Positions 1 to 64,000 of a stretch of 64,000 nucleotides of DNA are shown in pieces; within the stretch, counting starts at the first letter, position 1; each line of letters opens with the position of its first letter. The position numbers were made by a program, and so were the translations under genes. The stretch spans positions 32,001-96,000 of the forward strand of contig JBEKVV010000003.1 of the NCBI GenBank assembly GCA_049513715.1. The letters are read 5' to 3'. Under the pieces are notes generated by a model, which was not told the origin of the DNA, ran no database searches, and worked only from the letters and a program-made list of their open reading frames with translations. This stretch comes from Candidatus Bathyarchaeia archaeon (GTDB lineage: Archaea > Thermoproteota > Bathyarchaeia > 40CM-2-53-6).

Positions 1-149
1 TCCATGCGGACTATGTGGTCACCGAGCTCGGCGTTGCATCCCTGAAAGATAAGACGACCAGGGAGAGAGCAAAGGAGCTTGTGAAGATAGCGCATCCCGA
101 CTTCATGGACGCCCTGTACACTGATGGACGAAAGCTAAACCTATCTTAG
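1..149 (+). CDS. Acetyl-CoA hydrolase/transferase (4-hydroxybutyrate CoA-transferase-like), 3' end only
   Basis: Manual translation from nt 3: HADYVVTELGVASLKDKTTRERAKELVKIAHPDFMDALY...*, matching the family C-terminal DYVVTExG...ERA..L..IAHPDF signature. Confidence 0.85.
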   Translation, partial: HADYVVTELGVASLKDKTTRERAKELVKIAHPDFMDALYTDGRKLNLS

Positions 150-242
150 CCCTGTCAATCCATGAGCACGTCGCGACACGATTTGGCGTTGCTAATTCGA
201 AACAATCCTTTTATGTAGTCGTCATGTACTACACGACTACAG

Positions 243-350
243 ATGATCGAAATGGACTTCGACGGATTAGAGGAACTGTTCGACGAAGGCGCATACCAAA
301 AGCATGAGCCCTTCGACCTGCGAAGAATCATAGCCTCACTCCTAATTTAG
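243..350 (+). CDS. Possible 35-aa small protein (MIEMDFDGLEELFDEGAYQKHEPFDLRRIIASLLI)
   Basis: ATG..TAG ORF below the track cutoff, about 30 nt downstream of a TATA-like CTTTTATG. Confidence 0.35.
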   Translation: MIEMDFDGLEELFDEGAYQKHEPFDLRRIIASLLI

Positions 351-506
351 AGTGAACCCGATAGCAACCCATAGAACAAGTCCTCAAAACCAAATACGAA
401 GCTTCCATACAACCTGTCAGTACTTTCATCCTTCAGCTAGAAGCAGTTAACTTCTTCAGCTGATATTTATCACGCTGATAATCGGCCAGCTTTCTAGATC
501 TGGAAC

Positions 507-758
507 TCAGGCGACGTGACCGAACCTGAAGCTTGCTATGGCCCGGCAATTAGTGCAAGTCGCATAACCCAACTTGTTTACTGTGAACTTGCTCTTGGTA
601 CCACACGCCTGACAGATCATCGTGAAGCCCTTCAATTTTCCAGAATCTGGGTCTACGGGCGGTATTCTCTTGGTGGCCTGTCTAGCGGCGACAGCTGTCG
701 CTTGTTTCTGTTGTTCGTTCAGTTTGCGTACGTAGGATGTGGGGAGTTTGCGGGGCAA
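507..758 (-). CDS. Small zinc-ribbon protein
   Basis: CQAC and CTNC pair, basic N-terminus, follows the 773..1099 gene on the same strand. Confidence 0.7.
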   Translation of the reverse strand: MPRKLPTSYVRKLNEQQKQATAVAARQATKRIPPVDPDSGKLKGFTMICQACGTKSKFTVNKLGYATCTNCRAIASFRFGHVA

Positions 759-772
759 GAAGTAGGCCTAGC

Positions 773-1099
773 TTAGGCGAATTTGGAGATTAGGCCCAGC
801 ACCCCACCTAGCAGAACCAGAAGCCCACCGATTCCGCCGCCAACAACGCCAATAATGATGAGAATTATGGCCCACACAAGCTCACTCGCATGCTTGGCAC
901 CCACGATTGCGATGATACCCAAGATCAAAGGCACAAGAAGCCCTAACCCAAACATCATACCAGGCAAGAGCGACCCGAAGGGCAGGGTGTATTGATGACC
1001 CAGCAGACCAAGAAGACTAAGCAGAACCATCACGATTCCGCCGATCAAAGCCAAGTAATACGCTGCTTGATGAAGTGCCATGTTTGCCAAGTACATCAA
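773..1099 (-). CDS. Small Gly-rich membrane protein (3-4 TM)
   Basis: Hydrophobic segments throughout; start codon uncertain. Confidence 0.7.
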   Translation of the reverse strand: MMYLANMALHQAAYYLALIGGIVMVLLSLLGLLGHQYTLPFGSLLPGMMFGLGLLVPLILGIIAIVGAKHASELVWAIILIIIGVVGGGIGGLLVLLGGVLGLISKFA

Positions 1100-1221
1100 C
1101 CCTAAATTGGAATTTTCAATAATCAGCCCTCTGCATCTTTAAGATTTGCGGCACATCTTCCACTTTGCAGCGCTCCTCGGTACGCTGTGTGCAAATGCAT
1201 TAAATAGTCAGGGGACGTGCG

Positions 1222-2709
1222 TTGGCACTCATGTCTAAGAACGCGTTCGTTCAGGATGTTCTCGAAAAGTACAAGCCCATCTGGGCACTTGACCATGCTA
1301 GTGGATTGCTTGAGTGGGACATTGAAACCTACATGCCCGTAGGCGCCTCGAAACCTAGGGGTTTCGCGCAAGCCCAGTTGACGTTGATGAAACAGGAAAG
1401 AGTAACGAACTTCGCCAGCCTCGTTGCGAAAGCTGAGAAGCAAAGTGACCTTACAGATTATGACAGAGGAGTTCTCAGAATCATCAAGCGGGATTTACAT
1501 TACTACACACGAGTGCCGCCGAGCCTTTTGGAAGATTTGCAGAGAACGGCCACGGAGGCGACAGTGGTTTGGAGGGACGCGAGGAAGAAGGCAGATTTCG
1601 GCAAGTTCAAGCCGTACCTGGAGAAGATTGTGGACCTGAAGCGACAGGAGGCAGAGAAGCTAGGCTACCAAGGGCATCCTTACAATGCGCTGATGGACCG
1701 ATTCGAGGAAGAACTCACAACCACCGACGTTGACAAGGTTTTCTCAGCACTCGTTCCCAATCTGAAACGAATTCTCAAGAAAGTCCTAGATGAGGGAAAA
1801 TACCCGACCAGCCACCCATTGGAGTCGGCCACTTATGAAGAAGCGCCGATGCGCCGGGTGAATGAGGAAGTTCTCAAAATCCTCAACATGCCCGAGAGAA
1901 CGTTCCGGATGGATGTTTCCACGCACCCCTTCACGGCGGGCATGGCGACGGAGGATGTGCGGATCACAACACGGTACGAAGGGAAGAGCTTCAAAGACAG
2001 CATGTACTCCGTCATACATGAATGTGGGCACGCGATTTACGAGTTGCAAGTTAATCCTGATCTGGATTACACGCCACTCGGCAGAGGATCATCGCTGGGC
2101 GTTCACGAATCGCAATCGAGGTTCTGGGAGAACTTCGTGGGAAGAAGCAGAGAATTCACAAAACTCGTCTACCCGACATTGAAGAAGAATCTCTCATTCA
2201 CTTCAAGCTATAGCGAGGAGGACATGTACAAGTACTTCAACACCGTGAAACCAAGCCTAATCCGCGTCGAAGCCGACGAGCTGACCTACAACTTCCACAT
2301 AGTCCTCCGCTATGAGATTGAAAAGAAACTGATCGGTGGAGAGGTGAAGGTTTCGGAGGCGCCGGCCTTGTGGAACAACATGATGGAAGAGTTCGTGGGC
2401 GTTCGACCCGAAAATGACGGCGTGGGGATTCTGCAAGATGTGCATTGGAGCGGCGGTATGTTCGGCTACTTCCCAACCTACTCCCTTGGAAACGTGATCG
2501 GCGGAATGATTTACGACCGAATCCAGAAAGACATTGACATCAAAAAGACCGTTGGCGCCGGCGACCTAGGACGCATCAAAGCGTGGCTCCGAGAGCACAT
2601 ACACAAGTTGGGAGCAACGTACTCACCCAAAGACCTGCAGCAACGTGAACTCGGCGAAACCTACAACCCAGAGCATTTGGTAAAGTACTTGGAACAAAAG
2701 TACCTCTAG
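1222..2709 (+). CDS. M32 family carboxypeptidase (Taq/Pfu type)
   Basis: HPF, DVRITTRY, HECGH, HESQS, IRVEADE and LQDVHW motifs. Confidence 0.95.
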   Translation: MALMSKNAFVQDVLEKYKPIWALDHASGLLEWDIETYMPVGASKPRGFAQAQLTLMKQERVTNFASLVAKAEKQSDLTDYDRGVLRIIKRDLHYYTRVPPSLLEDLQRTATEATVVWRDARKKADFGKFKPYLEKIVDLKRQEAEKLGYQGHPYNALMDRFEEELTTTDVDKVFSALVPNLKRILKKVLDEGKYPTSHPLESATYEEAPMRRVNEEVLKILNMPERTFRMDVSTHPFTAGMATEDVRITTRYEGKSFKDSMYSVIHECGHAIYELQVNPDLDYTPLGRGSSLGVHESQSRFWENFVGRSREFTKLVYPTLKKNLSFTSSYSEEDMYKYFNTVKPSLIRVEADELTYNFHIVLRYEIEKKLIGGEVKVSEAPALWNNMMEEFVGVRPENDGVGILQDVHWSGGMFGYFPTYSLGNVIGGMIYDRIQKDIDIKKTVGAGDLGRIKAWLREHIHKLGATYSPKDLQQRELGETYNPEHLVKYLEQKYL

Positions 2710-2772
2710 CGGTGAGTGGCTGAGTAACCGTCTTCATCGGAGGACGACCACTCGAGCCGAAAAAGGGAGAGC

Positions 2773-3999
2773 CTATTCGTATTTCAGAGCAACTACTGCT
2801 TTCATTCTTGAAGCCCGTCGTGCGGGGTACAATCCTGCGAGCACTGAGATAGCGATTGGGAAAAGCAGCGCGAATAGTATCAGGTCAGCTGTGAATACGG
2901 GTTCTGTAGTAGATGCTCCGCTGCTCATTGGCCCGCCTCCCCCGCCTCCCATCGGCATCATGCCGCCAATGAGGAACGAAAGGAAATAGCCGAGGATGGT
3001 TCCTAGAAGCCCTCCAATTGCTCCGGTCACAACGGCCTCTGAGAGGAATATACTGAGAATCTGCCCGCTTTGGTATCCAAGAGCTTTTAGCACGCCTATT
3101 TCGCGAGTTCGTTCCATGACTGAGACGAACATCGTGTTAGTGATACCGACGGCGGCAACGAACAATGAGATACCGCCTATGGCTCCGAGAAAGACAGTCA
3201 TCTGTGATGAAACTGATTGAATACTTGATACGATCGAGCCTGCGTTCATCACGCGCACATTGCTTCCGTACTGACTTTCTATTGCTGCTTGAACGGAAGA
3301 GACTTCGTCAGCCGTGGTGGTTATCACGTAGAATCCTGAGTAGTATGACGTTTTCAGGAATAGTTGTCCTGCCTGCATGCTGATGAATATGGTATCGTCA
3401 ATGTTTGAGAAGAGCACACGCCCGTATGGAGATAATATTCCCTTGACTATGAAGGCCAAGCTTCCGCCGCCTGAAAGGGTCACTGAAACCATTTGATTGA
3501 CTTCTATCTGAACACTGGAACCCGTCGGAGCGGCTAGATCGCTACCTATGGCTGCTGCAGTCGTGTCGGTTTGGGTTGGATATGCACCGTCAGACAGTCC
3601 GATCCCCTTGTACAGGTCGGACAATTTGCTCAGATCAATGCCTTCGATTTCTCCTTCAATTGCAGTTCCGCCAACGGTAACCGTCGCTCGCGTGTCGTAG
3701 TAAGGAATTACTTCTGCCACCCCGGTGATTGCGGTCAATATTCTGACATCGTTTTGGGAAAGCTGGTATTGTGTCCGGCTTCCGCTGCTGAAGGAGCTGC
3801 TTGCGGAATTCACAACCAGCGTGTTCGCCCCGATTTTGCCCATTGATGCAGATATTCCTGCACTTAGCCCGTTTGAGCTTGCGATGAGCGCCACGATCAC
3901 CGCGGCACCAATCATGATACCTACAATGGTCAGTGCGCTCCTCATCTTTCTGTCCAGAAGGGCTTTGATAGCCAACCTGAAAACATCAGAAACGAACAT
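2773..3999 (-). CDS. ABC transporter permease, MacB/FtsX family
   Basis: RSALTIVGIMIG start, large extracellular loop, ITNTMFVSVMERTREIGVLKALG, GLYPARRAS. Confidence 0.93.
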   Translation of the reverse strand: MFVSDVFRLAIKALLDRKMRSALTIVGIMIGAAVIVALIASSNGLSAGISASMGKIGANTLVVNSASSSFSSGSRTQYQLSQNDVRILTAITGVAEVIPYYDTRATVTVGGTAIEGEIEGIDLSKLSDLYKGIGLSDGAYPTQTDTTAAAIGSDLAAPTGSSVQIEVNQMVSVTLSGGGSLAFIVKGILSPYGRVLFSNIDDTIFISMQAGQLFLKTSYYSGFYVITTTADEVSSVQAAIESQYGSNVRVMNAGSIVSSIQSVSSQMTVFLGAIGGISLFVAAVGITNTMFVSVMERTREIGVLKALGYQSGQILSIFLSEAVVTGAIGGLLGTILGYFLSFLIGGMMPMGGGGGGPMSSGASTTEPVFTADLILFALLFPIAISVLAGLYPARRASRMKAVVALKYE

Positions 4000-4004
4000 G
4001 CCAA

Positions 4005-4730
4005 TCAGCTCGCGAATGCGTCGATCCTCTGAAACCGCTGGTCCTTCTCAACCATGCCATCTTTCAGAACAATGACACGGTGAGTTGCGCCTGAAACCTC
4101 AGGATTGTGCGTGACTATGACAAAGGTGGTGCCAATCCTCTTGTTCACTTCAGTGATGTAATTGAGCACCTCACGAGTAGTCTTGGAGTCCAAGTTTCCT
4201 GTCGGCTCGTCCGCTATCACAAGCGCGGGCTCTGTCACCAACGCTCTGGCAATGGCGACGCGCTGCTGTTCTCCTCCGCTCAGCTCGGTTGGGCGTTTAC
4301 GCGCCTTCTGAACTAATCCCACTGCACTAAGTAGTTTGATTGCTTTGATACGTCGGATTTTCCTAGGCATCGTTCTTGTGATGAGTGGCATTTCCACGTT
4401 TTCGATGGCAGTCAATCGGCTAATGAGGTTAAAGGATTGGTAAACGAACCCGATTTTTCTGTTGCGGACTTTCGCCAATTGATCATCAGATAGTTTGCGC
4501 AAGTCAATGCCATCAATCCTCACTCTACCAGCAGTTGGCCTGTCAAGAGTTCCGATGATGTTTAGCAGCGTGGATTTTCCACTGCCGGAAGGCCCAACGA
4601 TCGAAACTAATTCTCCGCGCTCTATCTTCACACTCACTCCTCCAAGAGCAGGATAGTCTACGTGACCGACTCTGTAGACTTTGGTGACTTCTGTCGTTTC
4701 AACCGACGGAACTGCTCCAGCAAGACCCAT
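4005..4730 (-). CDS. ABC transporter ATP-binding protein, LolD/MacB type
   Basis: [33 protein letters not shown]; start moved to ATG at 4730. Confidence 0.95.
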
Positions 4731-4866
4731 TTTCAAATCACATCTTTCGCAATTCGTCGTTTGGCGCAGCTGGAGCGATTTAAGGGGGCGCCACTCGTGG
4801 TGTGCACCGAAGATGAATTCCAATTATAAGCGAATTAACTGCACAACGCGATCGCTGTGAAAGAAT

Positions 4867-5085
4867 TTGGCCCAGACATTCCACCCCCAAGAAGGCGATG
4901 GAAGGAAAGCAGATCAATTGGGCCTAGTAGGGATCTACACTTGTCTCCTATGCGAAGAAAGCTTCAGCACGAAAGTTGAACTGAAGCTGCATTATTGCAG
5001 CGCGCATTGGGAATGCATACCCGACTATGAAGGTGGCAAGAATATCCACCCGTCGTCTCACTTATCCCCCGACCCTGTGGACTAA
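4867..5085 (+). CDS. Small protein with one classical C2H2 zinc finger
   Basis: CLLC-EES-F-STKVE-L-KL-H-YCSA-H fits C-x2-C-x3-F-x5-L-x2-H-x4-H. Confidence 0.65.
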   Translation: MAQTFHPQEGDGRKADQLGLVGIYTCLLCEESFSTKVELKLHYCSAHWECIPDYEGGKNIHPSSHLSPDPVD

Positions 5086-5139
5086 TCATAGTGAGATCTT
5101 GAAAGCGCTAAGTTATGCGCTTTAGGCTGAGAATCCACG

Positions 5140-6063
5140 TCATTGAACACGACTTGATTCTGCAGGTTCCATTTCTCTCAACAGACCAATCCTCCTCTTG
5201 AGGTTGGGGTGTTTGCTCAGAATCTCCAGCGTGCGTCTCTCACCATCCAAGCAGCATGCGAAGGTTCCAGCGATGTTCCCGGACGAATTGGCTTCCTGAA
5301 GCTTCGCCAGAGCAGAGATTAGCGGCCCAGGTCCGCCAATCAGAGCTGCCGCTGCCCTATCCGCAGTCAACTCGCGTGCTCTATAGAAAGCAGCTTCGAC
5401 TAGGTAGCTTAGAACTCTAGCGAAAAGCGCAATTTTGGCGACTGTTACAATTGATCTCAACGCGAAGTCCCTATTCTTGATGTGACAGATTTCATGGGCG
5501 AGGCACGCCTCAACCTCAGCAGGTTCGAACGACTCTAGGAGTCCTACGGACACGGCGATTGTATATGCGCGTCGCGTGCGAACTGTGAACGCTGAGGGTA
5601 ACCCAGAGTCCAGCAGAACGATTCCGGGACACTTGATTCTTGCACTCGCTGCGAGCCTGTGGGTCATCTGTATCAAGTCGTTCGCAGGTTTGGAGAAGGT
5701 CAAGTTGGGAAACGCCCGGAATAAGTCGAGTCTCGAGCGCACTAACTCAATGTAGAGCGCACCAAGAATGGCTGCGATTGCCCCCAATTCGGCCAAATGC
5801 AAATCCACACCAAAAAGCATCTGAAACAGCCAAACGCCGGGCGCATTGGCGTCTGGATGCACAAAGTAAAGGACGAACACGAATAGAATACACTGGACGA
5901 ACAGAACTCCCATAATTCCCATCAGAGCGAGAGCTTTGCGGCGGAAGTTGCGCGTTATGACAGAGACCAAGCCGAGCACTATGAAGAGAATCGCAACTGT
6001 GATCGGCAAGGGCGGGCCAACTAGAAGCCACGAGAGAATCACCAAGAATACTGGATTAATCAC
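5140..6063 (-). CDS. Membrane zinc metalloprotease, M48 (HtpX-like)
   Basis: N-terminal TM helices, LAHEICH, RELTADRAA, HP..KRR. Confidence 0.88.
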   Translation of the reverse strand: MINPVFLVILSWLLVGPPLPITVAILFIVLGLVSVITRNFRRKALALMGIMGVLFVQCILFVFVLYFVHPDANAPGVWLFQMLFGVDLHLAELGAIAAILGALYIELVRSRLDLFRAFPNLTFSKPANDLIQMTHRLAASARIKCPGIVLLDSGLPSAFTVRTRRAYTIAVSVGLLESFEPAEVEACLAHEICHIKNRDFALRSIVTVAKIALFARVLSYLVEAAFYRARELTADRAAAALIGGPGPLISALAKLQEANSSGNIAGTFACCLDGERRTLEILSKHPNLKRRIGLLREMEPAESSRVQ

Positions 6064-6119
6064 TTTCAGAGCACCTAGAAACGGCCTTCATTCAGGAGCT
6101 TCGTTCGATGTAGCTTGGG

Positions 6120-6506
6120 CTACGACTTTTCGTCGGGAAGAAGCTGCTTTTCTAGCGTATCTAGCTTTTCGAACCTGTCGCCCCACCGGGAAACGAATTT
6201 TCGTTGCTTGTGCCAAACGTTGAGAGACCACAAGACCGCAGCCAACGCTGCGAGTAGACCTAACAGATCAAACAGATTTGGTACAAAGAATGGAGGAGGG
6301 GGATGGCCAAATGGGGGCGGATTGAATGGAGGTGGCCCGAAATTCCCGAACACGAAGATGAGGAAACGTGACAGAAAGATCAGCAATACGATCGAGCCGA
6401 TGAGGTTCACCTTTGCTTGGAAGCGGAACCGCTTAAATTCTTTCGAAGCCTCCTCCAAGAACGCGTGAAGCCCACTTACAGGATAGTCGTCTCTCTTTTC
6501 TGACAT
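6120..6506 (-). CDS. Two-TM membrane protein with Pro-rich loop
   Basis: Two hydrophobic helices around GPPPFNPPPFGHPPPPF. Confidence 0.7.
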   Translation of the reverse strand: MSEKRDDYPVSGLHAFLEEASKEFKRFRFQAKVNLIGSIVLLIFLSRFLIFVFGNFGPPPFNPPPFGHPPPPFFVPNLFDLLGLLAALAAVLWSLNVWHKQRKFVSRWGDRFEKLDTLEKQLLPDEKS

Positions 6507-6576
6507 GGCTAACTACTTCCCAGGTTGTGGGAGAAGCGGGCTATAGGTCTAGTTCACCACAGGTGCATTTTCAGGT

Positions 6577-6900
6577 TCAGAGAATCGAAGGGAGCGTTTC
6601 TCTGAGCTTAACGTAAACATCCTTTCCCGCGGCGGACATGCGAATTCCTCCGTCTGATTCTTCAACAAACCCCTTGCCTTTCAAGTATCCTAGGTATTTT
6701 TGGAAGTCATCGTAGGATAGTTGAGTTGCATGCCGCCAGAGCGCCGTCCTAGAATGCGCGCCTGCATTATAGTACAGATATTCAAGAATCTCGAATCTTA
6801 TCTGCACCGGGGATTTTCTGCTTGGCCGCGGGGCCTTTTCGAGATCAGTCAAAGTGTCCGACTCTGCAACAGGCTCGGCTACCTTAGACAGCGAGGACAC
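6577..6900 (-). CDS. Winged-helix DNA-binding protein (archaeal HTH_45-like)
   Basis: RKS..QI.FEILE...T.LSY..FQKYL.YL..KGFV...MS..GK pattern. Confidence 0.8.
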   Translation of the reverse strand: MSSLSKVAEPVAESDTLTDLEKAPRPSRKSPVQIRFEILEYLYYNAGAHSRTALWRHATQLSYDDFQKYLGYLKGKGFVEESDGGIRMSAAGKDVYVKLRETLPSIL

Positions 6901-7160
6901 TTGGGAAACGCAGCATAAAAGAAAGACCCAGCCACCCGACTGCCCACATACGCTGACCTGAATGAATCAAGACATCACCGTCACAAAATGGAAAACACGA
7001 GTAAGAAAAAAGAGGAATCGAAATCCTATCTGGAATCCACTAGAGTTTTCTCCTCATCGTATCGTAGTATGCGCCAACCTTCCAAGCCAAGTAGGCCCCC
7101 GACACAACGGATGCAAGTCCGAGTAAGAGTGGAACGGCCTCGAACAAGCCGAAGATACGC

Positions 7161-7505
7161 TCAGGTAGCCATGCTGAAGACTTGTTCTGGCGGCGGCCCT
7201 TCCATCGGTTTGTTGAGGTCGACACCAGTGACTTGTAGGACCTGTTCCTTGAACCAGACTTCGAAAGGTTCCTTTGATTTCGCTAGGATTTCGAACGACT
7301 TCGCCACGTCCGCCGCTTCATAGTAGACCAGAATAAAGGACCCCATGAGCGTTTTCTGAAGGTGCCATGACTCTTTTGTTATCCCAACACGTTTCAAGTA
7401 ATCAGCACACTCCTTTTGACGCACGTCCATGCACGCCTTCGCGAAATCCCTCCCCGCCTGCTCCTTGCCGGGAAGAACTGGAAAAGCACCACAGAAAGAT
7501 TGCAT
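7161..7505 (-). CDS. Conserved hypothetical protein (DUF6176-like ferredoxin fold)
   Basis: FPVLPGK...GIT.ESW.LQ...WFKEQV...TGVDL pattern; start at ATG 7505 downstream of a TTTTTTATA box. Confidence 0.7.
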   Translation of the reverse strand: MQSFCGAFPVLPGKEQAGRDFAKACMDVRQKECADYLKRVGITKESWHLQKTLMGSFILVYYEAADVAKSFEILAKSKEPFEVWFKEQVLQVTGVDLNKPMEGPPPEQVFSMAT

Positions 7506-7594
7506 ACGAATCACAGCAATAATCGAGGTTTTCAATATAAAAAACCTAGTAGGACTCACCCGCGACCTAGCACGTGCGTTAGGTTGTGAAGAAC

Positions 7595-8752
7595 TCAGTC
7601 GCCTATCTCAGAGAGCCGACCATTTGCGGCGGCAACACCCACGCCGTGCGTGAATTTGTATCCCTGTTCTGCGAGGCTGCCCTCGATTGCGGAAATTGTT
7701 GCTAGGATGTCGTTTCGGTTGACGTTGCCCATGTGGCCTACCCTGAAGGCTTTTTGACTCGTTGGGCCAAGGCCGCCCGCTACAACAATCCCGTACTTTC
7801 CGGCCATGGCTTTTCGGAAGTCCCAATCCCGCACGCCTTCTGGATAGTACGATACCGTAAGAGTGTTGGAAGACACGCTCTCATCACATAGGAGACGTAG
7901 GCCGATTGCGCGCATAGCGGCGCGAAACGCCGAAGCCAATCCGCTATGCCTGAAGAACCTCTTGGTGAGTCCTTCTGCGAGGATCATTTTGCAGCTGTCA
8001 TGGAGTGCGTAGATCATGTTCACGGGGTGGGTGGCGAAGTACTTCGTGGGATCCTCCATGATTGGAGCCCACCGTTTCAGGTCGCCATAGTAAGTTCCAA
8101 TTGGAACCTTCCGTTGGTCTCTCGTTTTCAGTGCGTTGGGGCCAAAGGCAACAATCGCCAACCCCGGTGGAATCGCTAACGCCTTTTGTGAACCAGTGAA
8201 ACAAACATCAATCCCCCACGCGTCCATCTGAAGATCCATGCCGCCAAGCGAGCAGACAGCATCAACAACGAAGAGGACCTTCTTCTCTTGAGCGATGGCG
8301 GCGAGTTCGTTCACTGGGTTTGCTGCTCCAGTGGATGTATCAACATGAACAACGAGCAGCGCCTTGTAACCTGCGCCTGAGAGCTTCTGCCGCACCTCAT
8401 CAGGATTCGCTGCAGAACCCCAAGGAACCTGGAGTTTGTCCACGGTGGCTCCTAGGGTCGTTGCGACGTCCGCCAGCCTTTCACCGAAATAGCCGCCACA
8501 AATCACTAAGACTCGATCTCCGGGCTCAAGGATGTTTGCCAACGCAACCTCGGAAGCCAGTGTACCCGTTCCAGCCAAGGGCAAAACAAGGCCGGTCGTT
8601 CCGAAGAGCTGACCTAGGTCCTTCAGGGTTTCTTTGAGTATATTTGCAAAGTCTACGCTAACGTGGGAGAGCGTTGGCCTAGCCAGGGAACCGAGAATCA
8701 GAGGACTTACATTGGTTGGGCCGGGTATCATTAGAAGAGCTCTTTCATCCAT
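7595..8752 (-). CDS. Class V PLP aminotransferase (alanine-glyoxylate/serine-pyruvate type)
   Basis: LMIPGP, VDAVCSLGG, GSQKALAIPPG, FRVGHMG. Confidence 0.93.
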   Translation of the reverse strand: MDERALLMIPGPTNVSPLILGSLARPTLSHVSVDFANILKETLKDLGQLFGTTGLVLPLAGTGTLASEVALANILEPGDRVLVICGGYFGERLADVATTLGATVDKLQVPWGSAANPDEVRQKLSGAGYKALLVVHVDTSTGAANPVNELAAIAQEKKVLFVVDAVCSLGGMDLQMDAWGIDVCFTGSQKALAIPPGLAIVAFGPNALKTRDQRKVPIGTYYGDLKRWAPIMEDPTKYFATHPVNMIYALHDSCKMILAEGLTKRFFRHSGLASAFRAAMRAIGLRLLCDESVSSNTLTVSYYPEGVRDWDFRKAMAGKYGIVVAGGLGPTSQKAFRVGHMGNVNRNDILATISAIEGSLAEQGYKFTHGVGVAAANGRLSEIGD

Positions 8753-8927
8753 TCATTCTCACCGCAAACACCGATTACGCGACCGCGTAGCAGCGGAGAC
8801 TAATCTTCCTTCTTGTTCCCCACGCCGAGCGGACAGCCCGATCGGGCTTCTAGGAGATACATGATTCGTTCACATGATTCCTTCATATGCCCTTTATTTG
8901 GCTTGAACCAACTGCTGCCTGATTGCA

Positions 8928-10337
8928 ATGAAACGCCTAATCATACTCGCAGCGTTCCTCCTGACCTTGTCGGTGGGTATGTCAAGGTTTTTTCCGTCTG
9001 CCTCAGCCCAGGCTCCAGTTCCCGCGGAGTATCAGCAACTCTACTCGACTCTCAAGGGAACGTTGGACTCATACAACGCATACCTTGCTACGCTTAGCTC
9101 GCAAGCAAGTTATCCGGTGATCTTCGGCGCTGAGTTGTTGCCCGCGAATGGTAATAGGGGCACGCAATTGCTTGCGCCAACAACCATGCAAGGAGTCATC
9201 GTGAACCTCAACGCGCTCCGGGAGCTTGGTGTTCAAGGCGTGACAATCGCGATAGGTTTCCCGCTGTACACTTCCACCTTTCCAAATCATGATGAGTACG
9301 TTCAGTTCTATGAGCAGGTCGCGCAGGAAGTCAGAAAACGAGGTATGAAGTTGGACATTGAATCAGCAGTGGCATTCGCGAACACCCAATTCTCCACTAT
9401 CACGTTCAATTACGCGGGTATCACGTTCGACGAGTTCGAGGCGCAGGTGAGGCAGATGGTTACGGCGATTTTGCAGGACCTGCAACCTGACTACCTGAAC
9501 CTGGGAGCGGAGCCAGATACTATGGCCAAACTAACCGGGTTCCAGGAATTCAGATCGCCAACTCAGTTTGCGGCGTACGTGAACTTCATACTCGACGGCT
9601 TTCCTAGAGGCAACACGAAAATTGGGGCAGGAGTGGGCACATGGGGCAACCTCGGATACGCACAAACCCTAGCCAACTCCACCGCGCTCGATTTCATCGA
9701 CACACACGTCTACCCGATTGTTGGAACGGCATCACTCCAACAAATAATCACCATCAACAATATCGCGAAACAGCACGGGAAATGGCTGAACCTTGACGAA
9801 GCATGGTTGAGCAAGGTGGACACCCTTCAACCCACCAGCATAGCGGATAATGCAGAGAATTTCAGAAAGGACGTGTACAGTTTCTGGGCTCCCTTGGACC
9901 AAGAGTTTATGGGCACCATAGTGAAAACAGCGCAGCTTGAAGGAATTCAGTACATCTCCCCATTCTGGAGCACGTACTTCTTCGGATACGTCGACTACGA
10001 CCAAAACACCTCGACCATGTCCTACAACGACTTGACAACGCTCGACAACAGGATCGCCGCCCAAAACCTGCAGGCCGACACTTTCACAACGACCGGCAGG
10101 TTCTATGGCTCATTGGCAACGGGCACGACCCTATTAACAAGCACCACCACGCAAGAGATGCAAAGCTCAACTAGCAGCACAAGCAAGAAGCCTGCAATTC
10201 CAGCCTTCCCAATCGAAGCTATCTTGATTGGAGTTGTCGTTGGTGTGGTGGCAATAGTTCTGCTTCGACGGCGCTCAGCTTGGATCCCAAAGGCGAAAAT
10301 TAAGCTAGACTCTCTGGCATGCGTTGCTGTTGGTTAG
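8928..10337 (+). CDS. Secreted, C-terminally anchored clan GH-A-like glycoside hydrolase
   Basis: Signal peptide, LGAEPD (acid/base-like), DTHVYP, LDEAW (nucleophile-like), S/T linker, IPAFP + TM + RRR tail. Confidence 0.65.
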   Translation: MKRLIILAAFLLTLSVGMSRFFPSASAQAPVPAEYQQLYSTLKGTLDSYNAYLATLSSQASYPVIFGAELLPANGNRGTQLLAPTTMQGVIVNLNALRELGVQGVTIAIGFPLYTSTFPNHDEYVQFYEQVAQEVRKRGMKLDIESAVAFANTQFSTITFNYAGITFDEFEAQVRQMVTAILQDLQPDYLNLGAEPDTMAKLTGFQEFRSPTQFAAYVNFILDGFPRGNTKIGAGVGTWGNLGYAQTLANSTALDFIDTHVYPIVGTASLQQIITINNIAKQHGKWLNLDEAWLSKVDTLQPTSIADNAENFRKDVYSFWAPLDQEFMGTIVKTAQLEGIQYISPFWSTYFFGYVDYDQNTSTMSYNDLTTLDNRIAAQNLQADTFTTTGRFYGSLATGTTLLTSTTTQEMQSSTSSTSKKPAIPAFPIEAILIGVVVGVVAIVLLRRRSAWIPKAKIKLDSLACVAVG

Positions 10338-10338
10338 T

Positions 10339-10818
10339 ATGGATCGTAGATTGGTCGGCATCGTCTTGGTGGCTATTTTCCTTAGAGTCATCTCAACCGT
10401 TTTGAATGCTTGGAACCCCATCCCTCCTATCAACAACCCAATCGGGCAGCCTTCTGAGATTCCTTTGTGGTGGTCGGCCGCCAACTTTGGACTATTCGTC
10501 TTAGGGCTCGTCGTATCCGTGGTTTTGCTCTTCGGGGTCGTCTACTGGCTTAGCAGAGCTTTGGTTGCGAAGATTTCACTGATTGTGATTTCATTGGCCA
10601 TAGCTGCTGGCATCGCCGCCATCATAACGCCCTTCGTTTCGAACCTCGTTCAATTGGGCGTCTTAATTCCACAAGACCCTGCGGATCCCAGAACGCAGCT
10701 CTTCTGGCGTTTTCTTCCCCAGGCTGTGGTTTCAGGGTTTGTGAACGTGTTCCTTCTTACTCTAGGAGCAGTAGCGCTTCCTAAACTAATCAACTCGCCA
10801 GCCGCAAGAACTCCATGA
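10339..10818 (+). CDS. Four-TM membrane protein
   Basis: Hydrophobic helices; ATG 1 nt after the upstream stop. Confidence 0.7.
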   Translation: MDRRLVGIVLVAIFLRVISTVLNAWNPIPPINNPIGQPSEIPLWWSAANFGLFVLGLVVSVVLLFGVVYWLSRALVAKISLIVISLAIAAGIAAIITPFVSNLVQLGVLIPQDPADPRTQLFWRFLPQAVVSGFVNVFLLTLGAVALPKLINSPAARTP

Positions 10819-10880
10819 CTTGATGCGATCGGTCATGTGGTTGAGTAAAGGATTATTGGTTACGTAGCCCGCGTGCCACG

Positions 10881-11924
10881 TTAGGTTAGTGCCACTACTC
10901 TGATTGGATTTTCCGAGCTGTCTTCTAGTATCTTGAAACCGCTGTTGATGTCTTCAAGCCTCACTCTATGTGTGACTGACCGCGAAAGATCTAGCTTTCT
11001 GGAATGAACTAGCTTAACCAGTTGAACGAGTTCTGTTTTCAAGTGGTCGTCTACGCCTATGATTTCCATTTCTTTTCCGATTATCGTTTTGTAGGGTGAG
11101 ATTTGCATTGATTTTGCGCCTATACCCACCAGCGCGAATCTTCCTCCTTTCCCTACGCAGTCGATACCTTGGCCTATTGTTTGATTCACGCCCACGAAAT
11201 CCAAGACCACGTCAGCGAGTTTTCCATCAGTGATCCTATGGACGGCTTTTACAACGTCCTGAGTTGAAGGGTTTACAGTTTCCCTTGCTCCGACCCGTTT
11301 CGCTTCCTTTAGTTTCCGAGTAGCTAGGTCGATGCCTACTACTGTTCCGGCTTTGAAGATTTTTGCAGCCAGTTGGACAGCATGTATTCCTAAACCACCA
11401 ACCCCGAAGACTACCACGGTGTCTCCCGGCCGTACTCGTGCTCTTCTTAGGGCATGGTAGGCTGTGGGAACGGCGCAGCCCATTACAGCGCCTTGGTCGA
11501 ACGGTATCGACTCAGGTAATTTCACGATGCTTCTTGCAGGTACGCGGACGTATTCGGCGAAACCGCCATCAACGTCCTTCCCAACCATCTGATACTTGAC
11601 GCAATAATTCTCTTGGTTGGCGCTACAATGTGCGCATCTTCCACAGCTTACGATGTAATGAACCAGAACCCGATCCCCTACTCGTAGGCCTTTGACTTTT
11701 CTTCCCGTTTTCGCCACGGTTCCAGCGATCTCATGCCCCAGAGTGAGTGGCAGCTTTCCAACGGGGGCGACACCTTTTCGGTAATTGATGTCCGAGTGAC
11801 AAATCCCCGCAGCTCTCACTCGTACCAGAACATCTACCGGGAGGATAACTGGGACAGGGATACGGTCTATGATGAGCTTTCTACCAATCCGCTGCAACCT
11901 AGCTGCGTTCATCGAGTCTGACAT
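10881..11924 (-). CDS. Zinc-dependent alcohol dehydrogenase (MDR family)
   Basis: GICHSD, GHEIAG, C..C..C.......C, GVGGLG. Confidence 0.94.
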   Translation of the reverse strand: MSDSMNAARLQRIGRKLIIDRIPVPVILPVDVLVRVRAAGICHSDINYRKGVAPVGKLPLTLGHEIAGTVAKTGRKVKGLRVGDRVLVHYIVSCGRCAHCSANQENYCVKYQMVGKDVDGGFAEYVRVPARSIVKLPESIPFDQGAVMGCAVPTAYHALRRARVRPGDTVVVFGVGGLGIHAVQLAAKIFKAGTVVGIDLATRKLKEAKRVGARETVNPSTQDVVKAVHRITDGKLADVVLDFVGVNQTIGQGIDCVGKGGRFALVGIGAKSMQISPYKTIIGKEMEIIGVDDHLKTELVQLVKLVHSRKLDLSRSVTHRVRLEDINSGFKILEDSSENPIRVVALT

Positions 11925-12248
11925 GGCAACAGTGCACGTTCGTCACAATCCGCACGCTCAGTATTATCATCACTGACGAAATAACAACGACAGACATCAC
12001 TTCACTGGACCCTATAAGTAGTGAAGCCGGTGCGGCCACTCAACGAATGTAGCGTGCCCCAAACGATTCATCCAAGCTCTATAGTGTGGCCTTCTGCAGT
12101 CGGCAACGGTTTCTGCCCCTTGTGAATGATCGAATGTCACTATTACGATGATCTCCGTTAGAGATTCTCGCGTGCCTTTTTAGTTTCTGGTAAATCATTA
12201 CCCAAAACCTAAAATCCAAACGTGCGACCATATAATAGCTGAAGAGCA

Positions 12249-12542
12249 TTGGTCACAGGTGTGGTTCTTGCGGGATTATCGGTCATTGGAATCGGTGCCC
12301 TTCTGATCGTTGTTGGCCTCGTTCTATTAGTCCAGGCTATCTTGGCAGCCGAAAATAGCCTTCGCGCGCAAGCTGCAGGAGTGGAAAAGAAGGGCGTACT
12401 AGGTGATGCCGCAGACCTAGTGAAGGCACTAAATGAGTTGATAAAAACTGTAGGCGTTGCACGAGGTGTGCCCCTAGCCGTCATAATTCTTGGGTTAATC
12501 CTAATCGTGATCGGAACGGGAATGCTTGCTGCGTCTGGCTAG
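12249..12542 (+). CDS. Small two-TM membrane protein
   Basis: Two hydrophobic helices with a charged linker; start uncertain. Confidence 0.55.
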   Translation: MVTGVVLAGLSVIGIGALLIVVGLVLLVQAILAAENSLRAQAAGVEKKGVLGDAADLVKALNELIKTVGVARGVPLAVIILGLILIVIGTGMLAASG

Positions 12543-12653
12543 CAAGTATCATTGATAGTATCTTCAGTTGTAGATTTGCCGGAGTTCATTGCATAATAGG
12601 CGTCCCGTGGTGATTTTTCCTAGAGCGCCACACGCGCTGAGGCTGCAGGAATG

Positions 12654-12785
12654 TGGCGGGCCCGCGGGGATTCGAACCCCGGACCCCAGGCGTCTCCCGC
12701 TCATTGTGGTTTGAGCGTTTAGAGGGCCTGTGCTATAGACGCCCATTAACCCGTACCGGCACTATCCAGACTGAGCTACGGGCCC
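12654..12785 (-). tRNA. tRNA-Arg(UCU) with two introns (22/23: 12735-12761; 38/39: 12692-12718), CCA encoded
   Basis: Removing two 27-nt BHB-bounded inserts gives a 78-nt cloverleaf: acceptor GGGCCCG/CGGGCCC, A20, G73, anticodon stem CAGGC/GCCTG, loop CC-TCT-AA; TTTTAAG box upstream. Confidence 0.88.
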
Positions 12786-12847
12786 GACCGCCAACAGTAC
12801 AAACGATTCTTCCTTAAAACTATCGAGCGACAGGCGCTAATCCAAAA

Positions 12848-13084
12848 TCAGTACCTGAACACGTCTCTGTTATTCGCGGAGCTTCGAGGGCTATGCCGAA
12901 GTAGCAGGCCGCAGTTGGGGCACCTGAGTAAATCCTTCTGGAACGTCTCAGCGCATCTGCAACAATAAGCCACATGGTCATAATCGACTCGCTTAGGAAT
13001 TCGAACCTGACGGCGCACCGAATCTAGGATTTCTGTACGATCCGTCAGCGACTGATGTGCCAGCGTTTCTTCACTAGCTCTCAT
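12848..13084 (-). CDS. Small CPxCG zinc-finger protein
   Basis: YCCRC...RCPNCG..LR..PR. Confidence 0.7.
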   Translation of the reverse strand: MRASEETLAHQSLTDRTEILDSVRRQVRIPKRVDYDHVAYCCRCAETFQKDLLRCPNCGLLLRHSPRSSANNRDVFRY

Positions 13085-13147
13085 TTTGGTAACTTCCGTC
13101 GTGTGCGGCCCCCCATCTCACATAAAAACAGAACCTCGATTTGAAAA

Positions 13148-14380
13148 GTGGTAATTCCCAAGAGTGAAAACGGCCCCCCGCACAAATCAACCGAGCCACA
13201 ACAAGCTTCGCGCCCGCGGTTATCCTTGAAGATTGGTAAATCGAAAGCAACTTTCTCGCCACTGCTGACTATTGGGCACGCTGTGAACGATACTTACGGG
13301 AACATGCTGTCAGGTCTCTTACCAGTCCTCACCGTGGTCTTCTCCCTCTCGTACCTTCTAGCGGGTGTGGTGGCGATGGTTTACAACATTACGTCATCAA
13401 TTCTCCAACCCCTGCTGGGCCGTTGGTTCGACCGGACACAAACCACCTGGCTCCTAGAGGCGGGGTTAGTTGTGAATTGCGTCGGCATGAGCCTCGTTGG
13501 ATTATCCCCGAGCTACGTAATCCTCCTCTTCCTCATCGGAACCGCCGGCTTAGGATCCGCGGCCTTTCACCCCCCAGCATTCTCGTCTGTAATCAAATCT
13601 GGGGCCGGCTCGAAAGCCGGGGCATTGGGCATATTCCTATCAGGTGGAAACTTGGGTTTCTTCCTAGGCCCCGTTGCAGCAGGCATCCTAGTATCCTACT
13701 ACGGCCTGCCTGGAACAATGCTGCTGCTCCCAGTGGGGTTAGTGGTTGCAGTGTTGCTCCTGAAATTCCGAAAGCCGAAAGTAACCCCTGAAACCCAAGC
13801 AACTGAAGTTGGTGGGCCGGCAAACATTCGCTTAGTGGCCTTGCTCGCAGCAATCACAGCCTTCCGCACCACGACCATCTCATCAGTTTCCACGTTTCTC
13901 CCAATGTACTTCGTCACCAGAGGCGACACGCTCATCTTAGCCACGACAATCGCTTCGATCTGGTTAGGCGTAGGAATCTTAGGCCAACTTGGGGGAGGCT
14001 TCCTCTCCGACCGAATTGGAAGGCGCCCGGTGATTGCTGCATCCCTCATGCTCGGCTCACTCGCGTTCTACGGATTCCTAGCAACCAGCAGTTGGTTGTC
14101 AGCTATCCTTCTAATCGCCTCGGGCATACTCATCTACGCAAACTGGTCGGTCATCGTAGCAATGTCATCTGAGGCAGCACCCAGGCACATTGGCACCGTG
14201 TCAGGTTTCATGCTTGGGTTCTCAATAGGAGTCGGAGGCATCGCCGCTCTTGGTTTCGGGGCCGTAGCCGACCACTTCGGCCTCCACTACGCCCTGGTGT
14301 TCTTCGACGCATTCGCACTCGTGGGTGGCGCTGTGGCACTGCTGCTGCCCGCGCGAATACTCAAGACCACACCTAGCTAG
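13148..14380 (+). CDS. MFS transporter, Fsr-like
   Basis: HAVNDTY, LQPLLG..FD, GSAAFHP, GGNLGF, LSDRIGRR; true start may be downstream. Confidence 0.9.
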   Translation: MVIPKSENGPPHKSTEPQQASRPRLSLKIGKSKATFSPLLTIGHAVNDTYGNMLSGLLPVLTVVFSLSYLLAGVVAMVYNITSSILQPLLGRWFDRTQTTWLLEAGLVVNCVGMSLVGLSPSYVILLFLIGTAGLGSAAFHPPAFSSVIKSGAGSKAGALGIFLSGGNLGFFLGPVAAGILVSYYGLPGTMLLLPVGLVVAVLLLKFRKPKVTPETQATEVGGPANIRLVALLAAITAFRTTTISSVSTFLPMYFVTRGDTLILATTIASIWLGVGILGQLGGGFLSDRIGRRPVIAASLMLGSLAFYGFLATSSWLSAILLIASGILIYANWSVIVAMSSEAAPRHIGTVSGFMLGFSIGVGGIAALGFGAVADHFGLHYALVFFDAFALVGGAVALLLPARILKTTPS

Positions 14381-14387
14381 GCTCAAT

Positions 14388-17270
14388 CTATTCGACGAAT
14401 ATTGCGGCTCGGTACGGCTCAGCCATCTTCGCTCTACCTTTCGGATCGTACAGCGCAGCATCCTCCTCTCCATGCGCTTCAACTCCGATTTTCAGCTCCC
14501 TCTCGAAGAAAACTTGAGCTTCCCGCAGGGCTTTCGGCTCATCGAGCTCGCCGCCTTCCATCCTTCGCGCTCGCAAGTCTGCAGGCATAGTCCTAACTTG
14601 CTTGATGATTTTGGCGGCGAACTTCGGCAAGTCCTTTGGCGTAGGAGACTTTGCCGCGATCATCTCGCGAATCAGGCCATCCAATGTTTCAGGATGGGAC
14701 TGAGCACGTCTTAGGGCTTCAGTGTACACGCGCCACTTCCATTTCGCGGCTGTGTAGTAGTGAACCTTCTTTGGCGTAATCCTGGTTGTTGCGATGATTT
14801 CCTGAGTGTCCGCGAGCGTTGCCTCAACTAACTCCTCCAGCTGGTCAGGTTGGGGGTCGACTTTGGCTTCCTTAAAGCGAGGCCATTCAGCCTGAGCGAT
14901 GAACCCTTTTTCCCCTAACGCATGCCAAGCCTCTTCGGCGATGTGTGGTCCAAATGGTGTCAGAAGCCTAGTCCAAGCTGAGACAAACGCCTTGACTGTT
15001 GCGGAGTCGGGTTTTGTTACGCGCCGCTCATACCAACGTAAATCATTCCATAGATCATACAGTGCAACGGAGAGCGCTGTTCGGGTCTTCAGATGCTCCA
15101 TTGCTTCGGAGACGACTTTGGTTTTCGAGTTGATTCTGCCAACCAACCAGCTTTCCAAGTGGCCGTTCTTGGATTCACCCTCAGACGCTGCAGCATCCTG
15201 AACTAGGCGCAAGAACGCTTCTAGCCGGCCTTTGATGTCACGAACGTTCTCAGAGCGCCAATCAGGGTCATCCATACCCTCCGCGGCGAGTAGGCTTGTG
15301 CAGCGCACCGCATCCGCTCCACTGTCTTCGCAGGCTTTCCAGAGCGGGATGAAGTTGCCCAGCGACTTGTGAATCGCCCTGCCTTCCAGCAACATGAACC
15401 CGTTGACCCCGATGGCCTTCGGCCAAAACTTCCGCTCAAAGAGGGCCACATGGTGGAAAATGAAGAAAGTCAAATGATTTCCAACCAAGTCCTTGCCAGA
15501 GTTCCTTAGGTCAACTGGGTACCAGTAGAGGAACTCGTCCCGGATTTTCTTCAGAAGCCCCGTGCCAATCCCTGCTTGTTTCTCCAGTTGCCCGGGGTTC
15601 CCCGTTCCATAGAATATGAAATCGAAGATCTCGGGGATCAGTTGCTGCGCCTTGACTAGGCCTGCGTTGACGAACTTGCTGACCATGTAGTAGGCCATGT
15701 AGATCGTTGAATCGCTTAGAGTTTCCACGATCCAGTCAGGGCTCCATGGCAGCGGTGTGCCCAAGCCGGTCTTTCGGGCGCAAGGCCAGTCGTGCAACCA
15801 ATCGATTATTCCGTCAAACCAGCCCCTCGCTTCTTCAGGGTAGAAGGACATCTTCGAGACCGCATCATGAGCTCGCCCCTTCCACTCCGGGTCGGAGTAC
15901 TTCAGAAACCACTGGCCTTCCACAACCTTGGCAACACATTCGGTTGTGCAGCGGCAGACCACACGTTGTGGGAGTTCATACATGACGTCGGCTATGCCTT
16001 TCTTTCGATAATCGCTGACCAGGGATTGCTTAACGTCCGCAACTTTCTGCTTGGAGTAAGGTCCACAATTGTCTTTCAGAATTCCACCATGGAATTCTGC
16101 TCTGTAGATTTCTTTGGTGGCTTCGTCAGCTTTGGGATCATTCTGGTCCTTGATGTGCATGCGGTCAACAATCTCTAACGCAGGAAAGTCGCCGTAACCC
16201 TCCACTGAGATGACTGAGATGGGCTGAATTCCCGCCATGTCCTGTGGGCTAATGGAGAACTTCTCCAATGTTGACGGACTTCTCTGCACGTCCCTCAAAG
16301 CTAGCCAATCGAACGGCGCATGAGCTGGGACACTGTAAACCAACCCGGTTGCGTTCTCAGTGTTTACGAAGCTTCCGGGTAGGATTAGGAGTTGTCTGCT
16401 TTGGACGGCGTCGGTGCAGCGTTTGCCGATTAACTCAGCGCCCTTCAATTCCCGAACTACAGTGACTTGTTTCACTTGGTTCTGGAGCTTCGCGGACGCG
16501 GTCTTGCTGATGATCCACCGTTCATCGTTCACCTGCGCTTCCACATAATCGCCGTCCGGATTCACCCAGAGGTTCGTAACCCCGTAGATGGTCTCGGGCC
16601 TGAAGGTCGCGCATGGCAGGAACGTGTTGCCCATCTTGAACTTCATTAGGATGAATTCTTCAGGCCTAACACCTTCACCCTGCAACCTGTCCGCGTCACC
16701 TGTTGGGCTTTCGTCCTTTGGGCACCAGACGACTGGGTGTGTTCCTTTGATTACGTACCCTTTCTCCCGCAGCCTCAGGTACTGCCATGTGACGAACTGG
16801 TTGAACGCCGGGTTGAGTGAGCTCGTGTGGAATTCCCTGCGCCAATCAATCGACATTCCCAGCCGTTTGATGGCGTCTCGGTTGGCGTCTGTGTAGTACT
16901 TCGCCATGTAGACTGGGTCAACGAACTTCTTCAGGTCCTCCTCCGAAACTCCGTCCACTTCCCTGATGGGACGGATGAAGTCCTCGTCACCATTCTTGAT
17001 GCGTTCCGCCGCGCCCGCGACCGTTTTGCCCGTCCAATGCCAAGCCCACGGGTAGAGTACGTTGAATCCGCGCATCCGCATGTAACGCGCGTAGGCGTCG
17101 ATCCGTGCGGCTGTGAAACCGCTGCCAACATGCAGGGGGCCGCTCATGTACGCGAAAGGAAAAGTTACGAAGCATTTGGGCCGGGAGGGGTCGGGGTCGG
17201 ATTCGAATATCTTGGCTTTGGCCCATTCATTCTGCCATTTCTCATCGATCTGTTTCCAATCTAAGGGCAC
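14388..17270 (-). CDS. leuS: Leucyl-tRNA synthetase (archaeal type)
   Basis: FPFAYMSGPLHVG, TFRPET and SVPAHAPFD editing motifs, SDSTIY, SGKDL..NHL, C-terminal P.R.AI.VE. Confidence 0.95.
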   Translation of the reverse strand: MPLDWKQIDEKWQNEWAKAKIFESDPDPSRPKCFVTFPFAYMSGPLHVGSGFTAARIDAYARYMRMRGFNVLYPWAWHWTGKTVAGAAERIKNGDEDFIRPIREVDGVSEEDLKKFVDPVYMAKYYTDANRDAIKRLGMSIDWRREFHTSSLNPAFNQFVTWQYLRLREKGYVIKGTHPVVWCPKDESPTGDADRLQGEGVRPEEFILMKFKMGNTFLPCATFRPETIYGVTNLWVNPDGDYVEAQVNDERWIISKTASAKLQNQVKQVTVVRELKGAELIGKRCTDAVQSRQLLILPGSFVNTENATGLVYSVPAHAPFDWLALRDVQRSPSTLEKFSISPQDMAGIQPISVISVEGYGDFPALEIVDRMHIKDQNDPKADEATKEIYRAEFHGGILKDNCGPYSKQKVADVKQSLVSDYRKKGIADVMYELPQRVVCRCTTECVAKVVEGQWFLKYSDPEWKGRAHDAVSKMSFYPEEARGWFDGIIDWLHDWPCARKTGLGTPLPWSPDWIVETLSDSTIYMAYYMVSKFVNAGLVKAQQLIPEIFDFIFYGTGNPGQLEKQAGIGTGLLKKIRDEFLYWYPVDLRNSGKDLVGNHLTFFIFHHVALFERKFWPKAIGVNGFMLLEGRAIHKSLGNFIPLWKACEDSGADAVRCTSLLAAEGMDDPDWRSENVRDIKGRLEAFLRLVQDAAASEGESKNGHLESWLVGRINSKTKVVSEAMEHLKTRTALSVALYDLWNDLRWYERRVTKPDSATVKAFVSAWTRLLTPFGPHIAEEAWHALGEKGFIAQAEWPRFKEAKVDPQPDQLEELVEATLADTQEIIATTRITPKKVHYYTAAKWKWRVYTEALRRAQSHPETLDGLIREMIAAKSPTPKDLPKFAAKIIKQVRTMPADLRARRMEGGELDEPKALREAQVFFERELKIGVEAHGEEDAALYDPKGRAKMAEPYRAAIFVE

Positions 17271-17276
17271 GTGTGA

Positions 17277-20048
17277 TCACTTTGTTACCATCACTTTCAA
17301 CGCGGCTTCAGCGCTCTTCAACACTTCATCCGCGGCCTTCAGGTTCGTTCCTCCACCTTGGCCGAAGTATTCCTTGCCACCGCCACCGCCGCCCACAACC
17401 GCAGCCAACTTCGATGCTAGTTTCCCAGCATGTACTCCCTGCGCAATCGCATTCTTACCTGCACCCACGAAGACTCTGGCTGAGTTCTTCAACAGCAGCA
17501 GAACTGTGACAGCATTTGAATCCCTCTCGATGATTCTGTTGTTCAAGGAGACTAAGAGGAGCTCATCTTCTTCACCGCGAGTGTACTTCGCTTCGCATAA
17601 TCGCACTTTTCCGACCATCTTGGAAGAGCTAAGTAATCTTCCAGCTTCGTTCTCCGCCCACTCCGCGGCTAATCCCTCCACTCTCTTCGTTAACCTCGTC
17701 TTTTCTTCGACGAGTGATTGCACGTAGTTGCCCACTTTGTCAATTGGTGCTTCCACTGTTGTTGAGATTCCTTTGAGCGTCTTTTCCTGTTCTTGGAACG
17801 CTCGTAGAGCCTGCGTTCCCGCAGCGAATATGATTCGCTCTACGCCGTCTTGAATGCGCTCGGTGTGGAGAATTTTGATTGTGCCAATCTGACCAGTCCG
17901 GGTGCAATGGGTTCCCCCGCAGGCCTCCACATCCCAGTCTCCAATCTTGATGATCCTTAGCTCCCTGCCGGGAACAACGCCCCCTTGGTACAACTTGTAG
18001 CCATACGCTTGCTCCGCTTTCTCCCTGGGCAGCCATTGCGATTCCACGGGTATATCTTGCAATGCGACTTCTGTTGCTAATCGCTCAATCTGCCTGACTT
18101 GATCGTCTGTGAGTCGTTCGTAGTGGGATATGTCGATTCGGCTCGACTCGACTCCCTTCTGCGCTCCTGCCTGCCAAGCATGCTGGCCTAGGACTCGGCG
18201 TGCCGCACCTAGAACCAAGTGTGTTCCAGTGTGGTGGCGCATCAGGCTCACACGCCTATCCCACTCAATAGAACCGCGGACAGTATCCCCCACGTTGGGC
18301 GCCCTTCCATCCAACTGATGAACCACAACGCGGCCCGCCTTTTGTGTGTCAACAACTTTGACGGGGCCGTTGCTGGTCTCTATGGTTCCGATGTCGCCTG
18401 GTTGGCCTCCTCCCTCGGGATAGAAACACGTTTGATCCAGAACCACGAACTTGCCATCGATGACAGCCAGCACTTTTCCATGAAACTCCTTCTGGAACGG
18501 GTCCTTGTAGTACAACGGCACTGTGTCCGGTAGCCCGGCCACTTTGTCTCTCAGCTTCTGTGAGGTTTCGGTTTCCACTTCTTCGTCGGAGGCACGTTTT
18601 CCGGACAGGTGCTTCTGCGCGACCATCCCGTAGAAGTTTCCAGGCGGGTTCGCTGTGACGCCGAGCGGTTCAGCGATTTCATTCACTATATCGGGAACCA
18701 TGCCCTGCGAATCATACAGCTCTACCAGAGTCTCCGATGGAACCTCTCTCAATCCCTTAGTTTTCAGGTCGGTGGCTATCTTCTTGACTAACTCTGATCC
18801 ACGTTCCAAGGTCCTTCGGTACTTGGACTCCTCGGACTTCAACTCCTCAGCAATCTCACTTCGCATCGCCTTCAGTTGCGGGAAGTCGTCGCCCCAGTAA
18901 TCGACCTGGGAATCCAAGACCTCGAGCATCTTGTCTTCAATTCCCAGTTGCCGCAACATTCTGTACGTTCGTCGGATTAGTAGGCGCGCTAGGTATCCTT
19001 CTTCGACGTTGGATGGAACAATACCTTCGGATAACAGAAACGCTATGACTTTGGTGTGGTCGGCGACTGCCATCGCGTTTTCAATCGGCACCATGGCTTT
19101 TTCGAGGTCTCGCCAATCCATCCCGACTCTTTCAGCAACCTTCTTCCTTGCGTCAATTCTGTCACCGCCGCGCTCTAGGTTCATGAAGCTTGAGTAAGGA
19201 ACCACTTTCGCCACGAGTTTCTCATCGTACTTGACTGAGGAGAGCTTGAAGATATTGTCCAACACTGGCCCATAGATGACTTGGAACGCGCTGGGTTTAC
19301 CTTGGCTCAGCCACGCCCACCGCTCAATCCCATAACCGGTATCAACGGTCCGGATTGGCAGCTTGACCAGTCGGTCGCCGTCCACCTTGTACTGCATGAA
19401 GACTAAGGTCGAGATCTCTAGGCCGGCGGATAGGCACTCGAGGTCTGGGCCTGCGTTTCCTCCACCTGACCAGAAGTGCTCTTTGTAGGACATGCTCTCA
19501 GACCTCAGTCCGAACTCTTCCGTCGCAAGTTGGTGATGGTAGCGAATCGTTTGGTCCATCCAGTAGATTTCCTTGTCAGGATAGTTGAAAGCGTGGGCGC
19601 CACCCATTTCGAACATTAGGTCATGCCGTCCCAATGTTGGACCCACGTTGTCGATGTCCGTGAACCTTATCGATGGTTGACTGACGACAAGTGGATTGGC
19701 GGGTGGAGGAACCGAGCCCTCGGTAACCCATGGTTGGAAATCGTAAATCGACGCCCCAACTAAGAAAACGTCGTCTCGCCAACGCGCAACGACAGGGTAT
19801 GGATTGATCCTCTGATGGCCATTTCGCTCAAAGAATGAAAGGAATAGTTCCCGCATCTCCCGGACGGAGTAAGGCCGTCGAGCTGGAGGTTTGCCTATAA
19901 ATGAATACTCAACGCAGGGGCTGTCCCCACAGTACCTTTCGTCGGGCTGTTGTGACCAGAAGTATGCTTTGCAGCATTCACACTGCCTCCTAGTGAACCC
20001 GTTCTCTTTGAAGAACGGGACCGCGAATTCCTTCTCATCAATTTCCAT
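17277..20048 (-). CDS. alaS: Alanyl-tRNA synthetase (full-length archaeal type)
   Basis: YPVVARWRDD, ASIYDFQP, DTGYGIER, HTGTH and ACGGTH editing motifs, GGGGG C-Ala domain. Confidence 0.97.
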   Translation of the reverse strand: MEIDEKEFAVPFFKENGFTRRQCECCKAYFWSQQPDERYCGDSPCVEYSFIGKPPARRPYSVREMRELFLSFFERNGHQRINPYPVVARWRDDVFLVGASIYDFQPWVTEGSVPPPANPLVVSQPSIRFTDIDNVGPTLGRHDLMFEMGGAHAFNYPDKEIYWMDQTIRYHHQLATEEFGLRSESMSYKEHFWSGGGNAGPDLECLSAGLEISTLVFMQYKVDGDRLVKLPIRTVDTGYGIERWAWLSQGKPSAFQVIYGPVLDNIFKLSSVKYDEKLVAKVVPYSSFMNLERGGDRIDARKKVAERVGMDWRDLEKAMVPIENAMAVADHTKVIAFLLSEGIVPSNVEEGYLARLLIRRTYRMLRQLGIEDKMLEVLDSQVDYWGDDFPQLKAMRSEIAEELKSEESKYRRTLERGSELVKKIATDLKTKGLREVPSETLVELYDSQGMVPDIVNEIAEPLGVTANPPGNFYGMVAQKHLSGKRASDEEVETETSQKLRDKVAGLPDTVPLYYKDPFQKEFHGKVLAVIDGKFVVLDQTCFYPEGGGQPGDIGTIETSNGPVKVVDTQKAGRVVVHQLDGRAPNVGDTVRGSIEWDRRVSLMRHHTGTHLVLGAARRVLGQHAWQAGAQKGVESSRIDISHYERLTDDQVRQIERLATEVALQDIPVESQWLPREKAEQAYGYKLYQGGVVPGRELRIIKIGDWDVEACGGTHCTRTGQIGTIKILHTERIQDGVERIIFAAGTQALRAFQEQEKTLKGISTTVEAPIDKVGNYVQSLVEEKTRLTKRVEGLAAEWAENEAGRLLSSSKMVGKVRLCEAKYTRGEEDELLLVSLNNRIIERDSNAVTVLLLLKNSARVFVGAGKNAIAQGVHAGKLASKLAAVVGGGGGGKEYFGQGGGTNLKAADEVLKSAEAALKVMVTK

Positions 20049-20135
20049 TAGCTCTTGTTCCTCCAGCCGACAGAGCAGAACGAAGCAGACTAACTAGAAA
20101 GCTATTTGCCCGCTCCCTCTGTCAGCGAGGTGCGA
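20049..20135 (-). promoter_or_regulatory. Candidate translational attenuator of alaS-leuS (alternative hairpins over the GGAGG Shine-Dalgarno)
   Basis: mRNA segment GCUGACAGAG (20117-20126) pairs 10 bp with CUCUGUCGGC (20066-20075); the overlapping GUUC-UG-CUCU can instead pair with GGAG-GAAC containing the SD (20060-20064). Confidence 0.6.
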
Positions 20136-20169
20136 GCGCAAGGGCCTGAAGCAGAAGCAGATTCAACAT
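20122..20169 (-). CDS. Leu/Ala-rich leader peptide MLNLLLLQALALAPR
   Basis: 7 Leu and 3 Ala among 14 non-start codons; stop lies 73 nt upstream of the alaS ATG. Confidence 0.65.
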   Translation of the reverse strand: MLNLLLLQALALAPR

Positions 20170-20357
20170 ACCCGGCCCAACTCATCAGCATAGAATCGGC
20201 GTTTCAGCCAAATATACGTTATTGTGGAGCTGGATGCAGCAATGCCTCTGAAAGGCGATTCTGCCCATAATTTATCCACACTTCTATTCCCTTCGGCCTG
20301 CATTCGGGCCTATGCAGCCTTAATTCCTACTCTGCGATTCCTCTACTAGATGTCCCA

Positions 20358-21308
20358 ATGATCCACAAAGACGTGGTGACTGTCGTAGAGGACGTACGAA
20401 TCAGACAGATGAGAGGCGGAACCGTTGTCACACACGAGGCCCTTACCGCCCTTCGAACCGCAGCACTAGCCTCGACCTCAAAATCGCCCGAAGAGTTCAC
20501 CGCCGAGCTAGAGGAGAATGCAAAGTACCTCACCAATATTCGCGCCGCCTCAATCCCCCTAACCAACGGGCTGCGTTATGTGGTTAGTGAAGTTCAACAA
20601 GCCAAAAGCCGCGGGGCAACTATTCAAGAATTGAAGGAGGTCGTTTCCAACTCTTCGATGCGGTTTGATCGAAAGCTGGAGGAGTCACTTCAGCAGATTT
20701 CGGAAATCGGAGCACGCAGGCTGAAGGATGGAGACGTCATAATGACGCATAGCTACAGTAGCTCGGTCATCGCGATCCTGAAGAAAGCGCATCAGCAGGG
20801 CAAGCGGTTCAAAGTGTTCGTCACGGAAACTAGGCCTGAGCTTGAAGGGCAAGACGTGGCTCGTGAACTCGCCGCCGAAGGGATCGATACGACCCTGATT
20901 ATTGATTCTGCGGTCTCGCACTTCATTGAAGACGCAGACAAGGTGATTGTGGGGGCGGAGGCTGTTGCAGCAAACGGGGCGATTGTAAACAAGATTGGCA
21001 CGGCGACCATCGCAGCAGTAGCGCACGGCGCCCGTGTGAGAGTGTTCGTTGCCGCTAGCACTTACAAATTCAGCCCGGAAACGATGTTCGGAGAACTTAT
21101 CACCATAGAAGAAAGGTCACCGTCATTCGTGTCAGACCAACTCGAAAAGAAGAAGCTGCCGAACTTGAGGATCAGGAATCCGGCCTTTGACGTAACTTCT
21201 CCACAAGACATTGACCTAATCATCACAGAACGCGGAGTCATCCCACCCCAAGCCGCAATAATGATCCTCCGCGAACAAAAGGGCCCACTGATCTTCGCGC
21301 CCCAATGA
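20358..21308 (+). CDS. eIF-2B/ribose-1,5-bisphosphate isomerase family protein
   Basis: MRGG, MTHSYSSSV, VTETRP, VGAEAV..NG..VNKIGT, NPAFDVT, ITERG. Confidence 0.9.
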   Translation: MIHKDVVTVVEDVRIRQMRGGTVVTHEALTALRTAALASTSKSPEEFTAELEENAKYLTNIRAASIPLTNGLRYVVSEVQQAKSRGATIQELKEVVSNSSMRFDRKLEESLQQISEIGARRLKDGDVIMTHSYSSSVIAILKKAHQQGKRFKVFVTETRPELEGQDVARELAAEGIDTTLIIDSAVSHFIEDADKVIVGAEAVAANGAIVNKIGTATIAAVAHGARVRVFVAASTYKFSPETMFGELITIEERSPSFVSDQLEKKKLPNLRIRNPAFDVTSPQDIDLIITERGVIPPQAAIMILREQKGPLIFAPQ

Positions 21309-21440
21309 AAGCAAGCCAAAACAACAACTGCTTGCGATCATACTCTGATCGCTCCTACTCCGGTCGGGGAGTCTTGCTTATGTTTCCCGTGGAAGAGTAA
21401 CACTGCAGCGAATCCGGACGTAGTTGATAAGAAGATACGA

Positions 21441-21728
21441 TTAGATCCTGTCGATGTGATCTGCGGGAAATCCCAGCTTGACCAGTTCGTCTTTGACGCG
21501 AACTCGGTGGTCTCCTTGAAGGAGAAGCTCTCCGCCTTTGGTGGTTCCCCCTGTACCGAATCGTCGTTTAAGTTCACGACCAATCTCCTCCAGACGCGCG
21601 CTAGGGAGTCCTTGGATGATCGTGACCGGTTTGCGAAACCGTCTGAACTCCAGTCTGATGACGATACGAGCTTCGCTACGGTCAAGCTCCTCTAACGGGT
21701 TGTACCCAAGATCGTCTGGTTTCTCCAT
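21441..21728 (-). CDS. Translation initiation factor SUI1 (aIF1)
   Basis: RRFRKPVTIIQG, LKRRFGTGGT.K, LLQGDHR. Confidence 0.93.
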   Translation of the reverse strand: MEKPDDLGYNPLEELDRSEARIVIRLEFRRFRKPVTIIQGLPSARLEEIGRELKRRFGTGGTTKGGELLLQGDHRVRVKDELVKLGFPADHIDRI

Positions 21729-21934
21729 GCAAGGTCAAGCCGTAACAATATAGAGCTTATAATAAGAGATTTCTCCGTTGGCAACCAACCGCCATCCAAT
21801 GCCACCCTAGAATCAAAAGACACCCAAATCGCGAGAGGGATGAGTCTTCTCCACTTCTGCTCCGGGTGACGATGTCTGTGACTGGTTTCCTGGGCTGCCT
21901 CGTCACCAAATAGGCCCACAGCCTAACGTTAGGT

Positions 21935-22867
21935 GTGAATAGCAAGATGAGTAAGCGTGTTGTTTCCTTGGAAATACTGCAATCGCTGTCAGACGCAATA
22001 ACTGAGTTGGCAGACAAAATCGGTCCTTCCGTTGTCAGGATTAGGTCCGGAAGAGGCTTCGGCACTGGAGTGGTCTGGAGAGAAGACGGATATGTTCTCA
22101 CATGCAGTCACGTCGTGGGCAGGGCCAGCGCCGTTGAGATCGGTTTTGGAAAAGGTGAGAACGTTCAGGCTAAAGTGACTGGGCATGATCCATACTCAGA
22201 CATGGCCCTTTTAAAAGTCGAGCAGAATGGCTTGAAGGCAATTGAGCTCGGAGACTCCGAGCAAATCAAAGTTGGTCAACTCGTCTTTGCTTTCGCCAAT
22301 CCTTTCGGCCGACGCCCGAGCACCACATCAGGAATCGTCACAACCGCAAACGCCGCATTGGGATGGGGGCGAGGGTTCATGGAAAACATGATCATTACAG
22401 ACGCGCCGTTGAACCCTGGCTATTCAGGTGGCCCCCTGGTTGACGCATCGGGCAAAATGATAGGGCTCAACGTGGCCTACGCTAACTCTCGCGGTATCGC
22501 AATTCCAATCAACGCCAGCAAGATGATCATTGACAGCCTCATCCGTGAGGGTAGAATCAGAAGGGCACATCTAGGAATCATGACGGACACCCTAAGCTTC
22601 TCGCAGGATATCGCTAAACAGGCGAAGATAGAGCAAGAAGAAGGACTCATGATACTCGAAGTAGAACCAGACAGCCCAGCCAAGAAAGCAGGCCTAGTCG
22701 TTGGAGACATCGTCGTAGGATTCAACAAAGCACGGATCAGAAGCCATCAAGATCTGCACCGATTACTAACAAAAGACATCATCGGAAAACCAGTTGAGAT
22801 AGAAATCCTCCGAGCAGAAAAACTCGTCAAGTTAACGATTAGCTCCACTGAAGACGAGCCCTCATAA
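21935..22867 (+). CDS. HtrA/DegP-like serine protease with one PDZ domain
   Basis: LTCSHVV, DMALL, NPGYSGGPL triad; SPAKKAGL..GD PDZ. Confidence 0.92.
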   Translation: MNSKMSKRVVSLEILQSLSDAITELADKIGPSVVRIRSGRGFGTGVVWREDGYVLTCSHVVGRASAVEIGFGKGENVQAKVTGHDPYSDMALLKVEQNGLKAIELGDSEQIKVGQLVFAFANPFGRRPSTTSGIVTTANAALGWGRGFMENMIITDAPLNPGYSGGPLVDASGKMIGLNVAYANSRGIAIPINASKMIIDSLIREGRIRRAHLGIMTDTLSFSQDIAKQAKIEQEEGLMILEVEPDSPAKKAGLVVGDIVVGFNKARIRSHQDLHRLLTKDIIGKPVEIEILRAEKLVKLTISSTEDEPS

Positions 22868-22962
22868 GAAGCCGCACGCTCAACCCACCCATTAGTTTAC
22901 TACTGCCACCAAAATTCTCGCCCTCACATCAGTGCATCCTCTGACACCACATCGCGGAGTGG

Positions 22963-23316
22963 TCAAGGGGCACGAACGAAATGAGGCATCTCATCCGGAA
23001 TTACTAGAGAGAGTTCGACAAACCCGCAGTACTCCCCTGCCTTGTACCAGGGTGTTTGGAATATCAGTTTTCGAACACCGTTCTTCTCTATTGTGTATAC
23101 GTTGGCCTGTCGTTTTTCCATAAGCTGCTTGAGTTTAGTCAGTGCAGCTTCTGAGTGGCAGTCAAGCAAATTGGTACCGATTAGTTCCCGACCGCCATCG
23201 TCCTTGAAGCCCTCCGCAGCCTTGGCGTTCATCTCTAGAATGATGCCGTCTGAATTGCACACGGTAATTGCGCCGGGAAATTCCTCTACCCACAAATGAT
23301 CTGCCACCTTGACCAA
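22963..23316 (-). CDS. Stand-alone PAS domain protein
   Basis: AITVCNSDG.ILEMN, LIG.NLLDCH. Confidence 0.85.
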   Translation of the reverse strand: MVKVADHLWVEEFPGAITVCNSDGIILEMNAKAAEGFKDDGGRELIGTNLLDCHSEAALTKLKQLMEKRQANVYTIEKNGVRKLIFQTPWYKAGEYCGFVELSLVIPDEMPHFVRAP

Positions 23317-23410
23317 ATCGCTATTACTCCTAAGGAGAACTATCGTCGACGTCCTTAGAAGATTTTTGTTTCACTTCCAACGATGCCGCCCGGTTGCCCG
23401 GGGTCTTGTT

Positions 23411-23809
23411 TCATTGCGTTTTCGAGAAAGTCAAGGAAGCGGAGTTGATGCAGTAGCGCAGTCCAGTTGGTTCGGGGCCGTCGCCGAAGACATGGCCTAG
23501 GTGTGCATTGCATACACTGCATGCGACTTCTGTGCGTTTCATGAAGAAACTCCTATCGGACTCCGTTTTCACACTATTCTGCGCTATTGGGGTCCAGAAG
23601 CTGGGCCATCCAGTTCCAGATTCAAACTTACTTTCGGAACCAAAAAGTCCGTTGCCGCAACAAACGCATTGGTAGATTCCCTTCTCGTGATTGTTCCAGT
23701 AGGTGCCAGTGAACGGTCTTTCGGTTCCCTTTTTCCGGGCGACCCGATACTGTTCCGGGGTGAGTAGTTGCTTCCACTCCGCGTCTGTTTTAGTGACCTG
23801 TTGATTCAT
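23411..23809 (-). CDS. msrB: Peptide-methionine (R)-S-oxide reductase
   Basis: GTERPF, KFESGTGWPSF, HLGHVF.DGP.PTGLRYCINS. Confidence 0.97.
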   Translation of the reverse strand: MNQQVTKTDAEWKQLLTPEQYRVARKKGTERPFTGTYWNNHEKGIYQCVCCGNGLFGSESKFESGTGWPSFWTPIAQNSVKTESDRSFFMKRTEVACSVCNAHLGHVFGDGPEPTGLRYCINSASLTFSKTQ

Positions 23810-23899
23810 CTCTAAATCTCACATGGTTGAAGTAGGTCTTAGTCCTATCCCTTATTCGACATAAGTTGGATTCCTCGATCGAACGAGCTAGGTGAAAGA

Positions 23900-24349
23900 G
23901 TGGAACGCTTGCGTAAAATCTCCTGCGTGGCAATCGGTGTCTTGGCGCTCTCGGTTTGCCTGCCTTGGTTGACTGTGACCCTGAACCTATCTGAGATTGA
24001 GCGGGGAACGCAGCAGTATTCCATCCTCGGCGTTTCAATTACGACCCTGTCTCCCTCGGCCTCGGGTTCAACGTTCGTTTCCACTCCGTATTTTGTGGGG
24101 CTCTTCGATGTCCCTTACTTCACGTTTTCAGCGTTACTGCTTCTAGTTGCTTTGGTTTCCGGCCTGATCTCCATTGTGCTTAGGAAACCAAGATTGCAGT
24201 TGCTCGCTGCCGCTGCAGCTCTTCAAGGTGCCCATTTCTTGATGGACTTCGCGATCTCTAGGATATTCTCTGGAGTCTGCTCTTTATCTACTGTTAAAGC
24301 GAGGTACCCATCTTTCACCCGCATGATCAAGCTCGTGACCTTCTCGTAG
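23900..24349 (+). CDS. Membrane protein, probably truncated at the 3' end
   Basis: LPW after TM1 and a second TM; last 127 nt overlap the convergent gene. Confidence 0.45.
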   Translation: MERLRKISCVAIGVLALSVCLPWLTVTLNLSEIERGTQQYSILGVSITTLSPSASGSTFVSTPYFVGLFDVPYFTFSALLLLVALVSGLISIVLRKPRLQLLAAAAALQGAHFLMDFAISRIFSGVCSLSTVKARYPSFTRMIKLVTFS

Positions 24350-24579
24350 TTGACCACGACGCTTCCAACCGCCCCAGTCCACGGGCTCATGCGTTCACAA
24401 ATAGACGTAACGAGCAACGGGCCCATTTGCATGAATGAGTATTCCGCGTCCTCTGGCGAGAGGCTCTTCAACCCATCTCGCTGCTTCGCAAAGACAACGT
24501 CCCCGCGCTCGGACGCAAGGCCAACCCACCTGATTTTTGAGTGAATTTTGAAGATATCTTCCGGAGTTATTTCTGTCAA
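24223..24579 (-). CDS. Roadblock/profilin-like fold protein (DUF6659-like)
   Basis: KIRWVGL....G......R.GL.SL and G.V....VNYEKV patterns. Confidence 0.75.
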   Translation of the reverse strand: MTEITPEDIFKIHSKIRWVGLASERGDVVFAKQRDGLKSLSPEDAEYSFMQMGPLLVTSICERMSPWTGAVGSVVVNYEKVTSLIMRVKDGYLALTVDKEQTPENILEIAKSIKKWAP

Positions 24580-25076
24580 TCCTTTGGCCTCGGAAGAATC
24601 TCACATCTCATTGCATTACTCTTTTCGTCGTAGGCCGCATTTCTAGCCTCAAAATCCCTACCGAGCAAAGCGCTCAGCGCCCCGCACCACCAAGAGAAGA
24701 GAAAGGATTTCGCGGCGCCGATAGTTCCTTTGACGCAGGGGTTGAATATTTCCAACAGAATTGGCTGGTCTTGTTGTTCGGGAAGCGTTACCGTGGTGAT
24801 TCCCACACCCGTCAATGAATCATACTTGATCAGCACGTCGATAAGATCTCTGACGGAGGAGTTCGGCCGCTCCTTGCGAAACAACTCAGTTTCCTGTTTT
24901 CCTCCGCGAAACTCAAGATTGTTTATGATGACATCTGAAACTGGAACGCCCACTAGGGAATCAAGATAGTTGCATAAGTCCTGGGGGGTGATGGCCAATT
25001 GGCGACGGCCCAAAATGCGAAGCTCGCCTTTCTCTTTGTCCCAGACGAGCTCGTCGCTCAAAGAACTCCACAACAC
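24576..25076 (-). CDS. V4R-like domain protein
   Basis: GELRILGRR, TGVGI, NP, WWCGALSALLG, C-terminal CEI; 4-bp overlap with the next gene. Confidence 0.7.
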   Translation of the reverse strand: MLWSSLSDELVWDKEKGELRILGRRQLAITPQDLCNYLDSLVGVPVSDVIINNLEFRGGKQETELFRKERPNSSVRDLIDVLIKYDSLTGVGITTVTLPEQQDQPILLEIFNPCVKGTIGAAKSFLFSWWCGALSALLGRDFEARNAAYDEKSNAMRCEILPRPKD

Positions 25077-25159
25077 CCACTAAGGAAACTTGCCTAATGA
25101 AGGTCGCGTTCAGGAATTACGAAATGGAGAACCTTTTCCTTCTAATGTTCATCCTCGAA

Positions 25160-25318
25160 TCATGTCTCTGTCCGGGCAGAGCGCTTACGTCCCGGAGACT
25201 CCGCGGCGAAGCTCCCTTGTTTTCCGCACCAAGATTGATGCATCTCGTACAACCGTTTCCCCTCCGCGTCGTTAGTGAACTTCGCGCCACATCGGCATAC
25301 AGTATATTCCTCGGACAA
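25160..25318 (-). CDS. 52-aa C2HC zinc-finger-like protein (not in ORF track)
   Basis: TTG start after GAGGTG; MSEEYTVCRCGAKFTNDAEGKRLYEMHQSWCGKQ... Confidence 0.6.
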   Translation of the reverse strand: MSEEYTVCRCGAKFTNDAEGKRLYEMHQSWCGKQGSFAAESPGRKRSARTET

Positions 25319-25498
25319 GGTCGGTAGCACCTCACAAAGCAGTCAAGGGTCAGAACCCTAATAGGCTGTATTAAGCTCACATTCTCCTTGGCTAAGCGGA
25401 GGAACGCAATTTGTTCGGCGCTTCCGCGAGAGGCGGTTATGTTGAGACGGACGACTCATAGAGCTCTAAGGACGATCGGCTCATAGAGGGAACAGAGC

Positions 25499-25888
25499 TT
25501 GGCGGTTTTTATCGTTCATGAACATTGGGCTACTGCTCACCATTTCGATTTTCGACTAGAGATGGATGGGGTGTTGAAATCGTGGGCTGTACCGAAAGGC
25601 CCACCTATAGCAAGTGGCATCAAGCGACTCGCTATGGCGGTGGATGACCATCCGCTCGAGTATGGCTCGTTCCAGGGGACAATCCCCGAGGGAGGATACG
25701 GTGCGGGCAAGGTCATAATCTGGGATCATGGAGACTACACGCTAAAGGAAAGAACCGCGCGGGTAATCCAATTCGAGCTTCACGGAGCCAAATTGAAAGG
25801 GGATTACGAGCTCTTGTATTGGAAAGAAGAGCGCGGCCGCGCCCAATGGCTCCTATTCATGCCCTCAAAGAAAGAGAAGAAAAACTGA
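25499..25888 (+). CDS. Stand-alone LigD 3'-phosphoesterase domain protein
   Basis: HEH.A..HHFDFRLE..GVLKSWAVPKGP, DDHPLEY..F.G.IP.G.YGAG.V.IWD.G. Confidence 0.93.
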   Translation: MAVFIVHEHWATAHHFDFRLEMDGVLKSWAVPKGPPIASGIKRLAMAVDDHPLEYGSFQGTIPEGGYGAGKVIIWDHGDYTLKERTARVIQFELHGAKLKGDYELLYWKEERGRAQWLLFMPSKKEKKN

Positions 25889-25911
25889 CCGACTTCAACG
25901 CAACACGCTAT

Positions 25912-26286
25912 TCAGAGCAACTCAATCCAAATTCCATTTGGATCTTTCACGTAGACCTCAGTTCCCTTAGAATCAGCCGGGCTAACAGCAACCCTGGCAC
26001 CTTTTCGAACCAATTCCCTGAAAGCATCTTTCACATCGTCAACTCGGAACGCAAGGTGGTCAAGCTCCTCGCCTTTAGAGTACTTCGCGTAGAATCTAGT
26101 TCTTGGGGGGTACCAGTTCAGTTCCAGCCTCTGAGGTGACCCGAGGCTTCTCAGGTGCACGTACTTCCCACCATGGGGCATTCGTCCTCTGCTGGTCACT
26201 TTCATCCCGAAAACCTTTGTGTAGAACTGCAGAGATTCGTGCATGTCTTTGACCCGTATGCCGGTGTACGTGAAACGAAATCTCAT
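25912..26286 (-). CDS. VOC/glyoxalase family protein
   Basis: IRVKDM.ESL.FY...FG, DHLAF.VDD, KDPNGIWIEL. Confidence 0.9.
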   Translation of the reverse strand: MRFRFTYTGIRVKDMHESLQFYTKVFGMKVTSRGRMPHGGKYVHLRSLGSPQRLELNWYPPRTRFYAKYSKGEELDHLAFRVDDVKDAFRELVRKGARVAVSPADSKGTEVYVKDPNGIWIELL

Positions 26287-26352
26287 AGGCTCCCGCTCGC
26301 TGGGCTTGGCGTATAGATTTTATGCCGACGTGAGACGGTGGTCACTGATTGC

Positions 26353-27123
26353 TCACGTGCTCTTTTGGATGACGGCGATGTATACTCCACTCTTGCCGTC
26401 AAACGTTTTCGAAATTCTCCATCCGGTGCCCTTCAGTAATTTGCGCATCTCCTGTTCGGAAACGATAAGATAGTCGAACCAGGGCGTGGCATATGTCCGG
26501 TATCTGACTCGTATTCTCAGTTGACCAGACATTCTTCCCCGGCGCCTGTTGAATTGCTGATACTGTAGGTGGTCTTGGTTGGTTGTTTTGTACGGGTTAC
26601 GGCTTTCGGCTATGATTCTAGCATCGTCGCTGGTTATTCTATGGAGCCGCTTCAACAGTTGCTTTGCTTTCTTGGGGCTGCCGAATAGTCCAAAATTGTT
26701 CCCGAACATGATTATGGTGTCGAACTTTCCAAGTTCAGACCCAATCTCGGTAATCGACATTACTTGTGCGTTCTTCAATCCCCGAGCTTTGCAGACCCGT
26801 ACCGCTAGTGGAGAAACGTCGATGCCCAAAACATCGTGTCCCTTTCTTTGAAGGTGGAGCGATATTCTGCCTGCTCCGCAGCCGATGTCCAGAACCCTAC
26901 CTTTCACGTAACGTAATGCTCTCTTCTCCCTAGGGCTCCAATCTCTGTATCTCGAGAAATAGGCGGGTGGCCCAGAGGAGATGTCAACGAATCCATCGTC
27001 CCTTTCCACAATTTCCGAAGTGGGACGGCCACTTTTGAGGTAGTCGTACACCTCATGCCCGTATGCGTCCTGTTGGTCTTTCATCAAACTGAGCCATCGT
27101 TGAGCGCGACGGGAGTTCCGCAT
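26353..27123 (-). CDS. Class I SAM-dependent methyltransferase
   Basis: VLDIGCGAGR, GIDVSP, FDTIIMFGNN; start may be ATG 27084. Confidence 0.9.
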   Translation of the reverse strand: MRNSRRAQRWLSLMKDQQDAYGHEVYDYLKSGRPTSEIVERDDGFVDISSGPPAYFSRYRDWSPREKRALRYVKGRVLDIGCGAGRISLHLQRKGHDVLGIDVSPLAVRVCKARGLKNAQVMSITEIGSELGKFDTIIMFGNNFGLFGSPKKAKQLLKRLHRITSDDARIIAESRNPYKTTNQDHLQYQQFNRRRGRMSGQLRIRVRYRTYATPWFDYLIVSEQEMRKLLKGTGWRISKTFDGKSGVYIAVIQKST

Positions 27124-27175
27124 TTTTGTTTGGGTTATGAGCTTACGCTGTGGAATGAAGTGACAATGCGGGAAT

Positions 27176-27207
27176 TTGTGAAGAAAAAGCGTAAGGAAGA
27201 AAAGATG
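27176..27207 (-). terminator. Oligo-U terminator after rpl12
   Basis: UCUUUUCUUCCUUACGCUUUUUCUU directly after the rpl12 stop. Confidence 0.5.
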
Positions 27208-27216
27208 TCTTGGAAT

Positions 27217-27510
27217 CTAGCCGAACAGTGCGCCGAGTCCTGCTAATGCCTCTTCGTCTTTCTTCTTTTCTTCTCCAGGTTTCTTCTCGTCCTTCTTTGC
27301 TTCTGCTGGGGCAGCAGCGGCTGCTACTGGTATTGCCTGCGCGGCCTTCAGAGCATCTTCGATTTTGATCTCTGATAACGCGGCAACCAACGCTTTGACT
27401 CTTGGTTCGTCGCTCTTGACTCCAGCGGCTGTTAGGACTTTCTTCACGGTTTCTTCAGTAATCTTTCCACCTGCTGAGTGGAGCAGAAGCGCTGCGTAGA
27501 CATACTCCAT
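27217..27510 (-). CDS. rpl12: 50S ribosomal protein L12 (P1)
   Basis: [12 protein letters not shown]-terminal GLGALFG. Confidence 0.97.
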
Positions 27511-27562
27511 TTTTTCACACCGAATTTGATAGGGTTCCTCTGGTTACCCGAAAGCCCTCTTT

Positions 27563-28483
27563 TCAACCTTTTCCTTCGGCTGGTGCCTCGCTAGCTGCTG
27601 GTTGTGGGGGTGCGAGCGCTTCAGGTTTCACTGATGAAATTGCCGTTGAGAGAGCCTTCATGTTAGCGTAAGCCTTCCCAATAATGCGGTCCGATGTTTC
27701 CTTCGTGAAGAAACCAGACTCCACGCTAACCGCGACAGCTTGTCGGTATGCCTTTGCAATTATGACGGGGGCTGTCTCTGGAACCATGATGTTTGCCTCA
27801 ACTGCGATGCCGAGAGCGAGCCTAGCGGCAGATGAAAAGTCAGCTTTCATTTGGTCAAGGTCGAATGCGAGGTCTGTTGGGCCTAGCACGGAACCATTGT
27901 CGTATGCGTAAGAGAGTGAGAGTCCGGCTTCCATTGGTTTCATGCCCAACTTGGAAAGCAATGATGCGGTTTTGGTGGAGATGACATCGCCCTTACTCGC
28001 TACGACTGTATCTTTGGCTATGAAGATACTGCCGCCCTCGATGCGCGTCTGCACCTTAGCCTCGTTGAACTCACTAATTACAGGCCCAGGTTGCATGCCA
28101 GTGTTGCCAGCAGGGATCATGATATCGCTGCTTGCGACATCACCGCCCTTCGCGGGCACCCTGACTTTGTTCTTGTTGAGGAAGAGTATGAGCTCGAATG
28201 GGTTCATCTGAGTGAAAATTAGAACTTTGGATCCTGTCAATTGCTCAGAAAACTTTTCGATGTTCCGCTTCTCAGGAGACATCTTTTCTGAGGCTTTTCG
28301 CAAAATAGTGTTCTTTGTGACAACGAGGTCCGCTTTCCCTCGCAGCTTCTTGCGGATCTCCTGAATTTGAGAGGAACGAACCTTTTGCAAGTCGGCAACG
28401 GCGATGACCGGATATTTCTTCAGAAGCTTTGTGAGGTCGTCGAAGATCTCCCTTTTCCATACGGCTACCTGTTGAGTTAGCAT
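27563..28483 (-). CDS. rpl10: 50S ribosomal protein L10 (P0)
   Basis: WK, IRKKLRG, KNT, PAGNTG..PGP, LSKLG.KP. Confidence 0.96.
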   Translation of the reverse strand: MLTQQVAVWKREIFDDLTKLLKKYPVIAVADLQKVRSSQIQEIRKKLRGKADLVVTKNTILRKASEKMSPEKRNIEKFSEQLTGSKVLIFTQMNPFELILFLNKNKVRVPAKGGDVASSDIMIPAGNTGMQPGPVISEFNEAKVQTRIEGGSIFIAKDTVVASKGDVISTKTASLLSKLGMKPMEAGLSLSYAYDNGSVLGPTDLAFDLDQMKADFSSAARLALGIAVEANIMVPETAPVIIAKAYRQAVAVSVESGFFTKETSDRIIGKAYANMKALSTAISSVKPEALAPPQPAASEAPAEGKG

Positions 28484-28490
28484 TTTTCTA

Positions 28491-29159
28491 TCACTTCGTT
28501 AGGCCAATTTTCACAGGTTTGCTCATGGTAGCCTTGACCAGGATTTCACCTACGTTCTTGATACCACGATCAAGCTTCTGCTCTATTCTGGACGTGACGG
28601 CTAGAATGTTCTCGGCGAGCTTATCGTCCGCCATGCCCTCCGTTCCCACCCGGCATTGGAGAACTGGTTGCTCCCTCATGCGGACGCGCACCATCTTTCT
28701 GTGGCCGGCGACGACTTGGTCGATTGCCGCGTTTGGTGGAACTGGGGTCGGCATCTTGCCCCTTGGGCCTAGAAAAGAACCCAAAGCCCTACCTACCAGT
28801 GGCATTAGGGGAGCTTCGGCTATGAAAAAGTCGTAATCCTGTGCTAATTTGCGGGCAGCCTTCTTATCCTTGCCGAGATTCTCCATATCCTGCCGACTCA
28901 CAATCATGTCTGCGCCTGCCGTTTTTGCCCTGGTGGCTAAGTCTCCGGAAGCAATCACGCATATCTTCAAGGACGTTTCCGGAGGGTTGGGCAGCGGGAT
29001 AGTTTCATTGATTCGGTTTTCAGGCTTCTTTAGGTCCACTTCGCGGAGCTTCACAACCAACTCTATTGATTGTGAGAATTTCCTCTTGGTCAGGTTCTTG
29101 CGTAGCTCACTAAGTGCCCTAGCGACTTCTTCCTTGGCAAGTGGCAAGTATTTGCACAT
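28491..29159 (-). CDS. rpl1: 50S ribosomal protein L1
   Basis: KRKFSQS.EL, LGPRGKMP, K.TM.KP; start may be TTG a few codons downstream. Confidence 0.96.
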   Translation of the reverse strand: MCKYLPLAKEEVARALSELRKNLTKRKFSQSIELVVKLREVDLKKPENRINETIPLPNPPETSLKICVIASGDLATRAKTAGADMIVSRQDMENLGKDKKAARKLAQDYDFFIAEAPLMPLVGRALGSFLGPRGKMPTPVPPNAAIDQVVAGHRKMVRVRMREQPVLQCRVGTEGMADDKLAENILAVTSRIEQKLDRGIKNVGEILVKATMSKPVKIGLTK

Positions 29160-29282
29160 CTAGTCAATTTTCTGAGGGCTGTTTCCCCCTGCCTAATAAA
29201 AACGTTTTCAGCCGTGTTCCCTAGCTCAACACCTTCAGATTAATAGCAGGCGCTGCAGCCATTAGGCGAGGTTGTAAGTTCA

Positions 29283-29492
29283 TTGTCGGAAGTGAAACAG
29301 TACAAAATAACAGGCCAAATCAAGAAAGGAAAGACCCTGATTCCGTTCTCAGTGGAATTCAGCGCGCTCAAGAAAGAACATGCAATCCAGCGGCTCTATG
29401 CGGAGATGGGGAGCAGGCACGGGGCTAGGCAATTCGAAATCACAATCAAGAAAGTCGACGAAACACCCAAACCAGAAGAAGCTAAGGCGTAA
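29283..29492 (+). CDS. rplX: 50S ribosomal protein LX (L18a)
   Basis: HA...LY.EMGSRH...I.I..V; precedes prefoldin alpha. Confidence 0.9.
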   Translation: MSEVKQYKITGQIKKGKTLIPFSVEFSALKKEHAIQRLYAEMGSRHGARQFEITIKKVDETPKPEEAKA

Positions 29493-29495
29493 ACT

Positions 29496-29948
29496 ATGGC
29501 AGCCCCTCCGGCCAAACAAGAGGACCTTGTAAGGCAACTCGCCACAGAAATCCGCATATTGGAAGGGTCAGCCGGAGCTCTTCAATCAAGGCTGGACATC
29601 GTAAGGGCAGCGATTAACGAAATCACGCTTGCCCACAATACGTTGGACGGATTCAAGTCACTTCAGGAAGGCGAGGACACCCTGATTCCGATTGGGGCTG
29701 GTTCGTATGTTCGAATGAAGATCGCTGACTCGAAAAAACTGGTCATGGGAATAGGCGCAGGCGCCGCGATTGAGAAGGACGTCGATAGCTCTGTCGAGGA
29801 ACTGAAAGGCAGATTGCAGGAGCTGGATAAGGCTAGAAACTCGATTCAACAGCAACTTGAACAAACCTTAGCGCGCTATCAGCAGGACCGCGACGCTTTA
29901 GAAGAACTTCTTGGCCGGCAAGGGGCAGCCGCGCAGCCCGCAAGGTAG
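29496..29948 (+). CDS. pfdA: Prefoldin subunit alpha
   Basis: Coiled coils around LIPIGAGSYV...IGAG..IEK. Confidence 0.93.
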   Translation: MAAPPAKQEDLVRQLATEIRILEGSAGALQSRLDIVRAAINEITLAHNTLDGFKSLQEGEDTLIPIGAGSYVRMKIADSKKLVMGIGAGAAIEKDVDSSVEELKGRLQELDKARNSIQQQLEQTLARYQQDRDALEELLGRQGAAAQPAR

Positions 29949-30012
29949 AAGCCCCTCGATCCCAAATGCTACCTCTAGACGACGCAGATAGTTTTGGCTT
30001 CAGTGAAGGCCC

Positions 30013-30918
30013 GTGTTTGAGAAGCTGAAATCTGGATTTAGCGGCCTAGTCCAGAAGATTTCTCAGAAGGAACTATCGGACAAGGAAGTCTCGGAAATTC
30101 TCGACGAATTCTTGATAGTCTTAGCTGAAAATGATGTGGCGTATGATGTCGCAAGGAAGATCTGCGACGACCTCCGTGCAAACCTTCGGACCGTTGAAGT
30201 CCGACGCTTTTCCGATTCCACAGAGCCCGCTAAAGCGGTTCTGCGAGAGGTCCTTCTGAGTATTCTTAAGGGAAGCGGCGAGGAATCGTTCTTCAAGGTT
30301 CTGGACGAACGCAGAAGCGAGCACAAAGCTGCAGTCGTGCTTTTCGTGGGAGTCAACGGCACCGGCAAGACAAGCTCGATAGCGAAGATCGGCCACTTGC
30401 TTCTGAAAAGAGGTTTCTCTATGGTTATAGCGGCAGCCGACACCTACAGGACCGGTTCCATAGAACAGATTGAAGAGCACGCAAGGCGGATTGGGATCAA
30501 GACCATAAAACATGATTATGGCGGAGACGCGGCGGCGGTGGCCTTCGACGCCGTCAACTATGCCAATGCACATGGCACTAACGTTGTCTTAATCGACACG
30601 GCCGGCAGAATGCAAACCAACAAGAATCTTCTGGAGGAGATGAAGAAGATCGCTCGAGTCGCCAAACCTGACCTAACGATTCTTGTCGTCGACGCCTTGA
30701 CTGGGAACGATGCTGTTGAGCAGGCTAAGAAATTCTCAGAATCAGTTAACATTGACGGCGTTATTCTGACTAAATTGGACGCTGATGTCAAAGGGGGCAG
30801 CGCAATCTCAATGGCTGCAATCATTGGGAAGCCGATTCTTTTCGCTGCTGTAGGGCAGAACTACGAGGATCTCATCCCATTCGAACCTAATGACATGGTT
30901 TCCAAGATCGTCTCTTAG
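30013..30918 (+). CDS. ftsY: SRP receptor FtsY
   Basis: GVNGTGKTS, DTYR, DTAGRM, TKLDAD.KGG, GQ.YEDL. Confidence 0.96.
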   Translation: MFEKLKSGFSGLVQKISQKELSDKEVSEILDEFLIVLAENDVAYDVARKICDDLRANLRTVEVRRFSDSTEPAKAVLREVLLSILKGSGEESFFKVLDERRSEHKAAVVLFVGVNGTGKTSSIAKIGHLLLKRGFSMVIAAADTYRTGSIEQIEEHARRIGIKTIKHDYGGDAAAVAFDAVNYANAHGTNVVLIDTAGRMQTNKNLLEEMKKIARVAKPDLTILVVDALTGNDAVEQAKKFSESVNIDGVILTKLDADVKGGSAISMAAIIGKPILFAAVGQNYEDLIPFEPNDMVSKIVS

Positions 30919-30930
30919 AGTCGAGTTTGT

Positions 30931-31737
30931 TTGGTTGTGCTTGTAATCGCGTCGCGACGCGATCCCGCTGCACAAAACATTGCCGCTGAATTGGCAAGAA
31001 TGAAGAATTTTCAAACCGTGGAAGGCACGGATGGAAGCCTTCTCCAGGCGGGGAATGTTCTTCTGAAGCACGTTGAATCCGATGGGATTTACACTGAGAA
31101 TTTGGGCGTCGATGTGAAACCTGACGCTGTTATCTTTGCTTCCCGACACCGAAGTGAAAGCAACGAGCCCACATTGACCGCGCACTGGACTGGAAATACG
31201 ACTTCGCGAGCTGATTTCGGTGGAAAGCCCAAGAGTCTTTCCTATACGGACCCTGCAAGACTTCGTACAGCTTTGCTGGCGTTGGATGAAGCTCGTGAGG
31301 CTCGGGGGTTGAATTACGCTGTGACGCTCGAAGCCACACATCATGGCCCAACGGAACTGGGCGTACCAACCTTGTTCGTTGAGTTGGGGAGCACGGAGAA
31401 AGAATGGAACGATAACAAGGCGGCTGAAGTAGTTGCTGAGGCAATTTGGAAGACAGCAACCGCACCTCTCCAAGGAAAAACCGCAGTGGGGTTTGGGGGA
31501 GGACACTACTGCAACAAACAGTGCATCGCAATACGAAATGAAGGGTACGCGTTTGGGCACATATTCTCCAAGTACTTCTTTCAAGAATACGATGAAGCCA
31601 CCGTGCAGCTTGCCTTCGAACGAACTATGGGCGACTGCCGGACAGCGGTTCTCGACTGGAAGGGGGTCCGCGGCTCAGAACGAAGCAAGCTACTTGAAAC
31701 GTTGAAGGGAATGGGCGTCGAGATTGTTCGAGTTTGA
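30931..31737 (+). CDS. dtdA: D-aminoacyl-tRNA deacylase (archaeal DTD2)
   Basis: SRHRS, LTAH.TGN, EATHHGPT, FVELGS, GFGGGHY. Confidence 0.94.
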   Translation: MVVLVIASRRDPAAQNIAAELARMKNFQTVEGTDGSLLQAGNVLLKHVESDGIYTENLGVDVKPDAVIFASRHRSESNEPTLTAHWTGNTTSRADFGGKPKSLSYTDPARLRTALLALDEAREARGLNYAVTLEATHHGPTELGVPTLFVELGSTEKEWNDNKAAEVVAEAIWKTATAPLQGKTAVGFGGGHYCNKQCIAIRNEGYAFGHIFSKYFFQEYDEATVQLAFERTMGDCRTAVLDWKGVRGSERSKLLETLKGMGVEIVRV

Positions 31738-32025
31738 TTCAAAGAACGCTCTTGGTTCGCTGAGTGTTTCGATGGGGCCAGTGCTGGGGTGGTAACGGTA
31801 GGATTTCTTGCATTGTTTGCAGCTGTAGCGGCCATGTATGCTTTCAGGGTTGAACTGGAGGGGTTGGTTGCAGGTTGGGCATTGAGCCTGGAACCCCAGC
31901 TCATTTTCCTGAATATCTAAAACCTGTTCAGCTAGGCTTTGGAGTAGTTCGCAGTTCCCGCCACATCTGCAACGGGGCGACGAATCAATCAGTTCTCGCA
32001 GTCGGTCTAATGCTTCTTGCTGCAT
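31690..32025 (-). CDS. Cys-rich zinc-ribbon protein
   Basis: CRCGGNC, CPTC, CKQC; start taken at ATG 32025; 3' overlap with dtdA. Confidence 0.55.
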   Translation of the reverse strand: MQQEALDRLRELIDSSPRCRCGGNCELLQSLAEQVLDIQENELGFQAQCPTCNQPLQFNPESIHGRYSCKQCKKSYRYHPSTGPIETLSEPRAFFESNSNNLDAHSLQRFK

Positions 32026-32248
32026 GAGTTTTGCTATGAAGAATATGGCACTTAACTGCCGAGTCGCTGCGTTGAACAACGCAGACCCAACGAAAACTGA
32101 AGCAGATGGCAGACGGAGACGCCTCCGAAAGTACGACCATCTGAGTTCGTTCAGTAATCTGTCAGTGAGGTAGAAACTACTCTTTCCAGTTTGCGGATTG
32201 ATGCTGCTTGGCTCGTTGGTGAGGCTTGCTGTTCAATCCGATCTCCAA

Positions 32249-32347
32249 TCATGCCATTACTTTGTCGCAGAACGGGCAGAACGTAGCACTGGTGGTTACG
32301 GTGTGATGACAGAACGGGCAACCCACACACACCGGGTACGAATTCAT
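32249..32347 (-). CDS. 32-aa zinc-ribbon microprotein MNSYPVCVGCPFCHHTVTTSATFCPFCDKVMA (not in ORF track)
   Basis: CPFC-x10-CPFC with A.FCP.C; ATG 14 nt after the upstream stop. Confidence 0.65.
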   Translation of the reverse strand: MNSYPVCVGCPFCHHTVTTSATFCPFCDKVMA

Positions 32348-32361
32348 TCGTGAACCTGAAC

Positions 32362-32793
32362 CTAGGGTAGCTGATTCATCGTTTCGGGTTTGGTAGAAGT
32401 CTCAATGATTTCTTCCCATGACTTCCTTGCTACCTCGACTTGTGTTTGGAAGTCAAAGTTCAGGCTATCGTGATATTGCCAGTGCAAATGTGCATAGAGC
32501 CTTCTCACAATGTGCTTCTCGATCGTGATCTCCCCTCGACCGAATACTCCCCTCAGCAGCGTTGACAACTTCGCCGGATTCCTGGAAACATCGCTTCTCG
32601 CCAGCAGGGAGTCCCTAGCCAAATTGTCAAAGAGAGCTTCGCGGACCTTTCTCCCGAGTAGCTCAGTCAGAGACTGTTCTATAGAGTCCAGAAGCAAATC
32701 ATCAAATGAAGGCACACCTGTTTTCGGCTCTAATTTGGTCTTACGAGAAGGATTAGCGTCCAATCTCAATTCACTCCGACATGTGTCAAACAT
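32362..32793 (-). CDS. Helical protein resembling DUF3227/Nitrososphaera output domains
   Basis: LLDSIE..L..LLG......F..L...P..L...L..VFG.G...IE..I...LY pattern. Confidence 0.65.
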   Translation of the reverse strand: MFDTCRSELRLDANPSRKTKLEPKTGVPSFDDLLLDSIEQSLTELLGRKVREALFDNLARDSLLARSDVSRNPAKLSTLLRGVFGRGEITIEKHIVRRLYAHLHWQYHDSLNFDFQTQVEVARKSWEEIIETSTKPETMNQLP

Positions 32794-32794
32794 T

Positions 32795-33913
32795 CTACCT
32801 CACCAATTTCTCCTTCAGACTCGATAACGGCTCATTGACCAGAAATTGTCGATCGGCCCTCCACTGGCCCGTTTTCTCAACATATGGAGTTTCATCGAAG
32901 TAGTATCTGCAACTATTGTCATAATCAGTCCACATCATGTTCACCGCTTTGCTTCTCTCTAGAATCACGGTTCCGATCTCAGTGAACAGCGCAGTAGGCA
33001 ATCCGCAATAGAACAAAAAGCCATCCCCAGTTGGGAAGAGAGAAGCCTGAAAGGGTAATTTCCTGAGACCCGCTGCAATGGCACGAGTTGTCTCGAGGCT
33101 GCAGTTGGCCTCAAATAGAGCTCCGGGTGCGAATCTGAAGAGCTTCCTGCCCAAGAACACTTCGAAGCTTGGAACGATGCCGTTTTCCAAAATGAACCTC
33201 ATACGGCGACTAATATGATACTCAGGAACACGCAGCTCTTTGGATAGAAGCTTTTGTGGTCTGCGCGCGTCCTCGGTCAGAAGCCTGAGAAGTTTCAGAT
33301 CGCGCAGGTCTACCTCACTAAGAACTGAAGGCGCGAATTGGTGAAGCTCTCGTGAACGATCCGAATTCAGGCGTCGATCCCAATTCCTCGTCTTAAAACG
33401 CCAGTCATCAGATTGTGGGTCGTAGAAGCTGAAATCCGCATTCCTGTAAACGGGCTCAGCCGTGGTTCGCAGGATTCTGTAATTGTCAACAAGTCCAAGG
33501 CCTTTGAGCGCGTCAAAGAACTCGGTAAGCTGAAGCTCGGTACCAATCGGAATCCCGAATATCATGAACAATCCATTCGTGGAACCAAGACAGCGGACCC
33601 TGTGGCGAGTGTAAGGATGCAAATCACAGGCTTTCTCAACCATTCGTACTTTCGCGAAAGGAACGGACGCAAGAACGGGAGAAACTTGCAGACCCAGAGC
33701 TGAGAGATCTACGCGCGCACCGACTCTAAGAAGAATCGAAGCATCGGAAAGAGAAATCATTCGACGTTTGCAGGACTGCACTCCTACTCCGGTCAGCTCA
33801 TGTAAACGTAGATATGACGCAAGAGGATCAGCACAGAGAGCACTGAGGACGGACAGATCTAGGCTACTGAATTGGGCGGGCACAAGAACTGTCTTGCCCC
33901 GACCACGCCGCAA
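32795..33913 (-). CDS. Duplicated Lrp/AsnC-like transcriptional regulator
   Basis: Two wHTH starts (LDLSVL..L..DP.ASY; DLKLL..L.EDAR.P), each followed by a RAM-like region. Confidence 0.8.
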   Translation of the reverse strand: MRRGRGKTVLVPAQFSSLDLSVLSALCADPLASYLRLHELTGVGVQSCKRRMISLSDASILLRVGARVDLSALGLQVSPVLASVPFAKVRMVEKACDLHPYTRHRVRCLGSTNGLFMIFGIPIGTELQLTEFFDALKGLGLVDNYRILRTTAEPVYRNADFSFYDPQSDDWRFKTRNWDRRLNSDRSRELHQFAPSVLSEVDLRDLKLLRLLTEDARRPQKLLSKELRVPEYHISRRMRFILENGIVPSFEVFLGRKLFRFAPGALFEANCSLETTRAIAAGLRKLPFQASLFPTGDGFLFYCGLPTALFTEIGTVILERSKAVNMMWTDYDNSCRYYFDETPYVEKTGQWRADRQFLVNEPLSSLKEKLVR

Positions 33914-34295
33914 CTAACCGCGACCTTCCCTATACACGCACTCTCAATTCTTTAGTGACAGCGCGTTCGAGCACCACGAATGCCTTCTCGCCTAGAACAC
34001 TCTTGACAACCTTTCTCCACACTGCAAATTCAATGGCCATATCGTCGGAAACTACGACCGCCGAGTCACCACGACCGACCGAGCTCAATGGCAACACCCT
34101 CATGCAATAATCATTCAATATCAGCTAATAAGATTGTGCTTAAATGTATTTTCATGCAAGTAACATTCGTACAGAAGCCAGAATTGGCGCTTTAGTTGCA
34201 TTTGTGCTTAGGGATTCCTATGGTTTACCTAAGCAATTTTCCTTGATCGCACGAGGTTTTTATGGAAACTGCATAACTGGTCTTCCTGTGGGACC

Positions 34296-34724
34296 ATGAA
34301 ACGTCGGTTGTTTCGCTTTGAATGGCTGATTGTGCTTTTCGTGCTACTACTCAGCGCAACTCCACTCGTCCTGGCACAGCCAAAGGTTGACGTGAATTTC
34401 ACTGTAGCACGGCACGCGGGGACGGTCTATGTCACAGCTTGGGCTCAGGGTGAACTGCCTCCGGCGGTGCTTTTCAATGTCAGCATCTGGTATAATGCTC
34501 GAGGCACGCATGGTTTCGTCAGCATCTTTTCCGGTACACTTGTCCAGTCTGCAGATGGCTACGCATCGACACTTGTCCAAGCCACGATTCCTAATGGCGG
34601 CACTCAGAAGAACGGACACTACTTTGTCAGGGTTGAACTGTACGATCCCGCCACTGGTAGCCTGCTTGGGTTCGCAGGATACGATCCCAGAGCTGGCGGA
34701 AGTAACGGCGGTGTAGGATGTTAA
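34296..34724 (+). CDS. Secreted beta-rich protein with Gly-rich tail ending in Cys
   Basis: Signal peptide ending VLA-Q, beta-strand periodicity, DPRAGGSNGGVGC. Confidence 0.7.
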   Translation: MKRRLFRFEWLIVLFVLLLSATPLVLAQPKVDVNFTVARHAGTVYVTAWAQGELPPAVLFNVSIWYNARGTHGFVSIFSGTLVQSADGYASTLVQATIPNGGTQKNGHYFVRVELYDPATGSLLGFAGYDPRAGGSNGGVGC

Positions 34725-34756
34725 TTTGGGGTAACCCACGGTAAGGAAAGACGGCG

Positions 34757-35056
34757 TTGGACAGCGTAGGGCTGGTCGTGGAACTAGTCGGCATACTGTT
34801 CTCTATTGGGGTCGTTTGTGTCACATTGTGGTTTGCGAAGTTATTCCGCGGAGGCGCCTTTGAGATGCCCCTGCGTTGTGCCGCAATCGGATTCATAATC
34901 TTCACGTTGGCTCAACTCACGCAGTTTCTTTCGCAGCTGCAAGTTCTAGGTATTCCCGCGGTCGCGTACGACATATTCATGACTTGCTTCACCGGTGCCG
35001 TTTTCACGAGCGTCTTAATCGCAGCCTACAGTTGGAAGAACTTCGGAAAGCATTAG
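34757..35056 (+). CDS. Three-TM membrane protein
   Basis: Three hydrophobic helices with FRGG loop. Confidence 0.7.
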   Translation: MDSVGLVVELVGILFSIGVVCVTLWFAKLFRGGAFEMPLRCAAIGFIIFTLAQLTQFLSQLQVLGIPAVAYDIFMTCFTGAVFTSVLIAAYSWKNFGKH

Positions 35057-35238
35057 AACCGCAAAATGCTGTCTTAGTGATTTGACAGCATTAATCCCAG
35101 GCGAGATTTCGATCAAACTACGTTCGAAATGACTCGTTTTGTGTGTGAGTCTAGTGGTGCGAGCATCGTGATTTGAACCGTCAGTTCAGGCGTTATTTCG
35201 TGTGTGTGGGTATGCTGGTGCGTTGCTAAATTGGCATA

Positions 35239-35454
35239 TCATGGTTTCTCCACTCTCCGTTCCACCCTGACGTTGAGGTGGCCCGGATTGTCGGCTGCGA
35301 GTGGCGGCAAGAGGTGCGACAACAGTTGCTCTGCGCTGAGCCGGTGGACTATACCGGTTGGACCGGTTTGTGTCCAGCCGTTGTTCTCTTTGAGGTAGCT
35401 CCATGTCCGGCCACGTTTGGTTGTGATGTAAATCACGCAGTCAGTGTTCTTCAT
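35239..35454 (-). CDS. Small hypothetical protein
   Basis: ATG after GAGGT; lies between two repeat sites. Confidence 0.6.
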   Translation of the reverse strand: MKNTDCVIYITTKRGRTWSYLKENNGWTQTGPTGIVHRLSAEQLLSHLLPPLAADNPGHLNVRVERRVEKP

Positions 35455-35649
35455 GGCTTCTCCACTACCTCGAATTCCTTGTACTCCATGTCTTCCATCT
35501 TGTAGTCTATTCGGTTACAGGTATGCTGGTGCGCACACACACAATTACCGCATGAACTTCATTATGGTTGCTCTCATCGCTAGGCGCACGGGAAAAGGTG
35601 TTATTGATTGGTTCTTGAATTCATAGGTAGGACAGATGTGGTTCATCGG

Positions 35650-36039
35650 TTAGGACAAGCGCACCCTGACGAAGACATATTCGGATAGAGCCTTCAGTGG
35701 TTTTACTAGGTCTACCGGTCCTCCAGAAATGTGAACAATTGACTGGAGCGAATGGGAACTCGTCTTTTCGATTCGCACTTGGCGATCGTCTACATAAACA
35801 ACGCCAGACAGGGCGTCCATGATGCATTTTGCTACGTTGTCAACATCGACACGCCGTCGTTTTGTGTGGAAGTAGTCAACGAAGATGTGGACTTTCTGAT
35901 TCGATGCGGGGTGTGAGAAGGCACGTCGAGCTATTTTCCGGACGGTTCTCTTGTAGGCCTTTGCGAGTGGTGATCGGAAGGATATTGCACGACCCGGTAC
36001 GACGATACGATATTCCGGAATCGAATACGTGTATATCAC
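35650..36039 (-). CDS. rusA: RusA family Holliday junction resolvase
   Basis: DVDNVAKCIMDALSGVVYVDDRQV fits DxDNxxK..xDxL....xDDxQV. Confidence 0.88.
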   Translation of the reverse strand: MIYTYSIPEYRIVVPGRAISFRSPLAKAYKRTVRKIARRAFSHPASNQKVHIFVDYFHTKRRRVDVDNVAKCIMDALSGVVYVDDRQVRIEKTSSHSLQSIVHISGGPVDLVKPLKALSEYVFVRVRLS

Positions 36040-36053
36040 GAAACAAGCACCTT

Positions 36054-36299
36054 CTAGTAGAGAATGATCTTATCAACTTCCTTTCGCGGGAAGATCCAGA
36101 CATCAGCTTCAGGCTCAATATGTCTGCGGCGAAACCGCTTCAGTGGGCCCAAATCAGCCTCATCAGTTACGGTATTCAGCAAAACTACCGAATGCTTATT
36201 CTCGAAATACAGGAAGCCCGCTCTCTTGATATTGCCAGTGATAACCTCACAAGATCGCAGAAATGGCTTCCTTAATTGCCTCAGCTTTTTCTTGACCAT
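36054..36299 (-). CDS. Small basic hypothetical protein
   Basis: ATG after GAGGT; co-oriented directly upstream of rusA. Confidence 0.6.
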   Translation of the reverse strand: MVKKKLRQLRKPFLRSCEVITGNIKRAGFLYFENKHSVVLLNTVTDEADLGPLKRFRRRHIEPEADVWIFPRKEVDKIILY

Positions 36300-36970
36300 A
36301 TTGTTTCAACCTCGGTATGAGATAATAGCGCTTGTGTCAGTGTTTTCTGGGGGGGGTCTCGTGGTGCGGCCGGTCAAATTTGAACCGTTAGGTTTGGACG
36401 TGTTTTTTTTTGGGGGGGTGGGTATGCTGGTGCGAGCACCCGAATTTGAACCAGTCAGTCCGCTGGTCCGTTGGAGTCGAGGGCATAGAACAAACGGACG
36501 CATGAGAAATGACGTGAACAGCTTCCTCAATGGACCATCCGAGATCGGGCATAGATGCATCCCTATGGTCCCTATCATGAACGACACCCATAACGGGTAA
36601 CGAAACAACTAGGTAACGAAAACAAACGACCCAGTACCTGGGGTAGATGACATTTGCAGGTACACAGACCAACCAGCATCAAATCGTTCTGGACTGAAAA
36701 CTAATTCACCAAGAGTGGAGACAGCCCCCTAGAATACCAAGAACCGAAGAGAAAACCTTTGTTTGCCTATCGAATCCGATCCGAGACGCCGCCAGTGGAA
36801 CGCAAAATCACAATCCACCCACCTCCCGTTCCTCGATTATTCGCACCCAACAAACCAGAAGAAAACAAACTAGAAAACCCAACATTGATTCAAAGGTTAA
36901 AATAGCGGGCTTTTCATTTCAACCGCCGAAGAATCCAAGCACAGCTTTGTAGTTCGGGAGGGTTTGTACA

Positions 36971-37177
36971 TTGAATGTTCGCGAGTTTCTCGATTCAACC
37001 AAACGCCTGATTCACGTTACAACGAAACCGTCACGCGACGAACTCAGCCTCATGGTTAAGATCAGCTTCTTGGGCGTTACGATTATTGGCGTGCTTGGAT
37101 ACATCATAAGAGTCCTATTCCTATTCCTCAACCTCTTGCCCCAGACACAGACTGGAACGACCGGAGCCACACCGTAA
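36971..37177 (+). CDS. secE: Protein translocase SecE/Sec61 gamma
   Basis: KPSRDE, G..IIGVLGYII; precedes spt5. Confidence 0.92.
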   Translation: MNVREFLDSTKRLIHVTTKPSRDELSLMVKISFLGVTIIGVLGYIIRVLFLFLNLLPQTQTGTTGATP

Positions 37178-37680
37178 TGAGCACCGAGCGCAAGATGCTC
37201 ATCTATGCGGTTCGCACAACCAGCGGCCAAGAAAGAACCGTCGTGGACCTAATCGCCTCAAGGACTGCGCTGAAGAAGCTACCAATCGCAAGCGTACTCG
37301 CACCGGATGTCGTAAAAGGTTACATTTTCGTGGAATCCGCTGGCCCGCACTACGTGGACGACCTCATCGCGGGCGTTAGGCACGCAAGGGCCCGAACCAA
37401 AGGCGTCATTTCACCAGAAGCACTGGACAGGTTCATCGTCACAAAACCAGTCGTTGAAGACCTTCAAGTTGGCGATTCAGTCGAAGTCGTAAGCGGGCCG
37501 TTCAGGGGTTTGAAGGCACGAATCATCAATATCGACAAGTTGAAGGAAGAGGTGACTATCGAACTCTTGGAGGAAGGTTTCGCAACACTCCCCATCACGG
37601 TGCATGCTGATTACGTGAAGCTCACTAGCAGAGGCAGTCCAGGAAGTAGTGCAGAAGTTGGGCGACAAGAAGCAAGTTGA
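37177..37680 (+). CDS. spt5: Transcription elongation factor Spt5 (NusG)
   Basis: YAVRTTSGQE, KGYIFVE, KOW motif GD.VEVVSGPFRG. Confidence 0.96.
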   Translation: MSTERKMLIYAVRTTSGQERTVVDLIASRTALKKLPIASVLAPDVVKGYIFVESAGPHYVDDLIAGVRHARARTKGVISPEALDRFIVTKPVVEDLQVGDSVEVVSGPFRGLKARIINIDKLKEEVTIELLEEGFATLPITVHADYVKLTSRGSPGSSAEVGRQEAS

Positions 37681-38149
37681 AGCGTTACTGAACGGCGGCG
37701 AAGCTAACGCTGGCCCACCCCTAGGCCCAGCACTTGGTCCGCTTGGTGTGAATGTTCTTCAAATCGTCAACCGCATCAACGAATTAACCAAAGCATACGC
37801 GGGCATGAAAGTTCCAGTCCGCGTCGTCGTTGACACTGATACGAAAGAATTCGAAGTTGAGATTGGGACTCCCACAACATCCGCGCTCATAGTCAAAGAG
37901 CTGGGAATCCAGAAAGGCTCGGGGAGCCCGAAAGCCGAGAAGGTTGGCAATTTGACGATGGAGCAAGTCGTCAAAATAGCTAACATGAAAATGCCGAGCA
38001 GCTACGCGAAATCACCCAAGACCTCAGCGAAGGAAGTCATGGGTACCTGCGTCAGCCTAGGCATAACGATAGAGGGCAAGGACCCCCGCGAAGCCCAGAA
38101 GGAACTGGACCAAGGCAAATGGGACCAAGCGTTCCAGAAAACTGGTTGA
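37658..38149 (+). CDS. rpl11: 50S ribosomal protein L11
   Basis: GGEA.AGPPLGPALGPLG, GMKVPV, GTCVSLG; TTG start. Confidence 0.97.
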   Translation: MGDKKQVEALLNGGEANAGPPLGPALGPLGVNVLQIVNRINELTKAYAGMKVPVRVVVDTDTKEFEVEIGTPTTSALIVKELGIQKGSGSPKAEKVGNLTMEQVVKIANMKMPSSYAKSPKTSAKEVMGTCVSLGITIEGKDPREAQKELDQGKWDQAFQKTG

Positions 38150-38185
38150 CCAAAGAACCGGTACGGTGTGTCTCGGTTTCCCCAA

Positions 38186-38845
38186 CTAGACGCCTAATGC
38201 TCGGGTTACCTGCATCAATTCTGCGCCGCGAGTCAACGGGCCGACGACCGCGCCCTTCGAGTTAGCTAGGATCCCAGACTTCACAAAGGGCACACCGCCA
38301 TTCGTCGAACTGGCATCGACCTCAACATGCAGGGCTGATTCAATCACCGATCGTTCCTCTTGGATGGCATTGGGGCTGACCAGTGCGCCTTTGTTCGTGG
38401 CGATGGCGAGGGCTCCGACAAATGAGAGCGTTCCAATCTTTCCTGATGCGGGCTCCACGCCCAGGTCACTCAATACACTCTCCAGAATCTCCAAAGGCGC
38501 GTCTGGGTGGACGACGGCTCCGAGGTCGTTTGTGAGAACAACATTCCCTAGGGCTGTCCACTTTGAATTTACGACGACGACTTTAGTGAGTTTCTGGATT
38601 CTTTCGAGCTCGTAGTCATTTATGATGTGCGGGACCAGGACGGCGTTCGAATTGCCTGTAACCAAGGCGCCTACTAAGGTAGAGCCTCCGATGGTTGTTT
38701 TGCAGACCTCAACACCGAGGGTTTCGGCGAACTGGTTAATTCTGCGGTTCGGCAGTCCCGGTGGAACGATGGCTACGTTCTCGTTGCAGAAGCAATAGAC
38801 GCCAATGTTCGGGCTACCGAAGACGTCTGCGAGGATTACCGCCAA
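38186..38845 (-). CDS. eif6: Translation initiation factor aIF6
   Basis: GSPNIGVY, ALGNVVL.ND, TNKG, NGG.PFV.SG..ANS.G..VG..T...EL. Confidence 0.94.
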   Translation of the reverse strand: MAVILADVFGSPNIGVYCFCNENVAIVPPGLPNRRINQFAETLGVEVCKTTIGGSTLVGALVTGNSNAVLVPHIINDYELERIQKLTKVVVVNSKWTALGNVVLTNDLGAVVHPDAPLEILESVLSDLGVEPASGKIGTLSFVGALAIATNKGALVSPNAIQEERSVIESALHVEVDASSTNGGVPFVKSGILANSKGAVVGPLTRGAELMQVTRALGV

Positions 38846-38875
38846 ACCAATTCACATTGCGACGAAGGCTAAGTC

Positions 38876-39340
38876 CTACGAGGCCTTCGTAGGGTAGACT
38901 ACGACCTTACCTTCCTTATCCTTGACCGCGCGCACAGTAATCTTTCGTGGGGGCTTGTTGATGCTTCGGGCCCAAATGGCCTCGTTAATCTCGTTGCTGA
39001 TGGAGACCTCTTCTGCTTTCATGTGACGGGACACGAAGTTCCTAACGTCCCTAACGGCGCGTGGTGCTCTCCTGCCGCGTGGCGTTACGACCCAGACGTG
39101 TCGGAGGGGGATTGTGTAGACTTTCTCTTCAACGACTTCAATTTCTTCCTCTCCTTCCCCTTCTTCAGCCTCAACTTCTTCTGCGGCTGGTGGGGTTTCT
39201 ACTGATTCTTCGGCTTCTTCCTCCGGCTCTGCCGTTCCTTCTTCTGCGGAGACTTCTTCGGTTGCTGGTAGCTCCGTCTCGTCGATCTCTTCTGCTGGTT
39301 CCTCTACGGTTTCTTCTTTTTTCGTTTCAGGTTCACTCAT
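38876..39340 (-). CDS. rpl31e: 50S ribosomal protein L31e with acidic N-terminal extension
   Basis: YTIPLR, RA.RAV, NE.IWAR.I..PP.KI.V; about 68 E-rich residues in front. Confidence 0.94.
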   Translation of the reverse strand: MSEPETKKEETVEEPAEEIDETELPATEEVSAEEGTAEPEEEAEESVETPPAAEEVEAEEGEGEEEIEVVEEKVYTIPLRHVWVVTPRGRRAPRAVRDVRNFVSRHMKAEEVSISNEINEAIWARSINKPPRKITVRAVKDKEGKVVVYPTKAS

Positions 39341-39353
39341 TGCTTCATGCCTT

Positions 39354-39509
39354 CTATGCTTTCATCGTGGTTCTGCGCCATGACCTCTTCTTTGGGTGAG
39401 TTCGAGTGTGTCCTTCGGTTTTGGCGATGACCCAAGTGGGTACAGCTTTCCTAGTCTTGGACGCCCTAGCGAGTCTGCGCTTTCTTGCGGTGGGTTTGTT
39501 CCTTGCCAC
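39354..39509 (-). CDS. rpl39e: 50S ribosomal protein L39e (not in ORF track)
   Basis: Manual translation MARNKPTARKRRLARASKTRKAVPTWVIAKTEGHTRTHPKKRSWRRTTMKA; canonical position. Confidence 0.94.
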   Translation of the reverse strand: MARNKPTARKRRLARASKTRKAVPTWVIAKTEGHTRTHPKKRSWRRTTMKA

Positions 39510-39512
39510 TGG

Positions 39513-39860
39513 TCATGCTCTCCTGATTCGGATTTCTTTGCGTGACGATTGAAGTTTTGCTAGCGCATCCTTAAGCTGGTCGTCAGAAATGGGTAATTTC
39601 ACTCTTCCTGACTGGGCCAGCTGGATTAGTTGAAGTTCGACTTGGTCTGCGAATTCTGGTTTTACCATTCTTATGTTCGTCAATCTCTGCCTCGCCTCAG
39701 GGGTGAGTATCTGCTTGAGGGCAGCCTGTTTTTGAGCGTCATATTGCTTTCGAGTCTCCGCCTGCCTCTGTTCATCCATCGCGGCACGTTGAAGTTCCGA
39801 GTATCTCCTTTGCCTGATTGTGTTTAGTTCCTCGTCAGAGTACTCGTCCTCTTCACTCAT
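39513..39860 (-). CDS. PDCD5-family DNA-binding protein
   Basis: ILTPEARQRL.NI.MVKPE.A..VE.QLIQLAQSGR. Confidence 0.93.
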   Translation of the reverse strand: MSEEDEYSDEELNTIRQRRYSELQRAAMDEQRQAETRKQYDAQKQAALKQILTPEARQRLTNIRMVKPEFADQVELQLIQLAQSGRVKLPISDDQLKDALAKLQSSRKEIRIRRA

Positions 39861-39862
39861 CA

Positions 39863-40306
39863 CTACTGGCCTTCCGCCTTCTTGGCATTCTTGAGAATGT
39901 CGGCGGCCATACGATTGAGAAGGCTGATTCCTTCAGCTGTGAGTTTCCTGCCTTTCTTCGCCTCAACACCGATGAACCCCGCTTTCTGGAGTTGTTGGAG
40001 CGGCTCCCTGATGGCTGAGCCTCCAGCGGCCCGTGAGTGTTCAATGTGTGTGCCCTTGCGTAGGCGGCCTCCGTATTCGACTCTTAGGCGGGCTATTCCT
40101 ACTGGGCCGTGCAGGTACAGTTTCCGTAACAGAGAAGCGCAGCGCGTATACCACCAATCTGGGTTCGAAGGTGGGCGTTCCTTATGAGACCCTGTCTTCG
40201 CGGTCATTGCCCAAGTGGGGGGCGCCACTTCACCAACATTTTCCTTCAGGAATTTCGACAGACTGTCGATTAGCGTGTCTGAGGGAACTTCCAGTGGTGT
40301 TGGCAT
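39863..40306 (-). CDS. rps19e: 30S ribosomal protein S19e
   Basis: KTG.HKE.PP..PDWWY.R.ASLLRK.Y; start at ATG 40306. Confidence 0.96.
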   Translation of the reverse strand: MPTPLEVPSDTLIDSLSKFLKENVGEVAPPTWAMTAKTGSHKERPPSNPDWWYTRCASLLRKLYLHGPVGIARLRVEYGGRLRKGTHIEHSRAAGGSAIREPLQQLQKAGFIGVEAKKGRKLTAEGISLLNRMAADILKNAKKAEGQ

Positions 40307-40368
40307 CGAATTTCCATCCGGTAGATGAGTCTTCAGGTTAGAATCGGAGAGGCCCATATAAGGTTAGT

Positions 40369-40677
40369 TTAGCGCCGAACACGATTCGCAGTCAAGCTTG
40401 AAATCTTTTTCTTAACTGTGGCCAATTCTCGCTTCTTGTAGAGCGAAAAGGTGTGACCCATTACTTCTACAAGTGTTGCCCCAGTCGACGCAGCCACATT
40501 CTTAGCCAAATCATCAGTGTGAGTTTCTTCTAACGCTGATCTTTGAACTTTGACCTTCACTAGCTCTCGGGCCTTAAGCTGACTTCGCACGTGGTTCAAG
40601 AGGTCCTCTGTCGTTCCTTCCTTCCCGATCCATATTGTAGCGTCGGTATGGCGGGACCGTACCTGAAGTGATCTCAT
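40369..40677 (-). CDS. YhbY/CRM RNA-binding protein
   Basis: IWIGKEG, ELVKVK, V.V.GHT..LYK; start at ATG overlapping the rnp4 stop. Confidence 0.9.
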   Translation of the reverse strand: MRSLQVRSRHTDATIWIGKEGTTEDLLNHVRSQLKARELVKVKVQRSALEETHTDDLAKNVAASTGATLVEVMGHTFSLYKKRELATVKKKISSLTANRVRR

Positions 40678-41012
40678 GCGTTTCTTTTCGAAAGCCGTTC
40701 CCTCACTGTTGGGTATCGCTTCTTGGTTCCACATTCCAGGCAGGTGATTAATACCGTTGTCCCAAACTCGGTTCTTGTTCTTACGCGGCAATTAACGCCT
40801 GGAACGAGGAGGCTGCCGCAGCTCTTGCACAGGAATATCTTCTCCTCTTTAGGTATTCGAACTCCAGCCTTCATGCCGACGTATCGCGCAATCTCAACGT
40901 AACGCTTTGCCAAGTGCCGGTCCTTGGAGAACGCATCTTTGGCAAGCCCGAGCAGAATTTGGATTCGCTCACGGGCGATTTCTTTGGTGTTTCCGCTTCT
41001 TCTCCAAGCCAA
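40674..41012 (-). CDS. rnp4: Ribonuclease P protein component 4 (Rpp21)
   Basis: IARERI..L, A.RYV, CKSC..LL.PG.N..VR, CLECG..KRYP. Confidence 0.93.
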   Translation of the reverse strand: MAWRRSGNTKEIARERIQILLGLAKDAFSKDRHLAKRYVEIARYVGMKAGVRIPKEEKIFLCKSCGSLLVPGVNCRVRTRTEFGTTVLITCLECGTKKRYPTVRERLSKRNA

Positions 41013-41102
41013 AGAACCGACCGCGGCAGTATCACTCTGCTCCACTTGTAACCTTTTTTGTAACATGAGACTAGGAGCGTGAAGAAGAAGGGTTATTGCG
41101 GT

Positions 41103-41831
41103 TTGGTACTCACCTTGGTTTTTGCCGAGTCAGCGCTTCAACTCATTCCCAAGGGGATCCAATCGCATCCTCAAATTGTGCAGTATGCGAAGCGACGGCA
41201 GAAAACCCCACCTGAAGTTCTGTTGGACAGAGCGTTTCACCACGCAGCAATGCAGCGTATACCTCGGTCCAATCGTTCCTTCCCACCGGAGACAATGGGG
41301 AGGCCTGACATCGTCCACACAAGTCTCCTTCAAGTGCTCGAGACACCTCTGAACTGGGAAGGCAAGCTTCGGGTCTTTGTTCATACACAGGACGACCAAG
41401 TGATTTCCATCAATCCTGAGATCCGACTTCCCAAGAACTACACACGGTTCGTAGGATTAATTGAGCAGTTATTCAGTGAAGGGCAAGTTCCGAAAACGGG
41501 CGAGGCTCTACTGAGCGTCGAAAAGATGCCGCTACATGGTTTGCTTAAGAAACTCAATCCTTCAAAGATTATCGCGTTCAGCATTTTGGGTAAACCCGCG
41601 TTGATGCGCGAGGTAGCAGATTCAGTATGCAAACTCAGAGAACCGTTGGCAATGATCGGCGGCTTCCCGCGCGGACATTTTACCGAATCAACCCGCAAGC
41701 AATCTCAGGCCCTGGTTAGTGTTGACCCTCAATCCTTGGACGCGTGGGTCGTTGCCGGGCGTTTTGTTTATGACTTTGAATGGTCCTTAGGGCTCGCAGA
41801 GGATAGAATAAAACAATCTCAGCACAGGTGA
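41103..41831 (+). CDS. nep1: 16S rRNA pseudouridine methyltransferase Nep1/Emg1
   Basis: AESAL..IP, LLD..FHH.AM, GRPDIVH, R.PKNY.RF.GL.EQL, IGGFPRG. Confidence 0.94.
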   Translation: MVLTLVFAESALQLIPKGIQSHPQIVQYAKRRQKTPPEVLLDRAFHHAAMQRIPRSNRSFPPETMGRPDIVHTSLLQVLETPLNWEGKLRVFVHTQDDQVISINPEIRLPKNYTRFVGLIEQLFSEGQVPKTGEALLSVEKMPLHGLLKKLNPSKIIAFSILGKPALMREVADSVCKLREPLAMIGGFPRGHFTESTRKQSQALVSVDPQSLDAWVVAGRFVYDFEWSLGLAEDRIKQSQHR

Positions 41832-41837
41832 TTGCAC

Positions 41838-42215
41838 ATGAGCGACGTAGAACTTGATAGAATCAAACGTCAGCGGTTAGTGGAGATGCAGAGAAAAATC
41901 GCTGCCAAACAACAGCAGGAGCAAACAAACACCGCGAAGCCCACTGAACCGGCGAAGGTTCTGCAGAAAGTGTTCGTGGGTCGGGCTTGGGAAGTTTACC
42001 ACGCGGCAAGACAACAGTACCCTCAGGTTGCTGACCAAATCTTCCGGGAACTTGCTGAGCTCGTTCAATCGGGACGTATCAGAGGGCCGATTACAGGAGA
42101 GCAGTTGTATGGGTTACTTCGCCAAATCGGGTTAGATGTTAGGCTCGAAACGAAGATTCAGGTTCTGGAGCACGGCGAGTTGAAGTCAGTCGCGGATAAG
42201 TTCCGCGGCAATTAA
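41838..42215 (+). CDS. Second, divergent PDCD5-like protein
   Basis: D.EL..IK..RL.EM, RA.EV...A..QYP, G..LY.L.R..G..VRLETKI. Confidence 0.8.
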   Translation: MSDVELDRIKRQRLVEMQRKIAAKQQQEQTNTAKPTEPAKVLQKVFVGRAWEVYHAARQQYPQVADQIFRELAELVQSGRIRGPITGEQLYGLLRQIGLDVRLETKIQVLEHGELKSVADKFRGN

Positions 42216-42408
42216 GGCAAAGCACCTTTGGGCAAGCTCTCGGTTTCGTGCGGTTGACCATCGCCGGGGTCCACGTACAGTTTTTCGCATTTTTCGCAAC
42301 TCCATGCCTCGTAATCCTTCAAATGCGATGGAGCAGCGCTCTCCAACCGAACCTCTACGATATACCTGCCCATGAAATTCATGGGCAATTTGCATTCGGG
42401 CACTTCAT
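42212..42408 (-). pseudogene. Frameshifted zinc-ribbon gene (expected MKCPEC...CEKC)
   Basis: ATG AAG TGC CC GAA TGC is one base short of MKCPEC; AGGGTGA SD-like motif upstream. Confidence 0.55.
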
Positions 42409-42710
42409 CTCATTCACCCTGAGAACCTGAGAGCATGAACTCTTTGATGCTACCTGAGATCTCTATTAGATTGTGATTTTAGGCACGAGAGTATGTCAAT
42501 ACATCATTGAAATCTCTTACTGGTTGAAGCATGAATCATAAGCGCGCGACCGTGATACGGTGAAATTGGCGGCGATTATTGAGCGATATTGACATTTGTC
42601 AGTTGCCTTCGACGCTGAGGAATTCATCCAACCTTTCGAAGATCCAATTTCCTTAGAAAAAATGGTTGGAGGGCCCTCGCCCTCCATCATGCTTCAACCT
42701 TTTCCTTGTC

Positions 42711-43646
42711 TTAGTCGTGTAAGCTGGCGGGTGAGTCATGTTCAGATCGCGTTAAGTTTGTGGGTCCTTGCGTTGTTGTTACTGTGGGCTGGATGTTTGT
42801 TGAATTCAATGGAGTAGTTGTAGCCAAAGTTTGGTTTGTTCCTGTGTTCGTTATTGTGGTTGTTGCCGCGGTCACAAGGGTTGAGTTTGTCGACTGGAGT
42901 GTTTCGGTGACTGTTGACGTGGCTTTGGTGGTTATGGTGCTGTTCGTGGTTGAGGAGAAGAGTAGGTCACTACTCGTGGTGCTCGTGGTTTCGTTCGCTA
43001 CGTTGGTTGAAGGGGTGGTAATCAGGCTGCTGGTTGTACTTAACACGGTTTCACTCGTTGTTGCGTTCTCAACGCTGCTAATTGTCTGAACTTGAGTTGA
43101 GGGATCAGAGCTGTTTGTGGTCGTGTTCTGAGATTGGATCTCTGATTCTGTCTGAGGTTGGGTAACAATTGCTGTCTGAGTTGTGGTTGTAACTTGTCCG
43201 GTGAGGAGGAGGGTGTAGAGAGGGGCTAGTTTGTTGTCGGGCGAGTTGAAGATGAGGTTGCTACCTTGCATGGTGCCGTGAAGTTCGAGTTGGAAATCCG
43301 TGTTGTTAGTGTTGGCGCTCGCATCAATTTGCACCTCGCCTTGATCACCGACCTCTCCGAGGCCGTTTGATATTGTGTAGTTTTCGGAACCAATATTCAA
43401 GCTGCCCGTGAGGTTTTGGAACTGGATATGACTGCCCCCGTACGAGACCACTATCCCAGTGAGGTTCATGTTGACCGAAGCGGGGTTTCCTTGTTTGGTT
43501 TCGTTGCCCATTAGGCTGGCTTGGCCAATTGCTGTGATGGTTACTGTGCCGGTTTGGAATTGATCTGCTTTGGCGATTGGTTGGAGCGTTAGAATTACCA
43601 TGGTGAGCAGGATTGTTAGGAGCAAGTGTCTGGTCTGGATTTTCAT
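42711..43646 (-). CDS. Secreted protein with beta-rich domain and long Ser/Thr-rich tail
   Basis: Signal peptide MKIQTRHLLL...AKA, many NxS/T sequons, no C-terminal TM. Confidence 0.75.
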   Translation of the reverse strand: MKIQTRHLLLTILLTMVILTLQPIAKADQFQTGTVTITAIGQASLMGNETKQGNPASVNMNLTGIVVSYGGSHIQFQNLTGSLNIGSENYTISNGLGEVGDQGEVQIDASANTNNTDFQLELHGTMQGSNLIFNSPDNKLAPLYTLLLTGQVTTTTQTAIVTQPQTESEIQSQNTTTNSSDPSTQVQTISSVENATTSETVLSTTSSLITTPSTNVANETTSTTSSDLLFSSTTNSTITTKATSTVTETLQSTNSTLVTAATTTITNTGTNQTLATTTPLNSTNIQPTVTTTQGPTNLTRSEHDSPASLHD

Positions 43647-44205
43647 CGTTTCCACTTTTTTCTGTGCCGCTATTGACATACAGTGGGGTATATCAATGTT
43701 CTCCACATAGAACGTCATTGTTCCATATGGATTTCGAGACCCCTGATGGAAGAAAAGTCGCGGACAAATGACTGTCGCACTGTTACGAGCAATGAAATGA
43801 ATACGCATCAGGAAGAAGATTCACCGACCAGACCAACGTTTGGTTGGATTCTCGTTTGTGAAACTCAAAGTAGGCGACTGCGAGATTCCGGAACGATGCA
43901 ACTGACACAAATTCGTTTTTTCTCAAACCAAAATCTCCCTTCAAAGTTTCGCCGCCACATACTACGGTGGTTTATAAGCCTCGGCATATTTCGAAGACAC
44001 GAATCAAATCGGCTCTGATCCTTTTCCACGCCAGTCATTGGAACGGACTTCGACAAGCGGATTCCGTCAACACTTTCGTTCTAGGCACGAATTGCTTTCG
44101 AAGAGCGATTACAGATAAGGTGCAATCGCGATAACGAATCAGCGGCTCGCTCATGTTGAGCAACTGTTCACGAAGAGCGAATCAGGAAGCGGGATTGAAG
44201 ATATA

Positions 44206-44841
44206 GTGAGTATGATGCAAGCAAATCGTTTGTTGCCTTTGCTTACGGATTCGATCTTCATCGTACTCGCCCTTTATTTCGTGGTAACTTACACGCGTTC
44301 ACTGTGGATACCTCTGCAACAGCAAACGTTGCTTTTCTTGGTCCGTCAGACCTTCTTCTTGATTGTTCAGCTTATGGCGCTGGCTCTCTTTCTGGTAAGA
44401 AAGAGTGCGGTAAATTTCTCGTCGAAGATTGGTGATTATGTTTGGACTCTACTAGCGTTGGGTTTGCCGATGCTCCTTCGGCCAGTTCTTGGGTTTGCTC
44501 CTTCGATTGTCAGTTTTTCTCTGGAACTGATCGGGATAGTTCTGGTGCTGGGGGCGTTTTTGTCCCTGAATAGGAGTTTCGGTATTGCGCCTGAGAATCG
44601 GGGAATCAAAACGAAGGGCGTGTACCGTATCGTGCGTCACCCGATGTATTCGGGCTACCTTCTCACGGAAACCGGTTTCGTCCTCAGTAATTTCTCGCTC
44701 TACAACGTTCTCATTTTAGCGGCGGCTGCACTTTTTCTAGTACTAAGGCTAATGGCGGAGGAACGGTTCCTGAAAGAAGACCCAGCATACCTAACGTATG
44801 CTCATAAGACTCCTTGGAAGCTACTTCCCTTTATCTTCTGA
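44206..44841 (+). CDS. Isoprenylcysteine carboxyl methyltransferase/PEMT family membrane protein
   Basis: L.RSF...P....I.T.G.Y..VRHPMYSG, R...EERFL. Confidence 0.88.
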   Translation: MSMMQANRLLPLLTDSIFIVLALYFVVTYTRSLWIPLQQQTLLFLVRQTFFLIVQLMALALFLVRKSAVNFSSKIGDYVWTLLALGLPMLLRPVLGFAPSIVSFSLELIGIVLVLGAFLSLNRSFGIAPENRGIKTKGVYRIVRHPMYSGYLLTETGFVLSNFSLYNVLILAAAALFLVLRLMAEERFLKEDPAYLTYAHKTPWKLLPFIF

Positions 44842-44891
44842 AATGTGCTTCGATCCATCAATTGAAACTCAACTGGATCCGGTCGTAGTCA

Positions 44892-45668
44892 TCATTGTGG
44901 GATTGAAGCAGCAGGCTCCGCCGGTGAGGCGTATGCTAGGTTTTGGATGTAGATATCGCCTAACATGCAGATTTTGGGCGTGTAGAATGAGTTGCAATAC
45001 CAAGATGAAGGGATCACCAGCATCCCCGTTACGTTCGATACGTACGTGCCGTTCGGCGCGTTTGTCGAGAACGGGCTGCCGTCGGCGTTGAGGAGCCTGT
45101 AATACCGCGGTGGAGGATAGCAGGCCATTGAACCGGTGCAACCGACGCCGGGCGGAACGTAAAGGTATGTTAGAAGGAATGAAGGCGAACCGCACCGCGG
45201 GGAACATTGTGGGTTTTCCACTACTTCATAGATGTACCCGCTAGTTGTAATCGTCATGCCGCTGATTGTGGTTGACTGCTGCGTGGAACCGCTGATTACT
45301 GTTGCGCTTGTCTCAGTCGCGGTACCACTACCGTAACTAACGGATGCTGACATGATGGAAATCGAAACCACTCGGACTGCTGCCTTGCCCTGCATACAAT
45401 AGCTCGCTGCCTTACTGTCCAAGTAGCCGACCACCGTGACTTTGGTGCCAACAGGAGGATAATTAGACCAACCAATCAGGAGATATTGCGTTCCTCCCTC
45501 AGTGCGAAGGAGCATGCAGCCAGCCTCGACTCCTGACTCTAAAGTTCCTGTTACTGTAATAGAATTCGAATCGTTGTTGAGGAAAGAGACTGCGGAGGCG
45601 AAGTACAGACCAGCAATCAAACCCGAGAAGACGACAAGAACGGAAACAATCGCGGTCCGCCTATTCAA
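44892..45668 (-). CDS. N-terminally anchored Cys-rich surface protein
   Basis: N-terminal TM, GVEAGC.LL...G..Y.L...VTV.G..SYCMQG module, S/T linker, paired Cys. Confidence 0.7.
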   Translation of the reverse strand: MNRRTAIVSVLVVFSGLIAGLYFASAVSFLNNDSNSITVTGTLESGVEAGCMLLRTEGGTQYLLIGWSNYPPVGTKVTVVGYLDSKAASYCMQGKAAVRVVSISIMSASVSYGSGTATETSATVISGSTQQSTTISGMTITTSGYIYEVVENPQCSPRCGSPSFLLTYLYVPPGVGCTGSMACYPPPRYYRLLNADGSPFSTNAPNGTYVSNVTGMLVIPSSWYCNSFYTPKICMLGDIYIQNLAYASPAEPAASIPQ

Positions 45669-45948
45669 AGCTCATCCAGCATGGAAAGAGAGTGCACTGT
45701 GACGATAAATCTAGAGATTAGAACGGATCCATGTGTGGAACTCAGAAGATTAACCGTCAGATATGACTAATCTTTGAACCCCTCAGGAACCCCACTGCCA
45801 CGAAGGTATTCCAGTAAGCAATCAGAAGTAGTGATATGAGCTGTAAATCCCTCAGCCAAAATGCCTCACTGCGGAAGAGAAATCGAAAATGTGTTTACTG
45901 CAACCTTAGTGGGATTCGTTTGAGCTCCTAACCCTAAAGAAGACCAAC

Positions 45949-47829
45949 ATGCCCCTACGAATCTTCCAGCGAGAAGGAGGACAGAAGCAATTGACAACGG
46001 ACATGAACATGGCCTGGCTTGTAGACGCCTCATATCGAGGAGGACAAGTGAATCTCAAGCTCATTCGGACAACTGATCTCGAACCTATTCAGTGGAGCGA
46101 TTCCAACTTCAAACCTTACTACCTAACTTATGATGAGCAGTACGGTGAACCTGTCAAGAAACTCAACCTTTTTGCAGGCAACGAAGTGAAACTTCAGAAG
46201 GTCTCCTACTATGAGAGACCGCCAAAGAATACCCAAGGCTGGGAGTTGGACATCGACCCGGCGCTCAGTTACGTTTACGATAGAGGACTTGTCTTCGGCG
46301 TTCCGCATTGTTTTGAGAACGGTGCTTGGTTGCCGCAAATTTCCATAGCCGACGAGCAGCTTACTCGATTTGAAGAGCTCTTCGGGGAAATCAAAGCTAA
46401 GGATCCTTTGAAGTTCGCTTTGGTGAAGGAGGCGTACGCTTATGCGGCGCAACCGGTTCCGCGAATCAAGCCGGAAAATCTTGGCCTTTCGGGTGGTTCT
46501 GAGGAGGATTACTACAACGCTTTCCTACTGAGCCGTATCGCGAACCTGCCAGTATCCAAAACCTACAGAAACTACTCCGTCTCCGAATGGATTCGCTCAA
46601 TGCTCTACACCTACTATCGAGCCCACAACATTCTCATTCCGACCCCTGAAGAGCTGAAACTTGGCGATACAAGGAAATACGTAACGGGCGCGCTCACGAT
46701 TGCCCCCGAGTCAGGGACCTATTTCAACATGTACGTGCTCGACTTCGAGTCCCTCTACCCAGGCTGCATTGACACTTTCAACCTTTCCTACGAAACTGTA
46801 CGGTGCCTCCACTCTGAATGCCAACGGAACCTAGTTCCGGGTCTAGATTACAATATCTGCACTAGGCGACGTGGAATCTACTCCGCCCTCACAGGAGCCC
46901 TACGCGACCTTCGCTTACGAGTCTTCAAACCTCTCACCAAAGCGAACCCGTCAAGTACAGACAAGAACATGGCCGCAGCCTCTCGCATTCTCAAACTGTT
47001 CCTAGTCTCATGTTTCGGAGTGACCGTTCGAATCAAAGGTCTAGCAAGCCCTCTTCTAGGTGAGGCGATCACAGCGTACGGACGTTACGTTTTGCAGTCG
47101 ACGTGGGATATGGCCAAGGACGCAGACCTCAAACCAAAGTACGGCGACACTGACTCGGTTTTTCTTGACAACCCGCTGGAGCAAGATGTGAGACAATTCA
47201 TCCAGGCGGTTAAGAACCGGTTCGACCTGCAATTGGCGTTTGACCGCGTTTACTCGGTTTGCGTTCTAAGTGCTGCCAAGAAAGCATACTTCGGCATCCT
47301 ACCAAACGGAGAGCCCGAAATCAAAGGGTTGTCGATTGCGAAATCCAACTCCCCCAGATTCTTCCAACGAACATTCCAAAACTGCCTCAACAGACTCTCC
47401 AAAGGGCGCCGCTCCGCCAGCGACTTTGAGTTAGCTAAGAAGCAACTGCCCGACGTGGTTGGGGGGGCGATTCACGAACTTCGAAACGGGAGTGTCGACT
47501 TGTCGGACCTTGAGTACCGAGTCGAACTGCGAGATGACCCACAAGAGAAAGCGCGATCGAAGACACTTCCGCAACCGTACCAAGCGGCCTGGCTTCTTTC
47601 AAAGGAAGGAAAGAAAATCTCCAGGGGAGAGGTTGTGGGTTTCGTTAAGGTTAGACCTTTCAAGGTTCAAGGAAGGCAGTATACCGTAAAACCGACTACA
47701 CAAACAGACCCGAGAGAGATCAATGTGAACGACTATGTTCGAAACCTCATCTCTTCGCTGTCCCAAACCTTCGAGCCCATGGGACTCAGCCTCGACATGC
47801 CCGAAACCAGCCTTTCGCGATTCCTGTAA
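45949..47829 (+). CDS. Family B DNA polymerase, PolB1-like, lacking the 3'-5' exonuclease domain
   Basis: DFESLYP, NLSYETVRC.H..C, LRDLR, YGDTDS, KKAY.G, IKGL; only about 245 aa before the polymerase core. Confidence 0.88.
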   Translation: MPLRIFQREGGQKQLTTDMNMAWLVDASYRGGQVNLKLIRTTDLEPIQWSDSNFKPYYLTYDEQYGEPVKKLNLFAGNEVKLQKVSYYERPPKNTQGWELDIDPALSYVYDRGLVFGVPHCFENGAWLPQISIADEQLTRFEELFGEIKAKDPLKFALVKEAYAYAAQPVPRIKPENLGLSGGSEEDYYNAFLLSRIANLPVSKTYRNYSVSEWIRSMLYTYYRAHNILIPTPEELKLGDTRKYVTGALTIAPESGTYFNMYVLDFESLYPGCIDTFNLSYETVRCLHSECQRNLVPGLDYNICTRRRGIYSALTGALRDLRLRVFKPLTKANPSSTDKNMAAASRILKLFLVSCFGVTVRIKGLASPLLGEAITAYGRYVLQSTWDMAKDADLKPKYGDTDSVFLDNPLEQDVRQFIQAVKNRFDLQLAFDRVYSVCVLSAAKKAYFGILPNGEPEIKGLSIAKSNSPRFFQRTFQNCLNRLSKGRRSASDFELAKKQLPDVVGGAIHELRNGSVDLSDLEYRVELRDDPQEKARSKTLPQPYQAAWLLSKEGKKISRGEVVGFVKVRPFKVQGRQYTVKPTTQTDPREINVNDYVRNLISSLSQTFEPMGLSLDMPETSLSRFL

Positions 47830-48289
47830 CTGCCATCTTGCTTTGAGTGTGTCCGCCCTTGTCAGCGTGTATGCCGCCCTCTCATGGGTGGCTGCCGCCC
47901 ACCCCCCCTTGTTACGGTGCGGGGCACGTGTTCATGGGTGCGGGAGGCTCGTGGAGCATGCCTGACGCTTTCGTTTAGTAATGGGCCACAAAACTGCCCT
48001 ACAGCCCCCCACCCCACACCTAACAATAATAGAAAAGGTGGGCCACACCTGAGAGTGGGTGTACTCCACCCGCGAGGGAGTGGACCCCACCCAATGCCTC
48101 GCCAGTCCAAGAGAATACGTCTGTCCAAGCTGTGCATTTCCGATGCATAACCCGTGATATTCTTCGCATGTATCGCGCGAACCAAGCTTCTAGGAGACAA
48201 GAGCTTCCGCGCGTAGCTTGCATAGCGCGGCGGTTGCGGAAGCCAGCGCCGTGGAGGGTCATTTTTGGATACTTCCTAACAGGAAGGCG

Positions 48290-48352
48290 GTTTTGTGTGG
48301 TTCTTGTGTGTGCACGCAAACGAGAACAAGAAACTCGACGGTTCAAATCTCA
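48290..48352 (+). repeat. Degenerate copy of the tRNA-end-derived site
   Basis: TTCTTGTGTGTGC...ACAAGAAAC followed by GACGGTTCAAATC, as at 52050-52090. Confidence 0.5.
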
Positions 48353-48464
48353 CTTGTCCCCTGTTTCGTCGGGTTTGATGCCTATTTCTGACCTCAGTTC
48401 GTTCCATTTGGTTTTCGCCTTCGACCAAAGCATTATCTCATTTGCTGATTGTTATCCAGTTCGA

Positions 48465-49265
48465 ATGACTTTGATCGACCATCGAAAAATCGTCGAGTCG
48501 ATTGTCAAGACGATTGAGAATGAGGAAAGTGTGCAGGGCGTCTTTCTCTCGGGTTCCCTAATCAATGAGAGCAAGGATCAGTTTTCAGACATCGACCTCG
48601 GAATCGTCTCAGTCAACAGCCAGGAAGCCTTCGAGAAGTCGTACTCACTGCGGCACGGTATCATCGAAGCTGTCGGTAAGCCGATTGACTCCTTGGAGCG
48701 CGGCTGGGAAAACTGCAAGATGATGACGGCACTCTATGGCAGGACGCAATTTCCCCCTCTTGGGCTCGAAGTTGATGTAATCTTCAGTCAACTCCGTCAT
48801 GTCTCCGAGCAGATACCGTATGCGGATTATGAGATCGTATTTGATAGGTCTGGGATGCTAAGACAGGCACTGGCCAAGCTTAGCCGTAGGAAACCCAAGG
48901 AAGAAGTCCAGAAGGAAATCCGACTGCACCTAACCAGTTGCCCCTTCTATGTTCATGACGCGCTCAAAGCGCATGAAAGAGGAGATTCACCGCCATTCCA
49001 CATGTTGCTAAATGAAATTCGAAAGCTAGTCTTCTTTGCTGCGGCTGCAAGCAGAGACCAGCAGGTGTACGGATCCAAACGTGGACTGAAATATCTCTCA
49101 GCGAGTGAGCGGCTCTCTTTCGAGTCATCATACTATGGTTTCAACAAGGGCACGGTTCAGAAGCTGACCGACCTTTACGTGGCGAAGCTGAAGGAGTTGG
49201 AGGTGCGTTATCAGGTTGTGCCTGACGTGGAAAAATTTCAGAGAACGTTGAAAGAACTCCTCTGA
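48465..49265 (+). CDS. Pol-beta superfamily nucleotidyltransferase (aminoglycoside/lincosamide NTase-like)
   Basis: LSGS......D.FSDIDL, EVD, FDRSG, helical C-terminal domain; start at ATG 48465. Confidence 0.8.
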   Translation: MTLIDHRKIVESIVKTIENEESVQGVFLSGSLINESKDQFSDIDLGIVSVNSQEAFEKSYSLRHGIIEAVGKPIDSLERGWENCKMMTALYGRTQFPPLGLEVDVIFSQLRHVSEQIPYADYEIVFDRSGMLRQALAKLSRRKPKEEVQKEIRLHLTSCPFYVHDALKAHERGDSPPFHMLLNEIRKLVFFAAAASRDQQVYGSKRGLKYLSASERLSFESSYYGFNKGTVQKLTDLYVAKLKELEVRYQVVPDVEKFQRTLKELL

Positions 49266-49353
49266 GCGGGATAAATGGATAATCACCCCCCCCCAGGGGG
49301 GGACCCTAACTTGAACCACCATCTCCCGCGTATGTGGCCAGAATGATGCTGGC

Positions 49354-51294
49354 TCAGACTTTGAGATGTTGCGTAAAGAATTCCGTGATTCGATTGTAGC
49401 ACGTTACTCTGTTGTTGAATTTTATGACGTCGTGGCCTTCATCTTCAAAGACCAAGTAATCCACAGGTATGCCTCGAGACCGCAACCGTTCAACGACATC
49501 AGCGGTCTCTCTTTCGACGACGCGTGGGTCATTGCGGCCTTGAATCATGAGCATCGGGCACTTGACATGATCAATGTGCACGAAGGGAGAGCGCTCTAGG
49601 AGGAAATCTTTGTCCTTCTGGGGGTCACCAATACTCAAGACAAAGCTTGTGCGCCAGGTTGGAGGCAGCCGTTCCATGAAAGTAATCAGATTGTATGGTC
49701 CGAACATATCAACGCCAGCACTCCAGAGGTTCGGGAATCTTGAAACTAAGGTTAATGTCATGTATCCGCCGTAGGACCTGCCGATTACAGCTCGCTTGGT
49801 GGAGTCGATGCGGTTATCCTTTTCAAGTATCTTCAATCCCTCGACCTGGTCCAACGCGTCATTTCCTCCCCAGTCATGGTCAACCATCTTCATGAACTTC
49901 AACCCGTAGCCGGTGCTTCCTCGAACATTGGGTACGAAGACTGCGAAACCGTTCAGTGTTAGGTATTGGATGAGAGGCATAGAGAACCATGTGAAGTCAG
50001 GTTTCTCTTGGCCCTGAGGTCCTCCATGAACGTAGAGCACGAGCGGGTATGGTTCTTTCAGGCCAAGTGCCTTCGAGGGTAGGTAGAGGCGTGCGCTTAT
50101 CCGTAGGCCATCGAAGCTCTTGAAGCTGGCATCCTCGCCATGGGACAGGTATTTTTCGTCGATTCCTAGCACTCGTTCCGATGATAAGACCGAGTATTTC
50201 CTCTGCTTGGTGGCCCCTGGGTTGAAGAGGTAGAGCTGGGATGGACTTATGGCCTTCGTGAAGGAGAAGGCGTATCCAACCTTTCCCCTCTTTCTAGGTT
50301 CGATAACCCAAGGTTCGATTCCAAGTACGACACCATCCGATGTTGGTGGTTTCCCGACGATTGTCTCTTCAATAGTGAACCGAGGCTTCGAGCCGTCATG
50401 GTACGTTCCCTCGTAAATCCAAGAACAGCCGTCAATGTTGTATTGCAATAGATGTTGATTCCCTTGGACCTTGCGTACATCCACGAGTTCTCCGGCACCC
50501 TTGTGCTTGATTCCGCTTATAGGAACGGGCACGAGTCGAGAAGGATCATCAATTCGAAGATAGGCTAGTGAGCCATTATCGTGGAGCAGAGTGGTCGTGA
50601 ATAGAATGCCCCGCCCGCTCTCAGTGAAGTTGCATCTGGCTATTCCAGATGGAGCGTATTCCTTGTTCTCCTGCCGTTTGTCAATGGGTACGCCGAAGAA
50701 CAGCTCTCGTCTTTCTGTGCCCTCCTTCCAAAGGTATAGAACATTGTCAGCAGCCGTATATCCATCAATCAGAATCACCCGCGAGTGACCTTTGTTGGTT
50801 CCCGCGCAGTAGTTGCCATAGATACTAGTACCGAGCGATGTCTCCCCAAAGGTTTCCAACTCGACTTTGAGGCATTCTATGTCCGGGGTCTTCCTGTCGT
50901 CGCGGTAAAAGTATGCAATGCTTGCATCTCTGTCGTAATGTATGCAGGCAAGTTGCTGCTTCTGATATTTCTCTCCGAAAATCGATTGAGGAATTCCTCC
51001 TTGTAGGGGTATGAAGCAGGGTTGGTAGTTCTCGTCTCCATTGTTGTCTATCATCACCAGAATTCTTTCCAACTTAGGGAAGACGACGAAAGATTCCCCA
51101 ATCATCAAGTGCGGGTTCTGGAGCGCAATTCCTGAAGGCAACAAAGGCTCCGGGAGGCTTCCGTCCCTACTCATGCGATAGAGGCTGATAGCACCACTTG
51201 AATCGCTCAAGAAGTACAAATAATCGTCGACCAATTGTGGCGAAAGCAAACGCCTAGCCGACAGCAAGGATTCTAACGGAAACTTGCTAGTCAA
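49354..51294 (-). CDS. S9 family peptidase (acylaminoacyl/prolyl oligopeptidase)
   Basis: VHGGP, PNVRGSTGYG, GRSYGG, NDPRV, DEGH. Confidence 0.93.
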   Translation of the reverse strand: MTSKFPLESLLSARRLLSPQLVDDYLYFLSDSSGAISLYRMSRDGSLPEPLLPSGIALQNPHLMIGESFVVFPKLERILVMIDNNGDENYQPCFIPLQGGIPQSIFGEKYQKQQLACIHYDRDASIAYFYRDDRKTPDIECLKVELETFGETSLGTSIYGNYCAGTNKGHSRVILIDGYTAADNVLYLWKEGTERRELFFGVPIDKRQENKEYAPSGIARCNFTESGRGILFTTTLLHDNGSLAYLRIDDPSRLVPVPISGIKHKGAGELVDVRKVQGNQHLLQYNIDGCSWIYEGTYHDGSKPRFTIEETIVGKPPTSDGVVLGIEPWVIEPRKRGKVGYAFSFTKAISPSQLYLFNPGATKQRKYSVLSSERVLGIDEKYLSHGEDASFKSFDGLRISARLYLPSKALGLKEPYPLVLYVHGGPQGQEKPDFTWFSMPLIQYLTLNGFAVFVPNVRGSTGYGLKFMKMVDHDWGGNDALDQVEGLKILEKDNRIDSTKRAVIGRSYGGYMTLTLVSRFPNLWSAGVDMFGPYNLITFMERLPPTWRTSFVLSIGDPQKDKDFLLERSPFVHIDHVKCPMLMIQGRNDPRVVERETADVVERLRSRGIPVDYLVFEDEGHDVIKFNNRVTCYNRITEFFTQHLKV

Positions 51295-51518
51295 GGCATA
51301 TTCCTTCTCGATTTCCCACAGTGAACGCGCAGATGTTTACGCCTTTCTGAGTCTCAACGCCCCCTGTACACGGCAACAACCACGCCGAAAAACTCCGCTC
51401 GGTCTTCGCCTGCAGGGGGGTGTGCACACCGCCAGACCCAACAGGCCATCACACACACTAACAACAAACAACAGAACACAAATTGCCGTTTGTTTCTTGT
51501 GTGAGCGCACCAATGGAC

Positions 51519-51980
51519 TTACACACCCAGGAACGGTTGGTGGAGATTCAAGTTGTAGAGGCGGCGGTCGCTTTGAAGGAAGCCTATGGAACGCCAGAAT
51601 ACTGGGGCCAACTCGTTGGTGGGCAATACTTCTAGACTGACCTGCTCAGTCTTCGTTGCTTTTGCCTCTGCGATGAGGCGGGCGGCGAGGGCATGGCCTA
51701 CACCCTTGCGGCGGGAATCCGGATTCACAAAGAAGTCTTGGATTATTAGCATTCTGCCGAACTCCGCAGAAGGCAGATAGAATGCGAACGCCACGCCAAC
51801 GATCACTGTCTTCTCCCGTGCCACCAGGATCAGCCCCGATGATTCATTCTGCAACAGTTGGTCTACAGCCCAAGCGATCTTCTCATGGTTAGGCCTCAGT
51901 CCTTCAGAAGCGTGGTAGGTTGCTATCATTTGCTCGACCTCACTTCGATCAGTAGGAGATGGTCTCTCGATGACGATCAT
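51519..51980 (-). CDS. GNAT family N-acetyltransferase
   Basis: DFFV.P..RRKGVG, LEV...N..A..FW..IGF. Confidence 0.88.
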   Translation of the reverse strand: MIVIERPSPTDRSEVEQMIATYHASEGLRPNHEKIAWAVDQLLQNESSGLILVAREKTVIVGVAFAFYLPSAEFGRMLIIQDFFVNPDSRRKGVGHALAARLIAEAKATKTEQVSLEVLPTNELAPVFWRSIGFLQSDRRLYNLNLHQPFLGV

Positions 51981-52226
51981 GTGCTATGTCAGATTGTGAA
52001 AGGTCATCGGAACGGATTTAGTTTTTGTGTGTGTGGGTGTAGTGGTGCGCACACACACAAGAAAACGCTTGAACTGACGGAGCAAATTACGATGCCCGCA
52101 CCATCAGTGCACATACACGAAAACCGGCGTCGTTCATGTAATTTTGTGCGTATCCAAATTCCAACAGAACCGTAAAGTACATTTGTGTGCGATCGTGATG
52201 CATTTTCGGAGTTGTGTGTTTGAGCA

Positions 52227-52862
52227 ATGGGGAATGAAGTACTGGATGCCATTATGCAGCGACGCAGTATCTATCAGTTCAAGCCTGAGGCAGTCCCTAT
52301 TGAGAAGATTACTTCCATTTTGGAGGCGGGTCGTTGGGCTCCGTCATATGCGAATAGTCAGCCATGGGAATTCATTACTGTAACTGATAGCAAATTGAAG
52401 GAGGAGGTTGTCGAGATAGCGAAGGAAACTATGGCTGCGCATGCAGGAATAGAAGGAGCGCACGCAATCATCGCAACATGTGTGGATCCCGAGAAAGATC
52501 AATACCACTTCATTGAAGACGGTGCTGTAGCAACACAGAACATGGCTCTGGCAGCACATAGCCTGGGGCTAGCGACCTATTGGGTCGGGATATTGAGTTC
52601 TACGAACGATAGGAAATCAGTCGAGCATAGAATCAAGGAGGTCCTGAACATACCTGAAAGGATGCGCTTGATTTCTTTGTTGCCCGTGGGTGTGCCTGCA
52701 TATAGTGTAGAGAAGCAAAGAAAGCGGTTGGAGCAGATTTGCCACATTGACAAGTATGGCAGCAGACCATCAGGTGTGGGAGTAGAGGATCAGGGCAACA
52801 AGACAGAGATGGAAGCACCGAGACATGGAATGAGAGCACAATTGCCCACCACACCAACTTGA
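52227..52862 (+). CDS. Nitroreductase family protein
   Basis: RRSI..F, APS.ANSQPWEF, QNM.LAA.SLGL.T.W. Confidence 0.92.
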   Translation: MGNEVLDAIMQRRSIYQFKPEAVPIEKITSILEAGRWAPSYANSQPWEFITVTDSKLKEEVVEIAKETMAAHAGIEGAHAIIATCVDPEKDQYHFIEDGAVATQNMALAAHSLGLATYWVGILSSTNDRKSVEHRIKEVLNIPERMRLISLLPVGVPAYSVEKQRKRLEQICHIDKYGSRPSGVGVEDQGNKTEMEAPRHGMRAQLPTTPT

Positions 52863-53333
52863 TTGAGTGGATCATGAGCCAACGTCAGGAGAAGACTGGA
52901 CTTGGAACTTATTCTATGCAAGTCTAGCATTAAGGAGATTCATCGAAGACCTGAAGAAAGATAACAACTAGGTCCCTTCGAACGAGTGAGATCCGAAGCC
53001 TAGCAGACCTAGAGCCTGTATTAGAGGACGCGCATCCTTGGACAGTCTAAGAAGTCCTTTCCATCGTATTGACTGAAAGTTGGGTTCTTTGTTCTTTCCG
53101 GAATTGCCGAACATTCGACGCAACAAACCATGTCTCAATGGGCAGATTGAGAATGCTTACAAGCACGAGGGGAATTGCGATCCATACGAATCCTAGCCCC
53201 ACAAGTCCGAATCCTATAGGAAGCAAGACCGTTAGGTTTCCAGTCTCTTGGGGAGGGTACCAATGGTGCGCACCCACGAACCCACTTCCAACACCTGGGT
53301 CGCGCTTGAACAACAGCTACATCAAATTGCGGA

Positions 53334-53882
53334 CTAAATCATTATGGCGGCCGCGATTGCTGTCGTCCACAGTCCGTCTTTGTTGCCTTCCACCGATTGG
53401 CAAATGCTTCTGGTAGTAACCCTCTTGCCAGATATGTTCCATATCTCTTGCTTGATGTCCCAGGCGTTGTCGACGTCAAACGGCACACCGTATGTCGACG
53501 CGAGCATTGATGCAGCCAGATCTTCCGCATAGTCACCAGCTCTCTCCTGAGTCTGACCGTACGACTTGTGTTCAGAAAGGTAACCATACAAGGTCCGGTC
53601 ATTCGGCATTGCCATTCCTACGGATGTAGCGATCAACCTATTGGGTTCATTTGTGTCGATGCGACTCATCACGCAGAACAGGATCTGACCAGGTTTCAAT
53701 AGCGCCAAGCCCTCGTTCTTGGACAACACCGTGCAGTTTGGAGGCAAGATACTTGACACGTAAACTAGGTTGCAGGAGGCGATTCCCGCGTCGCGAAGAG
53801 CTAATTCGAAACTCGCCAATCTTTCTTTGTGAGTACCCACACCTTTTGTGAGGAATATCTTCTCAGGTATGTGAGCGTTCAT
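53334..53882 (-). CDS. pdaD: Pyruvoyl-dependent arginine decarboxylase
   Basis: SFELALRDAGI...NLV.VSSILPP self-cleavage site, YGYLSEH, WTT..AA. Confidence 0.92.
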   Translation of the reverse strand: MNAHIPEKIFLTKGVGTHKERLASFELALRDAGIASCNLVYVSSILPPNCTVLSKNEGLALLKPGQILFCVMSRIDTNEPNRLIATSVGMAMPNDRTLYGYLSEHKSYGQTQERAGDYAEDLAASMLASTYGVPFDVDNAWDIKQEIWNISGKRVTTRSICQSVEGNKDGLWTTAIAAAIMI

Positions 53883-54162
53883 CTGAAATTCTGGTCCACA
53901 GTGTTTCTCAGACATTCTTGAAGATTGTCATCGCCTATGATATGTCTCGCGCATTCAAGCAGTTTTCGTGTAGGTGCGCACCATTGATACCCCCCCAGAA
54001 CCACTAATACTCGAGAAGCAACGATGCCTTGGCGAGAATACACGGCGCCCACTTCTCACTTCTTTTTCCTACCTTTCATCCACGTGTGACGCGCTTTAGT
54101 TATTCGCGGAAATACTTCGAAAAGAAGCGATTGCCAGAGGTCGATTTTGTGTGTGGGTCCAG

Positions 54163-54290
54163 TGGTGCGGCCGCCGGGATTTGAACCCGGGCGTCTCCTC
54201 GCCTTTTTGGGGCGATCAGAAGCGTGGCAGGCTTACGTCAGCAGACCAATGTCGCTGTTCCCGTCCTAGACCAGGCTAGACTACGGCCGC
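54163..54290 (-). tRNA. tRNA-Gly(GCC) with two introns (29/30: 54233-54258; 45/46: 54193-54216), CCA encoded
   Basis: Removing 26- and 24-nt BHB-bounded inserts gives a 78-nt cloverleaf: GCGGCCG/CGGCCGC, stem GGAGC/GCTTC, loop CT-GCC-AC; CTTTAAAT box upstream. Confidence 0.92.
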
Positions 54291-54857
54291 TTCGAGCTAA
54301 ACTCAAACCTATTTCTCTATTTAAAGAAACTAAGTTCGAATTTCGCGCGAGCGACACAAACGCTGTGACAGAAATAATAGCCTTTCTAGGTGGCACGTAA
54401 ACCGTAATGTCATGCGGTCGGCTCGTCAACGACGCCCTCATCGGACAGCCACCCCGGATCCTCCCGCCTTTTCCTTCTCCGGTCCTCTTCTAGATGACGA
54501 CTATAGTTCTTGAAGGAATTTCGGCGGACAAATAATGAATTATCGGCAGACGAAATTCCAGCCTTCTTGGCCAAAGTTAAGGACCCCGGCGCCAAACCCC
54601 AAGGCCGCAAAAACGAATCTGCGTAGCTACTCAACCGGCAGTGACCAGAAAGAGCCTACGTATGATTGGATTCACTCTCCGGGAGCGTTGCTGTATTACT
54701 TCATCAGTTTGAAATATAGTACGTATGTTATGGGGCGGCCTATGCTCACGCCGTCCTAACTGACAGTGGGCTTTAAGGCCGAAAACTCAGAAGTTTAAGG
54801 CCGCGTACCGGTAAATCAAACAGTGAAGGAACCAAACCAACAAGCAGCACGGAGACT

Positions 54858-57248
54858 GTGAGTGACATGGAGCCATACGTGAAATCCTTTGCCAAAATTG
54901 GCATAGAGGACCTTCCAACGGTTGGGGGAAAGAACGCCTCCCTGGGAGAACTAACCAGGATAGGAATGCCCGTCCCATCAGGCTTTGCATTGACTGTGGA
55001 ATTTTACAGGGAATTCCTGAATGGGAACGGACTTAGGGACTATATCAGTGACCAGCTGGTAGGCCTGGACATCAATCACGTGGCACGCCTCCAGAAAACT
55101 GGCAAGAACATACGCGCGAAGATATTGTCGTCAGAGTTTCCATCACATTTGAAGGAAGAAATCAGGAAAAACTATGCTCATCTGGACAACGGCAAAGCCG
55201 TTCCGGTCGCTGTGAGGAGCAGCGCCACGGCTGAAGACTTAGCCGACGCATCATTCGCGGGCCAGCAGGATACTTACCTGAACATCGTAGGCGAGCAAAG
55301 AGTGCTTGACAGCGCAAAGAAGTGCATCGCATCCCTCTTTACCGACAGGGCGATCAGCTACAGGGAAAAGAGAGGGTTCGACCACCTTGACGTTGGCTTG
55401 AGCGTCGGAATCCAAAGAATGGTTAACAGCGAAGCGGCGGGCGTGATGTTCACCCTCGACCCCGACTCCGGTAATGAAAATGTCATGCTTATTGATTCAA
55501 GCTGGGGCTTGGGCGAGTCAGTCGTCAGTGGGAAGGTGATTCCGGACCAGTTCTTCATCTACAAGAAAAACGGAGAGATAGTTTCAACCAGATTGGGCCA
55601 GAAAGAGACCTACACAAAATACCACAGCGGCGGAACAGTATTCGCAAAGACACCGCCGAAGAAGCGAGCTCAGTTCTCTCTGAGCAGAGACCAGGTCAAA
55701 GCGATTGCTGAGCTGGGAAAGAAGATTGAGGAACATTACGGCAAAGCAATGGACATAGAGTGGGCCGTTGACGGAGACAACATCTACATTCTCCAAGCCC
55801 GACCCGAAACTGTACAATCGTCAAAGGGTAACTTGGAAGAAATCTACCACCTGAAAGGCGAGGGCAAGATTCTCGTCGAAGGGATTGCGGTTGGCGGAAA
55901 AATAGGCCAAGGCAAACCCATAGTCATGGCCGACGTAAGCGAGATGAAAAACTTTCAGCCGGGACAGGTTCTGGTCACTAGGGAGACGACGCCTGCCTGG
56001 ACGCCAATAATGGAAAAGTCCGCCGCCATCGTCACGGAGCAAGGGGGAACTACATCACACGCAGCCATAGTTTCAAGGGAACTAGGAAAACCATGCGTCG
56101 TGGGCGCTAGGCGAGTCACGCAATTGCTCAACAATCACAAGAACCCCATAACCGTCGACTGCAGCGCAGGCGTAGGCCGGATCTATGAAGGAGCGGTACC
56201 GTTCGAGATTGAAACCTTCGACCTTCGCACACTGCCAAGAACCCGAACTAAAGTCATGATGAACATGGCCGTGCCCGAGGGCGCGCTTGCACACGCCAAG
56301 AAAGCCGACGGAGTCGGACTGTTGAGGATTGAGTTCGTGTACGGAAGCAATGTTGGAATTCACCCAGGAGCCCTGCTCAACTACAAGACGCTAAAGAAGA
56401 ACCCGCGCAAATTCTTCCGCGCACGACCCACCGCCAGAGATCGACAGTACCTCAAACACGCCCTCGCAGAAATTGACATTAGGACACGCGGTTACGATGA
56501 CAAGCCACAGTTCTTGGTTGAGAAGTTGAGGGAGGGCCTAGCCATAGTGGCCGCCGCCGTAGACCCCAAGCCTGTCATAGTGAGATTTTCTGACTTCAAG
56601 TCTAACGAATACGCCGCCTTGGTTGGGGGGCAGATCTTCGAAAAAGGAGAGAACAATCCTATGCTGGGGTGGAGGGGCGCCTCAAGGTACCCACACGCAG
56701 ACTTCGCAGAAGCATTCAGGTTAGAGTGCCGCGCCCTAAGGGAAGCGAGGGAACTCGGGCTTCACAACATCATACCGATGATACCCTTCGTCAGAACGGT
56801 CGACGAGGCAAAGGCCGTACTGGAATTGATGAAAGCCGAAGGCCTGGAAAAGGGCAAGAACGGATTGCAAGTGTACATGATGGCTGAGATTCCTTCAAAC
56901 GTCTTCTTAGCAGACGAATTCGCCAAACTATTCGATGGCTTCAGTATTGGTTCCAATGACCTAGCATCCCTGATTCTAGGCGTCGACAGGGACAACGCGA
57001 AACTAGCGAAGACCACCTTCGATGAACGAAACCCAGCCGTCAAGATGGCCCTCGAACACCTGATCAAAACCGCTCACAAGAATGGCATCAAGATTGGAAT
57101 CTGTGGGCAGGCGCCCAGCGACTACCCTGAGATCGTTGAGTTCCTAGTAGAGAACGAAATAGACAGTATCTCATTGAATCAGGACGTTATCGGGAGAATG
57201 AAGCAAGTCGTCGCGAAAGAGGAACAGAAGCTCGGAAAGGCTCCTTAG
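54858..57248 (+). CDS. ppsA: Phosphoenolpyruvate synthase
   Basis: VGGKNASLGE, AVRSSATAED, FAGQQ, GGTTSHAAIVSRE, ENNPMLGWRG, FSIGSNDL, ICGQAPS. Confidence 0.97.
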   Translation: MSDMEPYVKSFAKIGIEDLPTVGGKNASLGELTRIGMPVPSGFALTVEFYREFLNGNGLRDYISDQLVGLDINHVARLQKTGKNIRAKILSSEFPSHLKEEIRKNYAHLDNGKAVPVAVRSSATAEDLADASFAGQQDTYLNIVGEQRVLDSAKKCIASLFTDRAISYREKRGFDHLDVGLSVGIQRMVNSEAAGVMFTLDPDSGNENVMLIDSSWGLGESVVSGKVIPDQFFIYKKNGEIVSTRLGQKETYTKYHSGGTVFAKTPPKKRAQFSLSRDQVKAIAELGKKIEEHYGKAMDIEWAVDGDNIYILQARPETVQSSKGNLEEIYHLKGEGKILVEGIAVGGKIGQGKPIVMADVSEMKNFQPGQVLVTRETTPAWTPIMEKSAAIVTEQGGTTSHAAIVSRELGKPCVVGARRVTQLLNNHKNPITVDCSAGVGRIYEGAVPFEIETFDLRTLPRTRTKVMMNMAVPEGALAHAKKADGVGLLRIEFVYGSNVGIHPGALLNYKTLKKNPRKFFRARPTARDRQYLKHALAEIDIRTRGYDDKPQFLVEKLREGLAIVAAAVDPKPVIVRFSDFKSNEYAALVGGQIFEKGENNPMLGWRGASRYPHADFAEAFRLECRALREARELGLHNIIPMIPFVRTVDEAKAVLELMKAEGLEKGKNGLQVYMMAEIPSNVFLADEFAKLFDGFSIGSNDLASLILGVDRDNAKLAKTTFDERNPAVKMALEHLIKTAHKNGIKIGICGQAPSDYPEIVEFLVENEIDSISLNQDVIGRMKQVVAKEEQKLGKAP

Positions 57249-57655
57249 GTCATACCCATCTTGGCGAGTTTCTGAAAGTCCGTCATGCTCTGGACAAGGT
57301 CTGTCTGGCTCACAATCCCAATTATCTTATCGTGCTCCGTGACGACTAACCGCTTGAGTTGCTTCTCAACCATCTTCCTAGCTGCGTCGATGAGGCTTGC
57401 GGAAGCGTCAATAGTAGCCAACGGCGCCGTCATAATCTCTTGAACAGTCAGTTTTGAGGGATCTGCACTCTGGGCCACAATCTTCTCCAACATGTCACGC
57501 TCGGTGACTATTCCAAAAGGGAGGCCGTCCCGGTTCGCAATCAAGGAGCCTATGTGCCGCTCCACCATCAAACGCGCGGCCTCCTTAGCCTTGGCCTTCG
57601 CGTCGATGGAGATTATCGTTCTCATAATCTGGCGAACTGTCGGTTCAACGCTCAT
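57245..57655 (-). CDS. CBS domain pair protein
   Basis: IGSL, GIVTERD, IMT.PL, GIVSQTDL. Confidence 0.92.
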   Translation of the reverse strand: MSVEPTVRQIMRTIISIDAKAKAKEAARLMVERHIGSLIANRDGLPFGIVTERDMLEKIVAQSADPSKLTVQEIMTAPLATIDASASLIDAARKMVEKQLKRLVVTEHDKIIGIVSQTDLVQSMTDFQKLAKMGMT

Positions 57656-57717
57656 GCTCAATCAACACCGGTAAACTGTTAGATTCGCATTAAAGGATTA
57701 CCTGCTAATCAACCTGC

Positions 57718-58479
57718 TCACCGCGCATATGCGCGGGGCGTCCGATCCTTCAGCACATTGTTCATAGGCGTGACTGATTTATCGCGGGCAAGCCTCAAGT
57801 CTACACTTCGTACGATGCATTCCTCTTTCGTTTTTGACGCTCGGTAGAGGATATCCCCCTTCGGGGTCACAATTTCGGACATTCCGATAAAGCGCAGCCC
57901 GCGCTCCGTGCCTACGCGGTCAGCCGTGACAGCGAAAACCTTGTTTTCCAGTGCCCGAATCTTCATCGACTCAGGGCAGTGAGGTAGGACAAGATTCGAA
58001 GGGTGGGCGATTAATTCCGCTCCTTTCAACATGAGGGTTCGAGTGGATTCTGGGAAATACCAGTCGAAACAAATCATTACTCCGATTCTGCCGAAGACTT
58101 TGAACTCGTTGCCGGGTTTAAAGAACTTCTTCTCATTCCAGAACAAATGCACCTTCCGAAACGTGCCTAAGTACTTGCCATCTTTGACGACGGCCGCTGA
58201 GTTGTAGAGGCTTTGGCCTTTTCGCTCTGCGATGCCAGCAACAATCGTACTTCCCTGTTCTTTGGATAGGCCCATCAGGGTTCGCGTGGTGTTACCCTCC
58301 GGTATCGGCTCTGCCACGCGTGCAGCGTCCTGACGGTTCCGGAAATTGTAGCCGGTGTTGAATAGTTCTGGAAGAACAAACAGATCTGCTCTCTTGTTGC
58401 CAATCAACCGCAGCGCCCGGTCAACGTTTCCCTCCACATCAAGGAGATTCGCATTGTTCTGCACAAACCCTACTCGCAT
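57718..58479 (-). CDS. Nitrilase/carbon-nitrogen hydrolase family protein
   Basis: LPEL, RKVHL and ICFDWYFPE (E-K-C triad). Confidence 0.93.
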   Translation of the reverse strand: MRVGFVQNNANLLDVEGNVDRALRLIGNKRADLFVLPELFNTGYNFRNRQDAARVAEPIPEGNTTRTLMGLSKEQGSTIVAGIAERKGQSLYNSAAVVKDGKYLGTFRKVHLFWNEKKFFKPGNEFKVFGRIGVMICFDWYFPESTRTLMLKGAELIAHPSNLVLPHCPESMKIRALENKVFAVTADRVGTERGLRFIGMSEIVTPKGDILYRASKTKEECIVRSVDLRLARDKSVTPMNNVLKDRTPRAYAR

Positions 58480-58681
58480 CCTTTTTGCCTTCTTTGTAGT
58501 GGTTGGATGTGTGGAATCCTGCTGAAGAACTCAGAGCATTTTGCATATTTACCTCTGCCTGAAGGCTCTCAAACGTCGGCAGTTTTCGTGGTCAGTGTCG
58601 GAGTGTGTGCAAAATGAAACTGGCCATATCTGATTCAGAGTAGCTAACCAAGTCAGGTGGCCCTGAGAGCTTCATCTATCT

Positions 58682-59839
58682 TCAGAGAAGGAAGGCAGTC
58701 ACGGTTGCGGCCAATGCAACCGTCACTAATATGGGAAGTACGACGGCCAAACTGTAGATAGAAGAGAGGTAGCCCGCGCCGTACGAAAGTAGAGACCCTG
58801 CGACCAACGAGAGGCCAAGGTTCCCGGCGTATGCCAAGCCCAGCCTCTTTCCTGGTACAGTTGCGCCAACTAGACCATACACCACTGGAAAGGAAAGGAA
58901 GAATGGAACGCCACTCAAGATTTCGAGAACGACAGCGACGATCCACAAATCCTTGGAGAAGGTGAGTACAGTCGCCATTGCTAGAATGATTGTGGTTAAT
59001 ACGAAAGATACTTTGAGGGTTGTTTTCTCACTGCCAAAGAAGGCTACGAACCGTCCCGCGTTGAATGTAAAGCAGACTCCAAACGCAAGCCAGAGCGCAA
59101 CTGCGAGTGCACTAATACCAGGGCTCAGCCCCAAGCTGACATTCAAGTAGAGTGGCATGAACCCTGAAAAAACCAAGTACAAGCATTGGAGAAAAACAGT
59201 GCTGAACTGTGGAATTAGAAACGACCTGCTAAACTTTCGTCCATGGCCTGCTTCAAGTAACTTTTCAGCAAGGTCAGGAGTAGCAGCCTTAGTCTCGCCA
59301 ATCCCCATCAGCCAGGCGAACGCAAACAAAGCAATTACGCAACCGACTCCCCAAAGAACAAACGGAAGGCGCCAACCCAAACTCTCCGCGATGAACCCCG
59401 TGGAAACCATTGCGAATGCCAAACTAGCATCACCAAACGCACTTTGAAATCCCAACGATGCAGCACGATTGCTCGCCGTGCGAAAGATCACGGAAAAGCT
59501 CACGGGATGGTATGCACCTGCAGCCCCTCGCAGAAGAACATAGAACAACAGCATCTGCCAGAAGCTCGTCGCTTCAACGAACACCAAATTCGCAACAGCG
59601 AGAGAAGCAAGGCCCACGAATAACACACGTTTCGTGAACCCAGCATCCGAGAAGAAACCGAACACAAATTGCATTACCACAGTCGCGAGCAAACCCGCGC
59701 TTAGGACGGTTCCAATTTCAACCAGAGAAAGGCTAAGCCCAACGCGCATAACGGGCAAAGCCGCCGAGAAAACTGCAAGCGAACCATCATTCACCGCGTG
59801 AAAAATTCCAAACGCAACCAGCTGGCGCTTGCCGCTCAA
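58682..59839 (-). CDS. MFS transporter
   Basis: HAVND, FG..SD, GAYHP, LGWR; about 12 TM. Confidence 0.88.
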   Translation of the reverse strand: MSGKRQLVAFGIFHAVNDGSLAVFSAALPVMRVGLSLSLVEIGTVLSAGLLATVVMQFVFGFFSDAGFTKRVLFVGLASLAVANLVFVEATSFWQMLLFYVLLRGAAGAYHPVSFSVIFRTASNRAASLGFQSAFGDASLAFAMVSTGFIAESLGWRLPFVLWGVGCVIALFAFAWLMGIGETKAATPDLAEKLLEAGHGRKFSRSFLIPQFSTVFLQCLYLVFSGFMPLYLNVSLGLSPGISALAVALWLAFGVCFTFNAGRFVAFFGSEKTTLKVSFVLTTIILAMATVLTFSKDLWIVAVVLEILSGVPFFLSFPVVYGLVGATVPGKRLGLAYAGNLGLSLVAGSLLSYGAGYLSSIYSLAVVLPILVTVALAATVTAFLL

Positions 59840-60063
59840 ATAACTTCAACCTTAATGCTAAACTATGTAGACGATAGACATTGGCTGTTGAATAAGGCTT
59901 CACAAGCACTACCAAGCTCGGAAACTTAAAGCAAATTCGTGTTCGTCCATTTTATGGCAAGCGCCACTAGCACACCTCGTCGTGAGCGCCAATGGGTTTC
60001 AGCGGTCAGCTAAGAAATGGTTGCACTCGACTCTCGCGAATATGAAACACAATCAGACTTGAG

Positions 60064-61401
60064 CTATCGAGGAGAGAGCATGTTCCTGTCGAGAACGAGT
60101 TCCGTCTCGGGGCATTTTCTTGCATACATCCTTTTCACGACTAGAGACATCCTTGAGCGACCACCGATTTGTTTTTCAGAAATTTCGATGATTCCGTCAA
60201 AAAGATCTGCAATTGTTTGAGTCTCGGCTTGTGTGGTGATTAGTGGATTCATCACGCATAGGATCGTGAACCCTTCGGCTTTCTTCCTAGCTAGGAAGTC
60301 GTCCATCCATTTCCTGGTCCTAGCTGCTTGGTGTTCGAGCAATGCGTCGGATAGGATGTCCATGATGAGTATTTTGCTTGCGGATGGGTCTATCAGTGGC
60401 TCCAAGATGTTGGCGAGGGAGATGTTGAGTTCGTTCAGGCTTTGAACTCCTGGGATTTTGTGGATGTTGGGTCGGGCAGGGATTATCTTGTCAGCTTGGG
60501 GGCTGAAGGCGTGGAGATTCCTTTTGTATCTATCAGCCAAGTCCCTTGTTCTGCCCAGGTCGCGTGATACAAAGAAGACTGTTCTTGAGGTCGAGATCCC
60601 TGAGGCTATGATTCTTTCTAGGAGCAAATCCGTTTCATTGCACTGGGGGGACAAGAGCAGAACGGAATAGCCAAGGGGTAAGCCGCCATCGAGAGCAGAA
60701 TCTAATGGCGGGTAACCGGTGGGCATGCATGACTCCTCCGGCTTTGAGGCTACTACCGGATGTGCGTCGCCCACGACGCCAGCTTCTCGTTCTGGAGAGG
60801 GCCTCTTCTTCCTAGCTTTGACAAGGAACAGCGAAATTGCCGAGATCACTATAACAACCAGCATAAGGCCGGTCAGAGGAATCGAAGAACCGGAAGGGGG
60901 TGCTTTCGTGGTCGTTGTCGTTGAGAGGGTGGTGTGTGAGCTGGTCGAAGTTGTTGTCACGGTTGTCACGGTTTGTTGAGGCAATTGAGTTACTGCGATT
61001 TGAAATGAACTATGAGTAGAACCCACAATTATCCCGCCCGCCAGCAAGATGGCGACGAGATCAAGCTTCCAAACTCCCGCGGTAGGTGGTGCTTGGGCAT
61101 TGTTGATGACGGTGAAGTTGTAGGCCTGGTTGAGTACGCTGACGAAACCTACGTGAATGGATTGCGTGGAGAAGGATTTGTTCGAGGCTGGGTCAATTAG
61201 GTCAACTCTTCCCGCGATGTCAATCGCAGACTTGGAACAAGTCGCCTCGAGTTGCGTTTTGACCGCAACTGTTTGGTTGGGGTTCACGTTGGCTGGAAAA
61301 TCCATGCGAGTTATTGTGATCTGGCAACCAATCACGTGGGCAGCGAAAGGCGAAGCCCAAAGGGGTGCCAGAAACCACAAGAGAAGGAGATGTAGCCGCA
61401 T
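60064..61401 (-). CDS. Membrane-anchored protein: extracellular Ig-like domain, TM, degenerate KaiC/RecA-like domain
   Basis: Signal peptide, Thr linker, TM, PTGY..LD..L.GGLP.G..VLL, LIMD.LS, DLFDGIIE, L.V.RM. Confidence 0.8.
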   Translation of the reverse strand: MRLHLLLLWFLAPLWASPFAAHVIGCQITITRMDFPANVNPNQTVAVKTQLEATCSKSAIDIAGRVDLIDPASNKSFSTQSIHVGFVSVLNQAYNFTVINNAQAPPTAGVWKLDLVAILLAGGIIVGSTHSSFQIAVTQLPQQTVTTVTTTSTSSHTTLSTTTTTKAPPSGSSIPLTGLMLVVIVISAISLFLVKARKKRPSPEREAGVVGDAHPVVASKPEESCMPTGYPPLDSALDGGLPLGYSVLLLSPQCNETDLLLERIIASGISTSRTVFFVSRDLGRTRDLADRYKRNLHAFSPQADKIIPARPNIHKIPGVQSLNELNISLANILEPLIDPSASKILIMDILSDALLEHQAARTRKWMDDFLARKKAEGFTILCVMNPLITTQAETQTIADLFDGIIEISEKQIGGRSRMSLVVKRMYARKCPETELVLDRNMLSPR

Positions 61402-61623
61402 AAAGCGTGAACCTCAACTTCCAACATGAACGTTAAGGAGTCAAGACGCCCTTCACATTTAAGCGCTCTTCACGGTCGAGTTGTCTCACGCGCAAATGCA
61501 CAATCCCAAGAAATACCAGACTCACAACGAACACGCGTTCGCGTCACGAAGGATAATGCCTCTAGCTGTCGCCGGCTGAGGTAGGTTCTATCTCGGCGAA
61601 GAAACCGACGCGCCCGAAAACTC

Positions 61624-61956
61624 GTGCTGATAGGCACAATACTTGAGAACCTCGGTGTACGCTTCAGATCCGCTGTGATAAAGAATCAGGCAACGGTGCT
61701 GATGAACGCAAAAGGAGGCTTTGAGGTACCAGTTTTTAGCCCGTACGCCAGAACGCACAAGTTCGAACTATCCGAGAAGCCAGGAAAGGCGAAAAGGTTT
61801 CAGGGAGCATGGCCCAAATGGTTGAGGGACGAAGTCAACGACCTACTGGCGCACAATGAACCATCTGAAAAAGCGTGCGGACAATCCTCAACAAATACAG
61901 TATTGCGATCAGATCACAGCACCCCCAAGCGATCGAGGGTTGAAGACGCCAAGTAG
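61624..61956 (+). CDS. Hypothetical protein or gene remnant
   Basis: 110-aa ORF ending 10 nt from the tRNA-Phe 3' end; no family recognised. Confidence 0.35.
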   Translation: MLIGTILENLGVRFRSAVIKNQATVLMNAKGGFEVPVFSPYARTHKFELSEKPGKAKRFQGAWPKWLRDEVNDLLAHNEPSEKACGQSSTNTVLRSDHSTPKRSRVEDAK

Positions 61957-61966
61957 GAAATGGAGG

Positions 61967-62108
61967 TGGTGCCGAGGGCGGGAATTTCCGGGACTGTTTG
62001 CAGTTCCTTTTGAATCCGCGATTCGGCCTACGCGTTTTCTGCGTAGTCAACCCGGTCTTCAGCTTCACCCACGTGGTCGGGTGCTCTCCCAGGCTGAGCT
62101 ACCTCGGC
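61967..62108 (-). tRNA. tRNA-Phe(GAA) with three introns (30/31: 62064-62077; 46/47: 62022-62047; 59/60: 61984-62008), CCA encoded
   Basis: Removing 14-, 26- and 25-nt inserts gives a 77-nt cloverleaf: GCCGAGG/CCTCGGC, stem CCCGG/CCGGG, loop CT-GAA-GA. Confidence 0.88.
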
Positions 62109-62291
62109 TCCGAAAGAGCCAGACTGGCGAGAAGGAATTAAGAGTTTCCCAACGTTACAGTGCGCGAAGCCCAGCTTCATCGCAAGATTCGAGTTTCATG
62201 ATATCCACAGTTGTGGTTGTGGGGTCCGCGTAATTTCAACTGGGGCTTAACGAAGGTTTTTAGGCGGATGGTGGAAACCAGTCGGAACGAT

Positions 62292-62436
62292 GGGCCGGTA
62301 GATCAGCCTGGTATGAGCATCGCTGACATGGCGAAGCGACTACATCGTCCGCTTGGCATGCTATAACAGCCCGCAATGCGGAAAGACCCTAAGAAATCCC
62401 GCAAGGTCGCGGGTTCAAATCCCGCCCGGTCCACCA
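62292..62436 (+). tRNA. tRNA-Ala(GGC) with three introns (22/23: 62316-62343; 37/38: 62359-62376; 44/45: 62384-62404), CCA encoded
   Basis: Removing 28-, 18- and 21-nt inserts gives a 78-nt cloverleaf with G3.U70, stem TCCGC/GCGGA, loop TT-GGC-AT. Confidence 0.92.
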
Positions 62437-62444
62437 CCATTACG

Positions 62445-63097
62445 TCAAGTGGTCTATTGGTGCGACGGAGGAACCTAAACTTTGGGACAATTCTTCTTGT
62501 GTAAAGGGAAAATTTCTGAACTGTTCGTTTCGAAACCACACTTATCGCACACGAATCGTTGTCCTTCCTTTTCGAACCTAGGAATCATGGTTAAACAACG
62601 CCATCAATTATCCAAGCATACACTAATACTTTGTCGATTCTCCTACCCTCACCTCAATCAAAACCCCCCGGACTGGAGGTGAGTGATGCACCGGTCTCAG
62701 AATTGGCTAGTGGTGAATTTGATGAGGGAGGAGTAGTTAGGGGGCACCCCAATAAAATCAGACAAGATTTTCGTGTATGTTTGGGCACCGGCTGACCCAC
62801 ACTATCCTGATCTAATCAGCCTCTTGACCAAAGAGTTTTAACCAAAAATCAACCATCATCCACCAGATTTCAAATGAGTAATGCGAAATCCTATCTTGCA
62901 ATATCAATGGGCATAATAATACTCCTCGCGGATTTGTGGTGGACTTGGACAAGCTACACGTATCTGCCTTGGCTAGCTGCGGGCGTAATAATAGGAGTAG
63001 CCAGCGTGATATGGATAGGTCTTGACTACGACCTTATGAAAAAGTAAACGTCCTCCGCAGAAACCGAGGCTTGCGCACCAGTAGACCACAGTGAAAC
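62445..63097. repeat. Cluster 3 of tRNA-end-derived sites (cores 62458-, about 62784+ degenerate, 63074+)
   Basis: CGCACCA-ATAGACCAC, TTTTCGTGTATGTTTG-GGCACCG-GCTGACCCACAC, CGCACCA-GTAGACCAC. Confidence 0.55.
62874..63047 (+). CDS. 57-aa two-TM membrane protein (not in ORF track)
   Basis: MSNAKSYLAISMGIIILLADLWWTWTSYTYLPWLAAGVIIGVASVIWIGLDYDLMKK; GTTTTAA box upstream. Confidence 0.7.
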   Translation: MSNAKSYLAISMGIIILLADLWWTWTSYTYLPWLAAGVIIGVASVIWIGLDYDLMKK

Positions 63098-63108
63098 GCA
63101 GAATCCCT

Positions 63109-63627
63109 TCAGGGAGCTACTTGTCCGGCGAAGACCCCTTTGTAGGCAGCAGCTCCTGTCGCTTCCTCGATTATGACTTGGCAGATCGCGGTTCCAGGAT
63201 GCAAGGCCAAGGGGAGCGGGGAGACGTTGAGGATTTCCAGAACGACTCGGCCCGTGCTCCCTGGTTGGATGAACCCACTGCTTAGATGGATCAGAAGCCC
63301 CACACGCGCAAAACGCGACCTTCCCTCGATTCGCCCACTCAAAGTGGGCGGGAATGTGAGGTTCTCCTCTGTTATTCCCTGAACAAGCTCGTTGGGCATC
63401 ATGAGCAAATGATTACCCCGATCGACTTTGACAACTCGAGTGAGTTGTTTGTAGTCGGCATCTTCACGAACATGGAAGACATCTCTCGTCTTCTCGAAGA
63501 CGCGAAACGTATCCCCGAGGTGAAGATCAATAGAAGCCGGACCGACTTGATTCTTGTTGAAGGGCTGTATCCTAATCGCTCCTTCCTCAATCAATTTGAG
63601 TATTCGATCTCGTCCGAGCGTTGCCAT
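63109..63627 (-). CDS. dcd: dCTP deaminase
   Basis: QVGPASIDL.LG, GRSRFARVGL.IH.SSGFI.PG, LEI.N, ICQ. Confidence 0.93.
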   Translation of the reverse strand: MATLGRDRILKLIEEGAIRIQPFNKNQVGPASIDLHLGDTFRVFEKTRDVFHVREDADYKQLTRVVKVDRGNHLLMMPNELVQGITEENLTFPPTLSGRIEGRSRFARVGLLIHLSSGFIQPGSTGRVVLEILNVSPLPLALHPGTAICQVIIEEATGAAAYKGVFAGQVAP

Positions 63628-63799
63628 ATGCACCCAAGCGTGGTTCCGGTATTGTAGGATGAGGTATCTGGATTTTACGCTATCTGTTAACTCGCAGGTG
63701 GCTGGTTCCTGGTTGCCGTACGCAACGCAGCGCCCAGCCCACGCCAGTCAATGGTTCAAAAAGTTTGAATTACCATGCCGACATGAATCGGTGTCAGCA

Positions 63800-64000
63800 A
63801 TGCTAACTGTTTCCGTAACCTACAAGTTTAGCCAGCGATTCCCTGTCCCAGCCCAGAAGGCCTACCAATGGTGCACTGACTACGAACCCAGTGACCTAGC
63901 ATTAATGCATGAGAAGGGCCACCGTGAAATCCGCAAAGTAACGAACGACACAATAATCTTCAAGGAAACCGTCAAACAAAACGGGAAGAATATCAGGAAA
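63800..64000 (+). CDS. 5' part of a probable SRPBCC/START-fold protein (runs off the window)
   Basis: Open frame MLTVSVTYKFSQRFPVPAQKAYQWCTDYEP... Confidence 0.55.
   Translation, partial: MLTVSVTYKFSQRFPVPAQKAYQWCTDYEPSDLALMHEKGHREIRKVTNDTIIFKETVKQNGKNIRK

Follow-up and report, generated by a model that had tools for sequence, protein, structure and literature searches.

The window, which is the whole 64,000-nucleotide stretch of DNA analysed here, comes from an uncultured peat/soil archaeon, and this organism is the source of the alaS-leuS leader described below. The genes alaS and leuS lie in the same orientation with a 6-nt gap, as the initial annotation had stated; the coordinates agree, and NCBIfam models TIGR03683 and NF008957 back the identities of the two genes (Table 1). 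Of 37 related genomes with an alaS match, 34 had the two genes side by side. A leader of approximately 140 nt precedes alaS. It contains a short upstream ORF (uORF), and its RNA is predicted to fold into two hairpins, P1 and P2, of which P2 reaches the Shine-Dalgarno (SD) sequence of alaS.

Table 1. Features of the alaS-leuS operon and its leader, in the order of transcription (positions are those of the window).
Feature	Position	Strand	Basis and remarks
BRE/TATA-like promoter block, AACGTATATTTGG here, consensus GAATAAnCTATAT in relatives	20208..20220	(-)	conserved
P1 5' arm, UGAGU-U-GGGCC	20174..20184	(-)	MFE pairing with 20146-20133; very 5' end of the predicted transcript
Leader ORF (uORF), 15 codons and TGA, MLNLLLLQALALAPR	20122..20169	(-)	direct reading; ATG 20169, TGA 20124-20122
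Four-Leu run, codons 4-7, CTG CTT CTG CTT	20149..20160	(-)	loop of P1
P1 3' arm, GGCCC-UUGC-GCUCG	20133..20146	(-)	MFE folds; overlaps codons Ala9-Leu12
Codons Ala9-Leu10-Ala11-Leu12-Ala13 (GCC CTT GCG CTC GCA)	20131..20145	(-)	directly 5' of the anti-SD; sensing is proposed for codons 10-13
Putative anti-SD, CCUC	20127..20130	(-)	MFE pairing with GAGG 20063-20060
Segment 2, GCUGACAGAG, 5' arm of the covarying helix, with the uORF stop codon	20117..20126	(-)	covariation
P2 upper 5' strand, GGAGCGG then GCA	20107..20116	(-)	MFE folds
P2 apical part, invariant letters GCAAAUA..U..CUA....AG	20085..20109	(-)	most conserved stretch of the leader
P2 upper 3' strand, UGC, bulged U, UCGUUCU	20077..20087	(-)	MFE folds, fitted alignment
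Segment 3, CUCUGUCGGC, 3' arm of the covarying helix	20066..20075	(-)	covariation
alaS SD, GGAGG	20060..20064	(-)	11 nt before ATG; position conserved; complementary to 16S tail CCUCC
alaS (alanine--tRNA ligase, 923 aa)	17277..20048	(-)	NCBIfam TIGR03683, 1097.9 bits
leuS (leucine--tRNA ligase, 960 aa)	14388..17270	(-)	NCBIfam NF008957, 1142.3 bits; 6 nt past alaS

In an alignment of 47 leaders, the BRE/TATA-like block was conserved and lay some 32 columns upstream of GAGUUGGGCC. From the usual archaeal TATA-to-TSS distance, the transcription start site (TSS) is predicted near 20187 +/- 4, a few bases before UGAGUUGGGCC. This TSS would lie upstream of the uORF start at 20169, which fits the leader-ORF reading first put forward. 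RNA contigs from a peat metatranscriptome joined alaS to the leader in three relatives, and one of them extended to the uORF start. These contigs came from one public RNA run with a small share of relatives, neither 5' end nor strand is readable from them, and they could represent DNA carry-over.

The 15-codon uORF with seven Leu and three Ala codons was confirmed by direct reading. It was kept in 46 of 47 full-length leaders of relatives, where NTG stood in frame at the same column of the alignment in 46/47 (ATG 39, TTG 5, GTG 3); the TG of the start codon is invariant and its first base is A, T or G. In the 47 leaders, codons 2-4 were unconstrained and codons 5-13 were held as LLLQALALA with synonymous changes. 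Codon 6 was Leu in 41/47 (CTG 26, TTG 9, CTC 3, TTA 1, CTT 1, CTA 1) and codon 7 in 43/47. Because the Leu run is unpaired in the consensus, its constraint is a coding one. Ala9 and Leu10 were present in 47/47 (Leu10 as CTT in 36 and CTC in 11), Ala11 in 37/47 and Leu12 in 42/47. Codon 13 was GCN in 30 rows, GC- (indel) in 14, ACA in 1 and gaps in 2. Three rows read by eye had in-frame indels, namely +6 nt in two and -3 nt in one. Entropy at the three codon positions was 0.40, 0.34 and 0.59. This coding signature indicates that the leader ORF, rich in Leu and Ala, is very probably translated. It has no SD of its own. Its length ranges from 15 to 22 codons, and the long form in relatives stops at the UAG at 20104-20102. 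The overlapping uORF in another frame (ATG 20191 or 20185), about which the initial annotation had cautioned, is indeed present in the window, but a start-bearing ORF in that frame occurred in just 19/47 relatives and is not conserved.

Since the core LLLQALALA is conserved as an amino-acid sequence, the uORF might encode a functional small hydrophobic peptide, with the RNA structure incidental. We regard this as highly improbable. The peptides have 15-22 residues; their N-terminus is free, and their C-termini are of two unrelated kinds (APR in the short form, LAGRGRGK in the long form). In every case the uORF is fused to the leader of alaS, once per genome, and the covarying helix overlaps its end. 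Termination-reinitiation was also rejected, as the distance from the uORF stop to the alaS ATG (~74 nt in the short form, ~54 nt in the long form) seems too great. Such coupling, as described in PMC7531240, was shown with pairs of genes that overlap. A C/D-box sRNA, suggested by eye from TGATGA (20187-20182) and CTGA (20125-20122), was discarded because the TGATGA is not conserved in relatives.

The pairing of segments 2 and 3 had been proposed earlier. The helix is present (GCUGACAGAG 20126-20117 with CUCUGUCGGC 20075-20066), together with the extension GGAGCGG/UCGUUCU, and it covaries among relatives (95.4% paired, with both-sided change in 4/10 pairs and in 10 cells). In a comparison with 500 shuffles, 0 reached its paired fraction, compensatory-cell count or covariation score; in the shuffle comparison on the two count measures, 20/500 and 18/500 did. 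Slid controls were 25-52% paired. A model-fitted alignment of 56 leaders, which is biased towards the model, gave 90.2% paired for the structure and both-sided change in 19/32 pairs, equalled by 0/500 shuffles. On the model-fitted alignment, P1 helices 1 and 2 were paired in 85% and 95%, with some both-sided change in 9/10 pairs; on the unfitted alignment, the P1 pairing GGGCC/GGCCC was 97% paired without covariation. P2 comprises approximately 30 bp with -37.1 kcal/mol in the window, of which CCUC:GAGG contributes -5.0. The register of its upper strands varies between subgroups, which leaves 87% paired and no compensatory change. Stability of the single sequence was modest (z-score -2.2; 3/200 shuffles equally stable). 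For the MAFFT alignment, RNAalifold returned no more than -7.5 kcal/mol, as indels interrupt the middle of P2.

The apical stretch of P2 survives even in leaders without the 5' half, and where the uORF has gone it is all that is left. No other stretch is as conserved, its CUA followed by a purine is invariant, and its invariant letters are unaccounted for by pairing or by short-form coding. These features suit an operator for a trans-acting factor: the apical loop would bind a protein (e.g. AlaRS or LeuRS in autoregulation) or a tRNA, which would stabilise P2 and repress, possibly acting together with the uORF. E. coli ThrRS, for example, autoregulates on thrS mRNA. We nevertheless consider the operator quite unlikely. 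An Rfam scan that admitted E values up to 10 returned only snR40 (E = 6.6) and MS2 (E = 9.7), with no known family and no T-box matched. The leader lacks a UGGN that could serve as partner to a tRNA end bearing A73, and the adjoining GCU is ACU or GUU in many relatives. A T-box-like reading of the loop was not supported (GCU not conserved, UGGU absent). A tRNA-Ala acceptor mimic was rejected as well: GGGCC/GGCCC contains no G:U, and the U.G pair in the pairing of segments 1 and 2 (1:2) has the wrong orientation to mimic G3:U70 and is not conserved, being U-A in many relatives.

The 3' tail of the 16S rRNA of this organism reads ...GAUCACCUCCU, and CACCUC in the leader matches it. By a crude count, an SD-like motif precedes only 6 of the 28 long ORFs of the window. 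In 42/47 MFE folds, the pairing of segments 2 and 3 (2:3) continued outward over a bulge of 2 nt to take in CCUC:GAGG, so that 4 of the 5 SD bases are buried; likewise, at least 3 SD bases were paired with uORF bases in 42/47 MFE folds. CCUC:GAGG was paired in 94% of cells, without covariation on the unfitted alignment; the few changes on both sides counted for it or for P1 stem from the fitted alignment. CCUCGCUG is retained in both reading frames (GCA CCU CGC in the short form, GCC CUC GCU in the long form), which indicates that the RNA itself is constrained. Since 2:3 extends into CCUC:GAGG, an intact 2:3 would correspond to the OFF state, the reverse of the logic first proposed.

In that first version, 2:3 leaves the SD free (ON), and a ribosome at the uORF stop melts 2:3, so that segment 3 pairs with segment 4 (3:4) and hides the SD (OFF). 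The 3:4 pairing can form in the window at -9.7 kcal/mol, and with a modelled ribosome on the last uORF codons SD opening still cost 2.9-3.3 kcal/mol on average. However, 3:4 leans on the window-specific ACAAGAGC and on a spacer that varies among relatives; its 79% pairing on a gappy alignment, with gap-filled columns, compares with 51-60% in slid controls, and the pairing is weak and mostly restricted to the window. The 1:2 hairpin is present, at -17.8 kcal/mol when taken alone, and its pairing potential is kept (92%), but it shows no covariation. P1 plus P2 (-52 kcal/mol) far exceeds 1:2 plus 3:4 (~-27 kcal/mol). With the extension of 2:3 over the SD, these results make the original switch very improbable. 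What stands of the proposed Leu/Ala leader-peptide attenuator before alaS-leuS is a conserved uORF overlapping a covarying structure that adjoins the SD; its switch logic does not.

The cost of opening the SD was 2.6-8.2 kcal/mol in 12 leaders, and 263/720 dinucleotide shuffles of the upstream sequence matched it. A purine SD is covered by a pyrimidine-rich leader through composition alone. The position of the ribosome was modelled as a 27-nt mask with its A site on a given uORF codon. The mean cost of SD opening was 4.75 kcal/mol on the naked RNA; a ribosome with Ala11 in its A site brought it down to 1.5 (median 1.07), and one with Leu12 or Ala13 there to 2.1 or 2.7, respectively. On codons 4-7 of the Leu run, the cost was 3.3-4.5 kcal/mol. 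In the model, these codons are too far from CCUC to open the SD. Stalling on them would not disturb P2, the opposite of what a response to Leu starvation calls for.

We tentatively favour the view, held with slightly less than even confidence, that the alaS-leuS leader is a ribosome-read translational attenuator. The leader RNA would fold into P1, which encloses the uORF start and the Leu run, and P2. The 5' strand of P2 would consist of CCUC, GCUGACAGAG, GGAGCGG and GCA, and its 3' strand of UGC, UCGUUCU, CUCUGUCGGC, the 2-nt bulge and the GAGG of the SD. In the naked RNA, the SD is predicted to be hidden, giving an OFF or low state. A ribosome translating the uORF would have to unwind the 5' strand of P2, and once its front edge covers CCUC, the SD would be freed and a second ribosome could start on alaS; leuS, 6 nt downstream, is probably coupled to alaS. 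Leu10-Ala11-Leu12-Ala13 would be the codons whose occupancy of the A site first puts the front edge on CCUC. When charged tRNA-Leu or tRNA-Ala is short, slow decoding of codons 10-13 would prolong the exposure of the SD and yield more AlaRS and LeuRS, and this rise would close a negative feedback loop. The analysis shows the conservation, the uORF coding signature, the covariation of the core helix and the joining of leader to alaS on RNA contigs; the occlusion of the SD by CCUC, the TSS, the direction of the response and its dependence on amino acids are predictions. As an archaeal attenuator that reads two amino acids, in which alternating Leu/Ala codons lie before the anti-SD and their dwell time sets the translation of AlaRS and LeuRS, the leader is possible at a confidence clearly under even.

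Translational attenuation by leader-peptide stalling is found in ermC/ermCL, cat, secM-secA and mifM-yidC2. In these systems, the SD lies in a hairpin whose 5' strand is in or just after the leader ORF and is opened by a paused ribosome, much as proposed here. The pause there is due to an antibiotic or an arrest motif, whereas hungry Leu/Ala codons would cause it here. In the uORF peptide no conserved arrest motif was seen, and its C-termini differ. Transcription attenuation of the trp/pheM type is another comparison. In E. coli, pheM-pheST is a leader-peptide transcription attenuator of synthetase genes. Attenuators of leuS and trpS in Streptomyces are among the predictions described in PMC1262725. 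As in these cases, a short ORF rich in cognate codons precedes a synthetase gene and the position of the ribosome selects the RNA fold, but those leaders use a terminator hairpin and a U-tract, whereas this one would use SD access and serves two amino acids and two synthetases. Transcription attenuation was rejected, as 0 terminator-like sites were found in 19900-20400 and no run of five or more T in the leader. With no terminator-like site and no Rfam match better than E = 6.6, a translational mechanism remains.

The actinobacterial LEU element before leuA is similar in several respects; it is a prediction, and its authors leave the mechanism open in the account given (Seliverstov et al. 2005, PMC1262725). 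As described there, it has a uORF with Leu codons, a basal stem between the leader codons and the downstream SD, and no terminator. In the long uORF form of our leader, the Leu codon CUC is part of the anti-SD, as in the LEU element so described. The LEU element differs in being bacterial and preceding a biosynthetic gene instead of a synthetase gene, and according to that description its run of Leu codons pairs with the SD and forms a pseudoknot (PMC1262725). In the leader studied here, the anti-SD CCUC follows the Leu/Ala block and belongs to Pro-Arg codons in the short form, and the predicted fold is a plain long hairpin. T-boxes, including the SD-sequestering ileS T-boxes of Actinobacteria, likewise control synthetase genes by tRNA charging and, as presented in PMC1262725, some act through the SD. 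Sensing in our leader would differ in going through the ribosome and not through direct tRNA binding.

No archaeal precedent for leader-peptide control was found in the literature searched. To our knowledge, leader-peptide attenuation is not known in archaea, and little is established about how they adjust the amounts of synthetases to tRNA charging. If the attenuator model is true, hungry-codon sensing can work by SD access alone, with no transcription termination, and one leader integrates two amino acids for a two-enzyme operon. The leader lends itself to mutagenesis: its conserved mini-gene, its covarying hairpin and its SD/anti-SD pair are all portable to reporters or cell-free translation. 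Since both SD and 16S tail are bacterial in type, the leader may be readable as it stands in E. coli or PURE systems.

The leader model R1 gave a single match in its own genome and was found in 13 of 22 further genomes from its genus, against 0/36 genomes of four other (sister) genera of the family. A metagenome scan yielded 63 leader loci, and metagenome and genome loci together represented 58 distinct leader sequences. An AlaS N-terminus lay 3' of the leader in 52/58, 50-79 nt past the start of the search-pattern match; of the others, 4 contigs stop too early to judge and 2 diverge. A loose-pattern scan of genome contigs returned chance bacterial matches, and among the matches listed the element occurred only in L031, a Candidatus Bathyarchaeota MAG.

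Three variant leaders (L151, L173 and L201) carry a 31-codon uORF that is not rich in Leu and stops at the same conserved UAG. Five others lack the 5' half; in some variants only the upper hairpin remains, and the upstream gene ends 10-48 nt before it. These rare variants without Leu/Ala richness indicate that amino-acid sensing is not universal in the leader family. They also lend weight to a leader without amino-acid sensing, in which the uORF unmasks the SD constitutively or the leader is merely structural. P2 would then lower or stabilise alaS expression and the uORF open it at a fixed rate, or the hairpins would protect the 5' end of the mRNA. The Leu/Ala composition may be a by-product of GC- and pyrimidine-rich arms, as GGCCC and GCUCG also yield GCN and CUN codons; some Ala/Leu codons do fall in the 3' arm of P1, and the SD is occluded no more strongly than it is in shuffled leaders. 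Against this stand the use of six different Leu codons at codon 6 in an unpaired loop and the synonymous change at a Leu10 kept in 47/47, which argue for selection on Leu itself. Moreover, the enriched pair, Leu and Ala, is exactly what the two downstream enzymes take as substrates, and a uORF rich in the cognate amino acid was sought upstream of valS and ileS of the same genome and not found. We judge a leader without amino-acid sensing to be rather unlikely. An internal promoter at GCAAATAGCT is a possible explanation for the retention of only the 3' half in some leaders, though the site does not resemble the TATA block upstream, and what is retained still folds into the upper hairpin.

The 15-codon Leu/Ala-rich upstream ORF (uORF) described in the initial annotation was found 5' of alaS exactly as it had been written. 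Its conservation was counted in 47 full-length leaders (alignments A2 and A3). The results showed that an in-frame start occupied the same aligned column in 46/47 leaders; L018, which carries an extra C, was the sole exception. The start codon was ATG in 39 leaders, TTG in 5 and GTG in 3, and the TG was invariant. Codons 2-4 varied freely, and codons 5-13 read LLLQALALA. Ala9 and Leu10 were kept in 47/47 leaders (Leu10 as CTT in 36 and CTC in 11), Leu12 in 42/47 and Ala11 in 37/47. Codon 7 was Leu in 43/47 and codon 6 in 41/47, with all six Leu codons used. The Leu run (codons 4-7) is clearly selected as Leu. Indels in three alignment rows, read by eye, were in frame (+6 nt twice, -3 nt once), and the mean entropy at codon positions 1, 2 and 3 was 0.40, 0.34 and 0.59, a modest signal. 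The short form of the uORF ends in ...APR with UGA within segment 2, the 5' arm of helix 2:3, and the long form ends in ...ALAGRGRGK with UAA or UAG within the invariant GGCAAAUAG. CCUCGCUG is identical in both forms despite the different reading frame, so the constraint on it acts at the RNA level. The alternative-frame uORF once considered a rival has a start in only 19/47 leaders.

Features of the alaS-leuS operon and its leader (window positions)
Feature	Positions	Strand	Description and basis
leuS	14388-17270	minus	leucine--tRNA ligase, NCBIfam NF008957, 1142.3 bits
alaS	17277-20048	minus	archaeal alanine--tRNA ligase, NCBIfam TIGR03683, 1097.9 bits
uORF	20169 (ATG) to 20122 (TGA)	minus	MLNLLLLQALALAPR, 7 Leu + 3 Ala, direct reading
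P1	20184-20174 with 20146-20133	minus	UGAGU-U-GGGCC with GGCCC-UUGC-GCUCG, MFE folds
P2 base	20130-20127 with 20063-20060	minus	CCUC with SD GAGG, across UG bulge, MFE folds
P2 core, helix 2:3	20126-20117 with 20075-20066	minus	GCUGACAGAG with CUCUGUCGGC, MFE folds and covariation
P2 upper stem		minus	GGAGCGG with UCGUUCU, then GCA with UGC, MFE folds
P2 apical part	20085-20109	minus	the leader's only invariant run, GCAAAUA..U..CUA....AG
Ribose-1,5-bisphosphate isomerase gene	20358-21308	plus	divergent from alaS

The MFE folds of all 47 leaders and of the window contained two hairpins, P1, whose loop holds the uORF start and the Leu run, and P2, which carries a small apical hairpin at its tip. 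The window leader had an MFE of -56.5 kcal/mol (z = -2.2; 3/200 shuffles equally stable). Helix 2:3 was 95.4% paired, with both-sided change in 4/10 pairs (10 cells), and slid controls were 25-52% paired. In shuffles of this helix, 0/500 reached the paired fraction, compensatory-cell count or covariation score, and 20/500 and 18/500 reached the two count measures. Helix 2:3 is well supported. P1 was 92% paired and CCUC:GAGG 94%, both with covariation absent. The 1:2 hairpin proposed earlier kept its pairing potential (92%) and showed no covariation; the proposed 3:4 pairing was weak, with 79% paired on gappy columns versus 51-60% in slid controls. In a model-fitted alignment of 56 leaders, which leans towards the model, P1 and P2 together were 90.2% paired with both-sided change in 19/32 pairs; 0/500 shuffles reached the observed values, and slid controls gave 36-51%. 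The window energies were -15.2 kcal/mol for P1, -37.1 for P2 (-32.1 without CCUC:GAGG), -17.8 for 1:2 and -9.7 for 3:4.

The organism's own 16S rRNA 3' end is GGAUCACCUCCU. This identifies GGAGG as a genuine SD, and the uORF's CACCUC repeats the 16S tail. At least three SD bases were paired to uORF bases in 42/47 MFE folds, which makes 2:3 a predicted sequestering hairpin and not an anti-sequestor. This goes against the wiring of the initial annotation, in which 2:3 frees the SD (ON) and 3:4 hides it (OFF). Its general idea, a leader peptide rich in the two cognate amino acids and linked to an RNA fold around the SD, was upheld. Opening the SD in the naked leader cost 4.75 kcal/mol on average (ensemble cost). 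The ribosome was then modelled as a 27-nt mask with its A site stepped along the uORF codons. The cost was 3.3-5.7 kcal/mol before Ala11, 1.5 on Ala11 (median 1.07), 2.1 on Leu12 and 2.7 on Ala13, and returned to 3-4 beyond Ala13. The codons that would open the SD are Leu10-Ala11-Leu12-Ala13, immediately 5' of the anti-SD (CCUC). We tentatively read the leader as a hungry-codon translational attenuator, and give this slightly less than an even chance. The attenuator model does not explain the Leu run: P2 would stay folded when a ribosome stalls on those codons. A functional peptide and the initial wiring share what little weight the other readings leave. A shuffle control speaks against a strong claim of SD occlusion: in 12 leaders, 263/720 dinucleotide shuffles of the upstream sequence covered the SD equally well or better. 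The occlusion energy is a composition effect of the pyrimidine-rich leader. Constitutive unmasking or a structural leader has to be weighed here, and we consider it unlikely; what is specific to the leader is the SD partner and its place beside the covarying helix.

The 5' half was diverged in four leaders. Three (L151, L173 and L201) have a 31-codon uORF, MAAYSCRIFHGEAAV...EREAGK, which is not Leu-rich and shares the conserved UAG as its stop; the frame is interrupted in L009. This uORF lies about 90 nt 5' of the conserved GCAAATAG, and in the MFE folds its early codons pair with the SD region. In five leaders (L010, L207, L164, L015 and L172) the 5' half is missing and only the upper hairpin and loop are kept; a co-directional upstream gene ends 10-48 nt before the retained part. 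The apical CUA plus purine is invariant, and UAG/UAA there is the long-form stop. The apical stretch is retained even in leaders without a uORF, and neither pairing nor short-form coding accounts for its invariant letters. It may be a binding site. An operator for a trans factor, centred on this loop, may coexist with the attenuator, and we regard it as quite improbable. In L010, L207 and L172, a small co-directional ORF with a zinc-ribbon-like pattern (CxCG...WCGKQG) ends 40-48 nt before the hairpin; L164 has a membrane-protein-like ORF there, at a distance of 10 nt. The upstream gene may take the role of the uORF in these four loci.

About 32 columns 5' of GAGUUGGGCC the leaders share a conserved block, GAATAAnCTATAT, which reads AACGTATATTTGG in the window (20220-20208). 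Archaea have a usual TATA-to-TSS distance, and the block position would thus put the TSS near 20187, which is 5' of the uORF and at the base of P1. A search of 19900-20400 gave no terminator-like site. In one peat metatranscriptome, contigs of relatives (<90% identity) extend from alaS into the leader. One spans 19969-20157 plus 15 letters matching a relative's uORF start, and two more add 12 and 102 leader-like letters; these contigs show neither ends nor strand, and DNA carry-over is possible.

The leader was searched with the covariance model R1, which matched once in the own genome, in 13/22 other genomes of the genus and, under Infernal's stricter filters, in 0/36 genomes of four other genera of the family. 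A metagenome scan gave 63 leader loci; together with the genomes there were 58 distinct sequences. The AlaS N-terminus begins 50-79 nt past the start of the search-pattern match in 52/58, and in 4/58 the contig ends too early to judge. The other two (L184 and L188, metagenome contigs) diverge after the start codon, with early stops in place of alaS, and could be an assembly chimera, rearrangement or pseudogene. The same leader is present in a MAG labelled Candidatus Bathyarchaeota (L031). An Rfam scan of the leader gave nothing better than E = 6.6. On contig C1 of the own genome, no Val- or Ile-rich short uORF precedes the valS-like (L228) and ileS-like (L229) genes; among the three synthetase leaders examined there, only that of alaS has a cognate-rich uORF.

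Bacterial comparisons include pheM-pheST, secM and thrS. In full-text searches, no paper came up that describes archaeal attenuation by a leader peptide, or a regulatory uORF 5' of an archaeal synthetase gene. The accessible text of a review of archaeal translation initiation mentions neither attenuation nor leader peptides, and uORFs only in a eukaryotic reference. The closest described systems are bacterial. They are the predicted LEU element, the Streptomyces leuS/trpS attenuators and SD-sequestering ileS T-boxes (PMC1262725). Leader ORFs are also described for erm, mifM and Salmonella Mg2+-transporter genes.

The co-orientation of alaS and leuS with a 6-nt gap was confirmed, and 309 nt separate alaS from the divergent isomerase gene. 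alaS was matched in 37/41 related genomes. leuS lies about 2.77 kb downstream on the same contig in 34/37 of these, the other 3 being split across contigs. The operon thus extends across the order; the leader does not. The alaS 3' end (17271-17290, minus) reads GTGATCAC, immediately 5' of the leuS GTG start. This stretch can pair with the 16S tail GAUCAC, and an SD for leuS thus probably lies within alaS, with translational coupling. In other families of the order (L020-L030), the intergenic region 5' of alaS is short and unrelated to the leader; the operon is present there without it and is thus older than the leader. In 10/11 of these loci (exception L027), alaS-leuS directly follows one and the same gene type, which we take from its protein tail to be an acidic ribosomal stalk protein.

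Follow-up and report, generated by a model that had tools for sequence, protein, structure and literature searches.

Casposons are the proposed source of CRISPR adaptation, yet they have been described as few, PolB-encoding elements. Small accessory genes held between short repeats and accumulated serially are also familiar from integrons, pdif modules and tycheposon tRNA islands. The A. boonei casposase needs the motif TCAAATC 8 bp before a 14–15-bp duplication and tolerates change or loss of the distal part (PMC6614799), while the duplication of the A. boonei casposon overlaps the 3′ end of tRNA-Pro and new insertions go next to the leader (PMC5137440, PMC6614799). In M. mazei, casposons show 14-bp duplications starting CGCA, tandem insertions and solo end repeats (PMC4779613, PMC6977970). 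An in vivo study found that artificial mini-casposons can be mobilised in trans, that a single target remains after excision, and that in one integration the duplication of the element took the place of the target (PMC10359463). The genes universal to family 2 are given in a review as PolB, HNH and two HTH genes (PMC9939771). Among the texts returned by a full-text literature search, no paper joined casposon with Bathyarchaeia or casposase with tRNA-Gly, and one review contained both casposon and Bathyarchaeota. At the level of titles and abstracts no natural non-autonomous or PolB-less casposon was found, and the supplements of Cas1 surveys (e.g., PMC9755687) could hold these proteins.

The window analysed here, a 64,000-nt stretch of a contig from Candidatus Bathyarchaeia archaeon, is archaeal by gene content (ribosomal proteins, ftsY, dtdA, secE and nusG). 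A pattern scan recovered the five minus-strand CGCACCA cores that an earlier note on this DNA had placed at 35155, 35216, 35527, 36362 and 36428, and GGTTCAAAT-N9-CGCACCA was exact in three of them, as had been stated; with up to two mismatches allowed, this pattern matched six times in the window against 0.06 expected. The resemblance of the copy at 35155 to a distant one was likewise reproduced, as an inverted pair with 52050–52103 that is 85% identical over 54 nt. The description of all five copies as tRNA 3′-end mimics stood for three and failed for those at 35527 and 35216, which have no correctly spaced T-loop box. These two carry a 14-mer identical to that of the copy at 36428 and would represent target-site duplications. 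Every copy borders a (CA)n or C-run arm, which was absent from the earlier description, and the array is one of about 30 site clusters in the genome.

Read from the secE side, on the minus strand throughout, the array begins with a leader (36435–36452), a tRNA-Gly T-loop mimic with TCAAATT at −15 to −9 from the adjoining 14-mer, the same spacing as that of the A. boonei casposase motif (PMC6614799). The leader is followed by the first, leader-proximal copy of a 14-bp core, CGCACCAGCATACC (36421–36434), a putative target-site duplication, and by a left terminal repeat of the C-run variant, CACCCCCCC plus an A run (36403–36420), which also occurs at both ends of an element with a casposase fragment in the relative G002 (L346). 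This repeat opens an 887-bp enzyme-less unit (35534–36420) lying between end repeats and identical 14-mers, a candidate non-autonomous mini-casposon. Inside it are an internal decoy target (36343–36386; leader 36369–36386, 14-mer 36355–36368) ending in a C-run end repeat that is likely the end of a nested element, and then two cargo genes, an 81-aa orphan ORF (36054–36299) and a rusA-like Holliday junction resolvase gene (35650–36039; PF05866, E 1.7e-11). The 81-aa ORF had no Pfam, NCBIfam or PHROG match and was not found in the 60 relatives searched, and rusA had no homologue at E ≤ 1e-8 in 104 genomes of the order. The unit closes with a right terminal repeat, AATTGTGTGTGTG (35534–35546), and a second copy of the 14-mer (35520–35533), identical to the first. 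Beyond it, a 297-bp segment without end repeats (35223–35519) carries a 71-aa ORF (35239–35454), the last of the intervening genes that the earlier note had listed, all of which are present, and runs to a third identical 14-mer (35209–35222), which together with a left terminal repeat, CACACACACGAAATAA, occupies 35193–35222 and whose leader is eroded or absent. A further internal decoy target (35135–35179; leader 35162–35179, 14-mer 35148–35161) and its own left terminal repeat complete the array. The pentamer TGAAC is frequent in the long linkers that precede leaders (35180–35190 in the window, and many others) and pairs with GTTCA of the leader as a short palindrome.

At its two ends the 887-bp unit carries end repeats of different variants, suggesting that insertion was followed by recombination or nesting. 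The tail of the 14-mer, GCATACC, is common (22 of 467 sites); the chance of one matched pair with this tail is about 5%, and that of three of five sharing is 0.8%. The 297-bp segment may have been captured without end repeats, may have lost them, or may lie between two 14-mers that are alike by chance. The 71-aa gene recurs in two relatives, G004 (94% identical) and G021 (77%), with no flanking sites in either.

Across the genome, a matrix scan found 96–99 such sites, or about 100, compared to 1 in the reversed sequence. The strict site pattern was present in 18 of 22 congeners, one of two other family members and two of 16 more distant genomes, kin genomes that are not independent samples. 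Among the 80 matches listed for the repeat in GTDB records, nearly all were titled Bathyarchaeia or Bathyarchaeota, the exceptions being two bacterial MAG contigs and one unclassified archaeon. Each site is modular, with a left part that is either a tRNA-like leader or TGTGTGTG, a core of CGCACCA plus seven more variable bases, and usually a right arm of CACACAC; where a leader is present, TCAAAT stands at −15 from the 14-bp core and a (CA)n terminal repeat comes after it, an arrangement that agrees with the published target geometry of family 2 casposases. When 264 distinct sites were selected by core and right arm only, leaving the T-loop box unused, 59 had the left TG arm, five were real tRNA-Gly ends and 200 were others. 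TCAAAT was found at −15 in 177 of these 200 and in none at six neighbouring offsets (−18 to −16 and −14 to −12), and the five T-stem pairs were kept in only four of the 177, in agreement with the earlier suggestion that the boxes are recognised by a protein rather than as RNA structure. Among the 52 leader sites in this genome, 22 lie 37–66 bp inside another site's arm, in tandem or inverted.

When the 646 ORFs located no more than 600 bp from a site were clustered, they fell into 551 families, of which 491 were singletons. With 15 members, a KaiC-like cargo family was the largest, and it is often tightly bracketed by sites; no other cargo is as common as this degenerate KaiC-like ATPase, whose gene often lies alone between two sites (G000:C4:201878-202726, C7:2509-3207 and 13 other loci). 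One small family among the clusters is Cas1-like. Modules that share 89–91% identity were found in more than one genome and end at a site on either side. The 14-mers of homologous modules often differ, which could be explained, by analogy, by the kind of target replacement seen in vivo with mini-casposons (PMC10359463). Before several decoy targets from different genomes lies a conserved stretch of about 180 bp (upstream of G000:C4:240376 and of C3:523966; L163, L195, L233 and L241).

The parent-tRNA search that had been proposed for these mimics led to an intron-containing tRNA-Gly(GCC) gene in the same window (54163–54290, minus strand), 18 kb from the array. This gene would be the natural target and is followed by a 14-mer (54156–54169) and a left terminal repeat. 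ARAGORN in default mode reported no tRNA in the window and, with introns allowed, found the gene and labelled it Val because of the introns. Judged by its GCGGCCG acceptor stem, its CTGCCAC loop and a 3′ end in common with the CCC and TCC genes, it appears to be Gly and not Val. Two of the three tRNA-Gly genes in the genome are followed by a 14-mer and an end repeat, and in relatives the same tRNA-Gly has an end repeat behind it in some genomes and none in others. Behind the tRNA-Gly of the window lies a second site cluster (51498–53995; cores at 51506+, 52043−, 52097+, 53264− and 53977+), around GNAT, nitroreductase-like and ArgDC genes. The variable region behind this tRNA-Gly also holds a gene for a 626-aa family B polymerase (45949–47829), which was not found in the fetched intervals of relatives and whose best models are archaeal PolB1-like, far below cut-off.

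The array lies inside a 5.1-kb island missing from all 20 relatives fetched, in which the dtdA–secE gap is 76–302 bp compared to 5,237 bp here, indicating that the genes were not vertically inherited at this locus; the layout also fits the serial accretion that the earlier note had envisaged. An 11-bp direct repeat, TTGATTCAAAG, bounds the island on the plus strand, its left copy over the dtdA stop codon (31734–31744) and its right copy before secE (36885–36895), and it is present as a single copy in the empty sites of several relatives. No casposase or integrase match was found in the 5.1-kb island. The 3′ end of dtdA has the look of an attachment site other than a tRNA, and several relatives keep short scars there. 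It is likely separate from the repeat sites, because a viral contig has a tyrosine integrase directly after the dtdA 3′ end (L286:1-260). An island with this unrelated 11-bp repeat likely explains the distance of the array from a tRNA. Within the island, 31881–31992 has a second genomic copy at C3:117935-118186 (80% over 255 bp), near another site cluster.

Of the 22 congeners, 13 had Pfam Cas1 matches, a single genome having as many as 11, a count that includes one CRISPR-type protein (G015) and one match below cut-off (G021). The genome studied here had no Pfam Cas1 match, and the window holds no casposase; tblastn found four casposase fragments in the genome, three of them in a site cluster or no more than 2 kb from one. 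With only these fragments kept, the array is probably dormant at present. Three site-rich, near-complete relatives (G012, G016 and G018) also had no Cas1 match. The full-length Cas1-solo proteins are about 405 aa, and their best PDB match is 6OPM, which we take to be the M. mazei casposase (residues 36–403, E = 4e-69, compared to at least 4e-21 for other Cas1 chains). The 6OPM alignment extends to residue 403/404, about 100 residues past the Pfam Cas1 domain, so that by sequence the proteins appear to have the C-terminal HTH extension of a casposase. E/H/D are intact in all 13 full-length solo proteins. In a midpoint-rooted tree of 17 rows, with partial solo proteins excluded, the solo proteins were separated from the four CRISPR-type Cas1 sequences included, and a search of 20 loci surrounding Cas1-solo genes gave no CRISPR-like array. 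Casposases that adjoin (CCG)n ends, of which there are three, group in a single clade (support 99/98); this subclade, with (CCG)n instead of (CA)n ends (L331:79-11058, L335:2591-9749 and L345:4925), suggests co-variation of enzyme and end. A sister clade of Cas1-solo genes (L342:14348-15574, L341:10277-11482 and L302) likewise shows no PolB in its vicinity and lacks these sites at its flanks, and an HTH-HEAT gene was found only beside one of its members. Relatives of the casposase were not found in viral contigs.

Within the site-linked clade, five of ten full-length casposases lie between matched 14-mers and end repeats (G013, G014 twice, G004 and G002), for four no matching pair lay within 20 kb, and the remaining one is interrupted at the end of its contig. 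Elements with an intact casposase and matched 14-mers measure 8,615 bp (G013), 10,965 bp (G014) and 7,144 bp (G004), and two further casposase elements could be read across two loci (~17.5 kb in G002 and 16.3 kb in G014). In a duplication test on 20 long loci, 18 of them fetched around casposase matches, an exact 14-mer partner was found upstream for eight of 17 right junctions compared to 1.3 expected (0 of 3000 draws). The same strict test on the present genome gave one of 12 compared to 0.5 expected, which is not significant, with a filter that missed the window pair too; a looser, earlier test on short loci gave seven of 71 compared to 2.2 expected. Most sites in this genome are without a matched partner. 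Across 19 matched 14-mer pairs, end repeats stood on both inner sides in 14, compared to one pair with neither, and rare end variants agree at the two ends of an individual element in three cases, (CCG)n in G014 and G004 and the C-run in G002. Other enzyme-less units with perfect duplications measure 1,027, 1,145, 2,800 and 2,918 bp. Reads of four DNA runs, possibly the source data, mapped on contigs only, gave an even depth, and the only joints seen were short-sided ones that other copies of the repeat can account for.

No PolB was found among 78 ORFs of at least 100 aa from casposase-bearing elements and 22 further neighbours, and blastp with the window PolB gave a single match, to a gene outside an element. 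HNH was present in one casposase-bearing element only, and HTH genes stand beside some casposases. The cargo of casposase-bearing elements includes TIR-domain, AIPR, DndB, HEPN, GmrSD and methyltransferase genes. A small gene is common to four PolB-less casposons (L329:8847-9176, L336:14563-14955, L332:12104-12469 and L339:9484-10323); it contains a DxD...H pattern, Atlas gave AEP-like primases as a lead (score 0.89), and it might stand in for PolB. Taken as a whole, the repeats likely derive from a casposon family without PolB that would insert at tRNA-Gly 3′ ends and at element-borne copies of them, and they likely represent its leaders, its 14-bp target-site duplications and its terminal repeats.

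Other origins of the repeats were weighed against this reading. Exact T-loop-to-CCA spacing and identity of the mimics to tRNA-Gly at −17 to −10 and −3 would fit 3′ ends of tRNA-Gly that successive integrations left behind as neutral remnants, or parts of a split tRNA, for which uniform decay had been named as the mark. On alignment of the sites the decay is not uniform: the mimic consensus departs from tRNA-Gly at −9 (T, 84%), −4 (T, 63%) and −2 (C, 95%) while the box is near-invariant, and this, with the rarity of a full T-stem, makes neutral remnants extremely unlikely. Rfam gave no match in 31000–64000, in a search that also missed intron-containing tRNAs. The mimics were also considered as the start of a split integrase gene, an idea that was rejected for want of an adjoining integrase ORF. 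The earlier note had favoured att-like sites in an integron-like layout, and att- or dif-like substrates of a tyrosine recombinase, as in integron- or pdif-like cassettes or tycheposon-like tRNA islands, would account for two-armed sites that can be read as an 11-6-11 dyad and for the alternating site orientations near tRNA-Gly; there are also 12 tyrosine-recombinase-like ORFs in the genome, and the integrase of a viral contig (L156) lies about 260 bp from a site. The enzymes, however, do not follow the sites. Tyrosine recombinases, sought with two Pfam-positive families and a custom HMM (the source of the 12 ORFs), occurred in only two of the site-containing loci scanned; the two families are found in eight and nine of 22 congeners and are missing from site-rich genomes, for 11 of the 12 recombinases the nearest site is over 9 kb away, and the remaining one is at a tRNA-Leu/Ser end. 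XerA had no match over cut-off in five of five genomes, no recombinase stands at the arrays, and integron-integrase models scored far below cut-off. The L156 lead pointed to a different att, at dtdA, and a crossover inside the 11-6-11 site was rejected, as the variable bases travelled with neither flank. A tyrosine recombinase also leaves the matched end-repeat variants around cas1 genes unexplained, and we regard it as very unlikely; with no tyrosine, serine or Y1 enzyme tracking the sites and Cas1-solo genes found between matched 14-bp duplications and end repeats, att sites of an integron-like recombinase were not supported. The two-armed site was not found in viral contigs. As a separate element family, a XerA-like integrase with an HTH-like gene is located at a tRNA-Leu/Ser 3′ end (L001; G000:C5:218588-220141) and also in G003 and G008, and relatives of this integrase were not found in viral contigs. 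That the units are mosaic, partly palindromic and dispersed recalls REP/BIME-like repeats spread by a Y1 transposase of the HUH class, or the scars that a large serine recombinase leaves, as noted in CPR bacteria, explanations whose probability we consider negligible given that PF01797 and PF07508 had no match and PF00239 none over cut-off (five of five genomes each).

A closer alternative accepts that the repeats are casposon-derived and holds that the cargo in the window was not moved by a casposase, old ends having been shuffled by homologous or illegitimate recombination and the genes having entered the island otherwise. The mismatched end variants on the 887-bp unit, the 71-aa gene without sites in two relatives, the few matched duplications here and the lack of an intact casposase here all point in this direction. 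Against it, in the 887-bp unit the leader, the identical 14-mers and the end repeats follow one another as expected, other enzyme-less units have perfect duplications, and common modules end at sites in different genomes, and we judge this alternative unlikely.

With the repeats read as casposon sites, the array appears casposon-derived rather than integron-like, and we infer that its units were mobile. Like family 2 casposons of M. mazei (tRNA-Leu, IR1), these elements have a Cas1-solo with a C-terminal extension, a 14-bp CGCA duplication at a tRNA 3′ end, an apparent dependence on upstream tRNA bases, tandem insertions and solo end repeats. They differ in their target, tRNA-Gly, in the absence of PolB from the casposase-bearing elements searched and the near absence of HNH, in short, simple (CA)n, C-run or (CCG)n end repeats, in about 100 sites per genome, in natural enzyme-less units that carry genes, and in elements that carry their own degenerate target. 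Set against what defines family 2, a stand-alone Cas1 without a CRISPR array was found (in relatives; fragments only here), as were terminal inverted repeats (variant-matched ends in three elements and an imperfect pair on the window unit) and a 14–15-bp target-site duplication at a tRNA 3′ end with an upstream T-loop motif, while PolB inside the element and the core HNH and two HTH genes were not. By analogy, the elements would work like family 2 casposons, yet they fall outside the family by its universal genes. The leader motif, the 14–15-bp duplication at a tRNA 3′ end and the low distal specificity are common to the A. boonei system, which differs, in the available descriptions, as a single PolB-encoding element at a real tRNA for which no decoy targets or dispersed arrays are mentioned. 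CRISPR arrays also have a leader, identical direct repeats (three 14-mers in the window) and inserts made by a Cas1 homologue, as would be the case here. CRISPR arrays are defined by 25–40-bp repeats, 30–45-bp spacers and cas1–cas2, whereas the repeats here are 14 bp and not palindromic, the inserts in the window are 297 and 887 bp and in general 0.3–17 kb and mostly end-repeat-bounded, the solo genes have no cas2 neighbours or CRISPR-like arrays around them, and there is no sign of guide RNAs. Relative to integrons, pdif modules and tycheposons, no IntI, Xer pair or serine integrase is linked to the sites, and the predicted chemistry is transposition with target duplication. What is new compared to known casposons is that these are PolB-less, non-autonomous and target-carrying.

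In the mechanism that we propose, TCAAAT at −15 and CGCA at +1 would be the bases recognised by a Cas1-solo casposase, which, if it follows the published family 2 mechanism, would join TGTGTG-3′ element ends 14 bp apart, duplicating the 14-mer. Leader–14-mer–CACAC would then be a left junction and TGTGTG–14-mer a right junction. Many elements have a target 37–66 bp inside one end, a spacing that is observed, and its presumed role as a decoy would allow later insertions to nest or stack wherever it is carried. The 887-bp unit would have been inserted at the leader by a casposase, likely supplied in trans. Accessory genes would likely accumulate in arrays with the layout of a CRISPR array on a larger scale. 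On this reading, a family-2-like casposase occurs without PolB, together with natural enzyme-less cargo units, element-borne decoy targets and leader–repeat–insert arrays, these last at dozens of loci. If it is right, Cas1 chemistry would be a main route of gene gain, for defence genes, KaiC-like ATPases and transporters, in an abundant archaeal genus of peat and soil. The target rules, mobilisation in trans and the step from transposon end to spacer are open to direct tests, given hundreds of natural targets and many intact casposases.

A bolder proposal, which we put forward as speculative and on balance doubtful, is Cas1-driven gene capture, in which PolB-less casposons spread portable leader-plus-repeat targets over the chromosomes of Bathyarchaeia and the casposase writes cargo leader-first, sometimes as DNA without end repeats, as in the 297-bp segment. 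If true, Cas1-driven gene capture would stand, as a living intermediate, between casposons and the acquisition of CRISPR spacers.

Follow-up and report, generated by a model that had tools for sequence, protein, structure and literature searches.

A tRNA 3'-end-like site at the borders of accessory-gene modules in Bathyarchaeia

In a peat-soil archaeon of the Bathyarchaeia, single genes beside a tRNA-Gly gene are separated by short sites that resemble the 3' end of the tRNA itself, and relatives carry dozens of copies of such a site. What do these sites do between genes? The original prediction was a cassette-type capture system seeded from tRNA 3' ends, with the recombinase acting in trans. 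We analyzed the window, which is the whole stretch of 64,000 nucleotides around the locus, together with the genome under study (G000, 99.4% complete, with contigs C1, C3, C5 and C10 referred to below) and related genomes (G002 to G033 in the following).

The site is made of three parts, namely an invariant CGCACCA core, a 6-base spacer and a pair of simple-repeat arms. The core reads as the end of the acceptor stem, the discriminator base and the CCA of a tRNA. All six predicted sites are present at the predicted positions and carry the invariant seven bases. S1 (51493..51528, core 51506-51512, plus strand) is composed of TTTCTTGTGTGAG as left arm, CGCACCA, the spacer ATGGAC and TTACACACCC as right arm (profile E-value 1.3e-4). 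S2 (52022..52065, core 52043-52049) lies on the minus strand, where it reads TTTTCTTGTGTGTGTG, CGCACCA, CTACAC and CCACACACAC AAAAA, and has the full palindromic form (E-value 1.4e-9). A degenerate linker resembling a tRNA 3' fragment (52066..52096, plus strand) joins it to S3, a short (-)(+) junction that occurs nine times in G000. S3 (52097..52123, core 52097-52103, plus strand) consists of CGCACCA, TCAGTG and CACATACAC GAAAA; its left side is of the tRNA-fragment type, and the profile search did not report it. On the minus strand, S4 (53250..53285, core 53264-53270) reads GTGGGTTCGTGGGTG, CGCACCA, TTGGTA and CCCTCCCC (E-value 0.069), while S5 (53963..53996, core 53977-53983, plus strand) reads TTTTCGTGTAGGTG, CGCACCA, TTGATA and CCCCCCC (E-value 0.05). 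S6 (54145..54169, core 54163-54169, minus strand) is the 3' end of tRNA-Gly, with CGCACCA followed by CTGGAC and CCACACACAAAA (E-value 3.6). The profile behind these scores was built from 31 genomic copies. Since S3 is unreported and the E-values of S4, S5 and S6 range from 0.05 to 3.6, these four sites are individually weak and rely on their context. In the window, GCGCACCA is found 8 times, where 2.12 +/- 1.37 copies would be expected; no shuffle out of 100 reached that number.

Several structural details had to be revised. The core is indeed identical to the tRNA-Gly 3' end, over seven bases (CGCACCA) and not eight. Inverted arms around an asymmetric core are found in S2, whose single-stranded DNA fold has a z-score of -3.3 and which is the only one of the six sites to fold better than shuffled sequences. 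The description does not extend to S1 (z-score 0.0) or to S4, S5 and S6, which form no arm hairpin; the right arm of S4 is C-rich and lacks complementarity to its left arm. S4 and S5, described as near-identical inverted copies, agree in GGTGCGCACCATTGRTACCC and in having a C-rich right arm, though not over the whole 40 bp. Similarly, orientation alternates strictly from S1 to S6, but is mixed genome-wide. The stop codon of the GNAT gene (51519-51521) does lie within a site, since the right arm of S1 starts with these three bases.

Between S1 and S2 lies a GNAT acetyltransferase module (51519..51980, minus strand; Pfam PF00583, E-value 1.2e-11). The nitroreductase module (52110..52899, plus strand) begins at the right arm of S3 and hosts a Pfam-confirmed nitroreductase (ORF 52227-52862). 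It is followed by a stretch of unassigned content (52900..53249) that reaches S4 and is overlapped by an 88-aa ORF (53047-53313, minus strand) with no Pfam match. The left-arm sides of S4 and S5 enclose pdaD (53334..53915, minus strand), a pyruvoyl arginine decarboxylase gene (PF01862, PvlArgDC, E-value 2.8e-59) present as a single copy in G000. Its context differs in each of the four relatives whose neighbours were compared, and none of the eight pdaD loci scanned in relatives is directly flanked by a site. The tRNA (54163..54290, minus strand), with an encoded CCA and insertions of 34 and 25 nt, is assigned to Gly(GCC) because of its anticodon loop CUGCCAC. The Rfam tRNA family (RF00005) matches it at 54166-54290 on the minus strand (42.4 bits against a cut-off of 29, E-value 4.8e-8). 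ARAGORN with default settings and the Rfam scan of the whole window both missed this gene.

The modules belong to a 10.3 kb island specific to G000 (43850..54162) that lies downstream of tRNA-Gly and has S6 as its tRNA-proximal edge. It hosts a 211-aa ORF, a DUF5818 gene, an accessory PolB, a nucleotidyltransferase and an S9 peptidase, besides the GNAT, nitroreductase and pdaD genes, and sites cut it up only in its last 2.7 kb. The pairing of tRNA-Gly with PEP synthase is retained in eight relatives. At the syntenic locus of four of the related genomes (G018, G033, G013 and G014), the island is missing: orthologues of window positions 27.6-31.7 and 36.9-42.2 kb reach the tRNA, and none of the genes of 43.85-54.16 kb is found there. 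The insertion thus sits at the 3' end of an intact tRNA-Gly, as in tRNA-integrating elements, and is absent from these four relatives. In G033 the arm-free trailer consists of CGCACCA, TCAGAC and unrelated sequence; in G000 it is CGCACCA, CTGGAC and CCACACACAAAA, so that the insert begins after CCA plus six bases. In G013 and G014 this tRNA end is occupied by another, different insert, which consists of a single gene and is bounded on its far side by a degenerate inverted site. The tRNA-Gly 3' end is therefore an insertion hot spot, as predicted, with the G000 island, the other insert in G013 and G014 and the island-free loci of four relatives as evidence. Near 43.85 kb, the distal edge of the island shows no recognisable site and no repeat.

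We then looked at the site family in the whole genome. The 96 raw matches in G000 were reduced to 91 sites by filtering; 29 of the 96 have both arms, 14 the left arm only, and 53 a tRNA fragment or another left side. The left arm is usually TTTT(GT)n and the right arm (CA)nAAAA. GTGTGTG and CACACAC occur in this order, 12 to 20 bases apart, 41 times in G000, and once in the opposite order. About 34 copies hold 30-45 nt of the 3' part of a tRNA, from the T-loop to CCA; the T-stem is not kept in these copies, and their 5' ends always adjoin an arm. Doublets in (-)(+) orientation, of about 100 bp and with 23-bp terminal inverted repeats, were found nine times in G000. The spacer depends on the lineage, and its usual form in this genus is NNAGAC. 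A similar hexamer is present in four of the nine tRNA-Gly trailers compared, two of which have no inserted arm.

The family extends well beyond this genome. An exact 14-mer of the site was found in 17 of 18 congeners and, within the rest of the order, in 3 of 12 genomes; the reversed-pattern control gave 0 in every genome. The family also occurs in other families of Bathyarchaeia. Exact copies number 19 in G018, 20 in G007 and 11 each in G028 and G030. Besides G000 and these four, G002 and G014 have many sites, whereas G009, G019-G025 and G027 have none. Contigs from one genome per species returned 112 stretches, with Bathyarchaeia or Bathyarchaeota in the titles of nearly all of the 80 listed, and metagenome contigs returned at least 125. 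When circular contigs were sought through terminal repeats, none was detected among 79 metagenome loci. No match to the strict pattern was obtained in IMG/VR, where a viral or plasmid attP might have been found; the 25 matches to a 15-mer lack the right half of the site and look like chance.

The sites are intergenic: only 4 of the 91 lie deep within ORFs of at least 150 aa, compared to a random mean of 60.7 (minimum 47), and they are found at the 5' as well as the 3' ends of genes. They are also concentrated near contig ends, with 36 of 91 within 10 kb against 7.5% expected. The long intervals between sites in G000 show all four combinations of orientation (17 +-, 10 ++, 8 -- and 3 -+), as do the intervals with GT/GT arms in a wider set (51 +-, 37 --, 28 ++ and 21 -+). 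Spacers agree in 2 of about 25 pairs of neighbouring direct sites, and matched spacers occur across an arginase module (C5 167006 and 168047). Arm types across a cargo are mostly unequal, with one matched CGT pair compared to many mixed pairs. Three further members of the family lie in the window at 35155..35540 (cores 35155, 35216 and 35527, all on the minus strand), inside a second insertion specific to G000 (about 31.74-36.88 kb). Two of them, at 35216 and 35527 (C3 67216 and 67527), have the common spacer GCATAC; neither edge of this insertion, at 31.74 or 36.88 kb, carries a recognisable site. Cargo near the sites comprises GNATs, glyoxalases, an isochorismatase, nitroreductases, SnoaL proteins, methyltransferases and KaiC-like ATPases, which is typical accessory content.

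To better characterize the modules, we compared them among congeners. As expected from the prediction, they are accessory and variable between species, judging from the distribution of the GNAT, the nitroreductase and the island. The GNAT has no match at an E-value of 1e-15 or below in 22 congeners. Close copies of the nitroreductase (91, 88 and 68% amino acid identity) are found in 3 of the 22, and remoter members of the family in 18. At the DNA level, the nitroreductase module is 93.3% identical to that of G014 over 792 nt and 91.0% identical to that of G032 over 788 nt, compared to 72-78% for a core gene. The flanks are unlike in G000, G014 and G032, and in all three the left edge of the module is a site arm. 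The nitroreductase module has been exchanged recently between species, as a single gene and without an integrase.

The breakpoints bear on how such exchanges proceed. Edges of homology do fall on sites, as predicted, but the common edge is the arm and not the core; three duplicate pairs inside G000 also begin or finish at arms. The same end of the nitroreductase module joins a forward core in G000 and G014 and a reverse core in G032, and the pair C10 20029 and C1 896011 likewise has cores in opposite orientations beside the same cargo. Since the core faces either way beside the same cargo, at least some exchanges occurred in the arms, which is what plain homologous recombination would give. 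In G028, a site with GT/CA arms harbours a SnoaL cassette of 648 bp. The cassette has inverted CGACGACG arms of its own, and CGCACCAAGGTAC is found on either side of it as a direct repeat of 13 bases, corresponding to core plus spacer. This is one clean case of cargo bracketed by a direct repeat of core and spacer. Inverted or circular junctions were also looked for in this strain. None was found in the Logan contigs of four runs (2017-2020), possibly the source of this DNA, which show one stable arrangement, with the caveat that assembled contigs drop rare variants. In one variant contig of 340 nt, the nitroreductase module adjoins an inverted site; because of five base differences and a 7-base insertion, we attribute this copy to a relative and do not count it as a flip within the strain.

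The expectation that no recombinase would be encoded in cis was borne out, as none was detected with Pfam in 43.85-54.16 kb or adjoining the arrays. The further idea of a tyrosine recombinase or XerA co-occurring with the sites was not supported: G018, G007, G028, G006 and G011 have sites and zero PF00589 matches. In G018, which is 98% complete, PF00589 is absent beside 19 exact copies. G000 has five PF00589 matches, two of them above the cut-off, and none adjoins the sites, with the exception of one element on C5, which lies 3-6 kb away from a cluster of sites. Integrated elements with integrases are found beside tRNAs at C5 218.6 kb and C3 166 kb. The families searched in G000 were PF00589, PF01797, PF00239, PF01867, PF01548 and PF16795, with zero matches to Y1 transposase, serine recombinase, Cas1, IS110 transposase and SSV-type integrase. 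Pfam searches of ORFs near sites (148 in G000 and 70 in G028) returned nothing recombinase-like that recurs, and clusterings of such ORFs in three sets gave no recurring recombinase-like or DDE transposase family. Among 1744 site-near ORFs from all sets fetched, the four G000 integrases match only themselves. A beta-propeller family that at first seemed enriched near sites turned out to comprise secreted NHL-repeat proteins.

The layout resembles the dif modules of Acinetobacter and integrons, and the sites belong to neither. According to PMC13141974, dif modules of Acinetobacter Rep_3/OrfX plasmids are small accessory modules with one or a few genes between pdif sites of alternating orientation, each of 28 bp with distinct 11-bp XerC and XerD arms and a 6-bp spacer. 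The same paper places the recombinase outside the modules, regards inversions and deletions between sites as expected side reactions, and leaves the movement of single modules unsettled, with the proposal that molecules join at one site and separate at another. The predicted likeness to these modules holds for the layout in this window, as S1 to S6 alternate. Modules there come in two phases, according to which side of the site faces inward, and S1 to S6 show this too. In our case, however, a 7-bp invariant core and a 6-bp spacer lie between look-alike simple-repeat arms, which are separated by 12-20 bases and represent a single repeat and its reverse complement, in place of the 11+6+11 arrangement. 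Since the arms are alike on both sides, a module can take either phase, unlike pdif modules. Moreover, the sites are chromosomal, archaeal and derived from tRNA 3' ends, their orientation is mixed genome-wide and no Xer-type enzyme tracks them.

Compared to integrons as described in PMC9668308, the likeness consists of arrays of short, mostly single-gene cassettes with imperfectly palindromic sites and a short conserved core, and of cargo that includes acetyltransferases, glyoxalases and oxidoreductases. Many arrays lack a nearby integrase, as do CALINs. The differences are that the R''/L''/L'/R' layout of attC is absent, the core is CGCACCA and not GTTRRRY, and most copies are not hairpins. 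No tyrosine recombinase adjoins the arrays, site and gene orientations are mixed, and the loci are numerous, with some arrays beginning at a tRNA end and not at attI. That paper reports integrons in Archaea, and 'Bathyarchae' is absent from its main text. Docking at tRNA 3' ends, displaced 3' fragments and downstream islands are shared with archaeal tRNA-targeting elements as covered by PMC8371274; unlike those elements, our modules are single-gene units without their own integrase, about 90 site copies lie off tRNAs in both orientations and the segment of identity is merely 7 to 13 bases. The island is not an integrase-encoding element bounded by direct tRNA 3' repeats either, as it has no distal repeat and no integrase, and its internal sites are inverted.

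Accessory, species-variable genes between many tRNA-end-like sites point to a gene-shuffling system. We consider it somewhat probable (roughly 0.55) that the sites serve as junctions in a system for module or cassette exchange that is spread through Bathyarchaeia. Archaeal tRNA-targeting integrative elements have reportedly been linked with 'gene capture' by Krupovic et al. in 2019. The sites may instead be a selfish, non-autonomous repeat of the REP or MITE kind that invades intergenic DNA of variable regions. Its copies would provide short portable homology, through which ordinary homologous recombination exchanges or inverts the intervening genes with no dedicated recombinase. Bacterial REP, BIME and REPIN sequences, which come with RAYT transposases, are short intergenic palindromes that number from tens to hundreds and are frequently arranged as inverted doublets. 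MITEs are marked by terminal inverted repeats, target-site duplications and a related autonomous transposon. The arm as common module edge with the core in either orientation, the nine (-)(+) doublets with their 23-bp terminal inverted repeats, the intergenic positions near contig ends, the mixed arm types across cargos and the failure to find a recombinase tracking the sites would all fit such a repeat. Nevertheless, G000 has no PF01797 (Y1/RAYT) match, no DDE transposase recurs near sites, an unsystematic look at the doublets revealed no target-site duplications and the empty palindromic target GTGTGTG-CACACAC is absent. In addition, the core is a tRNA end, and the tRNA end is itself used as a partner, the insert starting precisely behind the spacer; copies accumulate in accessory islands, at positions that match the borders of genes that were exchanged; and the 13-base repeat of core and spacer in G028 better fits a staggered or site-specific event than homology of 9-base arms. 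We thus regard this reading as unlikely.

We give slightly less credit to the possibility that the sites are attL, attR and hybrid scars of serial tRNA integrations by integrase-bearing elements, followed by decay and inversions. The copies holding 30-45 nt of a tRNA 3' part look like displaced att fragments, the island is located at a tRNA 3' end, tRNA-adjoining elements with integrases exist in G000 and inversions by archaeal integrases are reported in the review PMC8371274. This explanation has to account for about 90 sites with two PF00589 matches above the cut-off, for 11-20 exact copies in genomes free of PF00589, and for a site spacing of about one gene. Furthermore, core and arms are conserved exactly between genera and the spacers are lineage-specific, a pattern unexpected of decaying scars, the nitroreductase module moved singly and free of an integrase, and the tRNA fragments have lost the T-stem and always adjoin an arm. 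A transcription signal, such as a two-way terminator or a protein-binding operator that marks gene borders incidentally, is highly improbable. It would agree with the T-runs ahead of the arms on both strands, the strong S2 hairpin, the positions between genes and the GNAT stop codon within an arm. Yet the sites occur almost exclusively in variable islands and at contig ends, and not throughout operons, lie at both ends of genes and mostly lack the hairpin in the window, and a signal leaves tRNA-fragment copies, hybrid arms and homology edges unaccounted for.

The idea of cassette-type capture seeded from tRNA 3' ends thus stands as regards the accessory modules and the tRNA hot spot, while no enzyme could be tied to the sites. 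In an exchange system, segments of about 0.4-2 kb, mostly with one or two accessory genes, would be inserted at CGCACCA cores, first at the genuine 3' ends of tRNA-Gly and a second tRNA, and subsequently at site copies. A trans-acting enzyme would recognise the tRNA-end-like core and cut at the core or at the border between arm and core. Modules between inverted sites may move by fusing two molecules at one site and resolving them at another, or may flip, in line with the proposal for the dif modules of Acinetobacter. More specific schemes were also tried. A symmetric crossover at the palindrome GTGC|GCAC was considered as the origin of the inverted cores and rejected: the arm-arm palindrome GTGTGCGCACAC that it predicts occurs 0 times in the genome and head-to-head TGGTGCGCACCA once, which does not exceed the counts for control palindromes. 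We also rejected an empty (GT)n(CA)n palindrome as the insertion target, as GTGTGTG-CACACAC with a gap of 0-4 bases was found 0 times. A simple transposon model, in which each cassette has inverted arms of its own and 13 bases of the target are duplicated, agrees with locus L101 in G028 and with two pairs in G000, but not with the nitroreductase module or most cargos.

A more ambitious version, to which we subscribe only tentatively, is that Bathyarchaeia have their own chromosomal cassette exchange, with a site that mimics the tRNA 3' end and an enzyme outside all families searched. This enzyme could belong to an unrecognised family or be a recruited protein that recognises tRNA ends. If Bathyarchaeia do have such a system of their own, housekeeping genes such as pdaD can also be relocated. 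Bathyarchaeia are among the most abundant archaea of soils and sediments. To our knowledge, none of them has a genetic system. A gene-entry and gene-exit site of about 40 bases would let their accessory pool be read directly from metagenomes, through amplification or assembly of the DNA from one site to the next, in the manner used with integron cassettes. The conserved site would also be a handle for a new recombination enzyme and a possible docking point for future genetic tools. The module layout with alternating sites, hitherto a feature of Acinetobacter plasmids, would have an independent counterpart in archaeal chromosomes.

Six copies of the core CGCACCA (S1 to S6) lie between 51.49 and 54.29 kb of the window and, as the original prediction had it, strictly alternate in orientation (+ - + - + -). 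Their cores are at 51506 (S1, +), 52043 (S2, -), 52097 (S3, +), 53264 (S4, -), 53977 (S5, +) and 54163 (S6, -), the last being the authentic 3' end of a tRNA-Gly gene, and CGCACCA is the sole segment common to all six. The cargo of this stretch consists of a GNAT acetyltransferase, a nitroreductase, an unannotated stretch and pdaD. The GNAT stop codon does fall inside a site arm, being the first triplet of the right arm of S1. The motif GCGCACCA has eight copies in the window versus 2.1 expected, a number reached by none of 100 shuffles. Against the family profile, only S2 (E 1.4e-9) and S1 (E 1.3e-4) score well; S4, S5 and S6 score weakly, and S3 goes unreported. The inverted arms predicted around the core hold for S2, which folds better than shuffled sequence (z -3.3), and not for the remaining window sites. 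S4 and S5, described as near-identical, are more exactly closer to each other than to the consensus, both having an unusual C-rich right arm.

Throughout the genome (2.79 Mb, 11 contigs, with the window at 32001-96000 of contig C3), GCGCACCA occurs 121 times, and many copies share the frame TTTT-n-GTGTGTGTG, CGCACCA, six bases (mostly CTAGAC), CCACACACAC and AAAA. A motif scan returned 96 site hits (91 after filtering): 29 with both arms, 14 with the left arm only and 53 with the right arm only. In around 34 of these 53, the left side is a 30-45-nt tRNA 3' fragment, GGTTCAAATT-nnnn-TGCYCGCACCA, whose T-stem is not preserved. GTGTGTG is followed by CACACAC at a distance of 12-20 bases 41 times, and the reverse order is found once. 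Sites shun genes and gather where the assembly breaks: 4 of 91 lie deep within long ORFs, compared to 60.7 by random expectation, and 36 of 91 lie no more than 10 kb from a contig end, compared to 7.5% expected. The sole head-to-head junction of two cores in the genome, TGGTGCGCACCA (contig C3, 422002-422041), is 10-40 bases downstream of a tRNA-Pro gene (C3 421836-421988). Another repeat, TTCAGAGATGGGGCAGGGGATTTCAACCCCAATTTACCGGTACATATAA, is also dispersed over the genome in about 40 copies, for example at 325-375, 1880-1930 and 4877-4927 of locus L064. At the start of some copies stands the 3' end, reverse-complemented, of the tRNAs ending in CCCCCGCACCA, and 12 of the 40 have a CGCACCA site no more than 300 bp away.

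Of 18 congeners, 17 contain the exact 14-mer GTGTGTGCGCACCA, as do 3 of 12 further genomes of the order; the reversed-pattern control gave zero matches in all genomes searched. G028 and G030, relatives from two other families, have 11 copies each, and the G028 sites carry their own almost uniform spacer, AGGTAC. Scanning one genome for each prokaryote species retrieved 112 stretches and, among the 80 listed, nearly all are titled Bathyarchaeia or Bathyarchaeota. At least 125 site stretches, many of them at contig ends, came from a metagenome scan, and a search of IMG/VR returned nothing element-like for the site. A few short contigs with exact full sites have been assigned to Acidoferrum, Methylomirabilota, Terriglobia and Dehalococcoidia bins (L119/L120, L130, L139, L152 and L185); they are probably mis-binned archaeal contigs.

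The tRNA at 54166-54290 (-) scores 42.4 bits with Rfam (cut-off 29) and has insertions of 34 and 25 nt; its anticodon loop, CUGCCAC, identifies it as Gly(GCC). It was missed by ARAGORN and by the whole-window Rfam scan. In versions from other organisms in the same samples, 21-40 other bases replace the 71-nt stretch at 54191-54263, so the tRNA insertions vary among relatives; the anticodon arm of one such version reads UCC. The genome has 55 T-arm-like matches, real tRNA genes included, and only two tRNAs among them have an arm right after CCA: the window tRNA-Gly and one on contig C1 ending in TGCTCGCACCA.

This tRNA-Gly is paired with PEP synthase in eight relatives. In four relatives (G018, G033, G013 and G014), orthologues of the window regions 27.6-31.7 kb and 36.9-42.2 kb reach the tRNA, and the genes of 43.85-54.16 kb are absent in between. 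The stretch of approximately 10.3 kb that follows the 3' end of the tRNA is therefore species-specific. The trailer reads CGCACCA CTGGAC followed by CCACACACAAAA in the window, and CGCACCA TCAGAC followed by unrelated sequence in G033. This comparison suggests that the 6-base spacer belongs to the trailer of the tRNA itself, with foreign DNA beginning at the arm. Among other tRNA-Gly trailers, G016 has NNAGAC, G018 has AGAC shifted by one base, and the rest diverge further. G013 and G014 bear a different one-gene insert at the same tRNA-Gly end, with a degenerate inverted site at its far end and an ORF 88-94% identical to a gene located elsewhere in the window's genome. Two observations count against a tidy picture. 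No site is recognisable at the distal edge of the island, near 43.85 kb, or in the island's first 7.6 kb, and another insertion found only in this genome (31.74-36.88 kb) contains three internal sites and none at its edges. The island also encodes a fourth, accessory family-B DNA polymerase paralogue of 626 aa (45949-47829, +), in which Pfam recognised no exonuclease part. Of 22 congeners, 7 have a version with 64-73% identity to it, with only 26-37% paralogues elsewhere, and in G002 the polymerase likewise lies between sites (contig C69).

Comparison of the cargo across genomes indicates that modules move. GNAT has no match among 22 congeners, and close copies of the nitroreductase (91, 88 and 68% aa identity) are present in only three of them. 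For the nitroreductase module, DNA identity is 93.3% with G014 and 91.0% with G032; a core gene near it is 72-78% identical across the genus. The module flanks differ in all three genomes and homology begins in each at the arm, CACACACAC then AAAACCGG, with the adjacent core in one direction in the window's genome and G014 and in the opposite direction in G032. Three duplicate pairs within the genome also start or end at arms, one of them with the core in both directions. The 24 runs found are contig sets, possibly including the source of this DNA and none recorded as RNA. Contigs of four of these runs have the same arrangement for this strain. In one low-depth 340-nt variant contig the nitroreductase module adjoins an inverted site, which is the arrangement of G032; given its 5 base differences and 7-base insertion, we read it as a relative's copy.

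The gene pdaD (53334-53915, -) is single-copy in this genome and has a different neighbourhood in each of the four relatives whose neighbours were compared; none of the eight pdaD loci scanned is directly flanked by a site. Its protein is 79-88% identical over 10 congeners, and that of the adjacent PEP synthase 77-81%. Most matches in relatives have one in-frame stop near the 5' end, probably an upstream stop ahead of a shorter start. At other loci, a radical-SAM gene (L060:230-1306; contig C5, 3729-4805) aligns in G014, G004, G011, G001 and G007 as two segments separated by about 1 kb, which suggests an insertion or intron-like element there. In G028, about 340 bp separate a site from a bacteriorhodopsin-like ORF (L107:5833-6477; PF01036, E 3e-29).

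Gene-holding intervals in the genome are +- in 17 cases, ++ in 10, -- in 8 and -+ in 3, and intervals shorter than 150 bp are -+ (9) or direct (9) and never +-. The short -+ junctions, of which S2-S3 is one, are built of an inverted full site, AAAA, a linker and the tRNA fragment that makes the next site. In a wider set of loci, sites with GT-type inner arms gave 51 +-, 37 --, 28 ++ and 21 -+ intervals; alternation is therefore a tendency and not a rule. The two sides of a cargo mostly differ in arm type (GT, CGT, G-rich).

We searched for the enzyme among known recombinases. The tyrosine recombinase family PF00589 has five matches in the genome, two above cut-off, and none adjoins a site array except for a small element by another tRNA, 3-6 kb from a site cluster on C5. 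No Y1 transposase, serine recombinase, Cas1, IS110 transposase or SSV-type integrase matched in this genome. PF00589 does not track the sites: G018 (19 exact copies), G007 (20) and G028 (11) lack it. At E<=0.001, no match was found in the whole genomes of G018 (98% complete), G028 (96%), G007, G006 and G011, and hence no recognisable XerA either. Among 1744 site-near ORFs pooled from all sets, the four integrases of the window's genome match only themselves. The gene family commonest near sites encodes a diverged single-domain KaiC-like ATPase of 230-300 aa, with 14 members in a set of five genomes, 15 of 579 ORFs in the set of genome-contig loci and, in the pooled set, one merged cluster of 50 members in 36 loci. 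Examples beside sites are L058:2376-3167 (-), L067:2509-3210 (+) and L053:7239-7982 (-), and PH0284 and PH0186 are the best relatives among solved structures. We regard this ATPase as cargo; it might also take part in the exchange. Of the predicted gene capture seeded from tRNA ends with a recombinase in trans, insertion at a tRNA end and module movement are retained, and no recombinase emerged from the families searched.

The main rival explanation is a selfish repeat that merely supplies homology for ordinary recombination. The position of the homology edges, at the level of the arms, and the missing enzyme both speak for it, while use of the tRNA end itself and the direct core repeat around one cassette in G028 speak against it. 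This 648-bp cassette, which codes for a SnoaL-like protein, bears inverted CGACGACG arms of its own and is flanked by direct repeats of CGCACCAAGGTAC within a site with the usual GT/CA outer arms. Such an arrangement would be expected if a one-site circle had recombined with another site inside the core. Two site pairs of the window's genome share a spacer in the same way.

These data are best fitted by a system of module exchange with a docking sequence copied from a tRNA 3' end. Its closest parallel in layout is provided by the dif modules of Acinetobacter, described as lying between alternating pdif sites, where movement of single modules is explained by two molecules joined at one site and separated at another (PMC13141974). 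The arrays likewise resemble integron cassette arrays, reported with canonical attC and IntI in Archaea (PMC9668308). Where testable, no defining feature of either system is clearly present at the CGCACCA sites, and a limited literature search found no description of them. Module exchange would have begun at genuine tRNA ends and may now operate at the roughly 90 dispersed site copies, through an enzyme acting in trans.
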